Positions 1 to 64,000 of a stretch of DNA of 64,000 nt are shown here, piece after piece. The DNA is from an uncultured Chloroflexia bacterium (GTDB taxonomy: Bacteria; Chloroflexota; Limnocylindria; QHBO01). A program made the position numbers and the translations under genes. Location of the stretch: positions 960,001 through 1,024,000 of the forward strand of contig CAWGTN010000002.1 of the NCBI GenBank assembly GCA_963825525.1. The letters are read 5' to 3'. Numbering within the stretch: position 1 is the stretch's first letter; the number at the start of each line of letters is the position of its first letter. The notes below the pieces were generated by a model. It did no database searches, was not told the origin of the DNA, and saw only the letters and a program-made list of their open reading frames with translations.

Positions 1-2
1 TC

Positions 3-1925
3 GGTTATGCCCTCTCCCACGCATACGGAGCCGCCTTCGACAATCCCGACCTGCTGGTCGCGTGCGTCATCGGCGACGGGGAAGCCGAGACCGGGCCGCT
101 CGCCGCGAGCTGGCACTCGAACAAGTTCATCGACCCCGCCCGCGATGGCGCGGTGCTCCCGATCCTCCACCTCAATGGCTACAAGATCGCCAACCCCGCC
201 GTACTCGCTCGAATCCCCGAGGATGAACTGCGGAGCATGCTCACCGGCTTCGGGTACGAGGTCCATTTCGTCGCCGGCGACGTGCCCGCCGATGTCCATC
301 AGCAGATGGCTTCCACCCTGGACTCCTGCCTCGACGCCATCGTCGAGATTCAACGCCGGGCACGGAGAGGCAATGGCGCTACGGGACGACCGCGGTGGCC
401 GATGATCGTGCTCCGCACACCGAAGGGATGGACCGGCCCGAAGACGGTTGACGGAACGCCGGTCGAGGGCACATGGCGCGCGCACCAGGTGCCGATGGCC
501 GACGTGCGCGACAACCCGGCCCATCTCGCCCTCCTCGAAGGCTGGATGCGCAGCTACCGGCCGGATGAGCTCTTCGACGCCGGAGGCGCGCTGCGGGCGG
601 ATCTCGCGAACCTCGCTCCGACAGGCGAGCGGCGAATGAGCGCCAACCCCCACGCGAACGGTGGCGCCCTGCTCCGCGATCTCCGTCTGCCGGACTTCCG
701 GGACTACGCCGTGACGGTCCCGACCCCCGGAGGAACGACTGCCGAGGCTACCCGCGTCCTTGGCGAGCTGATCCGTGACGTCATCACGCTCAACCCGGAA
801 TCGTTCCGCCTGTTCGGTCCGGACGAGACGGCCTCGAATCGGCTCCAGGCGGTGTTCGAGGCAACCGACAAGGCCTGGATGGCGGACATGCTGCCGGTCG
901 ACGAGCACCTGGCCCCCGATGGCCGAGTGTTGGAGATCCTGTCCGAGCACACGTGCCAGGGTTGGCTGGAGGGATACCTCCTCACAGGCCGACACGGTCT
1001 CTTCAACTGCTACGAGGCGTTCATCCACATCGTCGACTCGATGTTCAACCAGCACGCCAAGTGGTTGAAGACGACCCGGGAGATCCCCTGGCGGCGTCCG
1101 ATCGCGTCGCTGAACTATCTGTTGAGCTCGCACGTCTGGCGCCAGGACCACAATGGATTCAGCCACCAGGACCCGGGATTCATCGACCACGTCGTGAACA
1201 AGAAGCCGGACGTCATCCGCGTCTATCTTCCGCCCGACGCCAACACGCTCCTCAGCGTGGCCGATCACTGCCTGCGCAGCCGCGATTACGTGAACGTGAT
1301 CGTCGCCGGAAAGCAGCCATCGCCCCAGTGGCTGTCAATGGACGAGGCCGTGATCCATGGCGCACGCGGAATCGGGATCTGGCGATGGGCCAGCAGCGAC
1401 GGAGGCGGAGCGCCGGACGTCGTTCTCGGCTGCGCCGGGGACGTTCCGACCCTGGAGACCCTGGCCGCGGTCAGCATCCTCCGCGAGGAGCTGCCGGACG
1501 TGAAGGTCCGAGTGGTCAACGTCGTGGACCTCATGCGGCTGGTGGACGAGAAGGAACACCCTCACGGGCTGCCCGACAGCGAGTTTGACGCGATCTTCAC
1601 GGTCGATCGACCGATCGTCTTCGCGTACCACGGATATCCCTGGCTGATTCATCGCCTGACGTATCGGCGCACGAATCACGACAACCTCCACGTTCGCGGA
1701 TATCGCGAGGAGGGCACGACCACGACGCCGTTCGACATGGTGATGCTCAACGACCTCGACCGATATCACCTCGTCATGGATGTGATCGACCGGGTGCCCG
1801 GTCTCGCCGCCCGCGCGGGCCATGTGCGGCAGCTCATGCTGGATCGTCGAGTCGCGGCACGTACCCACACACGCGACCACGGCGAAGACAGCCCCGAGGT
1901 TCGCGACTGGCGCTGGAGCAGCTGA
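3..1925 (+). CDS. xfp: Phosphoketolase (XFP family), 5'-truncated by window edge
   Basis: Frame open from base 3: [20 protein letters not shown] motif [46 protein letters not shown]. Confidence 0.96.
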
Positions 1926-1937
1926 GCTCGAAACCGG

Positions 1938-2468
1938 TCAGGCTGGAGCCTCTCTGGTCGATGGCGCCGGCATCAGGTTGACCTGTTCGAGCAGCCAGCG
2001 GGCGGTGGCTTGGGCCGCGGTGTGCAGCAGGACGCGATCGGCGATTCTTCCCAGCGAACCGCCCGGGGGCGCGTAGAGGCCCTCGATCATGAGCTGGACC
2101 GGGCCGATCTTCAGTTGTCCCGAGAACACCGGGAAGAGCGGTGCGGCCCCTGACGCACGCCAGCCGATCTCGGCTGCCCAACCTCCAGTACCGCGTTGCG
2201 GCGAGCCGAGATCCAGCAGGGCGGCCTTTCGGAAGGTTAGAAGGGAGCGGTCGCCCGGACCGACACGGAACCGCAGGTCGACCGCAAAACGACGCAGGCC
2301 ATTCACGGTCTCGAGCTCAGTCGCGCCCGGAAGCCACGCAGCATCCTTCCCTGTCAGGGCTGCAGCCACATCCGCGGCGTCCACCCGCAGAAGCGTCGAC
2401 ACGCGCAGCGGTACGAACTCCCCGTCGCCGACCACATCGATCGGTAGCTTGTCGACTGCTGCGGTCAT
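1938..2468 (-). CDS. Hypothetical protein, possibly SRPBCC/START-like
   Basis: ORF MTAAVDKLPID...; C-terminal GLYAPPGGSLGRIADRVLLH; fills gap between xfp and the antiporter. Confidence 0.6.
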   Translation of the reverse strand: MTAAVDKLPIDVVGDGEFVPLRVSTLLRVDAADVAAALTGKDAAWLPGATELETVNGLRRFAVDLRFRVGPGDRSLLTFRKAALLDLGSPQRGTGGWAAEIGWRASGAAPLFPVFSGQLKIGPVQLMIEGLYAPPGGSLGRIADRVLLHTAAQATARWLLEQVNLMPAPSTREAPA

Positions 2469-2681
2469 CGCTCGACCCTTCGCGTGCATGGCGCCTCCAC
2501 CCCCCATTGGCCGTGGAGCCCGATCCACGCATGCCAATTGAACCCGGTGGTGCCCCCGCCGGGCAGGGCCGAAGTGCCTGCGCACCACGGGCCATTGGGT
2601 CCCGCGGCTTGGGACCCCGGACAGGTGCCTCGTGGTCGACTGGGGCTTAGGCTGGACGCGTTCCGCTCACGAGAGCCATCC

Positions 2682-3725
2682 ATGCCGCTCATCGGGGACC
2701 TGCCACTCGCTTCGCTGGTCGCGATCTTCTTGATCTCGGCGGTCGTTGTCATCGGTGCCGGTATCGTGCTTGCCCGAAACGGCGACGCGATCGCGGTTCA
2801 CACCCGCCTCGGGGGCCTGTTCATCGGAATGCTCCTCCTCGCCGGAGCCACCTCGCTGCCCGAGCTGGCCACTGACGTGACGGCCGCGGTCGCGGGGGCA
2901 CCGGACCTGGCCATTGGAGACTTGTTCGGCAGCAGCATGGCGAACATGGCCATCCTGGCGATCATCGATCTGGTCCACCATGGCCGCGTATGGCCCGCCA
3001 CCGGCCTCGGCCATGCGCGTGTCGCGGCGATCGCGATGGCCCTCACGGCCATCCTCCTGCTGGGACTCGTCGCGCCAACCGGCATCACGGTCGGCTGGAT
3101 CGGCATCGAGCCGATAGTGGTCGTCGTCGCCTACGTTTTGGCGGCGGCATGGGTACGCCGTGCCCCCGCCGAGCTCTCGTCGTCGGTGCCGACGAACGGT
3201 GACGTTGAGCTCATCGCGCCGCTCGGATTGGAACCGAGACCCGTGTCCCGACCGATGAGGGTCCACGTGCTTGCGTTCGCGGGCGCCGCCATCATCATCC
3301 TTGCCGCGGCACCGACCATGGCGCTCAGTGCCCAGGCGATGGCGGAGCGGATCGGGGTTGCGCAGACGTTTCTCGGCGTCACGCTACTGGCCATCGCCAC
3401 CTCTCTGCCGGAGCTAGCCACGTCGCTTGCTGCCGTCCGAATCGGCGCCTACGACCTCGCGGTCGGCAACCTGTTCGGCAGCAATGCGCTCAACGCGACC
3501 ATCGTGTTCGCGGCGGACGCGGCCACGACGTCCGGTCCCATCCTCGGCGTCGTGTCCGGCAGCGCCGCCATCACGGCCGGCCTGGGAGCACTCCTCCTCA
3601 TGGCGATCGCGCTGGGTGGGGTCGCGCATGGGGCGCGCACGCGCTTCGAGCGCGGCGAGCCCGACGCCGTGCTGGTGCTCGTCACCTACGGCGTGCTGCT
3701 GTGGGTCCTGTGGAACGCCTCGTGA
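2682..3725 (+). CDS. Sodium:calcium antiporter (CaCA/YrbG family)
   Basis: Two alpha-repeats ATSLPEL...GDLFGSSMAN and ATSLPEL...GNLFGSNALN; many TM helices. Confidence 0.92.
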   Translation: MPLIGDLPLASLVAIFLISAVVVIGAGIVLARNGDAIAVHTRLGGLFIGMLLLAGATSLPELATDVTAAVAGAPDLAIGDLFGSSMANMAILAIIDLVHHGRVWPATGLGHARVAAIAMALTAILLLGLVAPTGITVGWIGIEPIVVVVAYVLAAAWVRRAPAELSSSVPTNGDVELIAPLGLEPRPVSRPMRVHVLAFAGAAIIILAAAPTMALSAQAMAERIGVAQTFLGVTLLAIATSLPELATSLAAVRIGAYDLAVGNLFGSNALNATIVFAADAATTSGPILGVVSGSAAITAGLGALLLMAIALGGVAHGARTRFERGEPDAVLVLVTYGVLLWVLWNAS

Positions 3726-6340
3726 CGTCGCCGCACGCGCGAGGCGCGGACGCGGTTCTTACCGCCCTTGGCACATCTCCGGATGGCCTGTCCAGCGCCG
3801 AGGCCGCGATCCGGCTCGAGCGACACGGCACGAACGAGCTGCGCTCCGTCCCGGGAGTCCCTGCCTGGCGCCTGGCGCTCGACGAGGCGCGAAACCCCCT
3901 CGTGCTCGTCCTCGCCGGCGCGATCATCGTGCTCATCGCGCTGAGCCTCATCGAGCCGGCCGAGTCTCGCTGGGGTGACGCCGGGCTCATCGCGGCGATC
4001 GTCGTGCTGAACGGCGGTCTCGGGTTCATCCAGAACTACCGAGCGCAGCGGGGCATCGAGGCGTTGAGGGGGCTCGAAGCGCCATCCGTCGGAGTCCTGC
4101 GCGACGCACGGCTGGTGGTGGTCGAGGCCACCCGGCTGGTGCCGGGTGACGTTGTCATGGTCGAGGAAGGCGACCGGATTCCCGCGGACGGGCGGCTGAT
4201 CCGTGCGCATGATCTGTATGTCGACGAGGCGTCGCTCACCGGCGAAAGCCTCCCCACGGCCAAGGCATCCGACGCGCTGGCGCTCGAAACGCCGCTCTCG
4301 GAACGGCGCGACATGCTCTACATGGGTACGTCGGTAGCGAGCGGCCGCGGCCGTTTCGTGGTGACCGCCACCGGGATGCGCTCGGAGATCGGCAGCATCG
4401 CGGAGGCCATGCAGGCGGCTGAAGACGGTCCCACGCCGTTCCAGCGCGAGGTAAACGAGCTTGGACGGCGCATCACCGGCATCGTCCTCGTACTGATCGC
4501 GATCATCGCCGTGCTCCAGCTCACGGTGGGTGGGCGCGACCCGCTCGAGACGTTCATCACGGCCGTGGCACTCGCGGTCGCGGCCATCCCGGAAGGGCTG
4601 CCCGTGGTGCTGACCCTGGCCCTGGCGTTCGGCACGCGACGGATGCTCGAGCGCCGCGCTCTGGTGCGGTCGCTGCCGGTGGTTGAGATCATCGGCGCCG
4701 CGGACCTCATCTGCACGGACAAGACGGGCACCATCACCGAGGGCCGGATGAGCCTTCGCCGCCTTGCCTGGCGCGGAGGCGTGCTCGAGGTCACCGGCGC
4801 AGCGGACGAGGCCGTCGGCGAGTTCGTGGCGGATGGGCGCCCCACCGACCAGCGCCAAAACCTGGCGCTGCTTGCCGGTGCGGCGTGCAACAACGCACAG
4901 CGAGCGGACGGCGGCGGCTTCCGTGGCGATCCCACCGAGGTCGCGCTCCTGATCGGTGCGATGAAGGCCGGCGTCGACCTCGAGCCGTTCGAACGCGTCG
5001 ACGAGATCCCGTTCTCGTCAGAGCGCAGGCGGATGAGCGTGGTTCTCGAGGGAGCTGCGGGACAGATGACACTCGTCAAGGGCGCACTCGAGGCGATTCT
5101 GCCGCGATGTATCCAGATCGATGCACCAGAGGGCGCTCGCCCCTTGACCGACGACGACCGCCGCTGGATTGCTGACGCCAACGAACTGCTGACAGGCGAG
5201 GCGTTTCGGGTGCTCGCCCTCGCCGGGAAGGCGGCGGCCGCGTCTGAGCGCGATGAGATCGAGCGCGACCTCGTCTTCTACGGCCTGGCCGGCATCGCAG
5301 ATCCACCGCGTCAGGCGGCTGGCCCGGCGCTGGCGGCCGCCGCACGAGCCGGCGTGCGGGTCGTGATGATCACCGGTGACAACCCGCGAACGGCAGAGGC
5401 GGTTGGCCGGGAGATCGGCCTTCGGGGAACAGTCATCGAAGGTCGGATGCTCGAGGGGATCGACGACGACGAGATCGTCCGACGGGGCAGGATCTTCGCC
5501 CGCGTGGAGCCCGGCCACAAGCTGCGCATCCTCAACGCCTTTCGTCGCCGTGGACACGTCGTCATCATGACCGGCGACGGCGTGAACGACGCACCGGCGC
5601 TCAAGGGCGCGGATGTCGGCATCGCGATGGGCGCACGCGGCACGGACGTCGCACGCGACGCGGCCGACATGGTGCTGCTCGACGACAACTTCGCGACGAT
5701 CGTGGCGGCAATCGAGGAAGGGCGCCGCATCGCTGCCAACATCAAGAAGTTCCTCAACTACCTGCTCACCGGCAACCTTGCCGAGGTCATCGTCATCCTC
5801 GTCGCATCGCTGTTCGGCATGCTGCCCATCACGGCGGTCCAGATCCTGTGGATCAACCTGGTGACCGACAGCGGACCGGCGATTGCGCTGGCCGTCGATT
5901 CGCCGTCGCCGCGACTGATGGATCATCCTCCGCGTCGTGGAGCGGTCATCGGCCGCGCCATGCTTGCGCTCGTCGGCGGCGTGGGATCGGTCATTGCGGC
6001 CATCGTTCTTGCCACCTTCTTCATCGGCCGTACGCTCTTCGATCTACCGACTGCCCAGACACTGACCTTCACCGCCCTCGTGGTGCAGGAGTACCTCCGC
6101 CTGGTCGTGATCCGGGTGCACGAGGGTGCCCCGCTGTTGGCGAACCGATGGCTGGTCGTGGCGGTTGTCGTGAGCCTGGCACTGCAGCTCGTCCTCCTCT
6201 ACTCCCCGCTCGGGGAGCTGTTCGGAGTCGTGCCGCTTGGCGCGGGTGCATGGGGCCTGATCGTCGCCGGCGTGGTCATCGGTTTCCCTGCCGCCCTCCT
6301 CGTGACCCGGCTCGTTCGACGCCTGCTCGGTCCTCTCTGA
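3722..6340 (+). CDS. Cation-transporting P-type ATPase (type IIA, Ca2+-like)
   Basis: [40 protein letters not shown]; GTGA overlap with upstream gene. Confidence 0.95.
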   Translation: MTSPHARGADAVLTALGTSPDGLSSAEAAIRLERHGTNELRSVPGVPAWRLALDEARNPLVLVLAGAIIVLIALSLIEPAESRWGDAGLIAAIVVLNGGLGFIQNYRAQRGIEALRGLEAPSVGVLRDARLVVVEATRLVPGDVVMVEEGDRIPADGRLIRAHDLYVDEASLTGESLPTAKASDALALETPLSERRDMLYMGTSVASGRGRFVVTATGMRSEIGSIAEAMQAAEDGPTPFQREVNELGRRITGIVLVLIAIIAVLQLTVGGRDPLETFITAVALAVAAIPEGLPVVLTLALAFGTRRMLERRALVRSLPVVEIIGAADLICTDKTGTITEGRMSLRRLAWRGGVLEVTGAADEAVGEFVADGRPTDQRQNLALLAGAACNNAQRADGGGFRGDPTEVALLIGAMKAGVDLEPFERVDEIPFSSERRRMSVVLEGAAGQMTLVKGALEAILPRCIQIDAPEGARPLTDDDRRWIADANELLTGEAFRVLALAGKAAAASERDEIERDLVFYGLAGIADPPRQAAGPALAAAARAGVRVVMITGDNPRTAEAVGREIGLRGTVIEGRMLEGIDDDEIVRRGRIFARVEPGHKLRILNAFRRRGHVVIMTGDGVNDAPALKGADVGIAMGARGTDVARDAADMVLLDDNFATIVAAIEEGRRIAANIKKFLNYLLTGNLAEVIVILVASLFGMLPITAVQILWINLVTDSGPAIALAVDSPSPRLMDHPPRRGAVIGRAMLALVGGVGSVIAAIVLATFFIGRTLFDLPTAQTLTFTALVVQEYLRLVVIRVHEGAPLLANRWLVVAVVVSLALQLVLLYSPLGELFGVVPLGAGAWGLIVAGVVIGFPAALLVTRLVRRLLGPL

Positions 6341-6425
6341 GGCGCGCAGGATGGGCCGGATCGGCCCATCCACGGTGGGCCGTTCGGCAGATGCCCGACC
6401 GTCCATGTGCTGCCACCCTCGAGCC

Positions 6426-7424
6426 ATGATGACCACACATCACGCTCCATCACACCCGGTGACCTCGTGGGCACCGAAGGCACGACCAGTGAAGGTGCTA
6501 CTGGCCCTCGACGGCTCGGAAGCGTCGCTCACCGGCCGCGATCTCGTCGCCAGCCTGGACTGGCCAAGCGAAAGCACAATTCACCTCGTGACCGGGTATC
6601 ACGTCCCGGTGGACTGGACCGGCGGCGTCGGGGCAACCATGGACTGGATCGGCGACCTCGAGGACCAGTATCGTGACGAGCTGGTCGACGAGCTGAAGAC
6701 GATGGCCGAACCACTGGTCGAACGCGGACTTGCCACCGTCCCGCACGCGATCCGTGGCCGGCCGGCAACCGTGATCGTCCAGGCCGCCCGTGAGCTGGAC
6801 GTCGACCTGGTCGTGATCGGCTCCCGCGGCCACGGCAGGCTCCATTCGATGCTCCTGGGGTCCGTGGCCACCGAGGTGTGCACGGATGCGCCATGCTCCG
6901 TCCTGGTGGCGCGGTCGGGGTCAGCACGGCGAGTGCTCGTTGCCACTGATGGGTCCGACACTGCGCGGGCGATCCCGCATCACCTTGCGACGTTGGGCAT
7001 CTTCGAGGACCTCCCGTGCGATGTCGTGTCGGTGCTGGTCCGGGATCCGGGCCTGTTCCAGTTGTTCACCGGCCTCTACACGCTCGGTGATGATCGACTT
7101 CGCCGCATGCGCGAGGGACTCGAGGAGCAGCGGCAGGCGGCACTGGACAGTGCGATCGGTGACCTCGCCGCAACTGGCGTTGCGGCGACACCCCACGCGG
7201 CGGAGGGAGACCCGGCGCACGAGATCATCGCGATGGCCGAGCAGTGCCGGTCCGACCTCATCGTGACCGGCGATCGGGGGCTGCGCGGTCTGGAACGGAT
7301 GGTCCTGGGGAGCGTCGCGCGCAACCTCCTGACGCACGCGACCGCCTCGGTGCTCGTGACACGTCCTGACCTGCAGGCGGCGCCGTCTGCAGGCCGAGCA
7401 GCCCACGTGGGAGCAATCCGATGA
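6426..7424 (+). CDS. Tandem-domain universal stress protein
   Basis: Two USP domains: ALDGSEAS...GSRGHG..LLGSVA and ATDGSDTA...GDRGLRG..LGSVA. Confidence 0.93.
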   Translation: MMTTHHAPSHPVTSWAPKARPVKVLLALDGSEASLTGRDLVASLDWPSESTIHLVTGYHVPVDWTGGVGATMDWIGDLEDQYRDELVDELKTMAEPLVERGLATVPHAIRGRPATVIVQAARELDVDLVVIGSRGHGRLHSMLLGSVATEVCTDAPCSVLVARSGSARRVLVATDGSDTARAIPHHLATLGIFEDLPCDVVSVLVRDPGLFQLFTGLYTLGDDRLRRMREGLEEQRQAALDSAIGDLAATGVAATPHAAEGDPAHEIIAMAEQCRSDLIVTGDRGLRGLERMVLGSVARNLLTHATASVLVTRPDLQAAPSAGRAAHVGAIR

Positions 7425-8158
7425 AGATTCGGGACGTGATGACCGATGCGGTGGCGACCGTCTCCCCGGAAACGACGCTTCATGAGGTAGCCCAGGTGCT
7501 GACCGACCGGCGGGTGTCGGGGTTGCCGGTCGTGACCAGCGATGGCACGTGCGTCGGCGTGATCTCGGAGGCCGACCTCATCGCGAAGCAAGCGGGACCG
7601 CAGACGGCGCGCCGAAGGCCCCTGGATTGGATTCTCGGCGAGTCGCCGGACCCCGAACAGCAGCGACGCCGCGCAGCCACCACCGCGAGCGAGGCCATGT
7701 CCTCGCCGGTCTTCACGGTGGAAGCGGATCGCCCGCTGCGGGATGCCGCGGACCGAATGGTGGCAAGTCACGTCAACCGTCTCCCTGTCGTCGACAACGG
7801 CCGGCTGGTGGGCATCGTGACGCGCGCCGATCTCGTGCGAGCCTACCTGCACATGGACGAGGAGATCGAGCATGCCATCCGCGATGACCTGCTCGATCAC
7901 ACGATGTGGCTGGATCCGTCGCGCTTCCGGATCAACGTGCGTGAGGGCCACGTCACCATTCGGGGTACCGTCGACCGACGGTCGACCGCAACCATCGTCG
8001 CCAAGCTCATCGGCCTGCTCGACGGCGTGGCCGATGTGACGAGCGAGCTCGCCTGGGAGCTCGACGACTCGAAATTCGGGCCGCCGATGGCCGGGGAGCG
8101 GGAGCCGGGCGCCGCGTCGATGTCTTCACGCGAACGTCCACGCGCCAGCCACCGCTGA
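7421..8158 (+). CDS. CBS-pair plus BON domain protein
   Basis: IRDVMT, VSGLPVV, VNRLPVVDNGRLVGIVTRADL; C-terminal BON-like VREGHVTIRGTV. Confidence 0.9.
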   Translation: MKIRDVMTDAVATVSPETTLHEVAQVLTDRRVSGLPVVTSDGTCVGVISEADLIAKQAGPQTARRRPLDWILGESPDPEQQRRRAATTASEAMSSPVFTVEADRPLRDAADRMVASHVNRLPVVDNGRLVGIVTRADLVRAYLHMDEEIEHAIRDDLLDHTMWLDPSRFRINVREGHVTIRGTVDRRSTATIVAKLIGLLDGVADVTSELAWELDDSKFGPPMAGEREPGAASMSSRERPRASHR

Positions 8159-8207
8159 CGCTGGGTGGCCGCGCCCGAACCACTTGGCGCGGTACGCTCG
8201 TCTTCCA

Positions 8208-9302
8208 ATGCGGGTACTTGTCCTCAACCCCGGCTCCAGCACGCTCAAGGTGAGCGTGATCGGGCCGCCAGCGGACGCCTCGGCCACCAGCACGCTCGAG
8301 TGGCCCGTCGACGAGCCGGGCGCCGCCAGGGTGCTCGACCGAGCGATCCAAACGCTGGAGACCGAAGGGGTGACTGCGGTCGGGTATCGGGTCGTCCACG
8401 GCGGCCCTGACCATGTTGAACCGGAACCGGTCAGCGCCGAGCTGATCACGGCCGTGGAGGGCCTCGATTCGCTCGCGCCGCTCCACAACCGCCGCGCGGC
8501 CGCCGTCATGCGGGCGGGATTGAGCCAACTGGCTGAGTTGACTCACATCGCCTGCTTCGACACCGCGTTTCACGCCGACCTCCCGGATCAAGCTCGCAGC
8601 TACGCAATCCCGACCAAGTGGGTGGCGGCGCACGGCATCCGTCGCTTCGGCTTCCACGGGCTGTCGGTCGCATGGTCGACGCGCCGGGCGTCGGAACTCC
8701 TCGAAGCCCCGACCGGCGGCCTCGCGCTGGTGATCGCCCACCTCGGGTCCGGATGCTCGGTCACCGCGGTGCTCGACGGCCGATCGATGGCCACCAGCAT
8801 GGGCATGACGCCCCTGGAGGGCCTGGTGATGGGGACCCGCTCGGGTTCGATCGACCCGGGAGTCATGATCCAGCTGCTGCGCGGTGGGATCGACGTCGAT
8901 GAGCTTGCCGAGGGTCTGTCCGAGCGCTCGGGCCTGCTGGCGCTCTCCGGGGAGGCGCGCGTCGAGGCGCTGGAGCGTCGAGCAGAGAGCGGTGATGGGC
9001 GCGCCGAGCGCGCTCTCGCGATCTTCGTCCAGAGCGCAGCGGCCGGGATCGCTGCCGCTTCCACGATGCTTCCCCGGCTCGACGCCCTGATTTTCACCGG
9101 TGGGGTCGGCGAGAACTCGCCGACCGTGCGGGACGCCATCGTGGCGCGCCTCGGATCGATGAACGTCCCGTCGCGTCTCGAGGCTCGACGCGGCGATGCG
9201 ATCGTTGCCGCCGGGCCGCCGGCGGTTCTCGTCGTCGGCGCCCGCGAAGACCGCGTGATCGCCGACGCGATCGCCCAGTACCTCGCTGCCGGCCGACCCT
9301 GA
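8208..9302 (+). CDS. ackA: Acetate kinase
   Basis: VLNPGSSTLK, GYRVVHGG, LAPLHN, FDTAFH, FGFHGLS, HLGSGCS, GTRSGSIDP, FTGGVGENS. Confidence 0.95.
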   Translation: MRVLVLNPGSSTLKVSVIGPPADASATSTLEWPVDEPGAARVLDRAIQTLETEGVTAVGYRVVHGGPDHVEPEPVSAELITAVEGLDSLAPLHNRRAAAVMRAGLSQLAELTHIACFDTAFHADLPDQARSYAIPTKWVAAHGIRRFGFHGLSVAWSTRRASELLEAPTGGLALVIAHLGSGCSVTAVLDGRSMATSMGMTPLEGLVMGTRSGSIDPGVMIQLLRGGIDVDELAEGLSERSGLLALSGEARVEALERRAESGDGRAERALAIFVQSAAAGIAAASTMLPRLDALIFTGGVGENSPTVRDAIVARLGSMNVPSRLEARRGDAIVAAGPPAVLVVGAREDRVIADAIAQYLAAGRP

Positions 9303-9512
9303 GGGCCAGAACGGAACGGACAGGAGGCCATTGGGCCGCTGGCGGCAAGGGACTGCCGCGCCGAGCTCTCCTGGTGTGATCGTCGGTGACCGCCGGCCGG
9401 GTCGGGACCTTCGGCACGCATGATCGGGCCGGAAGGCCGTCGATCCGCCCGCACGCCGACGACATGCTGACCAGGCAACTTGACTTCAGACCCCACGGGA
9501 AAGGAGAGCCCG

Positions 9513-9929
9513 ATGACGCTCATCACCAACGAGCTCCGCGTCGCTGACCTCATGACCATCGATCCGATCTCCGTCCGCTCGGATGCCGGGATCGAAGAAG
9601 CCGAACAGCTGATGCGCGACCATCGCATCACGGGCCTGCCGGTCGTGGATGACCAGGAGCACCTGGTCGGCGTCATCAGCCAGACCGACCTGCTGTACCT
9701 GGCCATTCCCAGCGTGCGCTCGCTCATCCGTCATCGCGACCCGAAGGTCCGCGTCGGCGAGGTCATGAGCACGCCGCCGGTCACGATCGATGACAGCGCG
9801 ACACTCCGAGACGCAGCGCGCCTCATGCACCAGGAGCGCCTGCATCGGCTCGTGGCGGTCGACACACATGGGCGTCCCGTCGGTGTGATCGCCGCCATGG
9901 ACTACGTCGCGCTGGCTGCGGATTCCTGA
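9513..9929 (+). CDS. CBS domain protein
   Basis: AAGGAG RBS; two CBS motifs (VADLMT...GLPVVD; VGEVMS...HRLVAVD). Confidence 0.9.
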   Translation: MTLITNELRVADLMTIDPISVRSDAGIEEAEQLMRDHRITGLPVVDDQEHLVGVISQTDLLYLAIPSVRSLIRHRDPKVRVGEVMSTPPVTIDDSATLRDAARLMHQERLHRLVAVDTHGRPVGVIAAMDYVALAADS

Positions 9930-10047
9930 GGCGAGGACCACATCGCGCGAAGCGCGCGCCAAAGCCGAACGGCCCGCCCCACGTGGGAATGTCCCGCGTC
10001 GAGGGGTCCGCTCGTTATCCAACCCCCGATACGCGAGGACCATCACC

Positions 10048-10311
10048 ATGCAACAGCCCTATGCCACCGACGAGGTCGAGCGGATCGCGCGCGTCCTCGG
10101 CGTTGAGCGCGAAGTCGACCTTGAGCAGCTGCGACGCGGCATGAGCGTGGAGCTCGAGCACGGCAGGCGCGACCCGCTCACCAACGTCACCGACGACGAC
10201 CCGCTGATGACGGCGAAGATCGCCCTCGCGCACCTTCGCGAGTTCCCGGACTACTACGACCGCCTTGAGCGGATGGAAGCCGAAGGCAGGGTTGATGCCG
10301 GCTCTCGGTGA
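10048..10311 (+). CDS. Small conserved protein (DUF5661-like)
   Basis: GMSVELEHG...TAKIALAHLREFPDYYDRL motif; GAGGA RBS. Confidence 0.8.
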   Translation: MQQPYATDEVERIARVLGVEREVDLEQLRRGMSVELEHGRRDPLTNVTDDDPLMTAKIALAHLREFPDYYDRLERMEAEGRVDAGSR

Positions 10312-11404
10312 CCGTCGCATCGCCATCCTGGGCGCTCTCGTCGGGCTCTTTGCCTCGACCTACCTCCTTGTCGATTATGTCTTCGGGTCGGGGATATGCC
10401 TCACCGGGTCGGGCTGCGATGTCGTCCGAGCCAGCTCGCTTGCGTATCCGCTCGGCATCCCGATGCCGCTGTTCGGGGTCGCGTACTTCGTGGTCGCGCT
10501 GGCCCTCGTGCTCACCGACAGGGCGGAAGTGGGCGGCCTCGCACTGCGGCCAGCCATCATCACGTGGAGCCTGATCGGCGTCGCGGTCATGGGCATCCTG
10601 ACGTTCGTCGAGCTCGTCGTTATCGGGGCAGCATGCAGCTGGTGCCTGTTGGCTGCCCTGGCCAGCGTCACCCTCGTCGTTGGTGCATTCCGTATCTGGG
10701 AGGACGGGTCCGGCTCGGACGGCGGTGCTGGCCGGTCGTCCCGTGCGCGACGCCGTCAGTCCGCCGCCGAGGCCGCCACGCGAAGTGGTACCCGCCGATT
10801 CACCGTGGCGTTGACGGCGTCGCTCGCCGCGGCGCTCGCGGTGCTCATCACGGTCCCTCTGCTGGCGGGCACAGGAGCGATCGTGGGCACCGGCATCTCG
10901 GATGCCAGCGCACCCACCCTGGGCACCGGCCGGCACGAGGTCGTGGTCTTCAGTGATTTCCAGTGCCCCGCGTGCGCCGTGGCGGCACCGCTGCTGACGC
11001 AGCTGGCGCAGGAGGAATCGATCCAGCTCGTATACCGCTACTTCCCCCTTACCGCCATCCATGCCAATGCCGCGGCCGCCGCCAGGTCGGCCGAGGCAGC
11101 CGCGGCCCAGGACCGCTTCTGGGACTTCCACGATGCGCTCTTCGACCGGCAGACAAGCTGGGCCGAGCTCAGCGCGCCGGACGCAGACGTGGCCTTCGAA
11201 CAGATCGCATCGGAGATTGGCCTTGACGTCGAACGCTGGCGGTCCGATGCGGCATCTGCCGCGGTGGCCACCGAGGTCGCCGCCGACGAGCGGGCCGCGC
11301 GCGAGATGCAGCTGGCCGGGACCCCGACGATCTTCATCGACGGAGCACGCTACGCCGGTCCCCTTGATTACCTCTCCCTGAGACAGGTCCTCGACGGCGG
11401 CTGA
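10295..11404 (+). CDS. Vitamin K epoxide reductase-DsbA/thioredoxin fusion
   Basis: VKOR: ICLTGSGCDVV, CSWC, TM helices; DsbA: FSDFQCPAC, FWDFHDALF, GTPT. Confidence 0.9.
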   Translation: MPALGDRRIAILGALVGLFASTYLLVDYVFGSGICLTGSGCDVVRASSLAYPLGIPMPLFGVAYFVVALALVLTDRAEVGGLALRPAIITWSLIGVAVMGILTFVELVVIGAACSWCLLAALASVTLVVGAFRIWEDGSGSDGGAGRSSRARRRQSAAEAATRSGTRRFTVALTASLAAALAVLITVPLLAGTGAIVGTGISDASAPTLGTGRHEVVVFSDFQCPACAVAAPLLTQLAQEESIQLVYRYFPLTAIHANAAAAARSAEAAAAQDRFWDFHDALFDRQTSWAELSAPDADVAFEQIASEIGLDVERWRSDAASAAVATEVAADERAAREMQLAGTPTIFIDGARYAGPLDYLSLRQVLDGG

Positions 11405-11491
11405 TCGCCGTTGCGGCCAGGAGCCATTCGGCTCCCAAAAACAGGTCAGCTGGGAATGGTCCCAGCGCCCGCAGCCGGACAGGATGACGAT

Positions 11492-12037
11492 ATGGAACAG
11501 GCAGTCCGTCCACCGCTTTCGCAGGGATCTGGCGTTCTCGTCAGCGTGGCGTCGAAGCACGGCGCCACCCGCGAGATCGCCAATGCGATCGCCGATGAGC
11601 TGCGTCGGGCCGGCATGAACGTCAACGTCGACGAGCCCGATGCCGTCGAATCGATCGCGCCCTACGCGGCCGTCGTACTGGGCAGTGCCGTCTACGCAGG
11701 CCGTTGGCTCGCATCGGCCCGGCGTTTCGCCGATCGGCACCAGGCCGAGCTGCGACAGCGCAACGTCTGGCTCTTCTCGAGCGGCCCGGTGGGAACCCCC
11801 CTCGCACCAACGGAAGTGACGGGGGACGGCAGCCGCCTCCTTGCACGGCTCGAGGCGCGAGATCACCAGACGTTCGCGGGGCGGGTGGACGCGGTCGAGC
11901 TGAGCTGGGTCGAGCGCACCATCACGCACATGATCAGCGCGCCCGATGGTGACTTCCGCGACTGGGCGGTCATCCGTGACTGGGCAAGCGGCATCGCTCG
12001 TGAAGTGAGCAGCACCATCGAGCCGAGAGGAGCCTGA
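11492..12037 (+). CDS. Flavodoxin-domain protein (HemG-like)
   Basis: ASKHGATREIA, VLGSAVYAGRW, WLFSSGP, GDFRDW. Confidence 0.85.
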   Translation: MEQAVRPPLSQGSGVLVSVASKHGATREIANAIADELRRAGMNVNVDEPDAVESIAPYAAVVLGSAVYAGRWLASARRFADRHQAELRQRNVWLFSSGPVGTPLAPTEVTGDGSRLLARLEARDHQTFAGRVDAVELSWVERTITHMISAPDGDFRDWAVIRDWASGIAREVSSTIEPRGA

Positions 12038-12039
12038 AC

Positions 12040-12258
12040 ATGTCGGGCCGACTCCATCAAGAGACCCATCGCCGAACGCGCGGTTCGAGGTCATGGATCC
12101 AATGCCGAGGCGACATCCGCGACTCGGGCAATGGGTTCGTCGACTGCCCGCTCCAGGGGACCATCAACGCAGCCGAGTGCCTCGACTGTCACTATCTCGA
12201 AACGCTTTCCGACGAGCGCAGCCGGCGGGTGAGCTGTCAGCTCCCGGACGACACCTGA
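12040..12258 (+). CDS. Small Cys-rich hypothetical protein (72 aa)
   Basis: AGGAG RBS; C-x11-CP-x8-CxxC..C pattern. Confidence 0.6.
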   Translation: MSGRLHQETHRRTRGSRSWIQCRGDIRDSGNGFVDCPLQGTINAAECLDCHYLETLSDERSRRVSCQLPDDT

Positions 12259-12301
12259 CCTTCGCCTGAGCCAGGGTGAGGAAGTCGGGCCGCGGGCTCG
12301 A

Positions 12302-13864
12302 TCATCCCTCGACGATGATCATCGCCCGCATCCACGGATGCGGGAGGCAGTAGTACTCGTACTCGCCCGGGGCGTCAAACGTGAACGAGAAGGTGTCGCC
12401 AGGGTCGAGGAAGCCGGAGTCGAACGACCCGTCGACGTCGGTCACGGTGTGGAGCATGTCGGGATCATCATTCATCCACGTTACCGTCGTCCCCACCGGG
12501 ATTCGAAGGACGTTCACGCTGTAGTCGCCCGGCGATTCGGCGTCGGCGAATTCATCCGCGGCACCATCGGGCTGGAACGTCCCGCTTCCCGGCAGGATGC
12601 TGACCGACTCAACGGCACCCGACGCGGTGCCTGATGCCGATGGCTCCGGCGAGCTGGATGCGTCGGGCGCGGGCGTACCTCCGGGCTCGGCAGCGCCGAG
12701 AGCTTCGAAGATCTCGGGGTTCGCGTCGCCCTCGATCACGATCTGGCCGATGGCGCCCTTGTCGAACGCGCGCGCCAGTGCATGGTCCACCAGGACCACG
12801 GTCTGCGGCACCTGGGCGATGAGGTCCACCACCACACCACCGCCGGCCGGGACCAGTGTGGTCTGCGACCCTCGAATCGGCGCATTCAGGAGGGCACCCT
12901 CGGGGTACACCGCATCCCAGTGCGAGCCGATCGGGTGGAAGTTTGAATCGAGGTTGAGGCCGGCGTTGACGAAGTAGATACGCATCGCCTCGCCGACCTG
13001 CATTCGCGGCGCGTTGTCGCCCGTCAGGGAGCCCACCGCCCCGTTGAAGACGACGAACTCGGGATGCTCGTCAGTGATTGCGGCCCGGTCGGTCTCGACG
13101 GTGCCAGCCTCATCGCTCGTGGTGTAGTACTCGGACTGGACCATGTAGAGCTCGTGCTCGACTTCGGGAAGTGGCTCTGCTGGATCCACCAGAATGCCGC
13201 CGTACATGCCCTGCGCGATGTGGACCGGCACGTCGCCGTAGGCGCAGTGGTACATGAAAATCCCCGGATACAGGAGCCGCGCCTCGATCGCCACCGTCTC
13301 ACCTGGTGCGACCGTCGTGTCGGCGGCTCCCCCTCCCTGCCCCGTCACGGCATGGAAGTCGACGTTGTGCGGGTGCATGTTGTTCGCCAGATTGGTGATC
13401 GTGAAGCGCAGGACATCACCGACCCGGGCCCGCACCATCGGCCCCGGCGTGCCGGTCTCGACGTCCTCACCGCCATTGATCCGATAGCCCCATGTCTCGT
13501 ACTCGACTCCGGTCGCGGGATCGATCGACTGCATCCCTTCCACGATGTCGAAGTGCACCTCCACGATGGCCTGAGAGGTCCGTCCAGACGCCGGAGGGAC
13601 GTCCGGCGCCACCGACACGTTGACCTCCGACTCCGGTGCCGGCGGCAGTTCGGCCTTCGGGGTGAGTTCGGGGATCACCGAGCCGACCAGGTCGGCACCG
13701 GGGCCGGCACTTGCTGCCGGTGACTCAGCGCCTGACGTCCCTGGTTCCCCGGCCACGGCTGGATCGCCGCCGAGGGCGATCGCGGCCAGCAGCAACGGGG
13801 TCGCAAACAGGGCCGCCCCGCCACAGAAGGCAAGGAACAGGACCAGTGGTCGGGGAAGGCTCAC
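12302..13864 (-). CDS. nirK: Copper-containing nitrite reductase with C-terminal cupredoxin domain
   Basis: N-terminal signal/TM; PHNVDFHA, YHCAYGDVPVHIAQGM, NFHPIG, LVDHA; C-terminal HTVT...YYCLPHPWM type-1 Cu site. Confidence 0.9.
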   Translation of the reverse strand: MSLPRPLVLFLAFCGGAALFATPLLLAAIALGGDPAVAGEPGTSGAESPAASAGPGADLVGSVIPELTPKAELPPAPESEVNVSVAPDVPPASGRTSQAIVEVHFDIVEGMQSIDPATGVEYETWGYRINGGEDVETGTPGPMVRARVGDVLRFTITNLANNMHPHNVDFHAVTGQGGGAADTTVAPGETVAIEARLLYPGIFMYHCAYGDVPVHIAQGMYGGILVDPAEPLPEVEHELYMVQSEYYTTSDEAGTVETDRAAITDEHPEFVVFNGAVGSLTGDNAPRMQVGEAMRIYFVNAGLNLDSNFHPIGSHWDAVYPEGALLNAPIRGSQTTLVPAGGGVVVDLIAQVPQTVVLVDHALARAFDKGAIGQIVIEGDANPEIFEALGAAEPGGTPAPDASSSPEPSASGTASGAVESVSILPGSGTFQPDGAADEFADAESPGDYSVNVLRIPVGTTVTWMNDDPDMLHTVTDVDGSFDSGFLDPGDTFSFTFDAPGEYEYYCLPHPWMRAMIIVEG

Positions 13865-14030
13865 GTCTCGGGCACCTCTTGATTGCGTGGAGATGCGTCC
13901 GGCGCGTGTCAGCGCCGAACGTCATCTGCGAGCATCGTCCGGCGTCCAGTGTCCGGCGGACAGTGCCGTGCGTCCCGTGCACACCGTGCCGAACGGCATT
14001 GGGACTGGGCGCGTTACAGAACGCGCCCAG

Positions 14031-14390
14031 TCATCGACCGATGCGCCCCAGGTGCGTGTCGCGAAAGTCGGTGGGTAGCTTGAGACCGTATCCAAGGGAT
14101 CGGTCCATCCCGACGTGGGCGATGAGGATTGCGCCGGCGAGGGCGACCGGCGCGAGCGCCACGAACCAGCCGATCGCCAGCACCACCAGCGCGGTCGCGA
14201 GATTGTGGGCGAGGTTGTAGGTCACGGCGCCCGACCGCGGTCCCCGCACGTAGCCGATCATCGAGAGGTCCGGCACCAGCAGCAAGGGGAGGAGCCACAG
14301 CGGATGACCATTCAGCTGGAGGTAGAGCAGCACGCCGGCGACGAAGAGGGCGATCGCCTCGACCCTCAGGACCACGTCCGCCGTGCGCAT
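14031..14390 (-). CDS. DUF4260-like membrane protein
   Basis: LLVPDLSMIGY...YNLAH...AHVGMDRSLGYGLK...FRDTHLG. Confidence 0.85.
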   Translation of the reverse strand: MRTADVVLRVEAIALFVAGVLLYLQLNGHPLWLLPLLLVPDLSMIGYVRGPRSGAVTYNLAHNLATALVVLAIGWFVALAPVALAGAILIAHVGMDRSLGYGLKLPTDFRDTHLGRIGR

Positions 14391-14397
14391 CAGCCGA

Positions 14398-14580
14398 TCA
14401 GCCTGATTCGGCGTGGCGACCGTCATCCACGTGGTCGGTGCGCTCCGGCTCACCTTGCTCGGTCGCGTGCGGATCGTCGAGTCGGCCTCGTACGTGCTCG
14501 TCGTGACGCAGACGCTGGCCCTTGTCGGGGATCCACCGTCGCTCGAGACGCGCAACGCGCCTGCGCAGCCAATTGATCAT
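14398..14580 (-). CDS. Small hypothetical protein (60 aa)
   Basis: GGAGG RBS before MINWLRRRVARLERRW; fills gap between glgA and DUF4260. Confidence 0.45.
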   Translation of the reverse strand: MINWLRRRVARLERRWIPDKGQRLRHDEHVRGRLDDPHATEQGEPERTDHVDDGRHAESG

Positions 14581-14696
14581 CTTCCGGCCTCCGGCCTGAC
14601 GGAAATCGATGCCGGGTAGCCGGCGTATGACCTCCACAGAGTAGGGCGCTTCGGCAGGCGGCGTGGCCACTCCCGGCGTCGGCCATCAGCGCCGCC

Positions 14697-15899
14697 CTAT
14701 TCGATGAGCGTCCGGTACAGGTCCGCGGTCTGGCGCGCAATGGCATCCCAGCTGAAGTGCTCGACCGCCCGTCGACGGCCCGCACGGCCCATCACCTCCC
14801 GCGTCCCGGCATCGGCCATCAGCGCGTTGATCGCGCCGGCCAGGTTGCGCTCAAACCGATCGGGGTCCTCGGGAAGCATCGGATCGTCGATGGACAGGGG
14901 GACCGGCACCAAGAGCCCCGTCTCGCCGTCCACCACGACCTCCGGAATGCCGCCCACGGCGGACGCGACAACCGGGGTCTCGCACGCCGCCGCCTCGAGG
15001 TTGATGATGCCGAACGGCTCGTAGACCGACGGGCAGCAGAACACGGCAGCGTGGCTGTACAGCTGGCGGACGTCGGTTCGACTGACCATCTCGCCGATCC
15101 AGACCACGTTGTCGCGCTCGGCCTGCGCCGCGCGCACGCCCTCTTCCATCTCGCGGCCGATCTCCGGCGTGTCCGGCTGCCCGGCGCACAGCACGACGCC
15201 GATGCCCGGGTCGAGATGCTGGATGGCCCGAACGAGATGGACGATCCCCTTCTGCCGCGTGATGCGGCCCACGAACAGCACGTAGGGCACGGTCGGGTCG
15301 ACGCCGTGGCGCTCGAGGGCGTCCGTCGCCTCATCGGGCCGGTAGAAGTCCGGATCGATCCCGTTGTGAATCACGTGGATCCGCTCGGGCGCGATGTCGA
15401 ACAGCCGAAGGACGTCCTGTCGCGTGCCCTCGCTGACGGCGATGACCGCGTCCGCCGACTCGAGCGTCGTCCGCTCGATCCAGGAGCTCACGTCATACCC
15501 CCCGCCCAGCTGCTCCCGCTTCCAGGGTCGAAGCGGCTCGAGTGAGTGGACGGTCACGACGAGCGGGATCCCGTACGCCAGCCGCGTCAGCAGGCCGGCA
15601 AGATGGGTGTACCAGGTGTGGGCGTGGACGATGTCCGCCCCGACCGGATCGGCGACCATCGCGAGATCGCGCGACAGGGCGGACAGCATCGGCCTGAGAC
15701 GCTCGTCGGTGGTGGCCAGGTCGTGGACCGCTGGGTAGCCCTGGACGCGCCATCCGGCTTCAGCCTGGGCCTGGTCCCCGAAGGTTCGAACATCGAGCTC
15801 GATGAGCGTGCGCAGGTGTCGCGTCAGCTCGTCGACATGGACGCCCGCGCCGCCATAGATCGTCGGCGGAAACTCGTTGGTCAGGATCAGGGCGCGCAC
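14697..15899 (-). CDS. glgA: Glycogen synthase / maltose-1-phosphate synthase (GT4, actinobacterial GlgA/GlgM type)
   Basis: EFPPTIYGGAGVHV, HAHTWY, HSLEPLRPWKREQLGGGY, GRITRQKG, YEPFGIINLEA. Confidence 0.92.
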   Translation of the reverse strand: MRALILTNEFPPTIYGGAGVHVDELTRHLRTLIELDVRTFGDQAQAEAGWRVQGYPAVHDLATTDERLRPMLSALSRDLAMVADPVGADIVHAHTWYTHLAGLLTRLAYGIPLVVTVHSLEPLRPWKREQLGGGYDVSSWIERTTLESADAVIAVSEGTRQDVLRLFDIAPERIHVIHNGIDPDFYRPDEATDALERHGVDPTVPYVLFVGRITRQKGIVHLVRAIQHLDPGIGVVLCAGQPDTPEIGREMEEGVRAAQAERDNVVWIGEMVSRTDVRQLYSHAAVFCCPSVYEPFGIINLEAAACETPVVASAVGGIPEVVVDGETGLLVPVPLSIDDPMLPEDPDRFERNLAGAINALMADAGTREVMGRAGRRRAVEHFSWDAIARQTADLYRTLIE

Positions 15900-15908
15900 G
15901 CGCCCAGC

Positions 15909-16367
15909 CTACCCTGCCCGCTCCCGGGCGACGCCGTCGGAACGGCGGTGCGCGCGTTCCGCGGTGGCGGCCAGGAACGCGTCGATCTGGGCCAGGTCAA
16001 ACGGCTTGGCGACGACCGGCACCCACGCGCCGATCTCGGCCCGCCGAACGTGGTGTGCTGCCGTGCAGACCAGCAGCGGCAGGTCGGCCGTCCGCGGGTG
16101 GGTGCGCAGCTCGCGGACGAAGTCACCGCCGCGGCCATCCGGCAGATCATCATCCAGGATGAGCAGCGTCGGCACCGCCTGCTCAAGGGTCGACCGCAAC
16201 TGGTCCAGGCGCGAGAAGCCGTGAGCCTCCCAGCCGGCGTCGCGAGCCACCTCGCACAGCAGGTCTCGGGTGGCCGGATGATCATCCACCACGTACACGC
16301 CCGGTGCCTCTCGAACCCCGTGGCGCTGGTCGGCCTCGACGGCCGGCTGTTCGTCCCCCGGTGACAT
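15909..16367 (-). CDS. Single-domain response regulator
   Basis: YVVDDH, LILDDDLPDGRG, VCTAA, VAKPFD. Confidence 0.85.
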   Translation of the reverse strand: MSPGDEQPAVEADQRHGVREAPGVYVVDDHPATRDLLCEVARDAGWEAHGFSRLDQLRSTLEQAVPTLLILDDDLPDGRGGDFVRELRTHPRTADLPLLVCTAAHHVRRAEIGAWVPVVAKPFDLAQIDAFLAATAERAHRRSDGVARERAG

Positions 16368-16428
16368 ACGTTCCATCCGTGCTTGCTCTACGTTCGTCGA
16401 ACAACTGCAAGGGATATGCCCAGCCCAC

Positions 16429-16456
16429 TTGCCGATATACTCCCCTCTAGTATCAT
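16429..16456 (+). promoter_or_regulatory. Sigma70-type promoter of copA overlapping a CsoR-like operator
   Basis: -35 TTGCCG (16429-34), -10 TATCAT (16451-56); inverted repeat ATACT-CCCCTCT-AGTAT (16437-16453). Confidence 0.65.
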
Positions 16457-16462
16457 GGACGC

Positions 16463-18742
16463 ATGACATCCGCGACTCCGACCGTTCCCGCCCCCGCGCA
16501 TTCCGAGCCCGACGAGATCAGCCTGCCGGTGGTGGGCATGACGTGCGCGAGCTGCGTCAACCGGATCGAGCGACACCTCAATCGGGCTGATGGCGTGGCC
16601 CAGGCGACGGTCAACCTGGCCACCGAGAGGGCCACGGTTCGGTTCGACCCGGCCGTGATCGATCGGTCGCGAATCGTGGCGACCATCGAGTCGGCCGGCT
16701 ACGAGGTCGGGCGCGAGGCGAGTGGCAGCGACACGAGCAGCGACGTGGCGGAAGCGGCCGATGAGGCCGAACGTGCGGGCGAGCGACGCGAGCTGCTGAC
16801 GGGTGCGGTGGTCTCGGTCTCGGTTGGGCTGGCGATGATGGCCGTCATGTTCTGGCCCGGCGGCACGCCGTGGCCGATGATCGACATCAATCGCTGGTTC
16901 CTCATCCCCGCCACGATCGTCCAGTTCGTGTACGGCAGGCGCTTCCTGGTGGCCGCACTGCGCGGGGCTCGTCATCTCGAGGCGAACATGAACACGCTGG
17001 TCGCCATGGGCACCCTGGCGGCATATGGCTACTCGGTGTTCATCACCCTGCTTCCGAACATCGTCATGGAGTCCGGGCTCGGGCATGAGACGTACTTCGA
17101 CTCGGCGGCATTGATCATCGGCCTCATCCTGTTCGGTCGCTGGCTCGAGGCCCGCGCCAAGGGCCAGGCGGCAGGTGCGGTCAAGGCGCTCCTCAAGCTG
17201 CGCCCCGACACCGCCCGCGTGCTGCGTGAGGGGGGCGAGCGCGAAGTCCCGATCGACCAGGTCGTCGTCGGTGACCTCGTCCGGGTCCGGCCCGGCGACC
17301 GAGTCCCGGTCGATGGGGTGCTGATCGACGGCGCCTCGGCGGTGGACGAGTCGATGCTCACCGGCGAATCGCTGCCCGTCGAGAAGCGCGTCGGGGACAG
17401 GGCCATCGGGGCGACGATCAACTCGAGTGGCTCCTTCGTGATGCGGGCGGAGCGCATCGGACGCGACACGACGCTGGCCCAGATCGTGACCCTCGTCGAG
17501 CGGGCTCAGGGCTCGAAGGCGCCGATCCAGCGCGTTGCCGACCGCGTGACCGGCTGGTTCGTGCCCGCGGTCATCGTCATCGCGGCGCTGACGTTCGCCG
17601 GCTGGCTGGTCATCGGCCCCGAGCCGAAGCTCACCTACGCGCTGACGAGCGCGATCGCGGTCCTCATCATCGCCTGCCCGTGCGCGATGGGCCTCGCGAC
17701 ACCGACCGCGATCATGGTCGGCACCGGCAAGGGTGCCGAGAACGGCATCCTCATCCGCGACGGTGCGGCGCTCGAGCACGCGCAGCGCATCACGACCGTG
17801 GTCCTCGACAAGACCGGCACCATCACGCGCGGCGAGCCTGCCGTAACGGTCGTCCGTCCGATCCCCGGCGTGGATGAGGATGAGCTGCTCCGCATCACCG
17901 CAACCCTCGAGCGCGGGAGCGAGCACCCCCTGGCGGAGGCGATCGTCCGTCACGCAACGGCGAGCGAGATTCCGATCGGTGAGGCGGCGGACTTCGAGTC
18001 CGTCGCCGGGCGCGGCGTGCGCGGCACGATCGACGCCCAGGCCGTGCTGGCCGGTACCCCCGCATTCCTCACCGATGCCGGCATCACGCTTCCGGACGCC
18101 GACGCCATTGACATCGGCGACGCCTCGGGCGTGTTCGTTGCGCGGGACGGCAGGTACATCGGCGCCATCGGCCTCGCCGATACGGTCAAGCCAGCATCCG
18201 CGGCGGCAATCGAACGGCTGCAGCGAGCGGGCCTGGACGTGTGGATGATCAGTGGGGACCGACGAGCGACCGCCAATGCCATCGGCGCCGAGGTCGGCAT
18301 CCCGGCCGATCGCATCCTCGCCGAGGTGATGCCGGGCGACAAGGCGGCACGCGTCGAGGAGCTGCAGCAGGCCGGGGGGGTCGTGGCCATGGTCGGCGAC
18401 GGCGTGAACGATGCGCCCGCACTGGCACAGGCCGATCTCGGAATCGCCATCGGCACCGGGGCGGATGTCGCCCTCGAGGCATCCGACATCACCCTGGTCG
18501 GCGACGACCTCGGGGGCGTGCCCACGGCGGTCCGGCTGTCGCGCGCCACCATGCGCACGATCCGCCAGAACCTCGGCTGGGCCTTCGGCTACAACATCCT
18601 TCTCATCCCGGTTGCGGCCGGCCTCCTCTTCCCGCTGGCAGGGGTCCTGCTGAATCCGGCCCTGGCGGCTGGCGCCATGGCGCTCTCGAGCGTCAGCGTG
18701 GTCACTAACTCCCTGCGACTGCGGGCCTTCCGCGCAGCCTGA
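16463..18742 (+). CDS. copA: Copper-translocating P1B-type ATPase
   Basis: [35 protein letters not shown] and MALSS Cu(I) signatures. Confidence 0.96.
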
Positions 18743-18773
18743 ACCCCACAACCCGTCAACGGAGACGCATGCA

Positions 18774-18968
18774 ATGAACGAGCTCGAAATGGCGATGGCC
18801 AAGGACCCGGTGTGCGGCATGGATGTCAACCGCGAGATTGCGTCGGCCCAGGGCCTGACCGCTGAGCACGAGGGCGAGACGTACTACTTCTGCGGCAAGG
18901 GCTGCAAGCTCGACTTCGACGAGGGACCGGCGAAGTTCTTCGACCCGTCGTACCAACCGCACATGTAA
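18774..18968 (+). CDS. YHS domain protein
   Basis: KDPVCGMDV...GETYYFCGKGCK. Confidence 0.9.
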   Translation: MNELEMAMAKDPVCGMDVNREIASAQGLTAEHEGETYYFCGKGCKLDFDEGPAKFFDPSYQPHM

Positions 18969-19217
18969 CCCTGGGCACGGCGAGGTCGGGGGCGTCGCGC
19001 TTGCCGGTTTCCGCCACATTCATGCCCGGTGCGCATGGGTGAGTGGATACGGGTCGATTCCCGCCATCCTGCAGGTTGAGACGCGCATCTGACGACCATC
19101 CGGCTGTGCTGGCCCACGGATGTGCACCCCGCATGAATCTGGCGACGACTGCCTCCGCTCGCCGGACCGACCGCGCGGGCCGTCTCGCTGCCGACCATCC
19201 CCGTACACTGACGCGGC

Positions 19218-20153
19218 ATGCCCCTCATCAGCACCCGGGCGCTGACGAAGCGCTATCCCGGCGTCACCGCGCTCGACGGCCTTAATCTCGAGCTGGAACC
19301 GGGAATCATCGGCCTCGTCGGAGCCAACGGCGCCGGCAAGAGCACGCTGATCAAGATCCTCCTCGGCCTGCTCGATCCCACCGAGGGTGACGCCCGCGTC
19401 CTCGACCTCGATACCGCCACGCAGGGCGCGCGGATTCGCGAGCTCGTCGGCTACATGCCGGAGCACGACAGCCTGCCGCCCGATGTCTCCGCCACCGAGT
19501 TCGTCTCTCACATGGCCCGCGTCTCGGGCCTCCCGATCGGCGCGGCACGCGAGCGAACCGCCGATGTCCTGCGCCATGTGGGCCTGTACGAGGAGCGCTA
19601 CCGGCCGATCGGCGGCTACTCGACCGGCATGAAGCAACGGGTCAAACTGGCCCAGGCGCTCGTCCACGACCCCCGGCTCCTCTTCCTGGACGAGCCGACC
19701 AACGGGCTCGATCCCGCCGGCCGTGACGACATGCTGGCGCTCATCGAGCGCATCGGGCGCGAGTTCGGGATCGCCGTGATCGTCGCCAGCCACCTGCTGG
19801 GCGAGATCGAGCGCGTCGCCACCTGGCTGGTGGCCATCGACGCGGGCCGTCTCCTGCGGACCGCCCCGCTTGAGTCGTTCACCGGACAGACCGGCCAGCT
19901 GCTCGTCGAGACGGAGGAACCCGCCGACGGTCTCGCGCAGCGGCTCGCGACGCGCGGCTACACCGTGCGAGCCGACGGCCGGACGCTGCTGGTCGACCTC
20001 GCGGGAGCCGAGGCCGACGCCCTGGCTCGAATCTACGACGCCGTCCGAGACGAAGCCGTCGACGGAGGTCTGGCGCTCATCCGGATCGAAGCCGGACGCC
20101 ATCAGCTCGAGGACCTGTTCCGGGATGGAGGAGCCGATGACCGCGTCGCCTGA
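19218..20153 (+). CDS. ABC transporter ATP-binding protein
   Basis: GANGAGKST, YSTGMKQR, FLDEPT. Confidence 0.95.
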   Translation: MPLISTRALTKRYPGVTALDGLNLELEPGIIGLVGANGAGKSTLIKILLGLLDPTEGDARVLDLDTATQGARIRELVGYMPEHDSLPPDVSATEFVSHMARVSGLPIGAARERTADVLRHVGLYEERYRPIGGYSTGMKQRVKLAQALVHDPRLLFLDEPTNGLDPAGRDDMLALIERIGREFGIAVIVASHLLGEIERVATWLVAIDAGRLLRTAPLESFTGQTGQLLVETEEPADGLAQRLATRGYTVRADGRTLLVDLAGAEADALARIYDAVRDEAVDGGLALIRIEAGRHQLEDLFRDGGADDRVA

Positions 20154-21021
20154 GCAGGCAGGCACGATCTACGACATCGGCTACCGCCGCTACGACGGCC
20201 CGCGGCTGGGCCGGCGGGGCGCGTTCGGCGCCATTGTCGCGGCCGGGCTGCGGGCCTCCTTCGGGCTTGGACGGTCAGGCCGCTCGAAGATCATTCCGTG
20301 GGGCGCGGTGATCCTCGGGTTGCTTCCGGCCGCAGTTGCCGTCGCCATCCGGGTGCTGGTCGGCGACATCGTCGACCTGTACAGCTACGAGAACTACGTG
20401 TGGGGCATCGGCGGCCTCCTGCCGATCTTCATGGCTGCCCAGGCGCCCGAGCTTGTCGTCAACGACCTGCGGCATCGAGTCCTGCCGCTCTACTTCAGCC
20501 GCCCGATCGGGCGTTTGGACTACGTCGCGGCCAAGCTCGTCGCGCTCAGCCTGGCGCTGCTCAGCCTCACGCTGCTACCAGTGCTCATCCTGTTCCTGGG
20601 CCGCGTGCTGGCCGCCGAAGATCTCATCGGCGCCTTCGGTGACGAGATCGGCGCACTGCCCGCCATCGTCGGCAGCGGCGTCATCCACGCGGTGGCCCTG
20701 GCGAGCCTCGGCCTCGCCATCTGCTCCCTCGCCGCGCGGCGCGCGTACGCGGCTGGCGCGGTGCTCGCCGTCTTCCTGATCGGTGGCGTCATCAGTGGCA
20801 CGCTGGAGGAGGTCGGCGGAGGCCTCGAGGCCTATGCGCCATTCACGAATCCCCTCGCGATCCTCGACGGCACGCGCGAGTGGCTGTTCGGCGGAGCCGT
20901 GGCGGAGTCGCCGGTCACCAGGGCCGGCGTGCCGCTCGAGGTCTATGGGCTGGCATCCGTGTTCCTCCTGGCAGGATCCCTCGCCGTGCTGGCCATCCGC
21001 TACCGGCGCGTGACGACATGA
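20137..21021 (+). CDS. ABC transporter permease
   Basis: GGAGG RBS; IYDIGYRRYDGPR, LYFSRPIGRLDYVAAK, ~6 TM. Confidence 0.88.
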   Translation: MTASPEQAGTIYDIGYRRYDGPRLGRRGAFGAIVAAGLRASFGLGRSGRSKIIPWGAVILGLLPAAVAVAIRVLVGDIVDLYSYENYVWGIGGLLPIFMAAQAPELVVNDLRHRVLPLYFSRPIGRLDYVAAKLVALSLALLSLTLLPVLILFLGRVLAAEDLIGAFGDEIGALPAIVGSGVIHAVALASLGLAICSLAARRAYAAGAVLAVFLIGGVISGTLEEVGGGLEAYAPFTNPLAILDGTREWLFGGAVAESPVTRAGVPLEVYGLASVFLLAGSLAVLAIRYRRVTT

Positions 21022-21929
21022 CCGTGCTCACCCTGGCTGGCGTCTCGCGCTGGTACGGCAACGTGGTGGCGGTCAACGACGTCAGCTTCGAGGTCGGGCC
21101 GGGCATCACGGGCCTCCTCGGTCCGAACGGAGCGGGCAAGACGACGCTCCTCCATCTCATGGCAGGCTTCCTCGCCCCCTCCGCCGGGACGGTGGAGCTC
21201 GAGGGAACCCCCACGTGGCGGCACCCGGAGATCTACGAGCGGGTCGGCTTCGTGCCGGAGCGCGAGGCGTTCTACCCGTTCCTCACGGCGCGACAGTTTG
21301 TCCACGCCTCCGCGCGGCTTTCCCGCGTCGACAACGCGGATGACAGCACGCGGCGCGCGATCGAGATGGTCGGCCTCGCCGATGCCGCCGATCGCAGCAT
21401 GGGCGGCTACTCGAAGGGCATGCGCCAGCGCGCCAAGGTTGCGGCGGCCCTCGTCCACGATCCCGAGACGCTCATCCTGGATGAGCCGTTCAACGGCATG
21501 GACCCGCGTCAGCGCCTGTCGATGATGGACCTCCTTCGACGCATGGCGGCCGACGGTCGCACGATCCTGTTCAGCAGCCACATCCTGGAGGAGGTCGAGC
21601 GCCTGTCGGACCGCGTGCTGGTGGTCGTCGCCGGTCGACTGGCCGCTTCGGGCGACTTCCGGCGCATTCGGCGACTCATGACCGATCGGCCGCACCAGTT
21701 CACCCTCCGCTCGAGTGACGATCGGAGGCTGGCGCGAGAGCTGCTCGGCGGGTCGGAGGTCGAGTCGGTTGAGATCCGCGACGGCCGCCTGTCGATCCGA
21801 ACCGGCGACTACGGGGCGCTGACCCGTGCCGTGGCACCGGCCGCGCAGCGCGCCGGCGTGACGCTGTTCGAGATGCGGCCCGCCGACGAGTCGCTCGAAT
21901 CGGTCTTCAGCTACCTGGTGCGCCGATGA
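21018..21929 (+). CDS. ABC transporter ATP-binding protein
   Basis: GPNGAGKTT, YSKGMRQR, ILDEPF; ATGA overlap. Confidence 0.95.
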   Translation: MTVLTLAGVSRWYGNVVAVNDVSFEVGPGITGLLGPNGAGKTTLLHLMAGFLAPSAGTVELEGTPTWRHPEIYERVGFVPEREAFYPFLTARQFVHASARLSRVDNADDSTRRAIEMVGLADAADRSMGGYSKGMRQRAKVAAALVHDPETLILDEPFNGMDPRQRLSMMDLLRRMAADGRTILFSSHILEEVERLSDRVLVVVAGRLAASGDFRRIRRLMTDRPHQFTLRSSDDRRLARELLGGSEVESVEIRDGRLSIRTGDYGALTRAVAPAAQRAGVTLFEMRPADESLESVFSYLVRR

Positions 21930-22654
21930 TCACGGCCCTCGTTGCCCTCACCTTCCGCGCCCTCCTCAACCGGCGCCGGACCCTGCTGCTCGGGTTGCTC
22001 GGCGCGCTGCTCGTGCTGGTTGCCGTCGTCTTCCGGCTCGGCAGTCCCGATGCAGCCGCGGCGACGAGCTTCAGCGGGCGGCTCATGGCCGACTTCGGAC
22101 TGGCGGTTCTGTTGCCGCTGGTCACGGTCATCGTTGGAACCGCGGCGGTCGGATCCGAGCTCGATGACGGCACGATCGTCTACCTGCTCGCCAAGCCGGT
22201 GCCGCGCTGGCTCATCGTCCTCGTCAAGTTCGTCGTGGCGTGGGTCGTGAGCTCATTGCTCGTCGCGGTCCCGATCCTCGTCGGTGGGCTGGTGGGAGCC
22301 GGCGGCGACCCCGCGATCGGCATCGGGTATGCGATGGCATCGGTGGTCGGGGCGCTCGAGTACACCGCCGTGTTCCTGGCGTTGTCGCTCGTGACCTCGC
22401 GCGCACTGGTGGTCGGGCTGGCGTACGTCGTCATCTGGGAAGGCGTGGTGGCCGGCCTCTTTGCCGGCACCCGGATCCTGTCGGTCAGGCAGCACGCGCT
22501 GGCCGTGGGGGATGCACTGGTCGCGGATGGCGCGGTTGCCGCCGAGCTGGAACCGGCGATCGCACTGCTGATCGGTGGCGCGGTGGTGGTGCTTGCCCTG
22601 GGCCTCGCCATGCGCCGCCTGACCACCGTCGAGCTGCGGGGGGAGACCGGGTGA
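21926..22654 (+). CDS. ABC transporter permease
   Basis: ELDDGTIVYLLAKPVPR, ~6 TM; ATGA overlap. Confidence 0.88.
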   Translation: MITALVALTFRALLNRRRTLLLGLLGALLVLVAVVFRLGSPDAAAATSFSGRLMADFGLAVLLPLVTVIVGTAAVGSELDDGTIVYLLAKPVPRWLIVLVKFVVAWVVSSLLVAVPILVGGLVGAGGDPAIGIGYAMASVVGALEYTAVFLALSLVTSRALVVGLAYVVIWEGVVAGLFAGTRILSVRQHALAVGDALVADGAVAAELEPAIALLIGGAVVVLALGLAMRRLTTVELRGETG

Positions 22655-23700
22655 CGGGCAACGGGCTCCCACCGCCGTGGGGACACACCTGGCACGGGCG
22701 TCTCGATGAGCTCGTGATCGACTCCGAGGCGCTGACCGGCAACCCGCTGGGCGACCCGCATCGCCGGCCCGTCTGGGTCTATACGCCGCCCGGGTACGAC
22801 GAGGCGGACGAGCGCCGCTACCCGACGATCTACGTCCTCCAGGGGTTGACCGGGCAGGTCGACATGTGGCGCAACCGAAAGGCCTTCACGCCCACCGTGA
22901 TTGAGGCGATCGACGATCGATTCGCCGGCGACGGGGCGGCACCCGCGATCATCGTCTTCGTGGACGCCTGGACCAGTCTCGGCGGCGCGCAGTTCCTCGA
23001 CTCGGCGGCGACCGGGCGCTACCACACCTACCTGTGCGACGAGGTCGTGCCGTTCGTCGACTCCCGATACCGAACCGTGGCGGACGCCCGACATCGTGGC
23101 GTGGCGGGGAAGAGCTCAGGGGGTTACGGCGCCATGATCACGCCGATGCTCCGCCCCGACCTGTTCGGCGGTCTCGTCACGCACGCGGGGGACGCGCTGT
23201 TCGAGGTCTGCTACGCGCCCGAATTCCGCGAGGCTGCTCGCGCGCTGCGCGACGTCTACGACGGATCGTACGAAGCGTTCTGGGCAGATGTCCGGTCGCG
23301 GCCCGGCCGTTCCCAGCGGACCGATGGCGCGCTCCTCGACGTGTGGTGCATGGCCGCCTGCTACTCCGCCGATCCGGACGGCACGGTCCACCTGCCGTTC
23401 GACCCCGCCACCGGCCGCGATGTGCCCGAGGTCTGGGACCGCTGGCTGGCCCGAGACCCGGTTCGCATGGCGCCCATGCACGCCGATGCGCTGCGCGGAC
23501 TGCGCGCCATCTGGATCGACGCCGGACGCAGCGACGACTTCTATCTCGATCTCGGCGCCATCGCCTTCCGCGACGAGCTCGCGAAGCTCGGGATCGAGGA
23601 CGACCGAGTCCACTTCGAGCTGTTCGACGGCACCCACTCGGGCATCGACTGGCGCTACCCCGATGCGCTCGCCTGGCTCGCGGAACGCATGGGCGCTTAA
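22651..23700 (+). CDS. Putative esterase (Fes/antigen-85-like alpha/beta hydrolase)
   Basis: VYTPPGY, YPTIYVLQG, GKSSGG nucleophile elbow, DGTH. Confidence 0.88.
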   Translation: MTGNGLPPPWGHTWHGRLDELVIDSEALTGNPLGDPHRRPVWVYTPPGYDEADERRYPTIYVLQGLTGQVDMWRNRKAFTPTVIEAIDDRFAGDGAAPAIIVFVDAWTSLGGAQFLDSAATGRYHTYLCDEVVPFVDSRYRTVADARHRGVAGKSSGGYGAMITPMLRPDLFGGLVTHAGDALFEVCYAPEFREAARALRDVYDGSYEAFWADVRSRPGRSQRTDGALLDVWCMAACYSADPDGTVHLPFDPATGRDVPEVWDRWLARDPVRMAPMHADALRGLRAIWIDAGRSDDFYLDLGAIAFRDELAKLGIEDDRVHFELFDGTHSGIDWRYPDALAWLAERMGA

Positions 23701-23849
23701 GCGCCCACGGCCCGGTCGCGCCCGGCCATGAGCCCGACCGTCACGGCCCAGCACCTCGCCCGCAGTCAGACGTGGCACGCTGGACGCTATGCTCACCGGC
23801 GGGGTCGGTGCATTTCCCCGCGATTCGACTTGCTACGGAGAGCCTCGAC

Positions 23850-24716
23850 ATGACATTTCGGCCGGACGTGAAGCTCGATCCGGGCCGCGTGCAGGACGGA
23901 CGAGGGCGGCGTGTGCGTGGCGGCGGGGTCGCCATCGGCGGAGGGCTCGGCAGCCTCGTCATCCTGGGGCTGTTTCTGCTGCTGGGCGGGGATCTCGGCG
24001 ACCTGGGCGGCCTCGGTGCAGGCACGCCCGATACCGGTCCGCTGTCGAGTGAGATCGCCAGCCAGTGCCAGACCGGCGAGGACGCGAACAATCGGACCGA
24101 TTGCCGGGTCGTGGGAACGAGCCAGAGCCTTGACGCCTACTGGTCCGATGCATTCGCCGCGTCGGACGTGTCGTACACGCCGCCGACGGTGAGACTCTTC
24201 ACCGACCAGGTCAACACCGCGTGCGGAGGCGCCACGAGTGCGGTAGGGCCGTTCTACTGCCCGGTCGACCAGACCATCTACCTGGACCTCGGGTTCTTCG
24301 AGGACCTCGAGTCGCGGTTTGGGGCACAGGGCGGTCCGTTTGCCGAGGAGTACGTGGTGGCACACGAGTACGGGCACCACATGCAGAACCTGCTCGGCCT
24401 GCTGGACACGGGTCGCGACGCGGGCGCGGAGGGTGGTGCCGTCAGAACCGAGCTGCAGGCCGATTGCTTCGCGGGTGTGTGGGGCGGCAATGCCGTCGAC
24501 ACCGGATTCCTCGAGCCCCTCACTCCCGAGCAGATCGCGCAGGCACTGGATGCCGCCAGCGTCATCGGCGACGACCGGATTCAGGAGCAGACCCAGGGCC
24601 AGGTCAACCCCGAGACGTGGACGCACGGATCGTCCGAGCAGCGTCAACAGTGGTTCCGGACCGGGCTCGACCAGCAGGACCCGAACGCCTGCGACACGTT
24701 CAACGCCGACATCTGA
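23850..24716 (+). CDS. Neutral zinc metallopeptidase (YpfJ-like)
   Basis: GPFYCP, AHEYGHH, ELQADCFAG, THGSSEQR. Confidence 0.92.
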   Translation: MTFRPDVKLDPGRVQDGRGRRVRGGGVAIGGGLGSLVILGLFLLLGGDLGDLGGLGAGTPDTGPLSSEIASQCQTGEDANNRTDCRVVGTSQSLDAYWSDAFAASDVSYTPPTVRLFTDQVNTACGGATSAVGPFYCPVDQTIYLDLGFFEDLESRFGAQGGPFAEEYVVAHEYGHHMQNLLGLLDTGRDAGAEGGAVRTELQADCFAGVWGGNAVDTGFLEPLTPEQIAQALDAASVIGDDRIQEQTQGQVNPETWTHGSSEQRQQWFRTGLDQQDPNACDTFNADI

Positions 24717-24785
24717 CGGGACCTTTGGCGGTTGGCTCCTGCGGGCTGACGTGCGAGACTGTCGGACCCACGCCGGAGATGGCCG

Positions 24786-26840
24786 ATGTCAACGAATGGA
24801 CGCGCAGAGGGGCGCGACCACGTCGCGCCTCGCACCCCGCTGAGCACATCACCGTTTCCGCCAATCGGCGAGTACGGGTTCCTCTCGGACGGCGAAGCCA
24901 CGATGCTCATCGCCCCGAGCGGCAACATCGAGTGGTTCTGCGTGCCGCGGATGGACTCCCCCAGCGTGTTCGGTGCGATCCTGGACCGCGATGCCGGGGG
25001 ATTCCGGCTCGGACCCTCGGACCTCCAGGTTCCTGCCGCGCGCCGATATCTGCCCGGAACCATGGTCCTGGAGACGAGCTGGGGGTCGCCCAGCGGCTGG
25101 ATCATCGTCCGTGACGTGATGCTGCTCGGTCCCTGGCGCCACTCCCAGGAGCGGTCGAAGACCCAGCGCCGGCCCCCGACCGACTACGACGCCAGCCATG
25201 TCCTTGTTCGCATCGTCCGCTGCGTGAACGGCGAGATGCAGCTCACGCTCGACTGTGAGCCGGTCTTCGACTACGGCCGATCCATCGGGACCTGGCGATA
25301 CACGGAGGACGGCTACCGACAGGGTGCCGTCACGGCCGAGGGCTCCGACATCGAGCTCGTCCTGACGAGTGACATGAACATCGGCTTCGAGGGCCCACGC
25401 GCCATGGCCCGAACCCTGATCAAGGAGGGTGAGACGCGCTTCTGCGCGCTGTCATGGAACGGCGCGACACCGCCACGGACGGAGAAGCAGGCCTACAAGC
25501 GCATGGTGTGGACAGCCCATCACTGGCAGCATTGGCTGGCGCGAGGAACCTTCCCCGACCATCCATGGCGCTCGTACCTCGAGCGGTCCGCGCTGACCCT
25601 CAAGGGCCTCACCTACGCACCGAGCGGAGCCGTCGTCGCCGCGGCCACCACCTCCCTGCCCGAGACGCCGGGCGGAGAGCGCAACTGGGACTATCGCTAC
25701 AGCTGGATCCGCGACTCCACCTTCGCTCTGTGGGGGCTCTACACGCTTGGGTTCGAGTGGGAGGCCAACGATTACCTCCACTTCATCGCGGACCTCGCCG
25801 AACGTGACACCGACCTCCAGGTCATGTACGGAATCGACGGTGAGAAGGCGCTCGAGGAGCGGGAGCTGACGCACCTGACCGGCTACCAGGGCGCTCGACC
25901 GGTCCGCATCGGCAACGGCGCCTATGGTCAGCGCCAGCACGACATGTGGGGCGCCGTCCTGGATTCGGTCTACCTCCACACCAAGTCACGCGATCACCTG
26001 GACGAGCGCATGTGGCCGATCATGGTGCGCCAGGTCGAGGCCGCACTCGAGCACTGGCGGGAACCGGATCGCGGGATCTGGGAGGTCCGCGGGGAGCCGA
26101 AGCACTTCACCAGCTCGAAGGTGATGTGCTGGGTCGCGGCCGACCGCGGAGCGCGCCTGGCCCGCATCCGCGAGGCGCACGATCTCGCCGAAGAGTGGCA
26201 GGCGGCGGCCGACGAGATCCACGCCGATATCTGCGCCAATGGCGTCGACGAGCGCGGCGTCTTCACCCAGCACTACGAGACCGATGCGCTCGACGCGTCG
26301 GCCCTGCTCATGCCGCTCGTGCGATTCCTTCCGCCGACCGACCCGCGGATCCGGCGCACCGTGCTGGCCATCGCCGATGAGCTGACCGACGATGGATTGG
26401 TGCTCCGTTACCGCCCCGAGCTGACCGACGATGGGCTTTCAGGAGCCGAGGGAAGCTTCACGATCTGCTCGTTCTGGCTCGTCTCCGCGCTGGTGGAGAT
26501 CGGCGAGGTGACCCGTGGCGCACGGCTGTGCGAGAAGCTCCTGTCGTTCTCGAGCTCGCTGGGGCTGTACGGCGAGGAGATCGATCCAGATACGGGACGA
26601 CATCTCGGCAACTTCCCGCAGGCGTTCACCCACCTGTCGCTCATCAACGCGGTCATGCACGTCATCCAGGCCGAGCGCGGGACCGCATCTGGCGGCTCGG
26701 CGCCGCTCACACCCCAGGCGCCAGCAACAGTCAGCAGGCGGAAACGGTGCGAAGCAACCCAAGCAGCCAGCCGTGGCCGACGGGCCGAAGTCCGGCTGAG
26801 CGCCCTACTCCTCGTAGGGAAGGCCGCGCTCGACAGCTGA
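24786..26840 (+). CDS. Glycoside hydrolase family 15 (trehalase/glucoamylase-like)
   Basis: TTSLPETPGGERNWDYRYSWIRD, GIWEVRG, GNFPQAFTH; C-terminal tail may be frameshifted. Confidence 0.93.
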   Translation: MSTNGRAEGRDHVAPRTPLSTSPFPPIGEYGFLSDGEATMLIAPSGNIEWFCVPRMDSPSVFGAILDRDAGGFRLGPSDLQVPAARRYLPGTMVLETSWGSPSGWIIVRDVMLLGPWRHSQERSKTQRRPPTDYDASHVLVRIVRCVNGEMQLTLDCEPVFDYGRSIGTWRYTEDGYRQGAVTAEGSDIELVLTSDMNIGFEGPRAMARTLIKEGETRFCALSWNGATPPRTEKQAYKRMVWTAHHWQHWLARGTFPDHPWRSYLERSALTLKGLTYAPSGAVVAAATTSLPETPGGERNWDYRYSWIRDSTFALWGLYTLGFEWEANDYLHFIADLAERDTDLQVMYGIDGEKALEERELTHLTGYQGARPVRIGNGAYGQRQHDMWGAVLDSVYLHTKSRDHLDERMWPIMVRQVEAALEHWREPDRGIWEVRGEPKHFTSSKVMCWVAADRGARLARIREAHDLAEEWQAAADEIHADICANGVDERGVFTQHYETDALDASALLMPLVRFLPPTDPRIRRTVLAIADELTDDGLVLRYRPELTDDGLSGAEGSFTICSFWLVSALVEIGEVTRGARLCEKLLSFSSSLGLYGEEIDPDTGRHLGNFPQAFTHLSLINAVMHVIQAERGTASGGSAPLTPQAPATVSRRKRCEATQAASRGRRAEVRLSALLLVGKAALDS

Positions 26841-27491
26841 CCATCCGGCGGCCAGGAGGCGAATTGCGACGCGCGCGTCACGGACCGGCGGATGGTCCGG
26901 AGCGATCAGCACGCCGGCAAGGGTCGGCAGCAGCGGAGCCGGCCCGAATGTGACCGCGATCAGGGACGCACCCGCGGCGGGACCGTCCACGACGTGGAAC
27001 AGGGTCTCCTGCGGCGTCCGGTCGTACGTCACCCAGGCGGGATCGGTGCTGGTGATGCGCCGGAGCCTGGTCCCGATTCCCAGCCGCCGATCGCGCGCCG
27101 TGACCGGCATGGCCGGCGCACCTGCGTACCAGACCGGGCCCGACTGGTGGAGGTGCTCGAGCGACTCGTTCCAGTCGCCCCACCATGACGAGCGACGGGG
27201 GGCGGCGGGATCGAGCGCGATGTCACTGAGTATCACGAAGTCGTCGGGGTCGTGAGCGAGGTCGGTGCACCGGCCGTCACACCCGGGCAGGATGAGCCGC
27301 GGAAGCTCGGCGATCGTCAGACGGGCACGCAGCCACTGGCTGAACGCGTCAGGGTTGCGGCCCCGCGCGCCTGGGTCGATGAGCGTGAGCACCGTCTCGC
27401 CGCGACGGATCAGATCGACGGCAACGGACAACGGATCGTGTCCCTGGCCTCGATCAGACCGGCGGCTCGGGGCTCGGTCCCGGGCAGTCAT
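26805..27491 (-). CDS. Hypothetical protein
   Basis: ORF MTARDRAPSRR... filling the gap; no recognised motif. Confidence 0.5.
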   Translation of the reverse strand: MTARDRAPSRRSDRGQGHDPLSVAVDLIRRGETVLTLIDPGARGRNPDAFSQWLRARLTIAELPRLILPGCDGRCTDLAHDPDDFVILSDIALDPAAPRRSSWWGDWNESLEHLHQSGPVWYAGAPAMPVTARDRRLGIGTRLRRITSTDPAWVTYDRTPQETLFHVVDGPAAGASLIAVTFGPAPLLPTLAGVLIAPDHPPVRDARVAIRLLAAGWSAVERGLPYEE

Positions 27492-27615
27492 ACCCCGATT
27501 GGACCATCGGCGACAGGACCCAGCAAGCCGTCGCAACCTCCCCGGACCGCACCAGACCGCACCACCCGCAGGGTCCGATGAGCCTCAAACACGCGATTCG
27601 GCCACAATACCGGGC

Positions 27616-28560
27616 GTGTCACGACCATTTCGATTCCTCGCCGATGCGCGCGAAATCGCGACGATCCGCGAGCTGACCGAGACCGTTCGCAAGGCCGAGG
27701 CCATCGGGATCGACACCCTGGTCGTGCCCGATCACCTCATTCCCCAGCTGGCGCCGATGCCGGCCATGGCGGCCATCGTCGCGCTGTCGGATCGGCTGCG
27801 GGTCAGCGGCTTCGTCCTCAACAACGATCTGCGCCATCCGGCGGTGATGGCTCAGGATCTCGCGAGCCTCGACGTCCTGAGCGAGGGACGGCTCGACATC
27901 GCCATCGGCGCCGGCTGGAACCGGCCCGAGTACGAGGCCATCGGCATCGCGTTCGACCGAGCTCCGACGCGCCAGGCCCGGCTGGCAGAGGCCATCGCGG
28001 TCCTCAAGGGCTGCTTCGCGGACGGGCCGTTCAGCTTTGCCGGCGAGCACTACACGATCACCGACTACGACGCGTTCCCCAAGCCCGTTCAGCGACCGCA
28101 TCCGCCGATCCTCATCGGCGGTGGCGGACGGCGAACCCTGGAGCTGGCTGCGCGCGAGGCGAACATCGTCGGCCTGGCTCCGCGCATCCTCCCCAACGCG
28201 GCGGGCGATCCCGGCTCGATCACCGTTGCCGCAAGCGCGGAGAAGATCGAGTGGGTGCGCGAGGCCGCCGGTGAGCGCTTCGCCGATCTCGAGCTCAACG
28301 TCTACCCCTCGATGACCGGCGTGAGCATCACCGACCAGCCCTTGGGCGAGGCACGCGAGGTGGCCGAGCGGCTCGAGGCGCGGAGCGGCGTCGCGGTGAG
28401 CCCGGAGGAGCTGCTGGATTCGCCGCACATCTTCATCAACACGGTCGACGGCTTCGTCGAGAAGTTCGTCCGCCTGCGCGATGAGCTGGGCATCAGCTCG
28501 ATCATGGTCGGGAGCGTCGACGAGCTGGCCCCGGTCGTCGAGCGACTGGCCGGGACCTGA
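27616..28560 (+). CDS. LLM-class (probably F420-dependent) oxidoreductase
   Basis: VPDH, NNDLRHPAV, GRLDIAIGAGW, PPILIGGGG. Confidence 0.9.
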   Translation: MSRPFRFLADAREIATIRELTETVRKAEAIGIDTLVVPDHLIPQLAPMPAMAAIVALSDRLRVSGFVLNNDLRHPAVMAQDLASLDVLSEGRLDIAIGAGWNRPEYEAIGIAFDRAPTRQARLAEAIAVLKGCFADGPFSFAGEHYTITDYDAFPKPVQRPHPPILIGGGGRRTLELAAREANIVGLAPRILPNAAGDPGSITVAASAEKIEWVREAAGERFADLELNVYPSMTGVSITDQPLGEAREVAERLEARSGVAVSPEELLDSPHIFINTVDGFVEKFVRLRDELGISSIMVGSVDELAPVVERLAGT

Positions 28561-28606
28561 ACCGGCCCCGTCGCACCGGATTGGTGCGACAGGGCCGCGC
28601 GGAAAC

Positions 28607-29503
28607 CTACTGGCCGAAGCCGAAGGACGCGAGGAAGGCCAGGTCATCGGCCTGGTCCACCCGGTAGCCCCCACCGTTGGTGCAGTTCGGGCTGATGCCG
28701 AACGAGTTCACGGCCACGATGGTGGTGGTGGTTCCGGCGAAGATCGGACCGCCGGAGTCGCCGAAGCACGTGCCGCCCTTCACGTTGTTCGAGAAGTTGG
28801 CGGCGATCCCCTTGCCGGTGCCATATACGCCATTGAGGTTGTTCAGCTTCAGCGTGGCAACACGGCGCGTGTCACCCCCGCTGAGGCGCTCCTCGAGCCC
28901 GTACCCGACCGCCGTGTATGTCTGGCCCTTGACCTTGGACAGGGCGTCCAGCTGACCGAGGGTCGGCAGCGACGCGTACTGCGCGCCGGCGGGAAGGGCC
29001 ACGGCCTGGCCGAGCTTCACGACGCCCAGGTCGTACAGATAGAACGCCGCGTCGTCGTACTGCGGGTGCGGCGTGGCCACACCGCGCGTCCACTCGGAGC
29101 TTGCGTCCAGGGCAGCGCTCCACCCGACGTAGCGGTCGGCATTCGAGGTGAACGTGCTGCTCGGCGGGAGGATGTCGTAGTTCGGGACCTCGGCAAAGCT
29201 GACCCATACGTCGTTGCCGCCAGAACCGCCGGTCGAGGTCGTCTCGACGCCATTGCTGCCCACGCCGAACGTGCAGTGGCCGGCGGACAGCACGGTGGTG
29301 CCATCCAGCAGCGCGCCGGTGCAGTTGAACCAGCCGCCCGGATCGTCGAATCGGGTGCTCGCCACATCGGGAACGTAGAAGAGCAGCTGACCGACCTGGG
29401 GATGAGCCCCACCGTCCGGGTCACCGTGGGTGATGGCGGCGGCCGGAGCGGCCAGGACAAGGCTCGCGACGAGTGCGAGAAGCAGGGGAAGTTTGCGCAG
29501 CAT
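28607..29503 (-). CDS. Secreted trypsin-like serine protease
   Basis: Signal peptide MLRKLPLLLALVASLVLAAPAAA; LSAGHC, DLGV, CFGDSGGP triad. Confidence 0.92.
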   Translation of the reverse strand: MLRKLPLLLALVASLVLAAPAAAITHGDPDGGAHPQVGQLLFYVPDVASTRFDDPGGWFNCTGALLDGTTVLSAGHCTFGVGSNGVETTSTGGSGGNDVWVSFAEVPNYDILPPSSTFTSNADRYVGWSAALDASSEWTRGVATPHPQYDDAAFYLYDLGVVKLGQAVALPAGAQYASLPTLGQLDALSKVKGQTYTAVGYGLEERLSGGDTRRVATLKLNNLNGVYGTGKGIAANFSNNVKGGTCFGDSGGPIFAGTTTTIVAVNSFGISPNCTNGGGYRVDQADDLAFLASFGFGQ

Positions 29504-29692
29504 CAAGTGTCTCCGAGGAGGTTTGGCGGGGACCGACAGTGAGGCGATCGACCCTGGAGCAGAAACCGTACACGGATTCCGGCGCGTGCGCGTCGGGCTC
29601 GGTGCCGTCAAGCACCACGCAATTCGGAACCGGCCGCCCCTGCTGCCAATTGGCGGGCGGGCCAGACTCGGGTATCGTTCCGGTCTTGCGAT

Positions 29693-29768
29693 GCGGGAGT
29701 AGCTCAGCTGGCAGAGCGGCAGCCTTCCAAGCTGCATGTCGCGGGTTCGATCCCCGTCTCCCGCTCCA
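29693..29768 (+). tRNA. tRNA-Gly (TCC)
   Basis: Acceptor GCGGGAG/CTCCCGC, anticodon arm GCAGC-CT-TCC-AA-GCTGC, T-arm GGTTCGATCC, encoded CCA; 76 nt. Confidence 0.97.
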
Positions 29769-29769
29769 C
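29718..29769 (+). repeat. attL: 52-bp direct repeat (3' two-thirds of tRNA-Gly)
   Basis: GGCAGCCTTCCAA...CCCGCTCCAC identical to 38268-38319. Confidence 0.95.
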
Positions 29770-29990
29770 TCACCACACGCGCTGATTATCGTGCTCAGAT
29801 TGGCCCTTGACAGGCCTTCGGGCTCGCCGAGTCTTCCGAGTCTGATAGAGCAAGACATGCAGCGCACACGACCTCCCTATCGCGGGCACACGTAGCGCGC
29901 AGATCCTGGCTTCTGTTGGGCTAGGGCGAGGTCGTCTCAGCAGCCGACACGAGTTCTCGGCGCGGCTTCGCCACCGCGGAGCCAAGCAGC

Positions 29991-31022
29991 ATGCCCGGCA
30001 AGACGACCGACGAATCACGCGACTATCGCGCTGGCCACGCCGACGCCTACGACGCGACCGCACCACTAGAGCCGCAGTTCATCGAGTTCCTCGAGGACTC
30101 GGCGGCGGTGATCAACGCCCGCACCGAGTTCAAGTATCGCGCCGACTTTGCCCGCTTCACCGAGTGGCTAACCGCCGAAGACATCCCGGCCACGCTGGCA
30201 GCCCTCGAGCGCCGCGTGCTCAACAGGTACGTGGCCTGGCTCAAGTCACGCCCGGCGCCACCGGACGGAACGGCACGCTCTCGAACCACACCATCGACTC
30301 CTATATCCGCACCCTGCGCACCTTCGCGCGCTACCTGGTCGGCGACGGCCGCTTCCCGCGTGATCCCTTCTACGGGCCGCGTGCGCCTCGTCCGCACCTC
30401 GGTCAACGTATCCAGCGCGCCGCGGCCGCGGCCGATGTCGCCGCCTCGAGCAGGGTACCGCCGGGACAGAGCCGCTTTGCCTGCGTGACCGCGCCGTGCT
30501 GCTCATCGTCCTCGACGCGGGGTTGCGTACCGGCGAGTTCACCCGGCTCAACCTCGAAGACGTGGCTCTCGACGGCGGGTACCTGGAGATCCACGAGAGC
30601 AAGTGGAATAACAGCGCGTGGTCCCCATCGGCAAGCCGGTGGTGGTCGCTCTACGGCGCTACCTGCGCTGGGGCAGTCCGAAGCTGACCGGCATCGCGCT
30701 CGATGATGCTCCGGGGACAGCTCCACTGTTGGTCGGTCGCACGGGTGAGCGGCTGACCGAGAACGGGTTGTACCAGGCGGTGCGGCGCGCCTACCGCCGT
30801 GGCGGGGGCAAAGGATCACTGGGGCTGCACGCCTTTCGTCGCCTGTTTGCTGCGCACACCCAAGACGAAGGGGTCGATCAGCGCGTCACGCAGGACAACA
30901 TGGGTCACGAAGACGCTCGTGTTACCAAGCTCTACGCCGGAGCCACCCGAATTGACACCGCCCGTGCGGCTCTCAGCGGTAGGACGCCGCTGGCGTTGTT
31001 GCGAACGCGCGTTCGCCGATAG
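29991..31022 (+). pseudogene. Tyrosine recombinase/integrase, frameshifted as sequenced
   Basis: Fragments across frames: N-terminal helical domain, RDRAVLLIVLDAGLRTGE, ESKW, HAFRR, MGHEDARVTKLY; at least 3 frameshifts. Confidence 0.88.
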
Positions 31023-31534
31023 GGTGATGCAGCATCACGCGCGCGCTTGCTCGGCTTTTCACAAATCTAGTCCGAAGGAGGCAGCGGGCCCGTTGGAGAT
31101 TCGGCACATACGGCCCGGCTTCCAGCGTGCACGCCGGCCAGATGCTGCGCGCCAACGTCGACCCTCTGGTCGACCTCGCGCACCAGGGCGCTTTCTCCTC
31201 GATACCGAGACCCCCGACTTGCTGATCCGAAGTCAGGAGACCGCCGCTCGCTGCGACTGCCCTATCGCACGCTCACACTTGAGCCTAGCAGCCATGTCAG
31301 TACCAAAACCGACTTGATCGGAACGGGGCCCTCGCTGCCGCTACCGCGAGATTCAACGACCTGGGCCGCGCCTGACCGCATTGCTGGAGGGGCACGCCTA
31401 TGCGGTCTCGCTGCTCGCGCAGTCTGGTCGGGATCCGCGTAGGCGCGCCGCTGGAGAGCGTCGAGTTCGGTAGGCAGCGCGGTCGGATTGCGCTGCCGCG
31501 CGGCGATGACGAAGCTCCGCGACAGCTCGTGAGG

Positions 31535-31747
31535 TCAGCCCAGCGCTTCGCGATAGGTGTCGATCGCAGCCGTAGATCCGCCGAGCTCGTTGAGGTAATC
31601 CGCGTACTGCGTCAGCACCTGGCGCTGTAGAGCCGCTGAGCCGCCGGACTTGGCAAGGGCTACCGCGCTCCCGAAGGCCGCACGTGCAGCCTCCGTCGCA
31701 CGTCGGTCTCCGGGGTGAGGACTGCACTGCCGAAGTTTCGACGCCAC
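31535..31747 (-). pseudogene. Helical-repeat (TPR-like) gene remnant
   Basis: EAARAAFGSAVALA...VLTQYADYLNELGGSTAAIDTYREAL, no convincing start. Confidence 0.35.
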
Positions 31748-32378
31748 CGACGCTTTCCGCGTTGTTGTGGATCTTTCCTAGCGCGAACTAGCGTCGGAGA
31801 CTGCGACGAGGATTCGTCGTCTCGGCCGATCCGCCGCGGTCTTCGAATCGACCATTAGTCCACACTACCGCGAGCGGAAACTCGCGACTGAGCCACAGGA
31901 CACGGTCTCGAGGTTGCTACATTTCAACCGGTGACCTTGATGCCGATCGAAGCGGACCGGATATGGCGGATGCTCGCACCGCGCCCGTCGGAGCGAGTAC
32001 AACGGTCTCGGTCAATTGAGGGTGATGCGCGTCCCGCGTGCTCGCTTCGCCTGCGTGAAGGTCGCCATTGCCCTTGGCGCGAGCGGCTTCCTGCTGAAAA
32101 CCTCGCCGACAGAGGAGATCGTGGGTCGGCGCGCCGCGGGCGGCGGCCGCGTATTCGGGGCGCATCAGCTCGGCTTAGCCGCGTAGAGCTGGCACGGCAG
32201 CTCAGCGAGCTTCGCACGGGTCCACGTAGCCGAAGACTCACTTTCGCTCTGGCGGGTCGCGTGCAGATCACGATTGCGGGAGCAGCAACACGGGCCCGAC
32301 CTGGTGGCGCGCCGCAGATTCGCGGACTCTCGGCGAGGTCGAGGCATGTACCGAAGTTCGCGATGTCACGCCGCGGGC

Positions 32379-32606
32379 CTAGTCACCACCGAGCAACCGC
32401 GTCAACACCTCATCACGGAGTCCGTCGGGAACTGGCGTGCCGCACCGCTCACAGTCAACCTCTTCCCACTCACCGTGGTCTTCGTACTCATAGGCCAGTT
32501 GGGGCTGGCTGTCCTGATCGCCAATCGACCACCAGCGTTCTACCTGAGCCCGATAGGTACCTCTCCAGGCCTTGGCCCTACAGGCCGGGCAGCTGGGGGT
32601 TGCCAT
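32379..32606 (-). CDS. Small zinc-ribbon protein (75 aa)
   Basis: GGAGG RBS; CPAC ... CERC. Confidence 0.6.
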   Translation of the reverse strand: MATPSCPACRAKAWRGTYRAQVERWWSIGDQDSQPQLAYEYEDHGEWEEVDCERCGTPVPDGLRDEVLTRLLGGD

Positions 32607-32929
32607 CTGTCGAGTCCTCCGTCGCATACTGCGACTGAGGCTAGTTCAGAGCGAATGTCAAGGTTCAGGCCCGCTCCGCAATCGCACGTTCCAGACGGGG
32701 AGCAATCGCCTGATAGACACTCGGCCGGCTAACCGCATCTTCTTGGGAGCTTGCGCTCCTCGAGCGTCAGTTGGCGACGATGATGCCAACGGCGAGCCCG
32801 TAGCGGTCGGGCCGCACGTTCAGGGTCTCGTCGATGGCGCCTTGACGATCGTGCGCAGGTAATCGGCCATGCCGAGAAGTACTTGTTCAGCACGATCGTC
32901 GGGATCAGCTCCTCGACAATCGGCTGCGC

Positions 32930-33294
32930 TCAGCTGAATTGTCCGCTACAGGTTGCATTCCCACAGTGGCGTGACCACAACAAATCGTAAATCGAACTGC
33001 TCGACACCGTGCTGGCGATGTTTTGCTGAGGTCCGTAACGCGTGACGTAGCAGACGCCTTCGAGATACCAGCGGACGACGACTTGGACGTTGTCACAGCT
33101 TGAGAGTTCGTCGGACTCTGCGCGGGCGTCATTATCCGTTTCTTCCTGGTGCAGCCAGTTCACGTCACAAGGGCCTGGATATTGATGAGGTCGCCGGCAT
33201 GACGGTGTCGGATGGCCCCGAGGGTGATCGTGCTGAGAACGAGAAGCGAGGTGAACGCAAGGAGCAGGGCTGTTGTCATTGAGCGTTTGGACAC
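32930..33294 (-). CDS. Secreted Cys/His protein, paralog A (one frameshift)
   Basis: AAGGAGGT RBS (33301-08), GTG start, signal peptide; restoring one G near 33174 gives RHRH..PCDVNWLH..DELSSC..RWY..YVTRYGPQQN..LWSRHCGNATC. Confidence 0.78.
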
Positions 33295-33877
33295 CGAACT
33301 ACCTCCTTCATGCAGGTTTGCTTATCACACCTTTTACTGCACCGCATTGACGCATTCACCCAGTCGTCCAGGGACCCACCTTGATCCTCAACAGCCTGGC
33401 GTAAGGATTGCGCTTCCTCGACATAGGACGGCATTTCGTACCGAGCTCGCGCAGGCATTCGGACAGATCGGCCAGAAGGGACTTCTCTGTAAGATCCGGA
33501 TGCAGTCCTAAGCGATAGCTCTCGGCGACATGGACGTAGAACTCGGCCTTACACTCGTAGACAATGGGAGACGGGTCGTTCTCCGGATCTTCTCCGCCAC
33601 CCACCGTTAGTGCGTCGATCTGACCGTACTCATCGAGCTCAAGGTCCACCACAGTAACGCCAGCGTCCTCGATGCAGCCGACATAGGCCAGGCGAGCTCG
33701 CTCGTGCTCCGCTTCGCTGACCGAACCGTCCTCGAGAATAGCGCGTTGGAATTCCGAGGTCTCAGGCAAGATCGAGCTCAGTCTTGACTGCCAATCATCG
33801 AGTTGAGTGCTCGGAGAGGGGATCGAATCGCCGCCGGAGCATGCCGCGAACAGGATGGTCGCGAAGCCGGCGGCCAT
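33276..33877 (-). CDS. Lipoprotein (possible immunity/accessory), frameshifted near 33441
   Basis: Lipobox LFAA-C; acidic helical body SEFQRAILEDGSVSEAEHERARLAYVGCIEDAG; several Cys; 3' end uncertain. Confidence 0.7.
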
Positions 33878-33881
33878 CGCC

Positions 33882-34246
33882 TTAGGAGAGCTGTGCGGAA
33901 CACGTTGCGTTGCCGCAGTGGCGTGACATAGGATGCTGTAAATCTGAGCGGAGGTCACGCTCGAGAAGAGGTTCTGCTGCGGGCCGTAGCGTGTCACATA
34001 ACCGAGGTCCTGCATGTACCAGCGCACAACGGCCTGGACATTGGCGCAGTTGGCCAGTTCGTCTGTAGTAACCCAGGCGTCGTTATTGGTGTAATTGATG
34101 TGCTCCAAGCGATGTCGCACGAGTCCTGAATGTTCTGAAAATCGTCCCCATGAACGTGACGGACATGGGTTGCTGCGACGGTGTGGCCGCCAGGATCAAC
34201 AAGGTGACAAACACAATGGCGCGTGTCGCGGCCCCCGGAGTCTCAT
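33882..34246 (-). CDS. Secreted Cys/His protein, paralog B (four one-base frameshifts)
   Basis: ATGA-coupled to paralog C; reconstructs as signal peptide + RHVH..SCDIAWxH..DELANC..RWY..YVTRYGPQQN..LWSRHCGNATC. Confidence 0.75.
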
Positions 34247-34625
34247 GACGGCTGAATGCATCCGGCGGCGATGCCGTCAGAGCCGCAATGTTGGGACCAC
34301 AGGATAGAGAGAACGTCTACCGAAGCAACGCTGCTGAAGAGATTCTGCTGAGGACCAACCACTGTCACGTAACCGAGGCCCCACTGATACCACCTGGCCC
34401 GTACCTCGACCACTGGCAACTGCTGCGCTCGTCCGTCCACGCGCTGGCCGAGTCGTCGGTGTAGTTGACATGCTTCCAACTGATGTCGCACGCCCCGCCG
34501 TTCAGATTGTTCACCATGCCACTGTGAGCATGCCTGACGGTAACGGCCGATACCGGCGCAGACAGAAGGGATAGGAGCAGGGCAAGCCCAGCAAGCGCGA
34601 CCGTAGCTTTGTGACGCCTCGACAT
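34243..34625 (-). CDS. Secreted Cys/His protein, paralog C (one frameshift)
   Basis: Signal peptide MSRRHKATVALAGLALLLSLLSAPVSA; RHAH..ACDISWKH..DERSSC / RWY..YVTVVGPQQN..LWSQHCG..C. Confidence 0.8.
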
Positions 34626-34735
34626 GGCAACGTCTCGCTGCGGGTTCTCCAATTGCTATGGTGCCACTGCTGTCAAGTAGCATTTACTCGCGAGTTGAAT
34701 GTGCTCCTCTGGGGCCAGGATGCCCGGTACTGGCC

Positions 34736-35800
34736 CTAGCTTTCCTTCAGCTGCGAGAGGATGGAGCCTCGGCCGTGTACAAGTGACGCCAGTGGCCCTA
34801 CGATCAAGGCCAGCGCCAGCGCGCTACCTACGCTCCGCGACGCGAAGGCAATGTGGTCGACGGGCGGTAGGGATCCCACGGCAGCCTGGAGAGCCACGGA
34901 CCAAGCTAGGGCACACGCGGCAGCCAGCCGAATCACTAGGGCATGCTCGATCGCGCACATCACATATATCCCCACAATTCCGAGACCTAGCGAGCGGTAG
35001 AGCCCGATTTCGCGCCTGCGCCCAGGTACACGCGGCGAGTGCCATGACGATCAGCGCGGCCCCCACGGCCCAGCCACTTGCCGAGGGCCGCGAGCGCAAC
35101 TGTGCTTCGGGCTTCGCGGCCAAGCGCTCGTCCGGAAGCGCAGCGACTACTAGTGGATCGTTCTCCTCACGAAACCAGTAGCGCAGGGTCTCGTCAGCTG
35201 AGGGGCTCGGCGCCGCAAACTCGACCCAGCATTCCTCGACCAGCGCGTCCGGCGACAACGGCATGAGGATCCACCGATCGCCGGGAGCGGCACGCGCTTC
35301 GGTGTCTAGAACTGCACCAATTGGCATGGGTTCCACAGCGCCTGAGGCAATAAGTAGCCACCGACACTGAGGTGCAGCTCATCCGCTAGACCTGCGCCCA
35401 CCACTAGTGCATCTGGCAGCCGCGATCGGGTTGATGTCCGGTTGCTACACCGACGTACCCGCCAATGTACCCACCGAGCTGAATCCTCGTGCACGGTGCT
35501 GTCGTGAGGGTAGTGACCTCGTAAGGGTGACGCCCGGCACAGGTATGACGCCGTCAACCGCCCACATCGCCAAGCACGTGGACGCTCGAAGGCCATAGGA
35601 ACTGCTGACTATGTATGTCGCTTCGCCGTGACGGAGCCGCTAGCGATGCAAGTCTGCGTCGTCACTCGCCGCCCGCAGCTCAACGCTGCCGACGGCAAAA
35701 AGGAGCACTGAGACGATACTTGCGATCAGGAGCGAGCGCGGACCGCCGGCGGCGAGGTTGCGAATGCCTCGGACGCGAGCACGCGTACTGTCCATCCCAT
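34736..35800 (-). pseudogene. ABC exporter permease (MacB/FtsX-like topology), disrupted as sequenced
   Basis: Starts MGWTVRVLASEAF 3 nt after ATPase stop; N-terminal TM, extracellular region (ECWVEF), C-terminal TMs ending SILSQLKES; several frameshifts and one in-frame TAG near 35640. Confidence 0.65.
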
Positions 35801-35803
35801 TGG

Positions 35804-36429
35804 TCAAGCTCCGCCTTCTAGGACACCATCTCGAAGGCTGTAGCGGAAACTGCAGCGCTCCGCGAGATCAGAGTCGTGCGTAGCGATGATCAACGCGGAA
35901 TTCTGGGGGACAGAGCGAACCAGCAGGCTGGCGACGCGCGCCGACGTGCTGGCGTCGAGATTGCCGGTTGGCTCGTCGGCCAGGATCAGATCTGGTTCAC
36001 CCACGAGCGCTCGGGCGATGCAGACGCGCTGCATTTCGCCGCCCGAGAGCGTATCGGCACGACGGTGCCCAAAGCCAACAAGACCGACAGTCTCGAGGTT
36101 ACCTCGGATACGTCCTTCGAGCTCGACTACGGGAGCAGCGAGCGCATAGCACCGAAGTTGCACATGTCCTTGACGCTCCGTCGTGACAGCAGATTAGCCC
36201 CTTGATGGATATAGGCAATGGTGGGCTGGTCGCCCCGAGTGGTAACGCCAACGGATCCGCGCGTAGGGTGTTGTAGGCCTCCGATGATGCTTAGAAGCGT
36301 TGTCTTGCCAGACCCGGAGGGTCCCATGATCGCAGTCGAGCTGCCGGATGGGAAGACGATGGAGATATCTTGCAGCGACCACCGGTCACGGCCGTAGCGG
36401 TGCCACACCGACGTCAGCTCGACCGACAT
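35804..36429 (-). CDS. ABC ATP-binding protein (MacB/LolD type), frameshifted near 36165
   Basis: [11 protein letters not shown] in one frame; [24 protein letters not shown] in the next. Confidence 0.88.
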
Positions 36430-37472
36430 GGCTGCGGCTCCAGGATCTCCATCGGATTCGCGAGGATCGGCGTGCCCGACTCAATACCGGTCCCCGATAC
36501 CTCGACATGCGTAAACGATCCAGCTCCGACCTCGACGGCGACCGGAGAGAATCCCGGGCCGTCTTGGACCCAAACGCAATACAGGCCGGCGGCGTCGGTA
36601 ATCAGCGCCGAAACCGGCACCGCAAGCGCGGTGACGCTGGTCGATGGCCGCGCAGTGGCCGCAACCGTCTCGCCCGCATCGACGACGCCTTCATATGCTT
36701 GCGGGTCTGCGAGGTAGATGCCATCCGATGACGTCACTAGCTCATAGCTGGATGACCCGATCTCAACCTCCCAATCGACCGTCGGGTTAAGCACCGGCGT
36801 CGTCCCGTCCTGACTCGCGAACGTCATAGAGACTAGTGGGGCCCGAGACTGCAGAATCGAAGATCCCGCCGACGGCGCCTGCTGCCCGGTCTCGATGTTG
36901 ATCTCAGCAATCTGAACCGCGGTGCCGGGCAACCATACGATCCAGGTTGGGTCGAATGGTTGGGCGGAGTCGCGGCCAAGCGACCTCGCCCACTCGGCAA
37001 CCGTGATGGACAGTTCCTGATCGAATATGGATGGCGTCGCAGACTCTGGCGGCTCGAGTCCGAGGGCTATCAGCAGCTTGCGTAGTTGAACGACGTCAGG
37101 ACCAGTTGTCCCTACAGAGAGTTCCCTCCAAAAGGGCGTGTCGGCCGCGATAGCCATGATCGTGATGCCCGAAACGGCGTATGCCGGATCACCTTGTTCG
37201 AGTTTGTCACCAACGCTAATGGGGACACCGGTGACGACTCCAGACGCGCCAGAGGCGTACACTGCGGGAGCATTGCCAAGTACCGGCGTTCCAACAAGGG
37301 GAATTGGCCGGTGCAATGAAATCTCGCCGACGCTAACGACTATCGGTTCGGGTCTGCTTGGCACGTTCGCCAGGCGCTCGTCTGCTGCAAACCGCAGGAG
37401 TGCGAGAAAGACGATGGGCGCGGCGAGGAAGAAGACGGCCACCAATGCCGTGTGCCGCCATGACGAACTCAT
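36414..37472 (-). CDS. Membrane-anchored efflux adaptor with peptidoglycan-binding-like insert
   Basis: N-terminal TM; SGVVTGV..GD barrel-sandwich half; FWRELSVGTTGPDVVQLRKLL PG-binding-like; LAVPVSALI C-terminal motif. Confidence 0.8.
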   Translation of the reverse strand: MSSSWRHTALVAVFFLAAPIVFLALLRFAADERLANVPSRPEPIVVSVGEISLHRPIPLVGTPVLGNAPAVYASGASGVVTGVPISVGDKLEQGDPAYAVSGITIMAIAADTPFWRELSVGTTGPDVVQLRKLLIALGLEPPESATPSIFDQELSITVAEWARSLGRDSAQPFDPTWIVWLPGTAVQIAEINIETGQQAPSAGSSILQSRAPLVSMTFASQDGTTPVLNPTVDWEVEIGSSSYELVTSSDGIYLADPQAYEGVVDAGETVAATARPSTSVTALAVPVSALITDAAGLYCVWVQDGPGFSPVAVEVGAGSFTHVEVSGTGIESGTPILANPMEILEPQPCRSS

Positions 37473-37525
37473 CGTCAAATGGTACTTGCACGGTAAACAC
37501 AGCACGTAGGCGCGGAGACGATGCC

Positions 37526-38083
37526 GTGGACAAGCGCAGCAGACGGTCGCGGGCGCACGTCTCAACATGGCTCCTTGGCGTGGGATCGCTCGTAGGGCTT
37601 CTGGCCGTATTGGGTGTCATCGCGATGGTCAGCACTCTGGGGGAGCGAGCTGGTCAAGCCGTCTTGGCACCAACGGCCGCCTCACCAGCGCAATCGATTG
37701 GCGTACGGCCAACCGGCCTTCTGAAGAGCCAGACTCCCGTTCTGGGCCAAACCTGCGTAGTGGTTCGATTTGATGACGCCGCCTATCGGGACGGCGAGGT
37801 GCCGATCTGGCTATGGCGTTCGAACCAGCCGGACCTGTGCGGTGACCCGCTCGATGAGACGGTCGTCGCGAGTACGGCGATCCTCGAGCCGCGGCTTACG
37901 GCGGGGGGTTCCATGCGCTACGACGTGATGTTCGCGGTTGAGCGACCTGCCGGTTCTGGTCAAGATACATTCCTGAGCTTCTTGACCACCCGAGAACCAG
38001 GCGACCAGTTTCGGGCGATTGGGCCTGCTGACAGGAACACCCTCTTCGGTCCGCTCCCGCAATTCGAATCGGGAGACGGGTAG
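37526..38083 (+). CDS. Membrane-anchored hypothetical protein, divergent from exporter operon
   Basis: GGAG + GTG; basic N-terminus, single TM, extracellular domain with two Cys. Confidence 0.6.
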   Translation: MDKRSRRSRAHVSTWLLGVGSLVGLLAVLGVIAMVSTLGERAGQAVLAPTAASPAQSIGVRPTGLLKSQTPVLGQTCVVVRFDDAAYRDGEVPIWLWRSNQPDLCGDPLDETVVASTAILEPRLTAGGSMRYDVMFAVERPAGSGQDTFLSFLTTREPGDQFRAIGPADRNTLFGPLPQFESGDG

Positions 38084-38267
38084 AGGTGATGACGGGCACT
38101 GACTCGCGCTGAGACTGGGCCCTTGGCGACGATGAATTCTCGGCTTGCCGCGGCAGAAGTCCGGGGGGAGACCTTGGCCTTGCTAGTCAGTAGTTGACTT
38201 GATATTGTCCGCGTAGCACACTGACGCCGTCCAGCAGCTCAGGAGAGCTCCGCGCTCCGTGAAGACA

Positions 38268-38319
38268 GGCAGCCTTCCAAGCTGCATGTCGCGGGTTCGA
38301 TCCCCGTCTCCCGCTCCAC
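38268..38319 (+). repeat. attR: 52-bp duplicate of tRNA-Gly 3' part
   Basis: Identical to 29718-29769; lacks tRNA 5' strand and D-arm. Confidence 0.95.
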
Positions 38320-38327
38320 ACCTCCAC

Positions 38328-38666
38328 CTATCGGCAGGGCGTCTCCTCGCTCCAGGCGGGGTCATCGGGGTAGCGGCCAAGGATGTAGTCGACTTCGCAC
38401 GGCGCCCCGAGTCCGAACAGGGGCCGCCGGATCACGAGCTGAGCAAGATCCTGCATCTCGAACGTGGTCGAGGGCGGCCCGGCACCCAACAGGTCATCGC
38501 CCCAGGCCAGACATGCCTCGGCCGATGCGGCGGACGCCTCGCAATGGATCGTGACGTCGGGGTCGACCGTCGAGGTCGCCTGCACCGAAGGACGCGTCAC
38601 CACGAAGCCGCCGATGACGATGATCATCACCACCGCCACTCCCAGGATGCCCACCCGCGCTCGCAT
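38328..38666 (-). CDS. Small exported/membrane-anchored hypothetical protein
   Basis: N-terminal hydrophobic helix, 4 Cys; CATACT box 6 nt before ATG. Confidence 0.65.
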   Translation of the reverse strand: MRARVGILGVAVVMIIVIGGFVVTRPSVQATSTVDPDVTIHCEASAASAEACLAWGDDLLGAGPPSTTFEMQDLAQLVIRRPLFGLGAPCEVDYILGRYPDDPAWSEETPCR

Positions 38667-38718
38667 GAGCCCAGTATGCCGCGCGGGGCCGGGGACGAGG
38701 TGGCTATCCTCGAACCCG

Positions 38719-40407
38719 ATGCGTCCCCTCGAACCGCCCTATGACTCCATCGCCGCCGGCCGCCCGGCCCGCATCGCGATCGACGGGACGCATCTTCTCA
38801 GCAATCGCCTGCTGACCAAGGACTTCGCGTTCCCGGCCGACGAACGCGAGGCGTTCAACCTCAACGGACTGCTCCCGGATCGGGTCATGACCATCGAGGA
38901 GCAGGTGGAGCTCGAGCTCACTCGACTGCGGCGCAAGGACGACCCGCTCGAGCAGTACATCGGCCTCGCTGCACTGCAGGACCGCAACGCGACGCTCTTC
39001 TATCGGGTCCTGGCCGAGAACCTGGAGGAGCTCCTGCCGATCGTCTACACCCCAACCGTCGGCCTTGCCTGCCAGGAGTTCAGCCATGTCCTGCGCCGCA
39101 CGCGAGGCGCGTGGATCACCCCGAACGACCGCGACCGCATCGGCGAGATCCTGCGGAACGGTCCCTACGACGACGTGCGCCTCATCGTCGTCACCGACAA
39201 CGAGCGCATCCTGGGACTCGGCGACCTCGGCGCCGGCGGGATGGCCATCCCGATCGGGAAGCTGGCGCTCTACACCGGCGCCTGCGGCATCTACCCCGGC
39301 GTGACGCTGCCGGTGAGCCTGGACGTGGGCACCGACAACGCCGACCTGCTCGCCGATCCGCTCTACATCGGCCACCGGGCGCCTCGCCTGCGCGGCGCCG
39401 AGTACGACGCATTGGTCGACGCCTTTGTCGGCGCCGTGCAGGAGACCTGGCCCGGCTGCGTGATCCAGTGGGAGGACTTCAAGCAGCACAACGCCCTGCG
39501 CATCCTGGATCGATACCGCGATCGCGTCCCGAGCTTCAACGACGACATCCAGGGCACGGCAGCCGTGGTGCTGGCCGGCGTCCTTTCCGCGGGCCGGCTG
39601 CTGGAACGGCCATTGGCGTCGCAGCGGATCCTGCTGGTGGGATCAGGGGCGGCGGGCATCGGGATAGCCCGGCTGCTGCGCGCCGCGATGAGCGCGGAGG
39701 GCATGACGGATGACGAGATGTCGGCGGCGGTGACGCTGGTCGACTCGCGCGGGCTCGTCCACGCCAGTCGAGACGATCTCGATGATGCGAAGCGGGCGCT
39801 CGCCACGCCGGAAGCGGTGATCTCGTACGTGCCGGAGCGACTGCTCGAGGCGACGATCGAGGCGTATCGGCCGACCGTGCTGGTCGGAACGACCGGCGTC
39901 GCCGGCACGTTCACGGAGGCCGTGGTGAGGTCCATGACAGCCGTATCCGAGCGGCCGGTCGTCATGCCGCTCTCGAATCCGACCCCGTTGGCCGAGGCTC
40001 GCCCGGCCGACATCGCCGCCTGGTCCGATGGTCGCGCAATCACGGCCACCGGCAGCCCGTTCCCGCCGGTCGACGGTCGCGAGATCGGCCAGGCCAACAA
40101 CGTCTTCGTCTTCCCCGGCCTGGGGCTCGGGGCGATCGTCTCCGGTGCGCGCCGCATCAGCGACGGAATGGTGGTTGCCGCTGCGCGGGCCCTCGCCGAT
40201 GCGGTCGACGCGAACCGCCTTGCCGGGGGCGTGATCTATCCGTCCGTCGGCGATCTGCGATCGGTGGCTCGAGCGGTCGCGGTGGCGGTGGCCCACGAGG
40301 CGGTCGCGACCGGCCTGGCCGATGCAAACGACCACCTGGATGCCGATATCGACGCCGCGATGTGGTGGCCCGAGTACGTGCCCTACATCCGCGCCTCGGA
40401 CACCTGA
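38719..40407 (+). CDS. maeA: NAD-dependent malic enzyme
   Basis: PIVYTPTVG, VTDNERILGLGDLG, QWEDF, FNDDIQGT, GSGAAG, PLSNPT, QANNVFVFPG. Confidence 0.95.
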   Translation: MRPLEPPYDSIAAGRPARIAIDGTHLLSNRLLTKDFAFPADEREAFNLNGLLPDRVMTIEEQVELELTRLRRKDDPLEQYIGLAALQDRNATLFYRVLAENLEELLPIVYTPTVGLACQEFSHVLRRTRGAWITPNDRDRIGEILRNGPYDDVRLIVVTDNERILGLGDLGAGGMAIPIGKLALYTGACGIYPGVTLPVSLDVGTDNADLLADPLYIGHRAPRLRGAEYDALVDAFVGAVQETWPGCVIQWEDFKQHNALRILDRYRDRVPSFNDDIQGTAAVVLAGVLSAGRLLERPLASQRILLVGSGAAGIGIARLLRAAMSAEGMTDDEMSAAVTLVDSRGLVHASRDDLDDAKRALATPEAVISYVPERLLEATIEAYRPTVLVGTTGVAGTFTEAVVRSMTAVSERPVVMPLSNPTPLAEARPADIAAWSDGRAITATGSPFPPVDGREIGQANNVFVFPGLGLGAIVSGARRISDGMVVAAARALADAVDANRLAGGVIYPSVGDLRSVARAVAVAVAHEAVATGLADANDHLDADIDAAMWWPEYVPYIRASDT

Positions 40408-40409
40408 GC

Positions 40410-41426
40410 GTGCTGCGCACGCTGAGCGAGGACCCGCGCAACGCCGAGACGGACCTGTCGGCGCTCTCTGAGGGCATGACACCCACCGATCGCTTCTACG
40501 TTCGCTGCAACTTCGCGATCCCCGATCTGGCCGCCGATACGTGGAGCCTCGAGCTCGGCGGCGCGTTCGAGCGACGGGGGTCGTGGTCACTCGCCGAGCT
40601 CAGGACGCTCCCGCCTGTCGAGCGGATCGTGCTCCTCGAGTGCGCGGGCAACGGCCGCTCCCTGATGTCGCCGGTCCCGGGCGGCACGCCATGGAACCTC
40701 GGCGCGGTGAGCATCGCGCGCTTCGGCGGCATTCGATTGGCTGACCTGCTCGTGTCGGCCGGCGCCCGCGCATCTGCCGTGAACCTCGTGTTCACCGGTG
40801 CCGACATCGGTTCGGTCGAGCCCGACGGCGATATCCCCTACCAATTCGATCTCGCGGTTGATCGGCTCGCGACGACCGACCCGATCCTGGCGTGGACCAT
40901 GAATGACGAGCCGCTGGCTCCTGAGCACGGATTCCCCGTGCGCCTCGTGGTGCCGGGCGACTACGGGATGCGATCGGTGAAGTGGCTGACCCGAATCGAC
41001 GCCCGGGAGCATGGTGAGTTCGACGCGCACTTTCCACGCAAGTACCGCTACCGTGGCCAGGCCGGGGTGCCGGACGACACCCCGGTCGCCGAGATGCGAG
41101 TCCGCTCGCTCATCACCTCGCATGCCACAGGAGACACGCTCGACGCCGGCTCGGTTCTCGTGAGCGGAATCGCGTGGTCGGGCACGACGGAGATCGCGCA
41201 TGTCTCCGCGCTCCTCGACGGCCGGTGGCATCCGGCACCCATCGTCGAGCGCATCGGCAACGCCGCCGTTCGCTGGGAGCTCGAGTGGGAGGCGACGCCC
41301 GGCGTGCACGAGATCGCCGTGAGCGCCACCGATGCCGCCGGCAACCGACAGCCCGAGGACCCGATCTGGAACGAGGGCGGCTACGGCAACAACGTCATCC
41401 AGCGCGTCCGCGTCGAGGTGCGCTGA
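40410..41426 (+). CDS. Sulfite oxidase-family molybdopterin oxidoreductase
   Basis: FYVRCNF, LECAGNGR, HGFPVRLVVPG, SVKWL, dimerisation domain. Confidence 0.9.
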   Translation: MLRTLSEDPRNAETDLSALSEGMTPTDRFYVRCNFAIPDLAADTWSLELGGAFERRGSWSLAELRTLPPVERIVLLECAGNGRSLMSPVPGGTPWNLGAVSIARFGGIRLADLLVSAGARASAVNLVFTGADIGSVEPDGDIPYQFDLAVDRLATTDPILAWTMNDEPLAPEHGFPVRLVVPGDYGMRSVKWLTRIDAREHGEFDAHFPRKYRYRGQAGVPDDTPVAEMRVRSLITSHATGDTLDAGSVLVSGIAWSGTTEIAHVSALLDGRWHPAPIVERIGNAAVRWELEWEATPGVHEIAVSATDAAGNRQPEDPIWNEGGYGNNVIQRVRVEVR

Positions 41427-42531
41427 GCTCGGCCAACACCTCCGCCGTGTGCTCCCCGAGCAACGGCGGGGCCCGGCGAACCGGCAGGTGTGATCCGTCG
41501 ACGATGATCGGGTTGGGCGCCATCCGAATCCCATCGGCCTCCTGGACCCAGCCGCCCGCGCGCTCCATGGCGGCGAGGGCTGCGCTGACCCCGTTGACTG
41601 GGCCGGCGGGCACATCGGCCGCGGTCAGGGCCGCAACCAGCGCGTCACGCTCCCACCCTTCGATGCGCTCGCCGAGCCAGGCGCTTAGCGCCTCGCGTTG
41701 CTGCAGGCGCTGCGGGTTCGTCGCGTAGCGACCGTCCTCGCTCAGCCCCAGGACCTCCAGCAGTCGCGCGAACTGGAGGTCATTGCCGACCGCGACGACG
41801 AGATGGCCATCCCGCGCAGCGAAGGACTCATACGGCACGATGTTCGGATGCGCATTGCCGTGACGCAGGGGCTCGCCACCGGTGACGAGATGGTTGCCAA
41901 GCACGTTGACGAGCGACGCGACTCCCGCCTCCACCAGGTTCACCTGGATCCGTCCGGCACTCCCACGACCGACGAGGGCGGCCAGCGCCCCGACCGCGCA
42001 CTCGAGCCCGGCGATGAGATCGAGCAGTGCGACACCAACCTTCATGGGTGGGCCATCGGCCTCGCCGGTGACCGACATCAGGCCACTCACCGCCTGAGCC
42101 AGCAGGTCGTAGGCGGGTCGATCGGCTTCTGAACCGCCGAATCCGCCCACCGACGCCACGATGAGACGCGGATGGCGAGCCTCCAGAGCGGCCGACTCGA
42201 GGCCCAGCCGGGCGGCCGTGGCCGGCCGATAGTTGTGCACCAGCACATCGGCGTCGCCCAACAGCCGGTCGAGGGTGTCGCGGCCGTCGACCGTTCGGAG
42301 GTCGAGCACCACGCTCCGCTTGTTGCGGTTGACCGATGCGAAGTACGCGCTGCGCCGATCGTCGGGATCGCCCCACCAGGGCGGCCCCCAGGTGCGGGTC
42401 TCGTCGCCATCAGGAGGCTCGACCTTGATGACATCGGCCCCGAGGTCGGCCAGCAGCATGGACGCGAACGGTCCCGCCAGCACGCGGCTGGCGTCGATCA
42501 CCCGGACCCCGTCGAGAGGCAACGCGCTCAT
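41395..42531 (-). CDS. CoA-transferase family III (CaiB/BaiF)
   Basis: RVLAGPFA, GADVIKVEPP.GD, NRNKRS, AYDLLAQA. Confidence 0.93.
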   Translation of the reverse strand: MSALPLDGVRVIDASRVLAGPFASMLLADLGADVIKVEPPDGDETRTWGPPWWGDPDDRRSAYFASVNRNKRSVVLDLRTVDGRDTLDRLLGDADVLVHNYRPATAARLGLESAALEARHPRLIVASVGGFGGSEADRPAYDLLAQAVSGLMSVTGEADGPPMKVGVALLDLIAGLECAVGALAALVGRGSAGRIQVNLVEAGVASLVNVLGNHLVTGGEPLRHGNAHPNIVPYESFAARDGHLVVAVGNDLQFARLLEVLGLSEDGRYATNPQRLQQREALSAWLGERIEGWERDALVAALTAADVPAGPVNGVSAALAAMERAGGWVQEADGIRMAPNPIIVDGSHLPVRRAPPLLGEHTAEVLAELSAPRRGRAG

Positions 42532-42581
42532 GCGGTGAGGGTAGCCCGAGGGTTGGCACGTTCGCCGCTAGCATTGACCGC

Positions 42582-43487
42582 ATGAAGATCGGATTGATGC
42601 TTCCCCTCGGGGACGAAGAGAGCAACGGCTACGCGGGCATCCGCGATATGGCGCTCACCGCGGAGGACGCCGGCCTCGACTCCATCTGGGGCGCGGACCA
42701 CCTGCTCTTTCGCGAGAACGGCGAGACAGACGGGATACACGAGGGCTGGACGGTGCTCACGGCGCTCGCGGCGCTGACCTCGCGGGTGGAGATCGGTCCG
42801 CTGGTGCTGGCGCTTCCGTTCCGCAACCCGGCGCTGACCGCCAAGATGGCGGCCGAGCTCGACGAGGTGAGTGCCGGCCGGCTGATCCTGGGTGTCGGGT
42901 GTGGATGGCATGAGCCGGAGTTCGATGCCTTCGGCTATCCGTTCGACCATCGCGTCTCGCGCTTCGACGAGGCGCTGCAGGTGTTGATCCCGCTCCTCCG
43001 CGACGGAAGCGTGACGTTCGAGGGCCGATACCATCGCGCCATCGATGCCACCCTGCTGCCGCGCCCGATTCGCGACGGCGGGCCGCCGATCCTCATCGCC
43101 GGCAAGCAACCACGCATGCTCGATCTGGTCGTGCGCCACGCGGATCAGTGGAACGCCGCATGGTTCGGCCACCCCGACCAGGCTGACGAGCTCCACATCC
43201 GGCTCGGCAACCTTCGGCGCGCGCTCGAGGCGGCCGATCGCGATCCAGCGACCTTGGACATCACGGTCGGGATCTTCGTGGCATTCGAGGGAGCCGATGC
43301 GGACACGCCGGCGCGCGCGATCCGCGGCTCGACCGAGGAGGTCGCCGATGCGTTGGCCGCCTACGCTGGCGTGAACGCGAAGCACCTCATCGCTCATGTC
43401 TTCCCGCCCACGCCCGACTCCGTCCGGCGCCTGGCCGAGGCGGCGGCCGTGGCTCGCGAGCGGCTCGGAGCCCCCGCGACCGCCTGA
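42582..43487 (+). CDS. LLM-class flavin-dependent oxidoreductase
   Basis: WGADH, FRNPALTAKMA, GRLILGVGCGW. Confidence 0.9.
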   Translation: MKIGLMLPLGDEESNGYAGIRDMALTAEDAGLDSIWGADHLLFRENGETDGIHEGWTVLTALAALTSRVEIGPLVLALPFRNPALTAKMAAELDEVSAGRLILGVGCGWHEPEFDAFGYPFDHRVSRFDEALQVLIPLLRDGSVTFEGRYHRAIDATLLPRPIRDGGPPILIAGKQPRMLDLVVRHADQWNAAWFGHPDQADELHIRLGNLRRALEAADRDPATLDITVGIFVAFEGADADTPARAIRGSTEEVADALAAYAGVNAKHLIAHVFPPTPDSVRRLAEAAAVARERLGAPATA

Positions 43488-43493
43488 GCGCTT

Positions 43494-44088
43494 CTACGAA
43501 GCCGATGTCATGAGCACGTGGCTCACCGGACGTCGCGCACGCCGAATTCGAGCGAGCGTCACGCCCACGACTTTCTGGCCGCAGGTCGCGCAGATGGTCC
43601 ATCGGCCGTCGCGCTGCAGCCGGATGCGATGCTCACCGACGAGCACGCGCCAGCGACGACGCGGACGCGCGCGGAGGGCCGCACGATGTTCGGCGAGCGC
43701 TGCCACGGCCCCGGGGATGCCGAGCGCCACCGCATGGCGCAATGAGCTCCGATAGCGAGCCGACTCGAGCCGCAGCGCATCGGCACTGGAGATCCCGTGC
43801 TCCCGGTACAGCACAAAGGCCGTCGCGTAGAACGCGGCGCCGTGATGGATCGTGCGGGGCGTCCGCCGCGCGAGCCGGAGCGAGCCAGTGCGCGAGCTCG
43901 TGGAGCAGCGTCAGGCGCTGGTCAACGTCGTCACTGCCGGCTCGAACGGCCACCGTGCCGTCATGGCGCCGGGTCACTCCGGTCGAGTGCTCGCCGGCCC
44001 GGGTGCGCCACGCCAGACGGGGTTCCTGCACGTCGCGCTGCGCGCATACGACCGTCACCAGCTCGCGCGCCCAGGCCGGCGCGGTCAT
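43494..44088 (-). CDS. SprT-like HExxH metalloprotein, frameshifted near 43860
   Basis: TLLHELAHW in one frame, continuing as HHGAAFY...CATCG in another. Confidence 0.6.
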
Positions 44089-44342
44089 CGATGGTTCGTC
44101 GGGCGGTTCACTCCGGGAGCGTACTGCGAGCAGCGGGTCCGGTGTCGCGCGATATATCGGCTCGTTTGCGCCAAATGACGCCTTCAGGCGCTCCCTGGCC
44201 GAAATATCGGCTGGCAACCAGCATGCGTGGCGCCCCGCGGCGCCGTCCACGCGAGAGGCTGACCGAAATCTCGGCGCCACGGCGTTTCACCGGGCTCAGG
44301 CCACTCCCATCCGAAACCGGCCACAGGGGCAAGAACACGGTC

Positions 44343-46809
44343 TCAGGCGGCGACGGACTCCGGGCCACCCTCGTACAACCCCAGCCGTGCCACGCCCCGC
44401 TGAACCCAGCGCGGCGCCCACCAGTTCACCGAGCCCATGACGCGCATGAAGGCCGGAACCAGGATGCCGCGCACGATGGTGGCGTCGATCAGCACGGCCA
44501 GCGCCATGCTGAATCCGAGCGCCTTGATGAGCGTCACCGAGCTCAGGGCAAAGGCCCCGAAGACCGCGACCATGATGAGTGCGGCGCCGGTGATGATCCC
44601 GCCGGTGATGCCGATGCCCTCGGCCACCGCCCGCGTGTTGTCCCCGGTCACGAGGTAGCGCTCGCGAATGCGCGACAGGAGGAAGACCTCGTAGTCCATC
44701 GAGAGGCCGAAGAGGATCGCGAACATGAGGATCGGCGTGCTGGCAATGATGGTGCCCGATGGATCGAAGTCCAGGATGCCCGACAGGTTCCCGTCCTGGA
44801 AGATCCAGACCAGCGCACCGAAGCTGGCCGTGACGCTCAGCAGGCTCATGAGCACCGCCTTGAGCGGCAGGAACACCGATCCGAAGGTCAGGAACAGGAC
44901 GGCACCCGTCACGCCGACCACGATCGCGACGGCGAACGGCACCGAGCCCGCGAAGCTGGCCATGAAGTCGCGCGAGCGGGACGAGAGTCCGGCCGTCAGC
45001 GTTTCGGATGCGCCGGGGGGTGGCGGCAGGTCGCGAATGGCGTCGACCACGCGGCGCCCATCCGACGAGTCGGCGAGGGCCGAGGAGAACACGTCGAGGC
45101 GCGTCACGTCATCGGCAACTGATTGACGCCACCCAGGCGGCCAGGCCGGACGCCTCGGCCGGCCGCTGTGATTCGGGCAGCTGGATGAGCTGGAGGTACG
45201 TGGCGCGGTCCATGCCGGCCGGTGGGTCGAGCACGCTGCCCACCTCGGTCACGGCGTCGAGAGCCGCCAGGTCGTCGGTATACGAGGAGAGGGCCTCGAT
45301 CCAGTCCGCGGAGAGGGCTCCGTCCTCGAGGATGGCGCCGGGCGCCTGGACCGCCACCTCGATGGGGTCGGCACCGCCACCGGGAAACTCATCGGCCAGG
45401 GTGCGGAAGCCGGCCACGCTCTCCGACGGTGGCAGGTCATCCAGATTGCCACCGGTCGAGAGCTGGATGCCGAAGAACGGCAGGCCGGCGATGATGAGCA
45501 CCAGGAGAACGGGAGTGGCGATCAGGACGGGATGGCGCATGACCCTGCCCGCGATCCTCGACCAGACGCCGTGTCCCTGGCGCGCGTCGGCGGCCACCGG
45601 GTCGTCCTCGACCAGCCGCAGCGAGCCGGGCAGCGGGACGCGCAGCCGGTTGATACGAGGACCGAGCAGGCCCAACAGCGCGGGCAGGACGGTCAGGCCG
45701 AACACCAGCGTCGAGAGCACGGTCACCACCCCACCGATGCCCATGCTGCGCAGGGCGGGCGACTCGAACACGATGAGGCTGGACAGGCCGATGGCGACCG
45801 CCACCCCACTGATCGCAACCGCCTTGCCCACGGTGGCCATGGTGCGCTCGACGGCGTCGGCAACGGACCGATGGCGCAGCTCCTCGCGGAAGCGGCTGAC
45901 GGTGAACAGCGAGTAGTCGATCGACAGGGCCAGCCCGATCATGGTCGCCACGTTCGTCACGAAGATGCTCATCTCGGTGACGTTGGCGAGGAGGCCGATG
46001 CCGGCCATCGAGGCCGGCAGCGCCATGCCCGCGATGACGATCGGCAGAACGGCGCCGACGAGGGTTCCGAACACGACGAGCAGGATGAGCATGGCGATCG
46101 GCAGGCTGACGATCTCCGCCTTGAAGAGGTCCTCCTCGATGGCCTGGTTGAACTCGTGCTGAACCAGGGGGATGCCGGTGACGACAGTATCCACACCGTC
46201 GGGAACGGCGACGAGCGATGCGATGTGCTCGGCGTCGTCGATGGCCTCCTCGAGGTCCTCGTCGATACGGATGAGGGCGAACGTCTTCGCTCCATCGCGG
46301 CTGACGAACCCGGAGTCCCCGACATCGGCGAACGTGAGCACGGAAGCGACGAGTGGATCATCGGCGACCGGCGCCATGGCATCGGCGACGGTGGCCTGGA
46401 ACGCCGCGGAGCCGGCGTTGGCGTCCGGATCGGTGAACAGGACGAGCATCGTGGTCGCCTGCTCGCCGTAGCGGTCGGCGAGCAGGGCCTCGGCTTCCGC
46501 AGCCTCGGAACCGGGAACCTGCCAGCCACCCTGGCTCAGGCGCCCGCCGGCCATGACCCCCCACACGTTGAGGCCGATGACGAGAGCAATGCCCACGATC
46601 GGCAACCAGCGGCGCGCGCGGTACGTCCCCCGCCCGAGCGCGGCGAAGATTCCGTTGTGGCCGATCCGGTCATCGATCGCCGGCTGGACGGCCGGGTCGA
46701 GAGCCGGGTAGCTGTCGGGCACCCCGACCGGCGGTCGAGCGCCGCGACGAGCGAGCCACAGGCCGGCAATGGCGGCGAGCACGCCGCCGACGATCAGCGG
46801 ACGCTTCAC
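44343..46809 (-). CDS. MMPL/RND-family transporter, frameshifted near 45115
   Basis: GLALSIDYSLF..SRFREE in the first half, FGLSMDYEVFLLSRIRE in the second; two abutting ORFs. Confidence 0.9.
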
Positions 46810-46814
46810 GATAC

Positions 46815-46893
46815 TGAACGCTCGTTCATCAACACGTGCGCCACTCTAGTGTTGCCAGCAGCCGTCGTCAAGGCTAAAGTGAATGGTGATTCA
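46815..46893. promoter_or_regulatory. Two candidate TetR operators
   Basis: TGAACG-CT-CGTTCA (46815-28) and TGAAT-GGTG-ATTCA (46880-93) between divergent mmpL and tetR. Confidence 0.7.
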
Positions 46894-46913
46894 TACGAAG
46901 GAGCCGCGCAGCA

Positions 46914-47513
46914 GTGCCACGAACAAGCGCAGCGCATGCAGCCGAGATGCGAGAGCGGATCCTGGGTGGTGCCCATCGAGCGATGCTGTCGGGCGGCTAC
47001 CGCGGAACGACCATGCCGGCGATCGCCGCGGAGGCGGACGTCAGCGTCGGGCTCCTCTACCGCTACTTCGACAGCAAGGAAGAGCTGTACCTGGCCATGT
47101 GCGAGGCCGTGACCCAGGCTCAGCTGGACGAGCTCGCGGTGCAGATGTCGACGATCACCGACGCGCGCGAGCGACTTGCGAGTGCCGTCGGCTTCTTCGT
47201 CGAGAGTCTCGAGGCGGAGCGCTGGGGTCCCATCGTCACCACCGGCTGGGCCGAGGCCGATATCCGCCCGGCGCTGCGAGACATGCTCCGTCGCCGCTGC
47301 GACCAGATTCGCGCGTTCGCGGCCATGTTCCTGCGCGAGGCGGTGGCACGCTCGGAGGTGGAGCCGGAGATCGACATCGAGGAGCTCAGCCTGTCGATCG
47401 CGATGCTCATGGACGGCGTCATCGCACACCAGGCGGAGAGCGGCGATCGCTTCGACCCGGACCTCGTCCAGCGCGCGGTGATCGCCCTCGTCGGGCGAAC
47501 GCTCGAACGCTGA
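46914..47513 (+). CDS. TetR/AcrR family regulator
   Basis: GYRGTTMPAIAAEADVSVGLLYRYFDSKEEL; AAGGAG RBS. Confidence 0.93.
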   Translation: MPRTSAAHAAEMRERILGGAHRAMLSGGYRGTTMPAIAAEADVSVGLLYRYFDSKEELYLAMCEAVTQAQLDELAVQMSTITDARERLASAVGFFVESLEAERWGPIVTTGWAEADIRPALRDMLRRRCDQIRAFAAMFLREAVARSEVEPEIDIEELSLSIAMLMDGVIAHQAESGDRFDPDLVQRAVIALVGRTLER

Positions 47514-47565
47514 GCGGCCGGTATCATCCGCACGTGATCGCATCATCAGGGATGGGGAGGAACGC

Positions 47566-48315
47566 GTGACCACGGTCGTTGCCCACCGCGGCGCCTCGCA
47601 GCAGGCTCCCGAGAACACGATGGAGGCCTTCCGGCTGGCCGTGAAGGCCGGAGCCGACGCCATCGAGCTCGACGTGCACCTCACGGCCGACGGTCAGCTC
47701 GCCGTCATCCACGACGACTCGCTGGATCGCACGACCGACCGCACCGGTCCCGTTGCCTCCCGGACGATGGATGAGATCCGCGAGGCCGACGCCGGCGCAA
47801 CCTTCGCCCGCGACGATGACTCCGGCTTCCCGTTCTCCGGCAAGGGGCTCACGGTCCCGACCCTTGCCGAAGTGCTTGCCTGGCTCCCCGAGGAGACCGG
47901 GCTGGTGATCGAGATCAAGGCGCGCGGGGCGGCCGATGCCGTGGTCGAAGCGGTCGCCGGACATCGGGTCCTGGCGAGCGGGCGCCTGGCCGTCATCAGC
48001 TTCGACGAGCCGGCCATCGACCGTGTCCGCGAGCTCAATCCCGACATCCGGACCGGGTACCTCCTCGTGCCCGGGCAACCCACCGAGCCGGCCCTCACCT
48101 GGGCCACCGAGCGTGGCCACACGGGCATCTTCCCGTGGGAAGGCGACCTCGGCATGGATCCGCTGCCGCTCATCGCCCAGGCCGCGGCATTCGGACGCGA
48201 GATCGGCTGTTACGTCGTCAACGAGCCGATGCGGATGCAACACCTTGCCGCCTGCGGCATCTGGGGGTTCGTGACGGACGTGCCCGACGTCGCTCGTGAA
48301 GCGCTGAAGCGCTGA
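47566..48315 (+). CDS. Glycerophosphodiester phosphodiesterase
   Basis: AHRGAS, PENTMEAF, IELDV, IHDDSLDRTT, IEIK. Confidence 0.93.
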   Translation: MTTVVAHRGASQQAPENTMEAFRLAVKAGADAIELDVHLTADGQLAVIHDDSLDRTTDRTGPVASRTMDEIREADAGATFARDDDSGFPFSGKGLTVPTLAEVLAWLPEETGLVIEIKARGAADAVVEAVAGHRVLASGRLAVISFDEPAIDRVRELNPDIRTGYLLVPGQPTEPALTWATERGHTGIFPWEGDLGMDPLPLIAQAAAFGREIGCYVVNEPMRMQHLAACGIWGFVTDVPDVAREALKR

Positions 48316-48322
48316 GGCCGTC

Positions 48323-49876
48323 TCAGCGACGCTTGCTGAGGATTCCGAGCACCGAGCGCAGAATGGTGTTGAACGTCCCGGAGCGCGCGAAGCGGGCGCC
48401 CTCCTCGGCCACGTTCGACCAGTCCACCCCCTTTTCGGGCGCTCGGGTCGGGCGCATGCCCCCCTTGCCCGGCTTGTCGGGATCCTCCACCTTCGGGCCG
48501 GAGGCCTCCTCATCGGTGGCCACGCTCTTCATTCGAGCGGCGAGGAGCTCCTTGGCGGACTCCGGGTCCGTGTCGGTGGCGTAGGTGGGAACGATCAGTG
48601 ACGCGGCGGCCACTGCGTCGAACACGGACGGGTCGACCTGGGCCATGAGCGACATCGGCGGCCGCAGCATGGTGCGAACGGTGGGCATCGGCCTGCCCTT
48701 GAGGTCGAGTGCGGTGATCAGCGCCTCACCGGTGCCGAGACGCGTGAGCTCCTCCTCCACGTCATAGAACGTCGTGGTCGGGAACGTGCGGGCCGTGGCT
48801 CGGACGGTGTCGAGATCGTCCGGCGTGAATGCCCGCAGCGCGTGCTGGACGCGGTTGCCGAGCTGACCGAGCACCTCGGATGGGACGTCGGTCGGCGAGT
48901 GGGTGACGAAGAAGACGCCGACGCCCTTCGATCGAATGAGGCGCGCCACGAGCTCGATCTGCCCCATGAACGTCTTGTTCGCGTCGCGAAAGAGGAGATG
49001 AGCCTCGTCGAAGAAGAAGACGAGCTTCGGCTTGTCCGGGTCACCGACCTCGGGCAGGGACTCGTAGAGGTTGGCGAGCAGCCACATCATGAACGTGGAG
49101 AACAGCGCCGGCCGATCCTGCATGTCCGCCAGCTCGAGGATGCTGATGACACCGCGGCCGTCGTCGCCGACGCGCAGGAAGTCATCGACCTCGAACTCCG
49201 GTGAGCCGAAGAACGCATCGGCTTCCTGCTGCTCGAGCTCGACGATCTTGCGAATGATCACGCCGACGGTGGCGGTCGCCACGCCGCCGTATTCGGTCAT
49301 CTCGGACTTGCCCTCGTCCGAGCTGAGATGGTTCAGCAACGCGCGCAGGTCATCCAGGTTCAGCAGCGGGAGTTGCTTGTCGTCGGCGTACTTGAAGGCG
49401 AGCGCCAGGACCGACTGCTGCGTCTCGTTGAGGTCCAGCACCTTGGCCATGAGGATCGGGCCGAAGCTCGAGACCGACGCCCGGAGTCGAACGCCCTTGC
49501 CGCCGCGATCCAGCGTGAAGAACTCGACCGGAAACGACTGCGCCGCGTAGTCGCCGAAGCCAATGGCCGCAGCGCGCGCGGTGATCTTTTCGTTCATGGC
49601 GGCGGGCGCGGCCAGGCCACTGATGTCGCCCTTGATGTCGCTGATGAAGACCGGGACGCCGGCCGCCGAGAGCTGCTCGGCCAGGACCTGGAGCGTCTTC
49701 GTCTTGCCGGTGCCGGTTGCTCCGGCCACCAGCCCGTGGCGGTTCATCATCGCCAGCGGAACGCGGACCTGGACGCTGGGCACGGCATCCTCGCCCTGCA
49801 TCCCGGCACCGAACGTCACCGCCGGTGCGTCAAATCCGTAGCCTTCGGCCAGGGTCTTCTCGAATTCGGTGGTCAT
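48323..49876 (-). CDS. HerA-like P-loop ATPase (DUF853/YjgR)
   Basis: NRHGLVAGATGTGKT, LPEVGD, FFDEAHLLF, RLIRSKGVG, QHALRAFTP. Confidence 0.93.
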   Translation of the reverse strand: MTTEFEKTLAEGYGFDAPAVTFGAGMQGEDAVPSVQVRVPLAMMNRHGLVAGATGTGKTKTLQVLAEQLSAAGVPVFISDIKGDISGLAAPAAMNEKITARAAAIGFGDYAAQSFPVEFFTLDRGGKGVRLRASVSSFGPILMAKVLDLNETQQSVLALAFKYADDKQLPLLNLDDLRALLNHLSSDEGKSEMTEYGGVATATVGVIIRKIVELEQQEADAFFGSPEFEVDDFLRVGDDGRGVISILELADMQDRPALFSTFMMWLLANLYESLPEVGDPDKPKLVFFFDEAHLLFRDANKTFMGQIELVARLIRSKGVGVFFVTHSPTDVPSEVLGQLGNRVQHALRAFTPDDLDTVRATARTFPTTTFYDVEEELTRLGTGEALITALDLKGRPMPTVRTMLRPPMSLMAQVDPSVFDAVAAASLIVPTYATDTDPESAKELLAARMKSVATDEEASGPKVEDPDKPGKGGMRPTRAPEKGVDWSNVAEEGARFARSGTFNTILRSVLGILSKRR

Positions 49877-49903
49877 CGCAGGAGTCTACCCGCCGGGGCA
49901 CGC

Positions 49904-52036
49904 TCAGCCCCGCGCCGGATCCACCTTCGGCAGCCGCGTCTTGCCCTCGACCAGGAAGTGGCGGAACCACTCGTCGATCAGGCGCAGGTTATCCACCCGC
50001 CGGAACGGCGTCCCGGAACGGGTCAGCTCGTGCGACTCGTCCGGTACCCGCATGAGCCGCACGGTCTTGCGCAGCGAGCGCAGGACGGAGAACAGCTCCT
50101 CCGCCTGGGTGACCGTGCAGCGCAGATCCTTCTCGCTGTGCTGGATGAGGAGCGGCGTCGTCATCTGGGTGACGTAGGTCAACGGAGAGTGACGGCGATA
50201 GAGGTCCCAGTCCTCCCACGGATGCACGCCGTACTCGTACAGGCCGAAGGTCGGGCCGCCGATGTCGCCGGAAAGCATCTGGCTCACCATGTCGTTCACG
50301 CTTCGGCAGGTCACCGCGGCCTTGAAGCGGTCCGTGTGGCCGACGATCCAGCTGGTCAGGTACCCGCCGTACGAGCCACCCGTGACCCCCATGCGGTCGG
50401 GATCGGCGAGGCCATCGGCCACGAGGCCGTCCAGGCCGGCCATGCAGTCGCGCATCGGGCCGTCTCCCCAATCGGCCATGTTGGCCGTGAGGAACGCCCG
50501 GCCGTATCCCTGCGAACCGCGGGGGTTGCAGGCGTAGACGCTGATGCCCGACGCGGCCAGCAGCTGCCACTCCCAGATCAGCGACCAGCCGTACAGGGTG
50601 CCCGGCCCACCGTGGATCTCGAGGATCACGGGCGCAGGCGCACGCTTCGTGCTCGCCGGGGACTCCAGGAACCAGCCCTGGATGCGTCGCCCATCGACCT
50701 CGTGCCAGCGCTCGACCGGCGTCACCAGCCGGACGTCGCCCCACGCCTCGGCCATCAGGCGGCTCAGCGGGCGCAGCCCGACGCTGTCGTCACCGGTCAG
50801 GCGCCCGGCCGGAACCTCGCCCACCACGACGTCGGGCGGCTCCGTCGCACTGGCCCGCACCGCGGCGATCCGCGCACCGCCGCGCGATGCTGCCGCGCTT
50901 GAGAATCGAGTCAGCTGATGACGCCCGTTGGTGAGCCGTTCCAACCGGCCACCGTCGAGCTCGACCCGCCACAGCTCCAGGCTGCCGTCCACGGGAGCCC
51001 CGAACATGAGCCAGCGGCCGTCGCCGATCCAGTGCAGCGATGCCTCGCCGCCACCGAGCAGGTCGCTGTTCATTGCGGCGGCGGCCTCGAGATCGGCATC
51101 GGCGATGAGGTCCTCGGCGTGGCCATCGCGCAGCCTGAAGCGCCATACCGACGCCTGCTGGATCTCGCCACGCTTCCAATCCCGCGTCCCGACCGCAGCG
51201 ATCCATTTCCCGTCCGGCGACCACGCCGGCGCGCCCCACGACTGCCGGCCTCGACCCGGTGACAGCTGGGTCACCTTCCGGCTGCCGACGTCGACCAGGT
51301 GAATGTCGGTGCGCCAACCGAGGTCGGGGTTGGGATGGCGATCGGAGACGAACGCGATTCGCCGGCCGTCGGGTGACCAGCGAGGGTCTCGGTCGTGGTG
51401 ATCGCCACGCGTCAGGAGCTCATTGGCGCCCGTGGTGGCGTTCACCAGCCAGAGGTGCTGGAACTGGTCGTGAACAAAGCCGGCGCCGTTGAACTGGTAG
51501 CCCAGCCGGTCGATGAGTCGGGTGTCGGGCGCGGGCGGGTCTCCGGGCCGGCGGTCCTTCGGCTTTTCGGGCTCGGTCGAGGTGGCGCCGCTCACGACAC
51601 ACAGCCGCCCCCCGTCCGGCGACCAGTCGATGGCCCCGACATCCTTCGGCAGGTCCGTCAGCTGTCGAGCCTCGCCGCCGTCGGCAAACGGGAGGAGCCA
51701 GACCTGCGTTCGCCCCTCTTTCGGGGCCTCGCTGCTGCCGGGCTTCGCGCCGCCGCCTCCGGCCTGCAGGATCGCCGCACGATCCGAGAGGAAGGCGAGG
51801 GTCCTGCTGTCCGGGCTCCAGCGCGGCGCGGTGTCGCTCGTCGACCCGACCGTGATCTGCCGCGCCTCGGTCGATCCGTCAGCCGCCGCGACCCAGAGTG
51901 AGCTGCGGTAGCCATCCTTGCCGGGGGCAACCGACTTGACGCTGAACGCCACGTGGCGGCCGTCGGGGGACAGGGCGACGTTGGTCGGGACGCGGAGCTG
52001 GTAGAGGTCCTCGGGACGCGGCGCGCGAGCGGCCAT
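49904..52036 (-). CDS. S9 family peptidase
   Basis: WSPDG beta-propeller repeats, IHGGP, GGSYGG, DLRC, ESHEL. Confidence 0.94.
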   Translation of the reverse strand: MAARAPRPEDLYQLRVPTNVALSPDGRHVAFSVKSVAPGKDGYRSSLWVAAADGSTEARQITVGSTSDTAPRWSPDSRTLAFLSDRAAILQAGGGGAKPGSSEAPKEGRTQVWLLPFADGGEARQLTDLPKDVGAIDWSPDGGRLCVVSGATSTEPEKPKDRRPGDPPAPDTRLIDRLGYQFNGAGFVHDQFQHLWLVNATTGANELLTRGDHHDRDPRWSPDGRRIAFVSDRHPNPDLGWRTDIHLVDVGSRKVTQLSPGRGRQSWGAPAWSPDGKWIAAVGTRDWKRGEIQQASVWRFRLRDGHAEDLIADADLEAAAAMNSDLLGGGEASLHWIGDGRWLMFGAPVDGSLELWRVELDGGRLERLTNGRHQLTRFSSAAASRGGARIAAVRASATEPPDVVVGEVPAGRLTGDDSVGLRPLSRLMAEAWGDVRLVTPVERWHEVDGRRIQGWFLESPASTKRAPAPVILEIHGGPGTLYGWSLIWEWQLLAASGISVYACNPRGSQGYGRAFLTANMADWGDGPMRDCMAGLDGLVADGLADPDRMGVTGGSYGGYLTSWIVGHTDRFKAAVTCRSVNDMVSQMLSGDIGGPTFGLYEYGVHPWEDWDLYRRHSPLTYVTQMTTPLLIQHSEKDLRCTVTQAEELFSVLRSLRKTVRLMRVPDESHELTRSGTPFRRVDNLRLIDEWFRHFLVEGKTRLPKVDPARG

Positions 52037-52179
52037 CGGCGGCGGTACTCCACTGCGGTGCTTGACGGGACGGGCGGATGGTCAGTGTAGCCAAGGACAC
52101 CCGACGAACGGTGGTCGGCCACCTCCGCTGCTGCTGCTGCTGCTCGGCGCGATGGAGGCCTAGATATCGGCGGGACTAG

Positions 52180-52222
52180 TACCAGTTCGTTGTCGTCGAC
52201 GCCTCGATCTCACCGGCCGACG
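52180..52222 (-). repeat. Diverged copy of the trxB 3' end
   Basis: 38/43 nt identical to 52488-52530; reads SAGEIEASTTTNWY* vs SVGEIEASTATNW*. Confidence 0.85.
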
Positions 52223-52239
52223 TAGGGAGTGCGGCTTGT

Positions 52240-52464
52240 TCAGCTCCGGTGCGCGTTGCGCTCGGGGACACGGCCGAGCTCGTCCTCGATCGTGGAGCCA
52301 CCGATACGGCCCACGTACTTGAACCGATCCGCCGCTACGATCGCATCGGTCCGTTCACGGTCCCGCGCGGCCGAGAGGCCGGCACGTCGGCCCGGGTCAT
52401 GCTCGTTCCCCCGTCGCGAGAAGCGGCGGCCAATCCTGCCGAGCTGTGCGATGAGCCACGCCAT
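52240..52464 (-). CDS. Small hypothetical protein (74 aa) between the two trxB 3' ends
   Basis: GGGGAGG RBS; MAWLIAQLGRIGRRF... Confidence 0.55.
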   Translation of the reverse strand: MAWLIAQLGRIGRRFSRRGNEHDPGRRAGLSAARDRERTDAIVAADRFKYVGRIGGSTIEDELGRVPERNAHRS

Positions 52465-52486
52465 GTCGCCCCTCCCCGCATTGTCG

Positions 52487-53497
52487 CTACCAGTTCGTGG
52501 CGGTCGACGCCTCGATCTCGCCGACCGACGCGAGCCATCGCTCGGCGTCAATCGCCGCCTTGCAGCCGTCGCCGGCCGCCGTCACCGCCTGGCGATAGTG
52601 GCTGTCATGGACGTCACCGGCCACGAAGACGCCCTCGATCCCCGATCCCGTTTCGCCGACGACCTCGAGGTAGCCGCCCTTGCCGACCTTCAGCTGGCCC
52701 TCGAACAGGTCGGTGTTCGGCTTGTACCCGATCGCGACGAAGAGCCCCTGCACCGGCAGCTCGCTCGTCTCGCCGCTGTCGGTGTCGCGCACCGTGAGGG
52801 ATGTGACGGTCATCTCGCCCTTCACCTCGGTGACCTCGCGGTTGAACTGGATCTCGATCTTCGGATCCTTGGCCGCGCGGTCCTGCATGATCTTGCTGCC
52901 GCGGAACTCGTCGCGGCGAACGAGCATGGTGACCTTGTCGGCAAACCGGGTGAGGAAGGTCGCCTCCTCGAGCGCCGTATCTCCCCCACCGACCACGGCG
53001 ACCTCGCGTCCACGGAAGAAGAAGCCGTCGCAGGTCGCGCATGCGCTGACGCCGCGCCCGCGGAACTCCTCCTCGGAGGGCAATCCCAGCCACAGGGCCG
53101 ATGCGCCGGTCGCGATGATCACGGCATCGGCGCGGTACTCGTCGTCGCCGACCCAGATCCGGTGCGGACGCTGGCTGAAGTCGACCCTCGTGGCGTCCTT
53201 TTCGATGATCGTGGAACCGAATCGCTCCGCCTGCTCGCGGAACTGCTGCATGAGCTCGGGCCCCTGGATGCCGTGCGGGAATCCGGGGTAGTTCTCGACA
53301 TCGGAGGTGATCATGAGCTGGCCCATCGGCACATTGCCGGCGATGACGAGCGGCTCGAGGTTGGCGCGAGCGGCATAGATGGCGGCGGTCAGTCCGGCAG
53401 GTCCGGAGCCGATGATGACGACCTTGCGGTGGCGGGTATCGGCGTGGTCGTGATCGGGGATCGGGTTGGCGGTCGAAGGGGGAACGGTGGCGGTCAT
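52487..53497 (-). CDS. trxB: Thioredoxin-disulfide reductase
   Basis: IIGSGPAG, VENYPGF, CATCDG, GGGDTA, YRQAVTAAG. Confidence 0.97.
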   Translation of the reverse strand: MTATVPPSTANPIPDHDHADTRHRKVVIIGSGPAGLTAAIYAARANLEPLVIAGNVPMGQLMITSDVENYPGFPHGIQGPELMQQFREQAERFGSTIIEKDATRVDFSQRPHRIWVGDDEYRADAVIIATGASALWLGLPSEEEFRGRGVSACATCDGFFFRGREVAVVGGGDTALEEATFLTRFADKVTMLVRRDEFRGSKIMQDRAAKDPKIEIQFNREVTEVKGEMTVTSLTVRDTDSGETSELPVQGLFVAIGYKPNTDLFEGQLKVGKGGYLEVVGETGSGIEGVFVAGDVHDSHYRQAVTAAGDGCKAAIDAERWLASVGEIEASTATNW

Positions 53498-53559
53498 ATC
53501 GTCTCAAGTGTAACGCGGCGAGGAAGGCGCCACTGTGAGTCGGCTGACGCCGTCGAGTC

Positions 53560-54348
53560 ATGCGCAACCGCACCGGGCAGCGTAGAGGGGACGTGCACGA
53601 CGAGGGCCTATCATCGATCGGTGAACCCGGTCGATCCTTGCTGACCGCGCTGGAGCGCGTGCGCCGGACGCTGCCCCTATCGTCACGCGCCGACCTGGAC
53701 GAGCTCCTCGACAGCGGCCAGCTGAGCACGAGCGAGGTTGCGGCAAACCTTCGCGACCTGGCGCGGCTCAACCGGCTGCCCGGCGGGAGCGCAACCAGCG
53801 CGCGGGCGATCGAGCGCCTCACCGCATCGCGGAGCGCGAGTGTCATCGATGTCGGAACCGGCCTGGCGGACATCGCGCGGGCGTTCGCGCGTCGATCGTG
53901 GAGCATCACCGCCGTCGACACCAATGCCCAGGTGCTGGCCCAGGCGCGGCGTCATGTCGGCGAAGCCGTGAAGCTCATCGAAGCCGATGCGCGCGCCCTT
54001 CCCTTCCCCGACGGGTCATTCGACGTGGCGCACTGCTCGCTGCTCATCCACCACCTCGACCCGTCCGACGCCATCGCCGTCCTTCGTGAGATGGCCCGGG
54101 TCGCGCGATGCGGCGTGATCATCAACGACCTGCGGCGCGGACTGCTTCCGCTGGTCGCGACCGCGGTGAGCGTCGGAGCCCTCGGGCGGAGCCGCGTCAC
54201 GCGGGTCGATGGCATCACGTCCGTACGGCGCGCCTACACCATCGGCGAGCTCGACGAACTCATCGTCGCCGCCGGATTGCGCGTCGCATGGCGTTCCGCG
54301 GGCTGGATGCCAAGGGTCGTCACCGCCGCCACGCGGTCCGTCTCATGA
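53560..54348 (+). CDS. SAM-dependent methyltransferase (start uncertain)
   Basis: ELLD...NLRDLARLN, IDVGTGLAD, CSLLIHH, INDLRR, DGITSVRRAY. Confidence 0.88.
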   Translation: MRNRTGQRRGDVHDEGLSSIGEPGRSLLTALERVRRTLPLSSRADLDELLDSGQLSTSEVAANLRDLARLNRLPGGSATSARAIERLTASRSASVIDVGTGLADIARAFARRSWSITAVDTNAQVLAQARRHVGEAVKLIEADARALPFPDGSFDVAHCSLLIHHLDPSDAIAVLREMARVARCGVIINDLRRGLLPLVATAVSVGALGRSRVTRVDGITSVRRAYTIGELDELIVAAGLRVAWRSAGWMPRVVTAATRSVS

Positions 54349-55514
54349 CGCGGCTCGACGTCCTCGTGATCGGCGCCGGACCCGCCGGATCGGCGCTGGC
54401 AGCCGGCCTCGCCCGTGGTGGCGCCTCCGTCGCGATGGTGGAGGCCGCCTCGCATCCGCGCCCCAAGGTGTGTGCGGAGTACGCCAGCCCGCGCATCGTC
54501 GAAGAGCTGGCTCGCATCGGCATGCCCGGCTCGTGGCGCTCCACGGCCGTCGCGCTGGACGGGATGGACCTTCACGCCGGCCGTCGTCTCGCGCCGATCC
54601 GCTACGCGGACGCAGGCGGAAATCGCACGGCCTGGGGCGTTGATCGGATGACATTCGACGCGGCCCTCGCCGATCACGCGTCCGCCTCAGGGGCTGCGCT
54701 CCGTGAAGGGACAAGGCTCGTCTCCCTCATCGCCGATGGGACGCGGGTTCGCGGTGCACGGGTGCGCGACGCGCGCAGCGGCGCCGAGGAGGTGCTGCAT
54801 GCCGATTGGGTCGTGGGCGCCGATGGCACGCGCTCGACGGTCAGCCATCTGCTCGGGGTGGATCGCGCCGTTCGATTCCCGCGACGTCTCGGGCTGGTGG
54901 CGCACTACTCGGGCGTCGAGGGGCTCACGAATCACGGCGAGATGCACGCCGGCCATGGCTTCTATGTCGGCCTGGCGCCGACGCCCGGCGGCGAGCTGAA
55001 CGTGGGCATGGCACTCCCGATGACCGACCGCAGACCCGCAGCCGAACGCTTCGCCGAGGCAATCGCACTGCTTCCCGCAGTCGCCGACCGATTGCGCGGC
55101 AGCCGACGGCTGACCCCGATCCGGGGCGCGTCACCGATCGGGCACCGCGTGTCCGACACCGCAGGCGCGGGGTGGCTGCTCGTGGGTGACGCGGCGGGGT
55201 TCGTGGACCCGTTCACCGGCGAGGGCATCCATCGCGCGCTCCGATCCGCACGGGCCGCAGCAGGCGCCATCCTGGGCGGTGGCGACGTGGCATCGGCCTA
55301 CCGCGCCGAGCGACGTCGCGCCTTCGCCGCAAAGAGCGCGCTGAGCTGGCTCGTCCAGGGCTTCCTGGCGGCACCGGCGGCCCTCGAGCACGTGGTCGGA
55401 CGCCTGGAGTCGCGGCCGGGGGCGGCCCTGCGCCTCGGCTCGGCGCTCGGCGACCTTCGCCCGGCGACCGATGCGCTCACGCCGCGGGCCGTTCTCGAGG
55501 TGCTGGCCCCGTGA
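54345..55514 (+). CDS. FAD-dependent oxidoreductase (geranylgeranyl-reductase/monooxygenase-like)
   Basis: VIGAGPAG, PRPKVCAE, VGADG, VGDAAGFVDPFTGEG; ATGA overlap. Confidence 0.9.
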   Translation: MTRLDVLVIGAGPAGSALAAGLARGGASVAMVEAASHPRPKVCAEYASPRIVEELARIGMPGSWRSTAVALDGMDLHAGRRLAPIRYADAGGNRTAWGVDRMTFDAALADHASASGAALREGTRLVSLIADGTRVRGARVRDARSGAEEVLHADWVVGADGTRSTVSHLLGVDRAVRFPRRLGLVAHYSGVEGLTNHGEMHAGHGFYVGLAPTPGGELNVGMALPMTDRRPAAERFAEAIALLPAVADRLRGSRRLTPIRGASPIGHRVSDTAGAGWLLVGDAAGFVDPFTGEGIHRALRSARAAAGAILGGGDVASAYRAERRRAFAAKSALSWLVQGFLAAPAALEHVVGRLESRPGAALRLGSALGDLRPATDALTPRAVLEVLAP

Positions 55515-55957
55515 AGAGCACGTTGCACGAGATCATGCGAGCGCCGTGGGAGCGCATCTTCCCCCTGGCCGCCGATGTCGAGCGCTGGCCGGAGATCCTG
55601 CCCCACTACCGCTACGTCCGCCCGGTCGCGGATCCCGACGGTGAGCGACGCTTCGCCATGGGCGCGCGGCGCGGCGCGATCCCCGTCAAGTGGGAGGCGA
55701 TCATCCGGCCGATGCGCGAGCAACGCACGATCGAGTTCGTCCACACCGGTGGCGTGACCCGCGGGATGTGGGTCGCCTGGCGCTTCGAGCCGGTCGACGA
55801 CGGCACCGACGTCAGCATCGAACATCGGCTCGACCTGGGATGGCCCGTCATCGGCGAGTTCGCGGCACATCGGGTGATCGGCCCCCACTTCATCGAGGCG
55901 ATCGCCGGTAAGACGCTGCGCCGGATCCGTGCGATCGCCGAAGGAGGGCCGGCATGA
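55511..55957 (+). CDS. SRPBCC/polyketide cyclase-like protein
   Basis: AADVERWPEILPHYRYV, HTGGVTRGMWVAWRF; GTGA overlap. Confidence 0.85.
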   Translation: MKSTLHEIMRAPWERIFPLAADVERWPEILPHYRYVRPVADPDGERRFAMGARRGAIPVKWEAIIRPMREQRTIEFVHTGGVTRGMWVAWRFEPVDDGTDVSIEHRLDLGWPVIGEFAAHRVIGPHFIEAIAGKTLRRIRAIAEGGPA

Positions 55958-57183
55958 GGCGGCGCGTGGTCATCACCGGGATCGGCGCGGTGACCCCGAT
56001 CGGGACCGGGGCCAGCGGGCTGTGGGATGGCGTGATGGCGAACGCCTCGGCGGTGCGCCGCATCGACCGCTTCGACGCGAGCCCCTTCCCCTCCCGGATC
56101 GCGGCCCAGATCGACGACTTCGACCCCGCCGACCACCTCGAGGCACGGCGAGCGCGCCGCCTGGATCGGTTCAGCGCGCTGGCGGTCGTCGCAGCCCGCC
56201 AGGCCTATGAGGCCGGCGGGCTCGAGGCCCACGCGGGTGAGCGAACCGGCGTCTTCATCGGCTCGGCGCTGGGCGGGACCGCCTTTGGCGAGGAGCAGCA
56301 TGCCGCGTATGTCGCCCGGGGCGTGCGGGGCGTGGCACCGACCCTGGCGCTGGCCGTGTTCGGCGGGGCGGGGGCCAGCAACATCGCCATCGACCTCGGC
56401 CTGACCGGGCCGGCGGTGGGAAACGCCAACTCCTGCGCGTCGGGGGCGGTGGCCATCGGCCAGGCGCTGGATGCCATTCGTGGCGGCACCGTGGACGCGG
56501 CGCTGGCCGGCGGATCGGAGGCGCCGCTGGCACCACTCACGTTCGGTGCCTTCGCCATGATCCGCGTGCTGTCCCAGCGCAACGATGATCCGGAGCACGC
56601 GTCCCGCCCGTTCGACGTCGCGCGCGACGGGTTCGTGATGGGCGAGGGCGCCGCGGTGATGGCGCTCGAGGAGCGCGAGGCCGCCCTGGCACGAGGCGCC
56701 CGCGTGATCGCCGAGGTCGTGGGGTACGGGGCAAGCAACGACGCGTACCACATGACCGCGCCCCGTCCCGATGGACGCGAGGCGGCGCGCGCCGCGCGTA
56801 CCGCGATCGAGGATTCGGGCATCGATGTCAGGCGCATCGGCTACATCAACGCCCACGCATCCAGCACGCCACTCAACGAGCCGGCCGAAGCTCGGGCCAT
56901 CCGCGCAGCACTCGGCGACGCGGCGGGCGACATCCCGGTCTCGGGCACGAAGGGGCTGTACGGGCACGCCCTGGGCGCGTCGGGAGCCATCGAGGCGGCG
57001 ATCACCGCCATGGCAATTGATCGGGGCATCCTGCCGGGCACCTGCAACCTCGAAACGCAGGATCCCGACGTGGACCTTCGCGTTCTGCGCGAGGCCACGC
57101 CGCTGCGCGTTGATGCCGCCCTGTCGACATCATTCGGCTTCGGCGGCATGAACGCGGCGCTGGTCCTGGCCCGGCACGACTAG
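55954..57183 (+). CDS. Beta-ketoacyl synthase (FabF/KAS II-like)
   Basis: RRVVITGIG, NSCASG, SRPFD..RDGFVMGEG, INAHAS, GHALGASG, SFGFGG. Confidence 0.92.
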   Translation: MRRRVVITGIGAVTPIGTGASGLWDGVMANASAVRRIDRFDASPFPSRIAAQIDDFDPADHLEARRARRLDRFSALAVVAARQAYEAGGLEAHAGERTGVFIGSALGGTAFGEEQHAAYVARGVRGVAPTLALAVFGGAGASNIAIDLGLTGPAVGNANSCASGAVAIGQALDAIRGGTVDAALAGGSEAPLAPLTFGAFAMIRVLSQRNDDPEHASRPFDVARDGFVMGEGAAVMALEEREAALARGARVIAEVVGYGASNDAYHMTAPRPDGREAARAARTAIEDSGIDVRRIGYINAHASSTPLNEPAEARAIRAALGDAAGDIPVSGTKGLYGHALGASGAIEAAITAMAIDRGILPGTCNLETQDPDVDLRVLREATPLRVDAALSTSFGFGGMNAALVLARHD

Positions 57184-57572
57184 CCGGTGGCGCCCTCTTC
57201 AACCGACTGGTGGATGGCCCACTCCAGGGCGTCCTCGAACGCCCTCGTCCCGGCGGCCTTGTCCACGACGACCGTGGCGCGGTCCTCGCAGATCATCGAC
57301 GGCAATGAGTCGACCGAGCTCCCGGTCCAGTAGATGACGGGCATGTGCGGATACCGGTGGCGGGTGGCCAGGAAGAGTGCGGCGCTCAGCTCGTGCTCGA
57401 GGCGCCAGTCCAGGATGACGATGTCCGGCTCGGGAGCCGTGCGCAGCGCCGCCAGGAAGGCGATCGGCATTCGAAAGACCGATGGCGCCATCTCGTTCGC
57501 CTGGCACAGGTCGGCCGCCAGCGTCGCGGCCTGGATCTCGTCCTCGACGATCCATACCTGTCGCGCACTCAT
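57180..57572 (-). CDS. Single-domain response regulator
   Basis: WIVEDE, VILDWRL, YWTG, VDK. Confidence 0.8.
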   Translation of the reverse strand: MSARQVWIVEDEIQAATLAADLCQANEMAPSVFRMPIAFLAALRTAPEPDIVILDWRLEHELSAALFLATRHRYPHMPVIYWTGSSVDSLPSMICEDRATVVVDKAAGTRAFEDALEWAIHQSVEEGATG

Positions 57573-57659
57573 GGCCCCCGGCCCCCGCTCACTGTCCACG
57601 CCCCGTCGGGGGTGCACGCCGCGTGCCGATCTCACGGTCCCGCTCTACCATGAAGCGGC

Positions 57660-58881
<1,222 letters not shown>

Positions 58882-58901
<20 letters not shown>

Positions 58902-59328
58902 CACTCGGCAGCTGCTGGCCGGGGAATTCCTCGTCGCGTGGCCAGGCCGTTGCCAGCGCAGGGCCACGTGCCGGCAGAAGGATCCGAACGGGGTAAGCGT
59001 CGCCGGCCTGGAGGTCGGCCGGCACCGCTGCACGGTAGATCGTGGTCCCGTCAACGAACACCCGCAGCGACCCGCTGACCTCGTACAGCGGGATGATGAC
59101 GTCCCGGCAGCTTTCGATCAGGGCCGAGCCAACGTCAAGCGCCCCTGCATCGGACGCAAAGCCCACCTCGACATGCGCGGGTCCGAAGTTGCGAACCGCC
59201 AGGTACAGGGTCGGACCGTCGGTGTTGGGTACGGCCGGATCGAGATCGCGACCGAGCGGGTTGCAGGCGGCGAGCAGCAAGGCGGCGGCGACCAAGCAAG
59301 GTTGCACGTATCGCCAGGTCAGCCGCAC
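58882..59328 (-). CDS. Hypothetical lipoprotein (paralog 2)
   Basis: Lipobox LAA-C; [16 protein letters not shown]-terminal PDCP. Confidence 0.7.
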
Positions 59329-59764
59329 CCGGGCATGACCATCGGGATGGGCGGTGGAAGGGTGGCGACCACGAGTCGCCCGCCAACCTCGGGAACCCCG
59401 TCGGCTCCGATATCGACCTGGAGCACGAGATACGCATCGGCGGCGATCCCAGCCGGAACGGTGTCCTCGTGGACGAGGGCCCCGTTCACGAAAACCTGGA
59501 AGGATCCCAATATCGGACCAAACGGGATCGGTCAGCCGCTGGCACGCTCCGACGCTCCCTACCCGCCGCCGCTGGAGTTGGGGGCTGTGGAATCGTATCC
59601 GACGTCGACCATCTCCGGCGATCTGTTGAAGACCAGCAGCGCGAGCGTCGGCCCGAGGACCCCGGCCCGACCGGTTGTGCCGGCCCTTCCTCGATCCGCT
59701 GCCCGACGGGGAAGCATGCGCTGAGCAGCACGCAGAGAACGGCCGCCACCGCAGGGATCCTCAT
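59319..59764 (-). CDS. Hypothetical lipoprotein (paralog 1), frameshifted
   Basis: Lipobox LSA-C; reconstructed GPTLALLVFN, VFVNG, C-terminal PGCG. Confidence 0.6.
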
Positions 59765-59768
59765 CGGG

Positions 59769-60509
59769 CTACCTGCGCGGCTCCCAGCTGAAGAAGCGCA
59801 GGGCACCGACGACGCCGATGAGCCCCCATCCGGCGATCACTCCGAGCTCCACCCACGGGAAGTCCGTCGCGCCACCGGTCGTGTAGAGGCCGATCATCGC
59901 GTCGGCGAAGTGGCGGACCGGCAGGATGTGGCTGACCGCATCGATCCAGTCGGGCGCGTTCTCGATCGGGATGAATACGTTGCTGATGAACAGCACGGGC
60001 AGGATGGTGGCGTTCACGACGGCCGGCGCGGCGTCCGAGTTCGGGATGAGGCCGGTCACGGCCAGCCCCAGGGCACAGAACGACGCCGATCCGACGACAA
60101 GCACGAGCAGGACGGTGGGCATGGCCGCCCACGGGATCTCCACGTTGTAGGCCAGCGCGCCGAACCCGGCGACGATGACGACCAGCAGGAAGCCGATGAT
60201 GACGGCGTGTCCGATCCGTCCGGCGAGATACGCCCACGGCGGCAACGGGGTGCCGCGGATTCGCTTGAGAATCCCCTCGTCGCGGGCGATCGTCACCGTC
60301 ATGGCGAGGTTCGTGTACGTCGCGGTGATCACGCTGAAGACGATGATCGCCGGCGTGAAGAAGGCCGATGCCCCCTCCCCGAACAGGACGTTGAAGATGA
60401 CCATGAAGATGAGCGGGAAGGCGAACGTGAAGAACGCGGCGGGCGGATTGCGCCAGAACGCGCGGTTCTCGTAGCGGATCTGGCGCAGTGCCAGCGCGAG
60501 GCCATTCAT
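59769..60509 (-). CDS. ABC-2 type permease
   Basis: FWRNPPAAFFTFAFPL, RDEGILKRIRGTPL, ~6 TM. Confidence 0.9.
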   Translation of the reverse strand: MNGLALALRQIRYENRAFWRNPPAAFFTFAFPLIFMVIFNVLFGEGASAFFTPAIIVFSVITATYTNLAMTVTIARDEGILKRIRGTPLPPWAYLAGRIGHAVIIGFLLVVIVAGFGALAYNVEIPWAAMPTVLLVLVVGSASFCALGLAVTGLIPNSDAAPAVVNATILPVLFISNVFIPIENAPDWIDAVSHILPVRHFADAMIGLYTTGGATDFPWVELGVIAGWGLIGVVGALRFFSWEPRR

Positions 60510-61417
60510 TCGACCACCTCCGCATCGGCGGTGAGCTGGAGGTAGACGTCCTCGAGCGATCGCCGGCTGACCTCGAGGTCGACGAGGTCCGTTGCCGTCT
60601 CCATTGCCCAGCCGGTGAGAAGGTTCAACGTTCGGGTTGGCGCGTCGGTCTCGACCTCCCAGCCCGACGTGGTCCGCGCCGCACGCACCGACTCCGGGGG
60701 CACCGCATCGCCAGCCAGGCGGAATCGAATGCGGGTCGCGGACGACGTCGCGCCGATCAGCTCGTCCGCGGTTCCCCTGGCCACGATCAGGCCATCGGCA
60801 ATGATCGCAAGACGGTCGGCCAACGCCTGCGCTTCGTCCATGAAGTGGGTGGTCAGGAAGATCGTCTTGCCCAGTGCCGCCAGCCCGCGGATCGTCTCCC
60901 ATGCCTGGCGGCGCGCCGATGGATCGAAGCCGGTGGTCGGCTCGTCGAGGAAGAGCAGCTCCGGGTCTCCCGCCAGCGCCACCGCCAGGTCGACGCGTCG
61001 CCGCTGTCCACCCGACAGCTTCTTGACCCGCTGGTTTCGCTGCTCGGTCAGCCCGGCCAGGCCGATCACCTCGTCCACGTCACGAGGCGCCGGGTAGTAC
61101 CCCGCGATCATCTCGACGACCTCGCGGACGGTGAGGTAGAGGTCGACGCCGGTCTGCTGCAGCACGATCCCGACACGCTGCTTGAGGGCGGCCTCGTTGC
61201 GGCCGGGGTCGTGGCCAAGCACGCTGACCTCGCCCGCGGTCCGGGCGCGGTGCCCCTCGAGGATCTCGACGGTGGTCGTCTTGCCGGCGCCATTCGGCCC
61301 GAGCAGTGCGAACACTTCGCCGCGCTCGACGCGCAGGTCGATGCCGCGGACGGCTTCGAGAGAGCCGTAGGTCTTGCGGAGGCCGCGCAGGTCGATGGCT
61401 GCGTCAGCCAACGTCAT
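60506..61417 (-). CDS. ABC transporter ATP-binding protein (DrrA-like)
   Basis: GPNGAGKTT, LSGGQRRR, FLDEPTTG. Confidence 0.95.
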   Translation of the reverse strand: MTLADAAIDLRGLRKTYGSLEAVRGIDLRVERGEVFALLGPNGAGKTTTVEILEGHRARTAGEVSVLGHDPGRNEAALKQRVGIVLQQTGVDLYLTVREVVEMIAGYYPAPRDVDEVIGLAGLTEQRNQRVKKLSGGQRRRVDLAVALAGDPELLFLDEPTTGFDPSARRQAWETIRGLAALGKTIFLTTHFMDEAQALADRLAIIADGLIVARGTADELIGATSSATRIRFRLAGDAVPPESVRAARTTSGWEVETDAPTRTLNLLTGWAMETATDLVDLEVSRRSLEDVYLQLTADAEVVE

Positions 61418-61584
61418 GTCGCGGTGGCCAGGAAGGTCCAGGCGGCCATGATGAGAGCGAGCAGGACGAACGTGACCAGGGCGAGCGGCATGAGGGCCAC
61501 GTGGAGCGGACGCGCCGGCGTGAGCGGCGAGGATTCGACGGCCGGCTCCACGTCGCTGCGCGTGGCGGGAAGGTTGCTGTCCAT
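61414..61584 (-). CDS. Small single-TM protein (56 aa)
   Basis: GAGGAG RBS; C-terminal hydrophobic helix; ATGA overlap with ABC ATPase. Confidence 0.6.
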   Translation of the reverse strand: MDSNLPATRSDVEPAVESSPLTPARPLHVALMPLALVTFVLLALIMAAWTFLATAT

Positions 61585-61586
61585 GA

Positions 61587-62156
61587 TCACTCCTCGATGA
61601 TGGCGGCGAGCTTCTCGTCCAGCGAGCTGGCCGAGATCTGGCCGATCTGCCGTGCCACGATAGTCCCATCGCGGCCGATGAAGTAGGTCTCCGGCGCCCC
61701 GAGGATGCCATAGTCGGTCGCCACGCGTTCGCCCGGATCCATGGCCGCGGCCCAGGTCGCCCCGTTGCGGACCATGAAGTCGCGTGCGGCCTCCGAGCGG
61801 TCGCGATACACGATGCCGATCACCACCAGCCCCTCGCCGGCATGCCGTGCGGCGGCATCTCGCAGGAGGGGGAACTCCTCCACGCACGGACCGCACCAGC
61901 TCGCCCAGAAGTTCACGACCACGGGCCGGCCGCGCAGGTCGGTGAGTCGGATCGGGGTGCCATCAAGGTCGGTGACCGTGAAGTCGGGGGCGTTGCGGCC
62001 AATTGCCGTCGGCGTGCCGCCGCTTCCACGATTCACGAGGATCAGGCCGAGCACCGCGAGCATGGCGAGCGGCACCACGGCGGCGACGACCAGGATGGAC
62101 AGGCGGAGGCGCCGAAGGTCCGTCCGGCGCGGATCGGCGGCGGGTGCGCCGCTCAT
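61587..62156 (-). CDS. Membrane-anchored TlpA/ResA thiol-disulfide oxidoreductase
   Basis: TM anchor, APDFT, NFWASWCGPC, GAPETYFI. Confidence 0.92.
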   Translation of the reverse strand: MSGAPAADPRRTDLRRLRLSILVVAAVVPLAMLAVLGLILVNRGSGGTPTAIGRNAPDFTVTDLDGTPIRLTDLRGRPVVVNFWASWCGPCVEEFPLLRDAAARHAGEGLVVIGIVYRDRSEAARDFMVRNGATWAAAMDPGERVATDYGILGAPETYFIGRDGTIVARQIGQISASSLDEKLAAIIEE

Positions 62157-62163
62157 CGGCTCT

Positions 62164-62511
62164 TCAGTGGGCGGCGGAATCGTCGTGCGAACCACGCTCC
62201 GTGTCGCGCCATTCGTGGTTCGCCGCTCGTACCCAGGCGATGACGCCGATGACGAGCACGAGCAACCCGGGAATCGCCAGGAAGGGGTTGGCCAGCTCCT
62301 CCTTGCCACGGAATGCCAGCCCGGCGCCCATGAGCGCGGCCGCCAGCGAGACGGCCACGGGCAGGAAGCTCGGCGCGGGCAGGTGAACGCCGCGCGGCGG
62401 AGTGGCCGGGCCGGATGACCCCCCGGCGCGCGCCGAGATCGCGAAGACAACACCGAGAATCACCAGGATTCCGATCCCGATGATGGCGTAGCCGATGGCG
62501 GAGTCGGGCAT
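62164..62511 (-). CDS. Cytochrome c oxidase subunit IV-like membrane protein
   Basis: 3 TM, VHLPAPSFLP motif; directly after subunit III. Confidence 0.65.
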   Translation of the reverse strand: MPDSAIGYAIIGIGILVILGVVFAISARAGGSSGPATPPRGVHLPAPSFLPVAVSLAAALMGAGLAFRGKEELANPFLAIPGLLVLVIGVIAWVRAANHEWRDTERGSHDDSAAH

Positions 62512-62523
62512 GTCTCGGTGTCC

Positions 62524-63147
62524 CTAGCGCAGGAAGTAGATGGTTGAGAAGACGGCGATCCACACGACGTCGACGAAGTGCCAGTAGATGCTGACCGCCT
62601 CGACCGCGACGTGGTTCTTCGCGCTGAACTGGCCGCGCAATGATCGCGCGAGGATGATGGTTAGGCCCACGGCACCTCCAAAGACGTGCGCGCCGTGGAA
62701 GCCGGTGAGTGTGTAGAAGGTCGTCCCGAACACCCCGTCGGCGATTCCGAACCCGAGCTGGCTGTAGTCGTACAGCTGACCCATGAGGAACAGGATGCCG
62801 AGGACCAGGGTGATCCCGGTCCACATCTTGAGCTTGCCGGTGTCGCCACGGCGGATTGCCCACACGCCGAACTGCATCGTGAAGCTCGAGACAACGAGGA
62901 TCACGGTCAGCGCTCCGGCCAGTGCGAGCTCGAGCTCCGGGGCGCCCTCCGGCGGCCCCCAGTGGCCCGGCGTGGTCGCCTTGGCGTTGAAGTAGGTGGC
63001 AAACAGTCCGCCGAAGAACATCACCTCACTGGCGATGAACAGCAGCATCCCCAGCAGCGCGGTTGGCATCCCCGACCCGCCATGGGCGATGGCCGCGGCG
63101 GCCTCGTGCTCGCCGGCCGGGTGCGCCTGCATGGTGCGCGTGCTCAT
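62524..63147 (-). CDS. ctaE: Cytochrome c oxidase subunit III
   Basis: [33 protein letters not shown]. Confidence 0.95.
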
Positions 63148-64000
63148 ACCAGCGGATCCTCTCGTCGCTCGACGTCGTCCTCGGGCTCCTCCTCGAGATC
63201 CTTTGGACGCTCGGCCGCATGGCCATGACCGTGGGTGAGGAAGAAGAGCGGTCGCTCCGAGTGGATCGGCGGCAGGCGGTCGAAGTTGTAGGGCGGCGGC
63301 GGTGAGGAGGTCGCCCACTCGAGCGTGTTGCCCTCCCACGGATCATCGCCGGCCGGCTCACCGTTGATGAGCGTCGCGATCACGTTGATGAGGAACGGAA
63401 TGATGCTGACCGCGATCATGAAGGCACCGACGGTCGAGGCGATGTTCAGCAGGGTCCATCCCGCATCGGGGCTGTAGTCGCTGATGCGTCGCGGCATGCC
63501 GTCCAGGCCGAGCTGGTGCATCGGGAAGAAGGCCAGGTTGAAGCCGATGAAATGGATCCAGAAGTGGATCTTGCCGAGCGGCTCGTTGAGCTTGCGACCG
63601 GTCATCTTCGGGAACCAGTAGTACGTGGCAGCGAAGACGCCAAACACCGACCCGCCGAAGAACACGTAATGCAGGTGCGCCACCACGAAGTACGTGTCCT
63701 GGACGTGGAAGTCGATCGGCGGTGAGGCAAGCATCACGCCGCTGATGCCGCCGATGAGGAACATCGACAGGAAGCCCAGGGCGAAGAGCATGGGCGTCGT
63801 GAAGATCAGCTTGCCGCGCCACAGCGTTGCGAGCCAGTTGAACATCTTGATCCCGGTCGGAATGGCGATGAGTGCGGTCATGAAGCTGAAGAAGGGCAGG
63901 AACACCGAACCGGTGGTGAACATGTGGTGGGCCCAGACGCTGAAGCTCAGCAGGCCGATGCCGACCGTGGCGAACACGAAGGCCCGGTAGCCGAACAGTG
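63144..64000 (-). CDS. ctaD: Cytochrome c oxidase subunit I, 5'-truncated by window edge
   Basis: [41 protein letters not shown]. Confidence 0.97.

Follow-up and report, generated by a model that had tools for sequence, protein, structure and literature searches.

What would three small, similar proteins do whose genes lie close together on one strand, each interrupted by at least one frame break, and are those genes intact in the organism that carries them? The question arises in a window of 64,000 nucleotides (the whole stretch of DNA that was analysed) from an uncultured Chloroflexia bacterium. A sequence-only reading had proposed that single missing bases hide three paralogous genes for secreted proteins here. 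Three-frame translation and the list of open reading frames recovered three homologous minus-strand genes exactly where they had been placed, and the single-base breaks said to hide them (one in C, four in B, one in A) are present.

32930..33294, minus strand: gene A, predicted secreted Cys-containing protein, GTG start, one frame break near 33173
33882..34246, minus strand: gene B, predicted secreted Cys-containing protein, four frame breaks near 34228, 34178, 34103 and 33928
34243..34625, minus strand: gene C, predicted secreted Cys-containing protein, one frame break near 34409

Three genes hidden by frame breaks

The details of this arrangement hold as well. The ATG of B overlaps the TGA of C in the ATGA that had been described, and AAGGAGGT lies six bases upstream of the GTG of A, in agreement with the ribosome-binding site proposed for that gene. 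The paralogy of the three is far beyond chance: in a search of the own genome, the C-terminal piece of A matched the B region with an E value of 1.8e-18 and 56% identity and the C region with 1.4e-11 and 50% identity. The precursors encoded by A, B, and C have about 120 aa, and the mature protein would have about 90 aa.

All six breaks sit in short G/C or A runs, and all shift the frame in the same direction, as one missing base would. Intact homologs exist in public assemblies, namely an intact A of 116 aa from a Logan contig (P0004), a sequence corresponding to residues 1-44 of A that spans its break (P0010), and an intact B of 111 aa (P0002) together with an intact C of 127 aa (P0005) on one ENA contig of 8943 bp. 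The earlier reconstructions turned out to be nearly letter-identical to these independent copies, except at the break in C, which reads C-Q-W-V-E-V and not C-x-V-V-E-V. We also aligned to the window Logan short-read contigs from four soil-metagenome runs, all belonging to one study in which the source sample is possibly included; among the runs listed for this DNA, none is of RNA. Contigs from runs X1 and X3 restored one C behind 33173 in A and one behind 34409 in C, and two contigs across B have three gaps each. Bases were likewise restored in neighbouring genes described below: a C behind 30257 and another behind 30443 in the integrase gene, a T behind 36164 in the ATPase gene, and bases at 35020, 35340, 35437, 35519, and 35759 in the permease gene.

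Since public data contain intact copies and the short-read contigs supply the missing base in A and in C, assembly consensus errors are the most likely source of the breaks in A, B, and C, and the living population would carry the three genes intact. An island riddled with such one-sided errors can leave gene callers with fragments only, while its flanks look clean. The alternative is that the frameshifts are real, with the island decaying in the sequenced strain, A, B, and C being pseudogenes there, and the intact copies coming from sister strains. The density of breaks within the island, where flanking genes are spared, would fit such decay, as would the ENA copy of the neighbouring lipoprotein with its likewise aberrant 3' end; the common origin of the four runs in a single study, possibly with the source sample among them, also leaves it some room. 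In run X2, a contig passes directly from 30419 to 36917, with 6497 bp skipped, which indicates a heterogeneous population. The indels in 30000-39000 (12 listed of 19) are one-sided, however: all 12 are bases missing from the window, none is extra, and 8 sit at C runs, a pattern typical of consensus error. The substitutions are one-sided too (A>C makes up 22 of 51 in run X1), two runs give identical corrections, and A, B, and C contain zero nonsense changes. With these observations, we consider real frameshifts improbable. The early idea of a pseudogene-rich genome was abandoned given the short-read contigs and the intact database copies.

An island at a tRNA-Gly gene and its five-gene module

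The three genes lie within a segment bounded by a tRNA gene and a partial copy of it:

29693..29768, plus strand: tRNA-Gly (anticodon TCC), left island border, called by ARAGORN
29713-29769: left copy of a 57-nt direct repeat (repeat family D2), equal to the 3' part of tRNA-Gly
29770..38319, no strand assigned: integrative island of 8.55 kb, G+C 57-66% versus 68-71% in the flanks
29991..31022, plus strand: tyrosine recombinase (integrase) gene, in pieces by frame breaks, from ORF pieces and XerC/XerD models
38263..38319, plus strand: right island border, 57-nt copy of the 3' part of tRNA-Gly (96% identity, repeat family D2)

The border repeats, the integrase gene by the tRNA, the deviating G+C, and an empty site in a relative together identify this segment as a tRNA-Gly-targeted integrative island on which the module sits. 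The site is empty in relative G102, since the tRNA there directly adjoins the gene that follows the island in the window; relatives G090 and G125 have other DNA at the tRNA-Gly site. The integrase piece at 30618-31022 matched the XerC/XerD models with an E value of 1.5e-12, a match that stays under the cut-offs of these models since the piece is incomplete. Predicted promoters and terminators in 32500-38300 were no more numerous than in shuffled sequence.

Next to A, B, and C, the island carries four further genes on the same strand:

33334..33877, minus strand: lipoprotein gene of a second unnamed family, lipobox L-F-A-A-C, breaks near 33440 and 33370
34739..35819, minus strand: MacB/FtsX-like ABC permease gene, in pieces by frame breaks, located by tblastn with the L009 and L010 permeases
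35804..36429, minus strand: ABC ATPase gene of the FtsE/LolD/MacB group, Pfam ABC_tran in both pieces, break near 36164
36414..37568, minus strand: membrane-anchored, membrane-fusion-like adaptor with a putative peptidoglycan-binding stretch, located by tblastn with L009 and L010

The same company is kept elsewhere. An exporter and a lipoprotein neighbour the homologs of the secreted proteins in all three loci with readable context, which bears out the link to such genes that the sequence-only reading had treated as decisive. One of these loci, L009 from a Chloroflexota MAG, has the same five genes as the window in two convergent operons; another, L010 on a metagenome contig, has the gene order of the window. 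All five module proteins are homologous among the three loci (26-51% identity), and the secreted-protein and lipoprotein families also co-occur on short contigs of 8943, 3287, and 3224 bp. At L009 a Mutator transposase adjoins the module.

The pump components can be placed with differing precision. The permease of the window matched those of L009 and L010 in two frames (tblastn, 26-29% identity, E 4.5e-11 and 6.8e-16), the ATPase matched that of L009 at 49-51% identity, and the adaptor matched both homologs over its full length at 31-35% identity. By its sequence, the ATPase belongs to the FtsE/LolD/MacB group, a placement at group level only: the homolog ATPase scored 104.6 bits on Pfam ABC_tran, the sole model cut-off passed by any pump component, and the best NCBIfam rows of the L010 ATPase (FtsE, LolD, YbbA, the Lcn972-type exporter, DevA, and MacB) all fall below their equivalog cut-offs. 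The L009 permease reached 24.3 bits on Pfam FtsX (PF02687), where the cut-off is 25.5, and the L010 permease did not match this model; in hydropathy profiles, both have one N-terminal transmembrane segment, a hydrophilic loop of about 190-225 aa, and three C-terminal transmembrane segments. The adaptor has a single N-terminal transmembrane segment in a hydropathy scan, and its homologs stayed below the cut-offs of Biotin_lipoyl_2 (19.8 bits, cut-off 29.8), RND_mfp (25.4, 94.9), and PG_binding_1 (21.8, 23). With an ATPase nearest to FtsE/LolD/MacB/DevA and the Lcn972-type exporters, and a permease topology that fits, the pump appears to be of the MacB kind.

Pumps of this kind work in different settings depending on the cell envelope. 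In the own genome of the host, which is 92% complete, searches for OEP (PF02321, the family of the TolC/AatA outer-membrane duct of tripartite export), Omp85, and LpxC found none of the three (7, 7, and 4 of the 14 control genomes were positive, respectively). The host thus looks monoderm from its gene content, and for this reason the MacAB precedents from Gram-positive bacteria apply.

Two unnamed protein families and their predicted complex

N-terminal signal peptides, as claimed before, are recognisable on A, B, and C by eye and in a hydropathy scan, so each precursor would carry a Sec signal peptide, with a mature protein that is probably beta-rich. The sequence-only reading further attributed to the family two disulfides and four conserved His. 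Four Cys are indeed conserved across 16 sequences (three invariant, one nearly so), and by analogy they probably form two disulfides. The claim about His fails: the sole invariant His in the family is that of the W-x-H motif, two of three subfamilies retain the H-x-H motif and the third lacks it, and a His in front of C-G occurs only in the three copies of the window. A metal site of four conserved His was accordingly dropped, as one His only is invariant. Models agree with the predicted beta-rich character: the AF2 model built with 16 sequences is all-beta but poor, at a pLDDT of 53, and the Atlas model of homolog P0013 has a pLDDT of 0.80. Foldseek on the AF2 model returned generic beta-sandwich rows, none at E <=0.001, which is meaningless at a pLDDT of 53; the neighbours of the Atlas model are unnamed beta-proteins only (TM 0.68 and 0.65).

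That the secreted proteins belong to no named family was confirmed by searches of Pfam, NCBIfam, and PDB sequences, in which they have no relative. Intact A and B had no Pfam match at E up to 10, PF09683 included, nor did the homologs from L009 and L010 at E up to 0.1; against PDB sequences, the family profile gave nothing at E up to 10 apart from one chance lipocalin row. The lipoprotein family is unnamed as well and likewise without a relative in Pfam, NCBIfam, or the PDB, and both are very rare in sequence collections. An exhaustive profile search over 1.84 billion representatives yielded 9 matches, and collections of about 15 billion proteins yielded about 13 clusters of the secreted family at 90% identity and 13 proteins of the lipoprotein family. 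Homologs of the secreted proteins were found in none of 175 genomes of the same family; no viral contig encodes a relative in searches with two alignments, tblastn with P0005 and P0023 gave no match among plasmids, and a limited literature search found no publication on the secreted-protein family.

The lipoproteins of L009 and L010 match the window by tblastn with 40% identity over 33883-33440 and 35% over 33856-33425. By eye, 10 of the 11 aligned members have a lipobox Cys after L-x-[AG]-[AG] and a hydrophobic stretch; the remaining one is a fragment incomplete at its N-terminus. In the window the reading frame is lost at the 3' end of the gene, and in the ENA version (P0025) the protein no longer follows the family beyond Y-E-M-P-S and ends prematurely, so the lipoprotein may be truncated in this lineage. 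The lipoprotein model has a pLDDT of 88.3. Foldseek found no match to it in the PDB at E <=0.001, with NisI and SpaI not among the matches, and the wide VIA search returned a best Z of 5.9 to CARD-like bundles, over 53 residues of the helical part only, which we take as a common helical arrangement.

A physical link between the two families is supported by structure prediction. For the secreted protein and lipoprotein of L009, the predicted complex scored 0.17, 0.88, and 0.80 in three runs (median 0.80), as compared with 0.01 for the best of three controls, and so passed a mark reached by 58 of 80 complexes of solved structure and by 2 of 110 mismatched pairs. In the model, a strand of the lipoprotein (94-99) pairs with one of the secreted partner (82-87). 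Contact agreement among the runs was at least 38% and partner pLDDT at least 37; the one run of three that failed (score 0.17) had a partner pLDDT of 38. Memory of a solved structure is an unlikely source of the pass because neither partner has a solved relative. These models support binding of the secreted protein by the lipoprotein. Residues at the predicted interface are 55-69% identical among A, B, and C, versus 44-55% elsewhere. Conservation across the whole family was rejected as support for binding, as it is not enriched at the interface (0.54 versus 0.54 elsewhere in the secreted protein, 0.53 versus 0.61 in the lipoprotein).

Candidate roles of the module

A bacteriocin or toxin, an inhibitor, a signal, and a metal-binding protein had all been suggested for A, B, and C. 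Among these, the gene context favours a toxin with self-protection. In such a scheme, the module would consist of a wall-binding adaptor, an ABC ATPase, a MacB/FtsX-like permease, one or more secreted proteins, and a lipoprotein, and would be horizontally mobile, residing here on a tRNA-Gly island. The secreted proteins would be antibacterial and target the envelope of competitors; the membrane-anchored lipoprotein would capture them at the surface of the producer, as NisI does with nisin, and the adaptor and MacB-type pump would drive them off the producer membrane in the manner of YknXYZ with SDP and NisFEG with nisin. Three diverged copies could widen or vary the target range, with one lipoprotein common to all. 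The island borders, the integrase, the low G+C, the empty site in G102, the transposase at L009, and the absence from all 175 genomes fit an accessory competition trait. Speaking against an antibacterial role, specific immunity would not usually rely on a single lipoprotein for three diverged proteins; no sequence link of the secreted proteins to any known bacteriocin was found. The reading of A, B, and C as Sec-exported antibacterial proteins from which lipoprotein and pump protect the producer is one that we place just short of an even chance.

Export, disulfides, toxicity, and self-protection are here inferred by analogy with systems that each share part of the design. NisI is described as a lipoprotein that binds nisin and acts jointly with the ABC transporter NisFEG (PMC8538875), and NisI/NisFEG as well as SpaI/SpaFEG resemble the module in combining a lipoprotein (here a predicted binder) with an adjoining ABC pump. 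They differ in several respects: nisin is a lanthipeptide, whereas the proteins here would be unmodified, Sec-exported, and about 90 aa long; the pump is of the LanFEG type there and MacB/FtsX-like with an adaptor here; the module lacks modification, leader-protease, and two-component genes; and the lipoprotein model drew no NisI or SpaI match in fold searches. YknXYZ of Bacillus is described as protecting against the Sec-exported, disulfide-bonded SDP, as AS-48EFGH of Enterococcus does against cyclic AS-48 (PMC5985334). These two MacAB-type modules of monoderm bacteria each have an adaptor capable of binding peptidoglycan and guard the producer from its own toxin; YknXYZ has the three pump components (adaptor, ATPase, MacB-like permease) that the module appears to encode. 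The similarity of both to the module is at superfamily level only. SDP has 42 aa and one disulfide, compared with about 90 aa and four Cys here, and in place of a YknW-like membrane protein the module has the lipoprotein.

Lactococcin 972 is a small, unmodified bacteriocin that is rich in beta structure and depends on Sec, and its gene lies beside that of an ABC transporter. It is described as being without cysteines (PMC8538875), as against the four conserved in the proteins here, and in the module the membrane partner is an FtsX-like permease accompanied by adaptor and lipoprotein. The Atlas feature search gave the Lactococcin_972 cluster as a weak neighbour (rank 17, score 0.75), and on the Lcn972-type exporter model TIGR03608, the L010 ATPase scored 143.9 bits against a cut-off of 254.85, with FtsE and LolD scoring higher. 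Membership in the lactococcin 972 family was rejected, as PF09683 is unmatched at E up to 10 and the TIGR03608 cut-off is missed. A survey with PF09683 found 0 of 301 genomes of the phylum but also 0 of 14 controls, and is hence uninformative.

The antibacterial reading can be taken further, to a previously unknown class of Sec-exported protein antibiotics of uncultured soil monoderms, with its own new lipoprotein immunity fold and MacB-type pump, in a five-gene cassette that hops on integrative elements and in which the toxin copies have multiplied and diverged; we regard this broader picture as tentative and somewhat doubtful. If the secreted proteins are antibacterial, they would represent a new kind of Sec-dependent protein bacteriocin and their lipoprotein a new immunity protein fold, from lineages known almost solely from metagenomes, and the pump would be a further case of monoderm MacAB-type pumps in self-protection. 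Two new, very rare families with a confident lipoprotein model and a strongly scored predicted complex make a testable pair.

The best-surviving alternative is that the secreted proteins are non-toxic dedicated cargo, coating the surface, modulating adhesion, or signalling, and that once exported by Sec they are passed on by a MacB-type pump of their own, with the lipoprotein as their anchor, chaperone, or receptor at the membrane. MacB-type pumps are described as expelling small folded Sec-exported proteins: STII, which has two disulfides, leaves via MacAB-TolC, and dispersin, a 10-kDa protein of two three-stranded beta sheets, is the non-toxic cargo of the MacB-type pump Aat (PMC5985334). 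In these systems a dedicated pump expels the protein from the outer side of the cytoplasmic membrane, as would be the case for the module, and the secreted proteins match this cargo in size class and predicted beta character, without sequence similarity to STII or dispersin in searches of Pfam and PDB sequences. The predicted complex suits an anchor as well as an immunity protein, and three paralogs per single lipoprotein are readily accommodated. MacAB-TolC and Aat require an outer-membrane duct, however, and the genome, at 92% completeness, gave no match to OEP, Omp85, or LpxC; the monoderm MacAB modules covered by that source are protective (PMC5985334), and a mobile, extremely patchy spread with diverged tandem copies suits competition genes better than envelope structure. 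On balance, this alternative is unlikely.

Quite improbable is a role in metal binding or handling, in which the His of H-x-H and W-x-H would hold a metal ion, and metal trafficking or detoxification would fall to the pump and the Cys-containing lipoprotein. Two of three subfamilies have H-x-H immediately after the predicted cleavage site of the signal peptide, and there is an invariant His, yet it is the only one, and the third subfamily has no H-x-H. Matches of the adaptors to the CzcB/NccB model are weak (E 2.2e-5 and 1.9e-3), fall far short of its cut-off, and are limited to the generic C-terminal part of adaptors. The module is also without a metal-sensing regulator, P-type ATPase, or importer, and patchiness of this degree is rare for metal systems.

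FtsEX systems are not known to include an adaptor protein and are generally core genes, and cell-wall remodelling of that type is very improbable. In it, wall hydrolases would be regulated by the secreted proteins or the lipoprotein, under control of the outer domain of the permease. The ATPase scores highest on the FtsE model (161 bits, where the cut-off is 265), the permease is FtsX-like, and the adaptor has a putative peptidoglycan-binding stretch, but Pfam and NCBIfam detect no hydrolase or coiled-coil activator family in the small proteins, and the module has an adaptor and sits on a mobile island absent from 175 related genomes.

Frame breaks in the secreted-protein genes

The window sequence, its ORFs and their translation place three homologous reading frames, A, B and C, on the minus strand at 32930-34625, with frame breaks in each. 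They are given here with their neighbours, of which the adaptor, permease and lipoprotein genes were located by tblastn with intact homologs, and the ABC ATPase gene by Pfam on its pieces as well as by tblastn with intact homologs.

Features of the island and its borders
29693-29768, tRNA-Gly(TCC), left frame of the island
33294-32930, minus strand, A: one frame break, near 33173; GTG start
33877-33334, minus strand, lipoprotein
34246-33882, minus strand, B: four frame breaks
34625-34243, minus strand, C: one frame break, near 34409
35819-34739, minus strand, permease
36429-35804, minus strand, ABC ATPase
37568-36414, minus strand, adaptor
38263-38319, 57-nt copy of the 3' part of tRNA-Gly, 96% identity

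The paralogy of A, B and C is not due to chance, because the C-terminal piece of A matches the B region (E 1.8e-18) and the C region (E 1.4e-11) of its own genome. Every one of the six breaks falls in a short homopolymer run, and each moves the reading frame the same way, as loss of a single base would. B's ATG overlaps C's TGA, and AAGGAGGT stands six bases ahead of A's GTG start, both as described in the sequence-only reading. Intact database proteins cross most of the breaks: that of A is bridged by P0004 (116 aa) and by the fragment P0010, that of C by P0005 (127 aa), and 3 of the 4 in B by P0002 (111 aa), whose called start falls after the first. Pieces of these proteins map to successive window frames at 96-100% identity (tblastn). 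The earlier claim of three homologous genes hidden by frameshifts is thus borne out by the sequence, the own-genome matches and the intact copies; its reconstructions were nearly exact, except at the break of C, which reads C-Q-W-V-E-V.

Four soil-metagenome runs from one study (X1 to X4), among which the source sample may itself be included, contain parts of this stretch, and their contigs were aligned to 30000-39000. At 33173 and again at 34409, short-read contigs from two runs carry a further C just behind the position, and those spanning B have three gaps each. Among the indels listed (12 of 19), every one is a base absent from the window, and 8 of these 12 lie in C runs. The commonest substitution between window and short-read contigs is A>C (22 of 51 in X1, 12 of 30 in X2, 20 of 36 in X3), and no motif common to the surroundings of these sites was seen within 30000-39000. 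One-sided indels together with one-sided substitutions are the signature of consensus error rather than decay. The frame breaks of A, B and C are very probably consensus errors, and in nature the three genes are almost certainly whole. The differences from the short reads are concentrated in the island.

One X2 contig (depth 2.4) joins 30419 to 36917, leaving out a 6497-bp stretch on which A, B, C and the lipoprotein, permease and ATPase genes lie; this could be a population deletion variant or a chimeric contig.

Two new families in a five-gene module

No secreted protein of this family, fragment or intact, matched Pfam at E up to 10, and none matched NCBIfam models or PDB sequences, in keeping with the earlier statement that no named family was recognised. 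A word-based search with A returned 2 proteins among 2 candidates, and a second with a broader alignment returned 8. The profile search that the sequence-only reading had suggested, run exhaustively with HMMER over 1,835,955,588 representatives, gave 9 matches at E 0.001 or better. Counting cluster members and the gene at L009, a Chloroflexota MAG locus, as well as search matches, about 18 full-length sequences form three subfamilies and one outlier. Outside the window's own genome, a pattern scan over one genome per species (185,579 species) turned up a single relative, and 0 of 175 genomes in the window's taxonomic family, a count including three flagged unpublished, contained a homolog.

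Three Cys, one His (in W-x-H), one Val and two Gly are invariant in 16 aligned sequences, and a fourth Cys, one Pro and one Ser nearly so; of four histidines proposed as conserved, only that of W-x-H is invariant. Two subfamilies have H-x-H immediately behind the site where signal-peptide cleavage is predicted, and G-P-Q-Q-N is confined to the window's subfamily. As expected from the proposed signal peptides, all N-termini, judged by eye, show a basic stretch, a hydrophobic stretch and a small-x-small site.

The minus-strand order in the window is adaptor, ABC ATPase, permease, C, B, lipoprotein, A. The same five genes occur in this order on a metagenome contig (L010). They are present at L009 as well, with the pump operon transcribed convergently to the pair encoding secreted protein and lipoprotein; the five proteins have homologs across the loci (26-51% identity). 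The sequence-only reading would have been contradicted had homologs never adjoined exporter or lipoprotein genes, and both loci carry pump and lipoprotein genes. At L009, a Mutator-family transposase (6466-7752, minus strand; PF00872, E 2.4e-73) directly adjoins the secreted-protein gene. The ATPase falls in the FtsE/LolD/MacB/DevA group, the permease topology is MacB/FtsX-like with an FtsX match near threshold, and the adaptor shows a single TM besides weak matches to lipoyl, adaptor and peptidoglycan-binding models.

The lipoprotein has no Pfam or NCBIfam match; a search for its family found 13 proteins among 8000 scored candidates, and contigs of 8943, 3287 and 3224 bp carry both families. 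Both are new. The 3' end of the window's lipoprotein gene (33334-33440) is out of frame, and two further corrections, near 33440 and 33370, are needed to reach the conserved C-terminus. In the ENA copy (P0025) agreement with the family ends at Y-E-M-P-S, and a stop comes nine codons on; this lineage may have a shortened lipoprotein, or errors may affect both assemblies. Between the B stop and the lipoprotein ATG, an extra base at 33879 is present in run X4 and the ENA contig and absent from X1; it alters the spacer only, and gene callers thereby extend the lipoprotein ORF upstream.

The tRNA-Gly integration site

The island between tRNA-Gly and the 57-nt copy spans 8.55 kb of lower G+C, and a tyrosine recombinase gene, in pieces, adjoins the tRNA. 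In one relative (G102) the site is empty, the tRNA directly abutting the gene that in the window comes after the island, and in two others it holds other DNA (about 1.4 kb in G090, about 5.5 kb in G125). Across this genus, tRNA-Gly(TCC) serves as an integration hot spot, and the borders, the recombinase and the differently occupied sites together mark the module as mobile cargo there. Assemblies of the genus are mostly fragmented. A secreted trypsin-like serine protease is encoded just ahead of the tRNA (28607-29480, minus strand), and the translation has a signal peptide and G-D-S-G-G-P; relatives share 78-80% DNA identity.

A possible role in competition

The fold prediction proposed earlier gave an all-beta but poor model of the secreted protein (pLDDT 53); a homolog with a better Atlas model (P0013, pLDDT 0.80) has unnamed beta proteins as neighbours (TM 0.68 and 0.65). 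The lipoprotein model (pLDDT 88.3) has helices around a beta hairpin, and structure searches with it found no clear relative. Predicted complexes of the L009 secreted protein and lipoprotein scored 0.17, 0.88 and 0.80 (median 0.80; best of three controls, 0.01), a mark that 58 of 80 solved complexes attained, against 2 of 110 mismatched pairs, with contact agreement of at least 38% and partner pLDDT of at least 37. In the predicted interface the lipoprotein hairpin (93-101) pairs with partner residues 79-92. As a model, the predicted complex supports binding of the secreted protein by the lipoprotein. The interface is no better conserved than the rest across the whole family, and somewhat better among A, B and C (55-69% vs 44-55%).

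From genomic context and this one structural prediction, we tentatively propose that the secreted protein could be a Sec-exported antibacterial, against which the lipoprotein and the MacB-type pump would protect the producer. The module's mobility, its extremely patchy occurrence and the divergence among its tandem copies are in keeping with a trait used in competition, and adaptor-bearing MacB-type modules in monoderms, which the present module resembles, are known to shield a producer from toxins that it secretes itself: YknXYZ is described as guarding against SDP, a Sec-exported disulfide-bonded toxin, and AS-48EFGH against AS-48 (PMC5985334). The nisin scheme, as described, likewise combines an ABC pump with a lipoprotein binding the producer's own antimicrobial (PMC8538875), such binding being a prediction here.

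The main rival, which we consider unlikely, is that the secreted proteins have no toxic role and are the cargo of their own dedicated pump, in the manner of dispersin or STII. [quoted passage not shown] Metal handling is improbable and an FtsEX-like wall function slightly more so, both being little supported. The logic of the module resembles that of bacteriocin self-immunity and of MacB systems already known, and the sequence-only interpretation, its four histidines apart, was right in outline.
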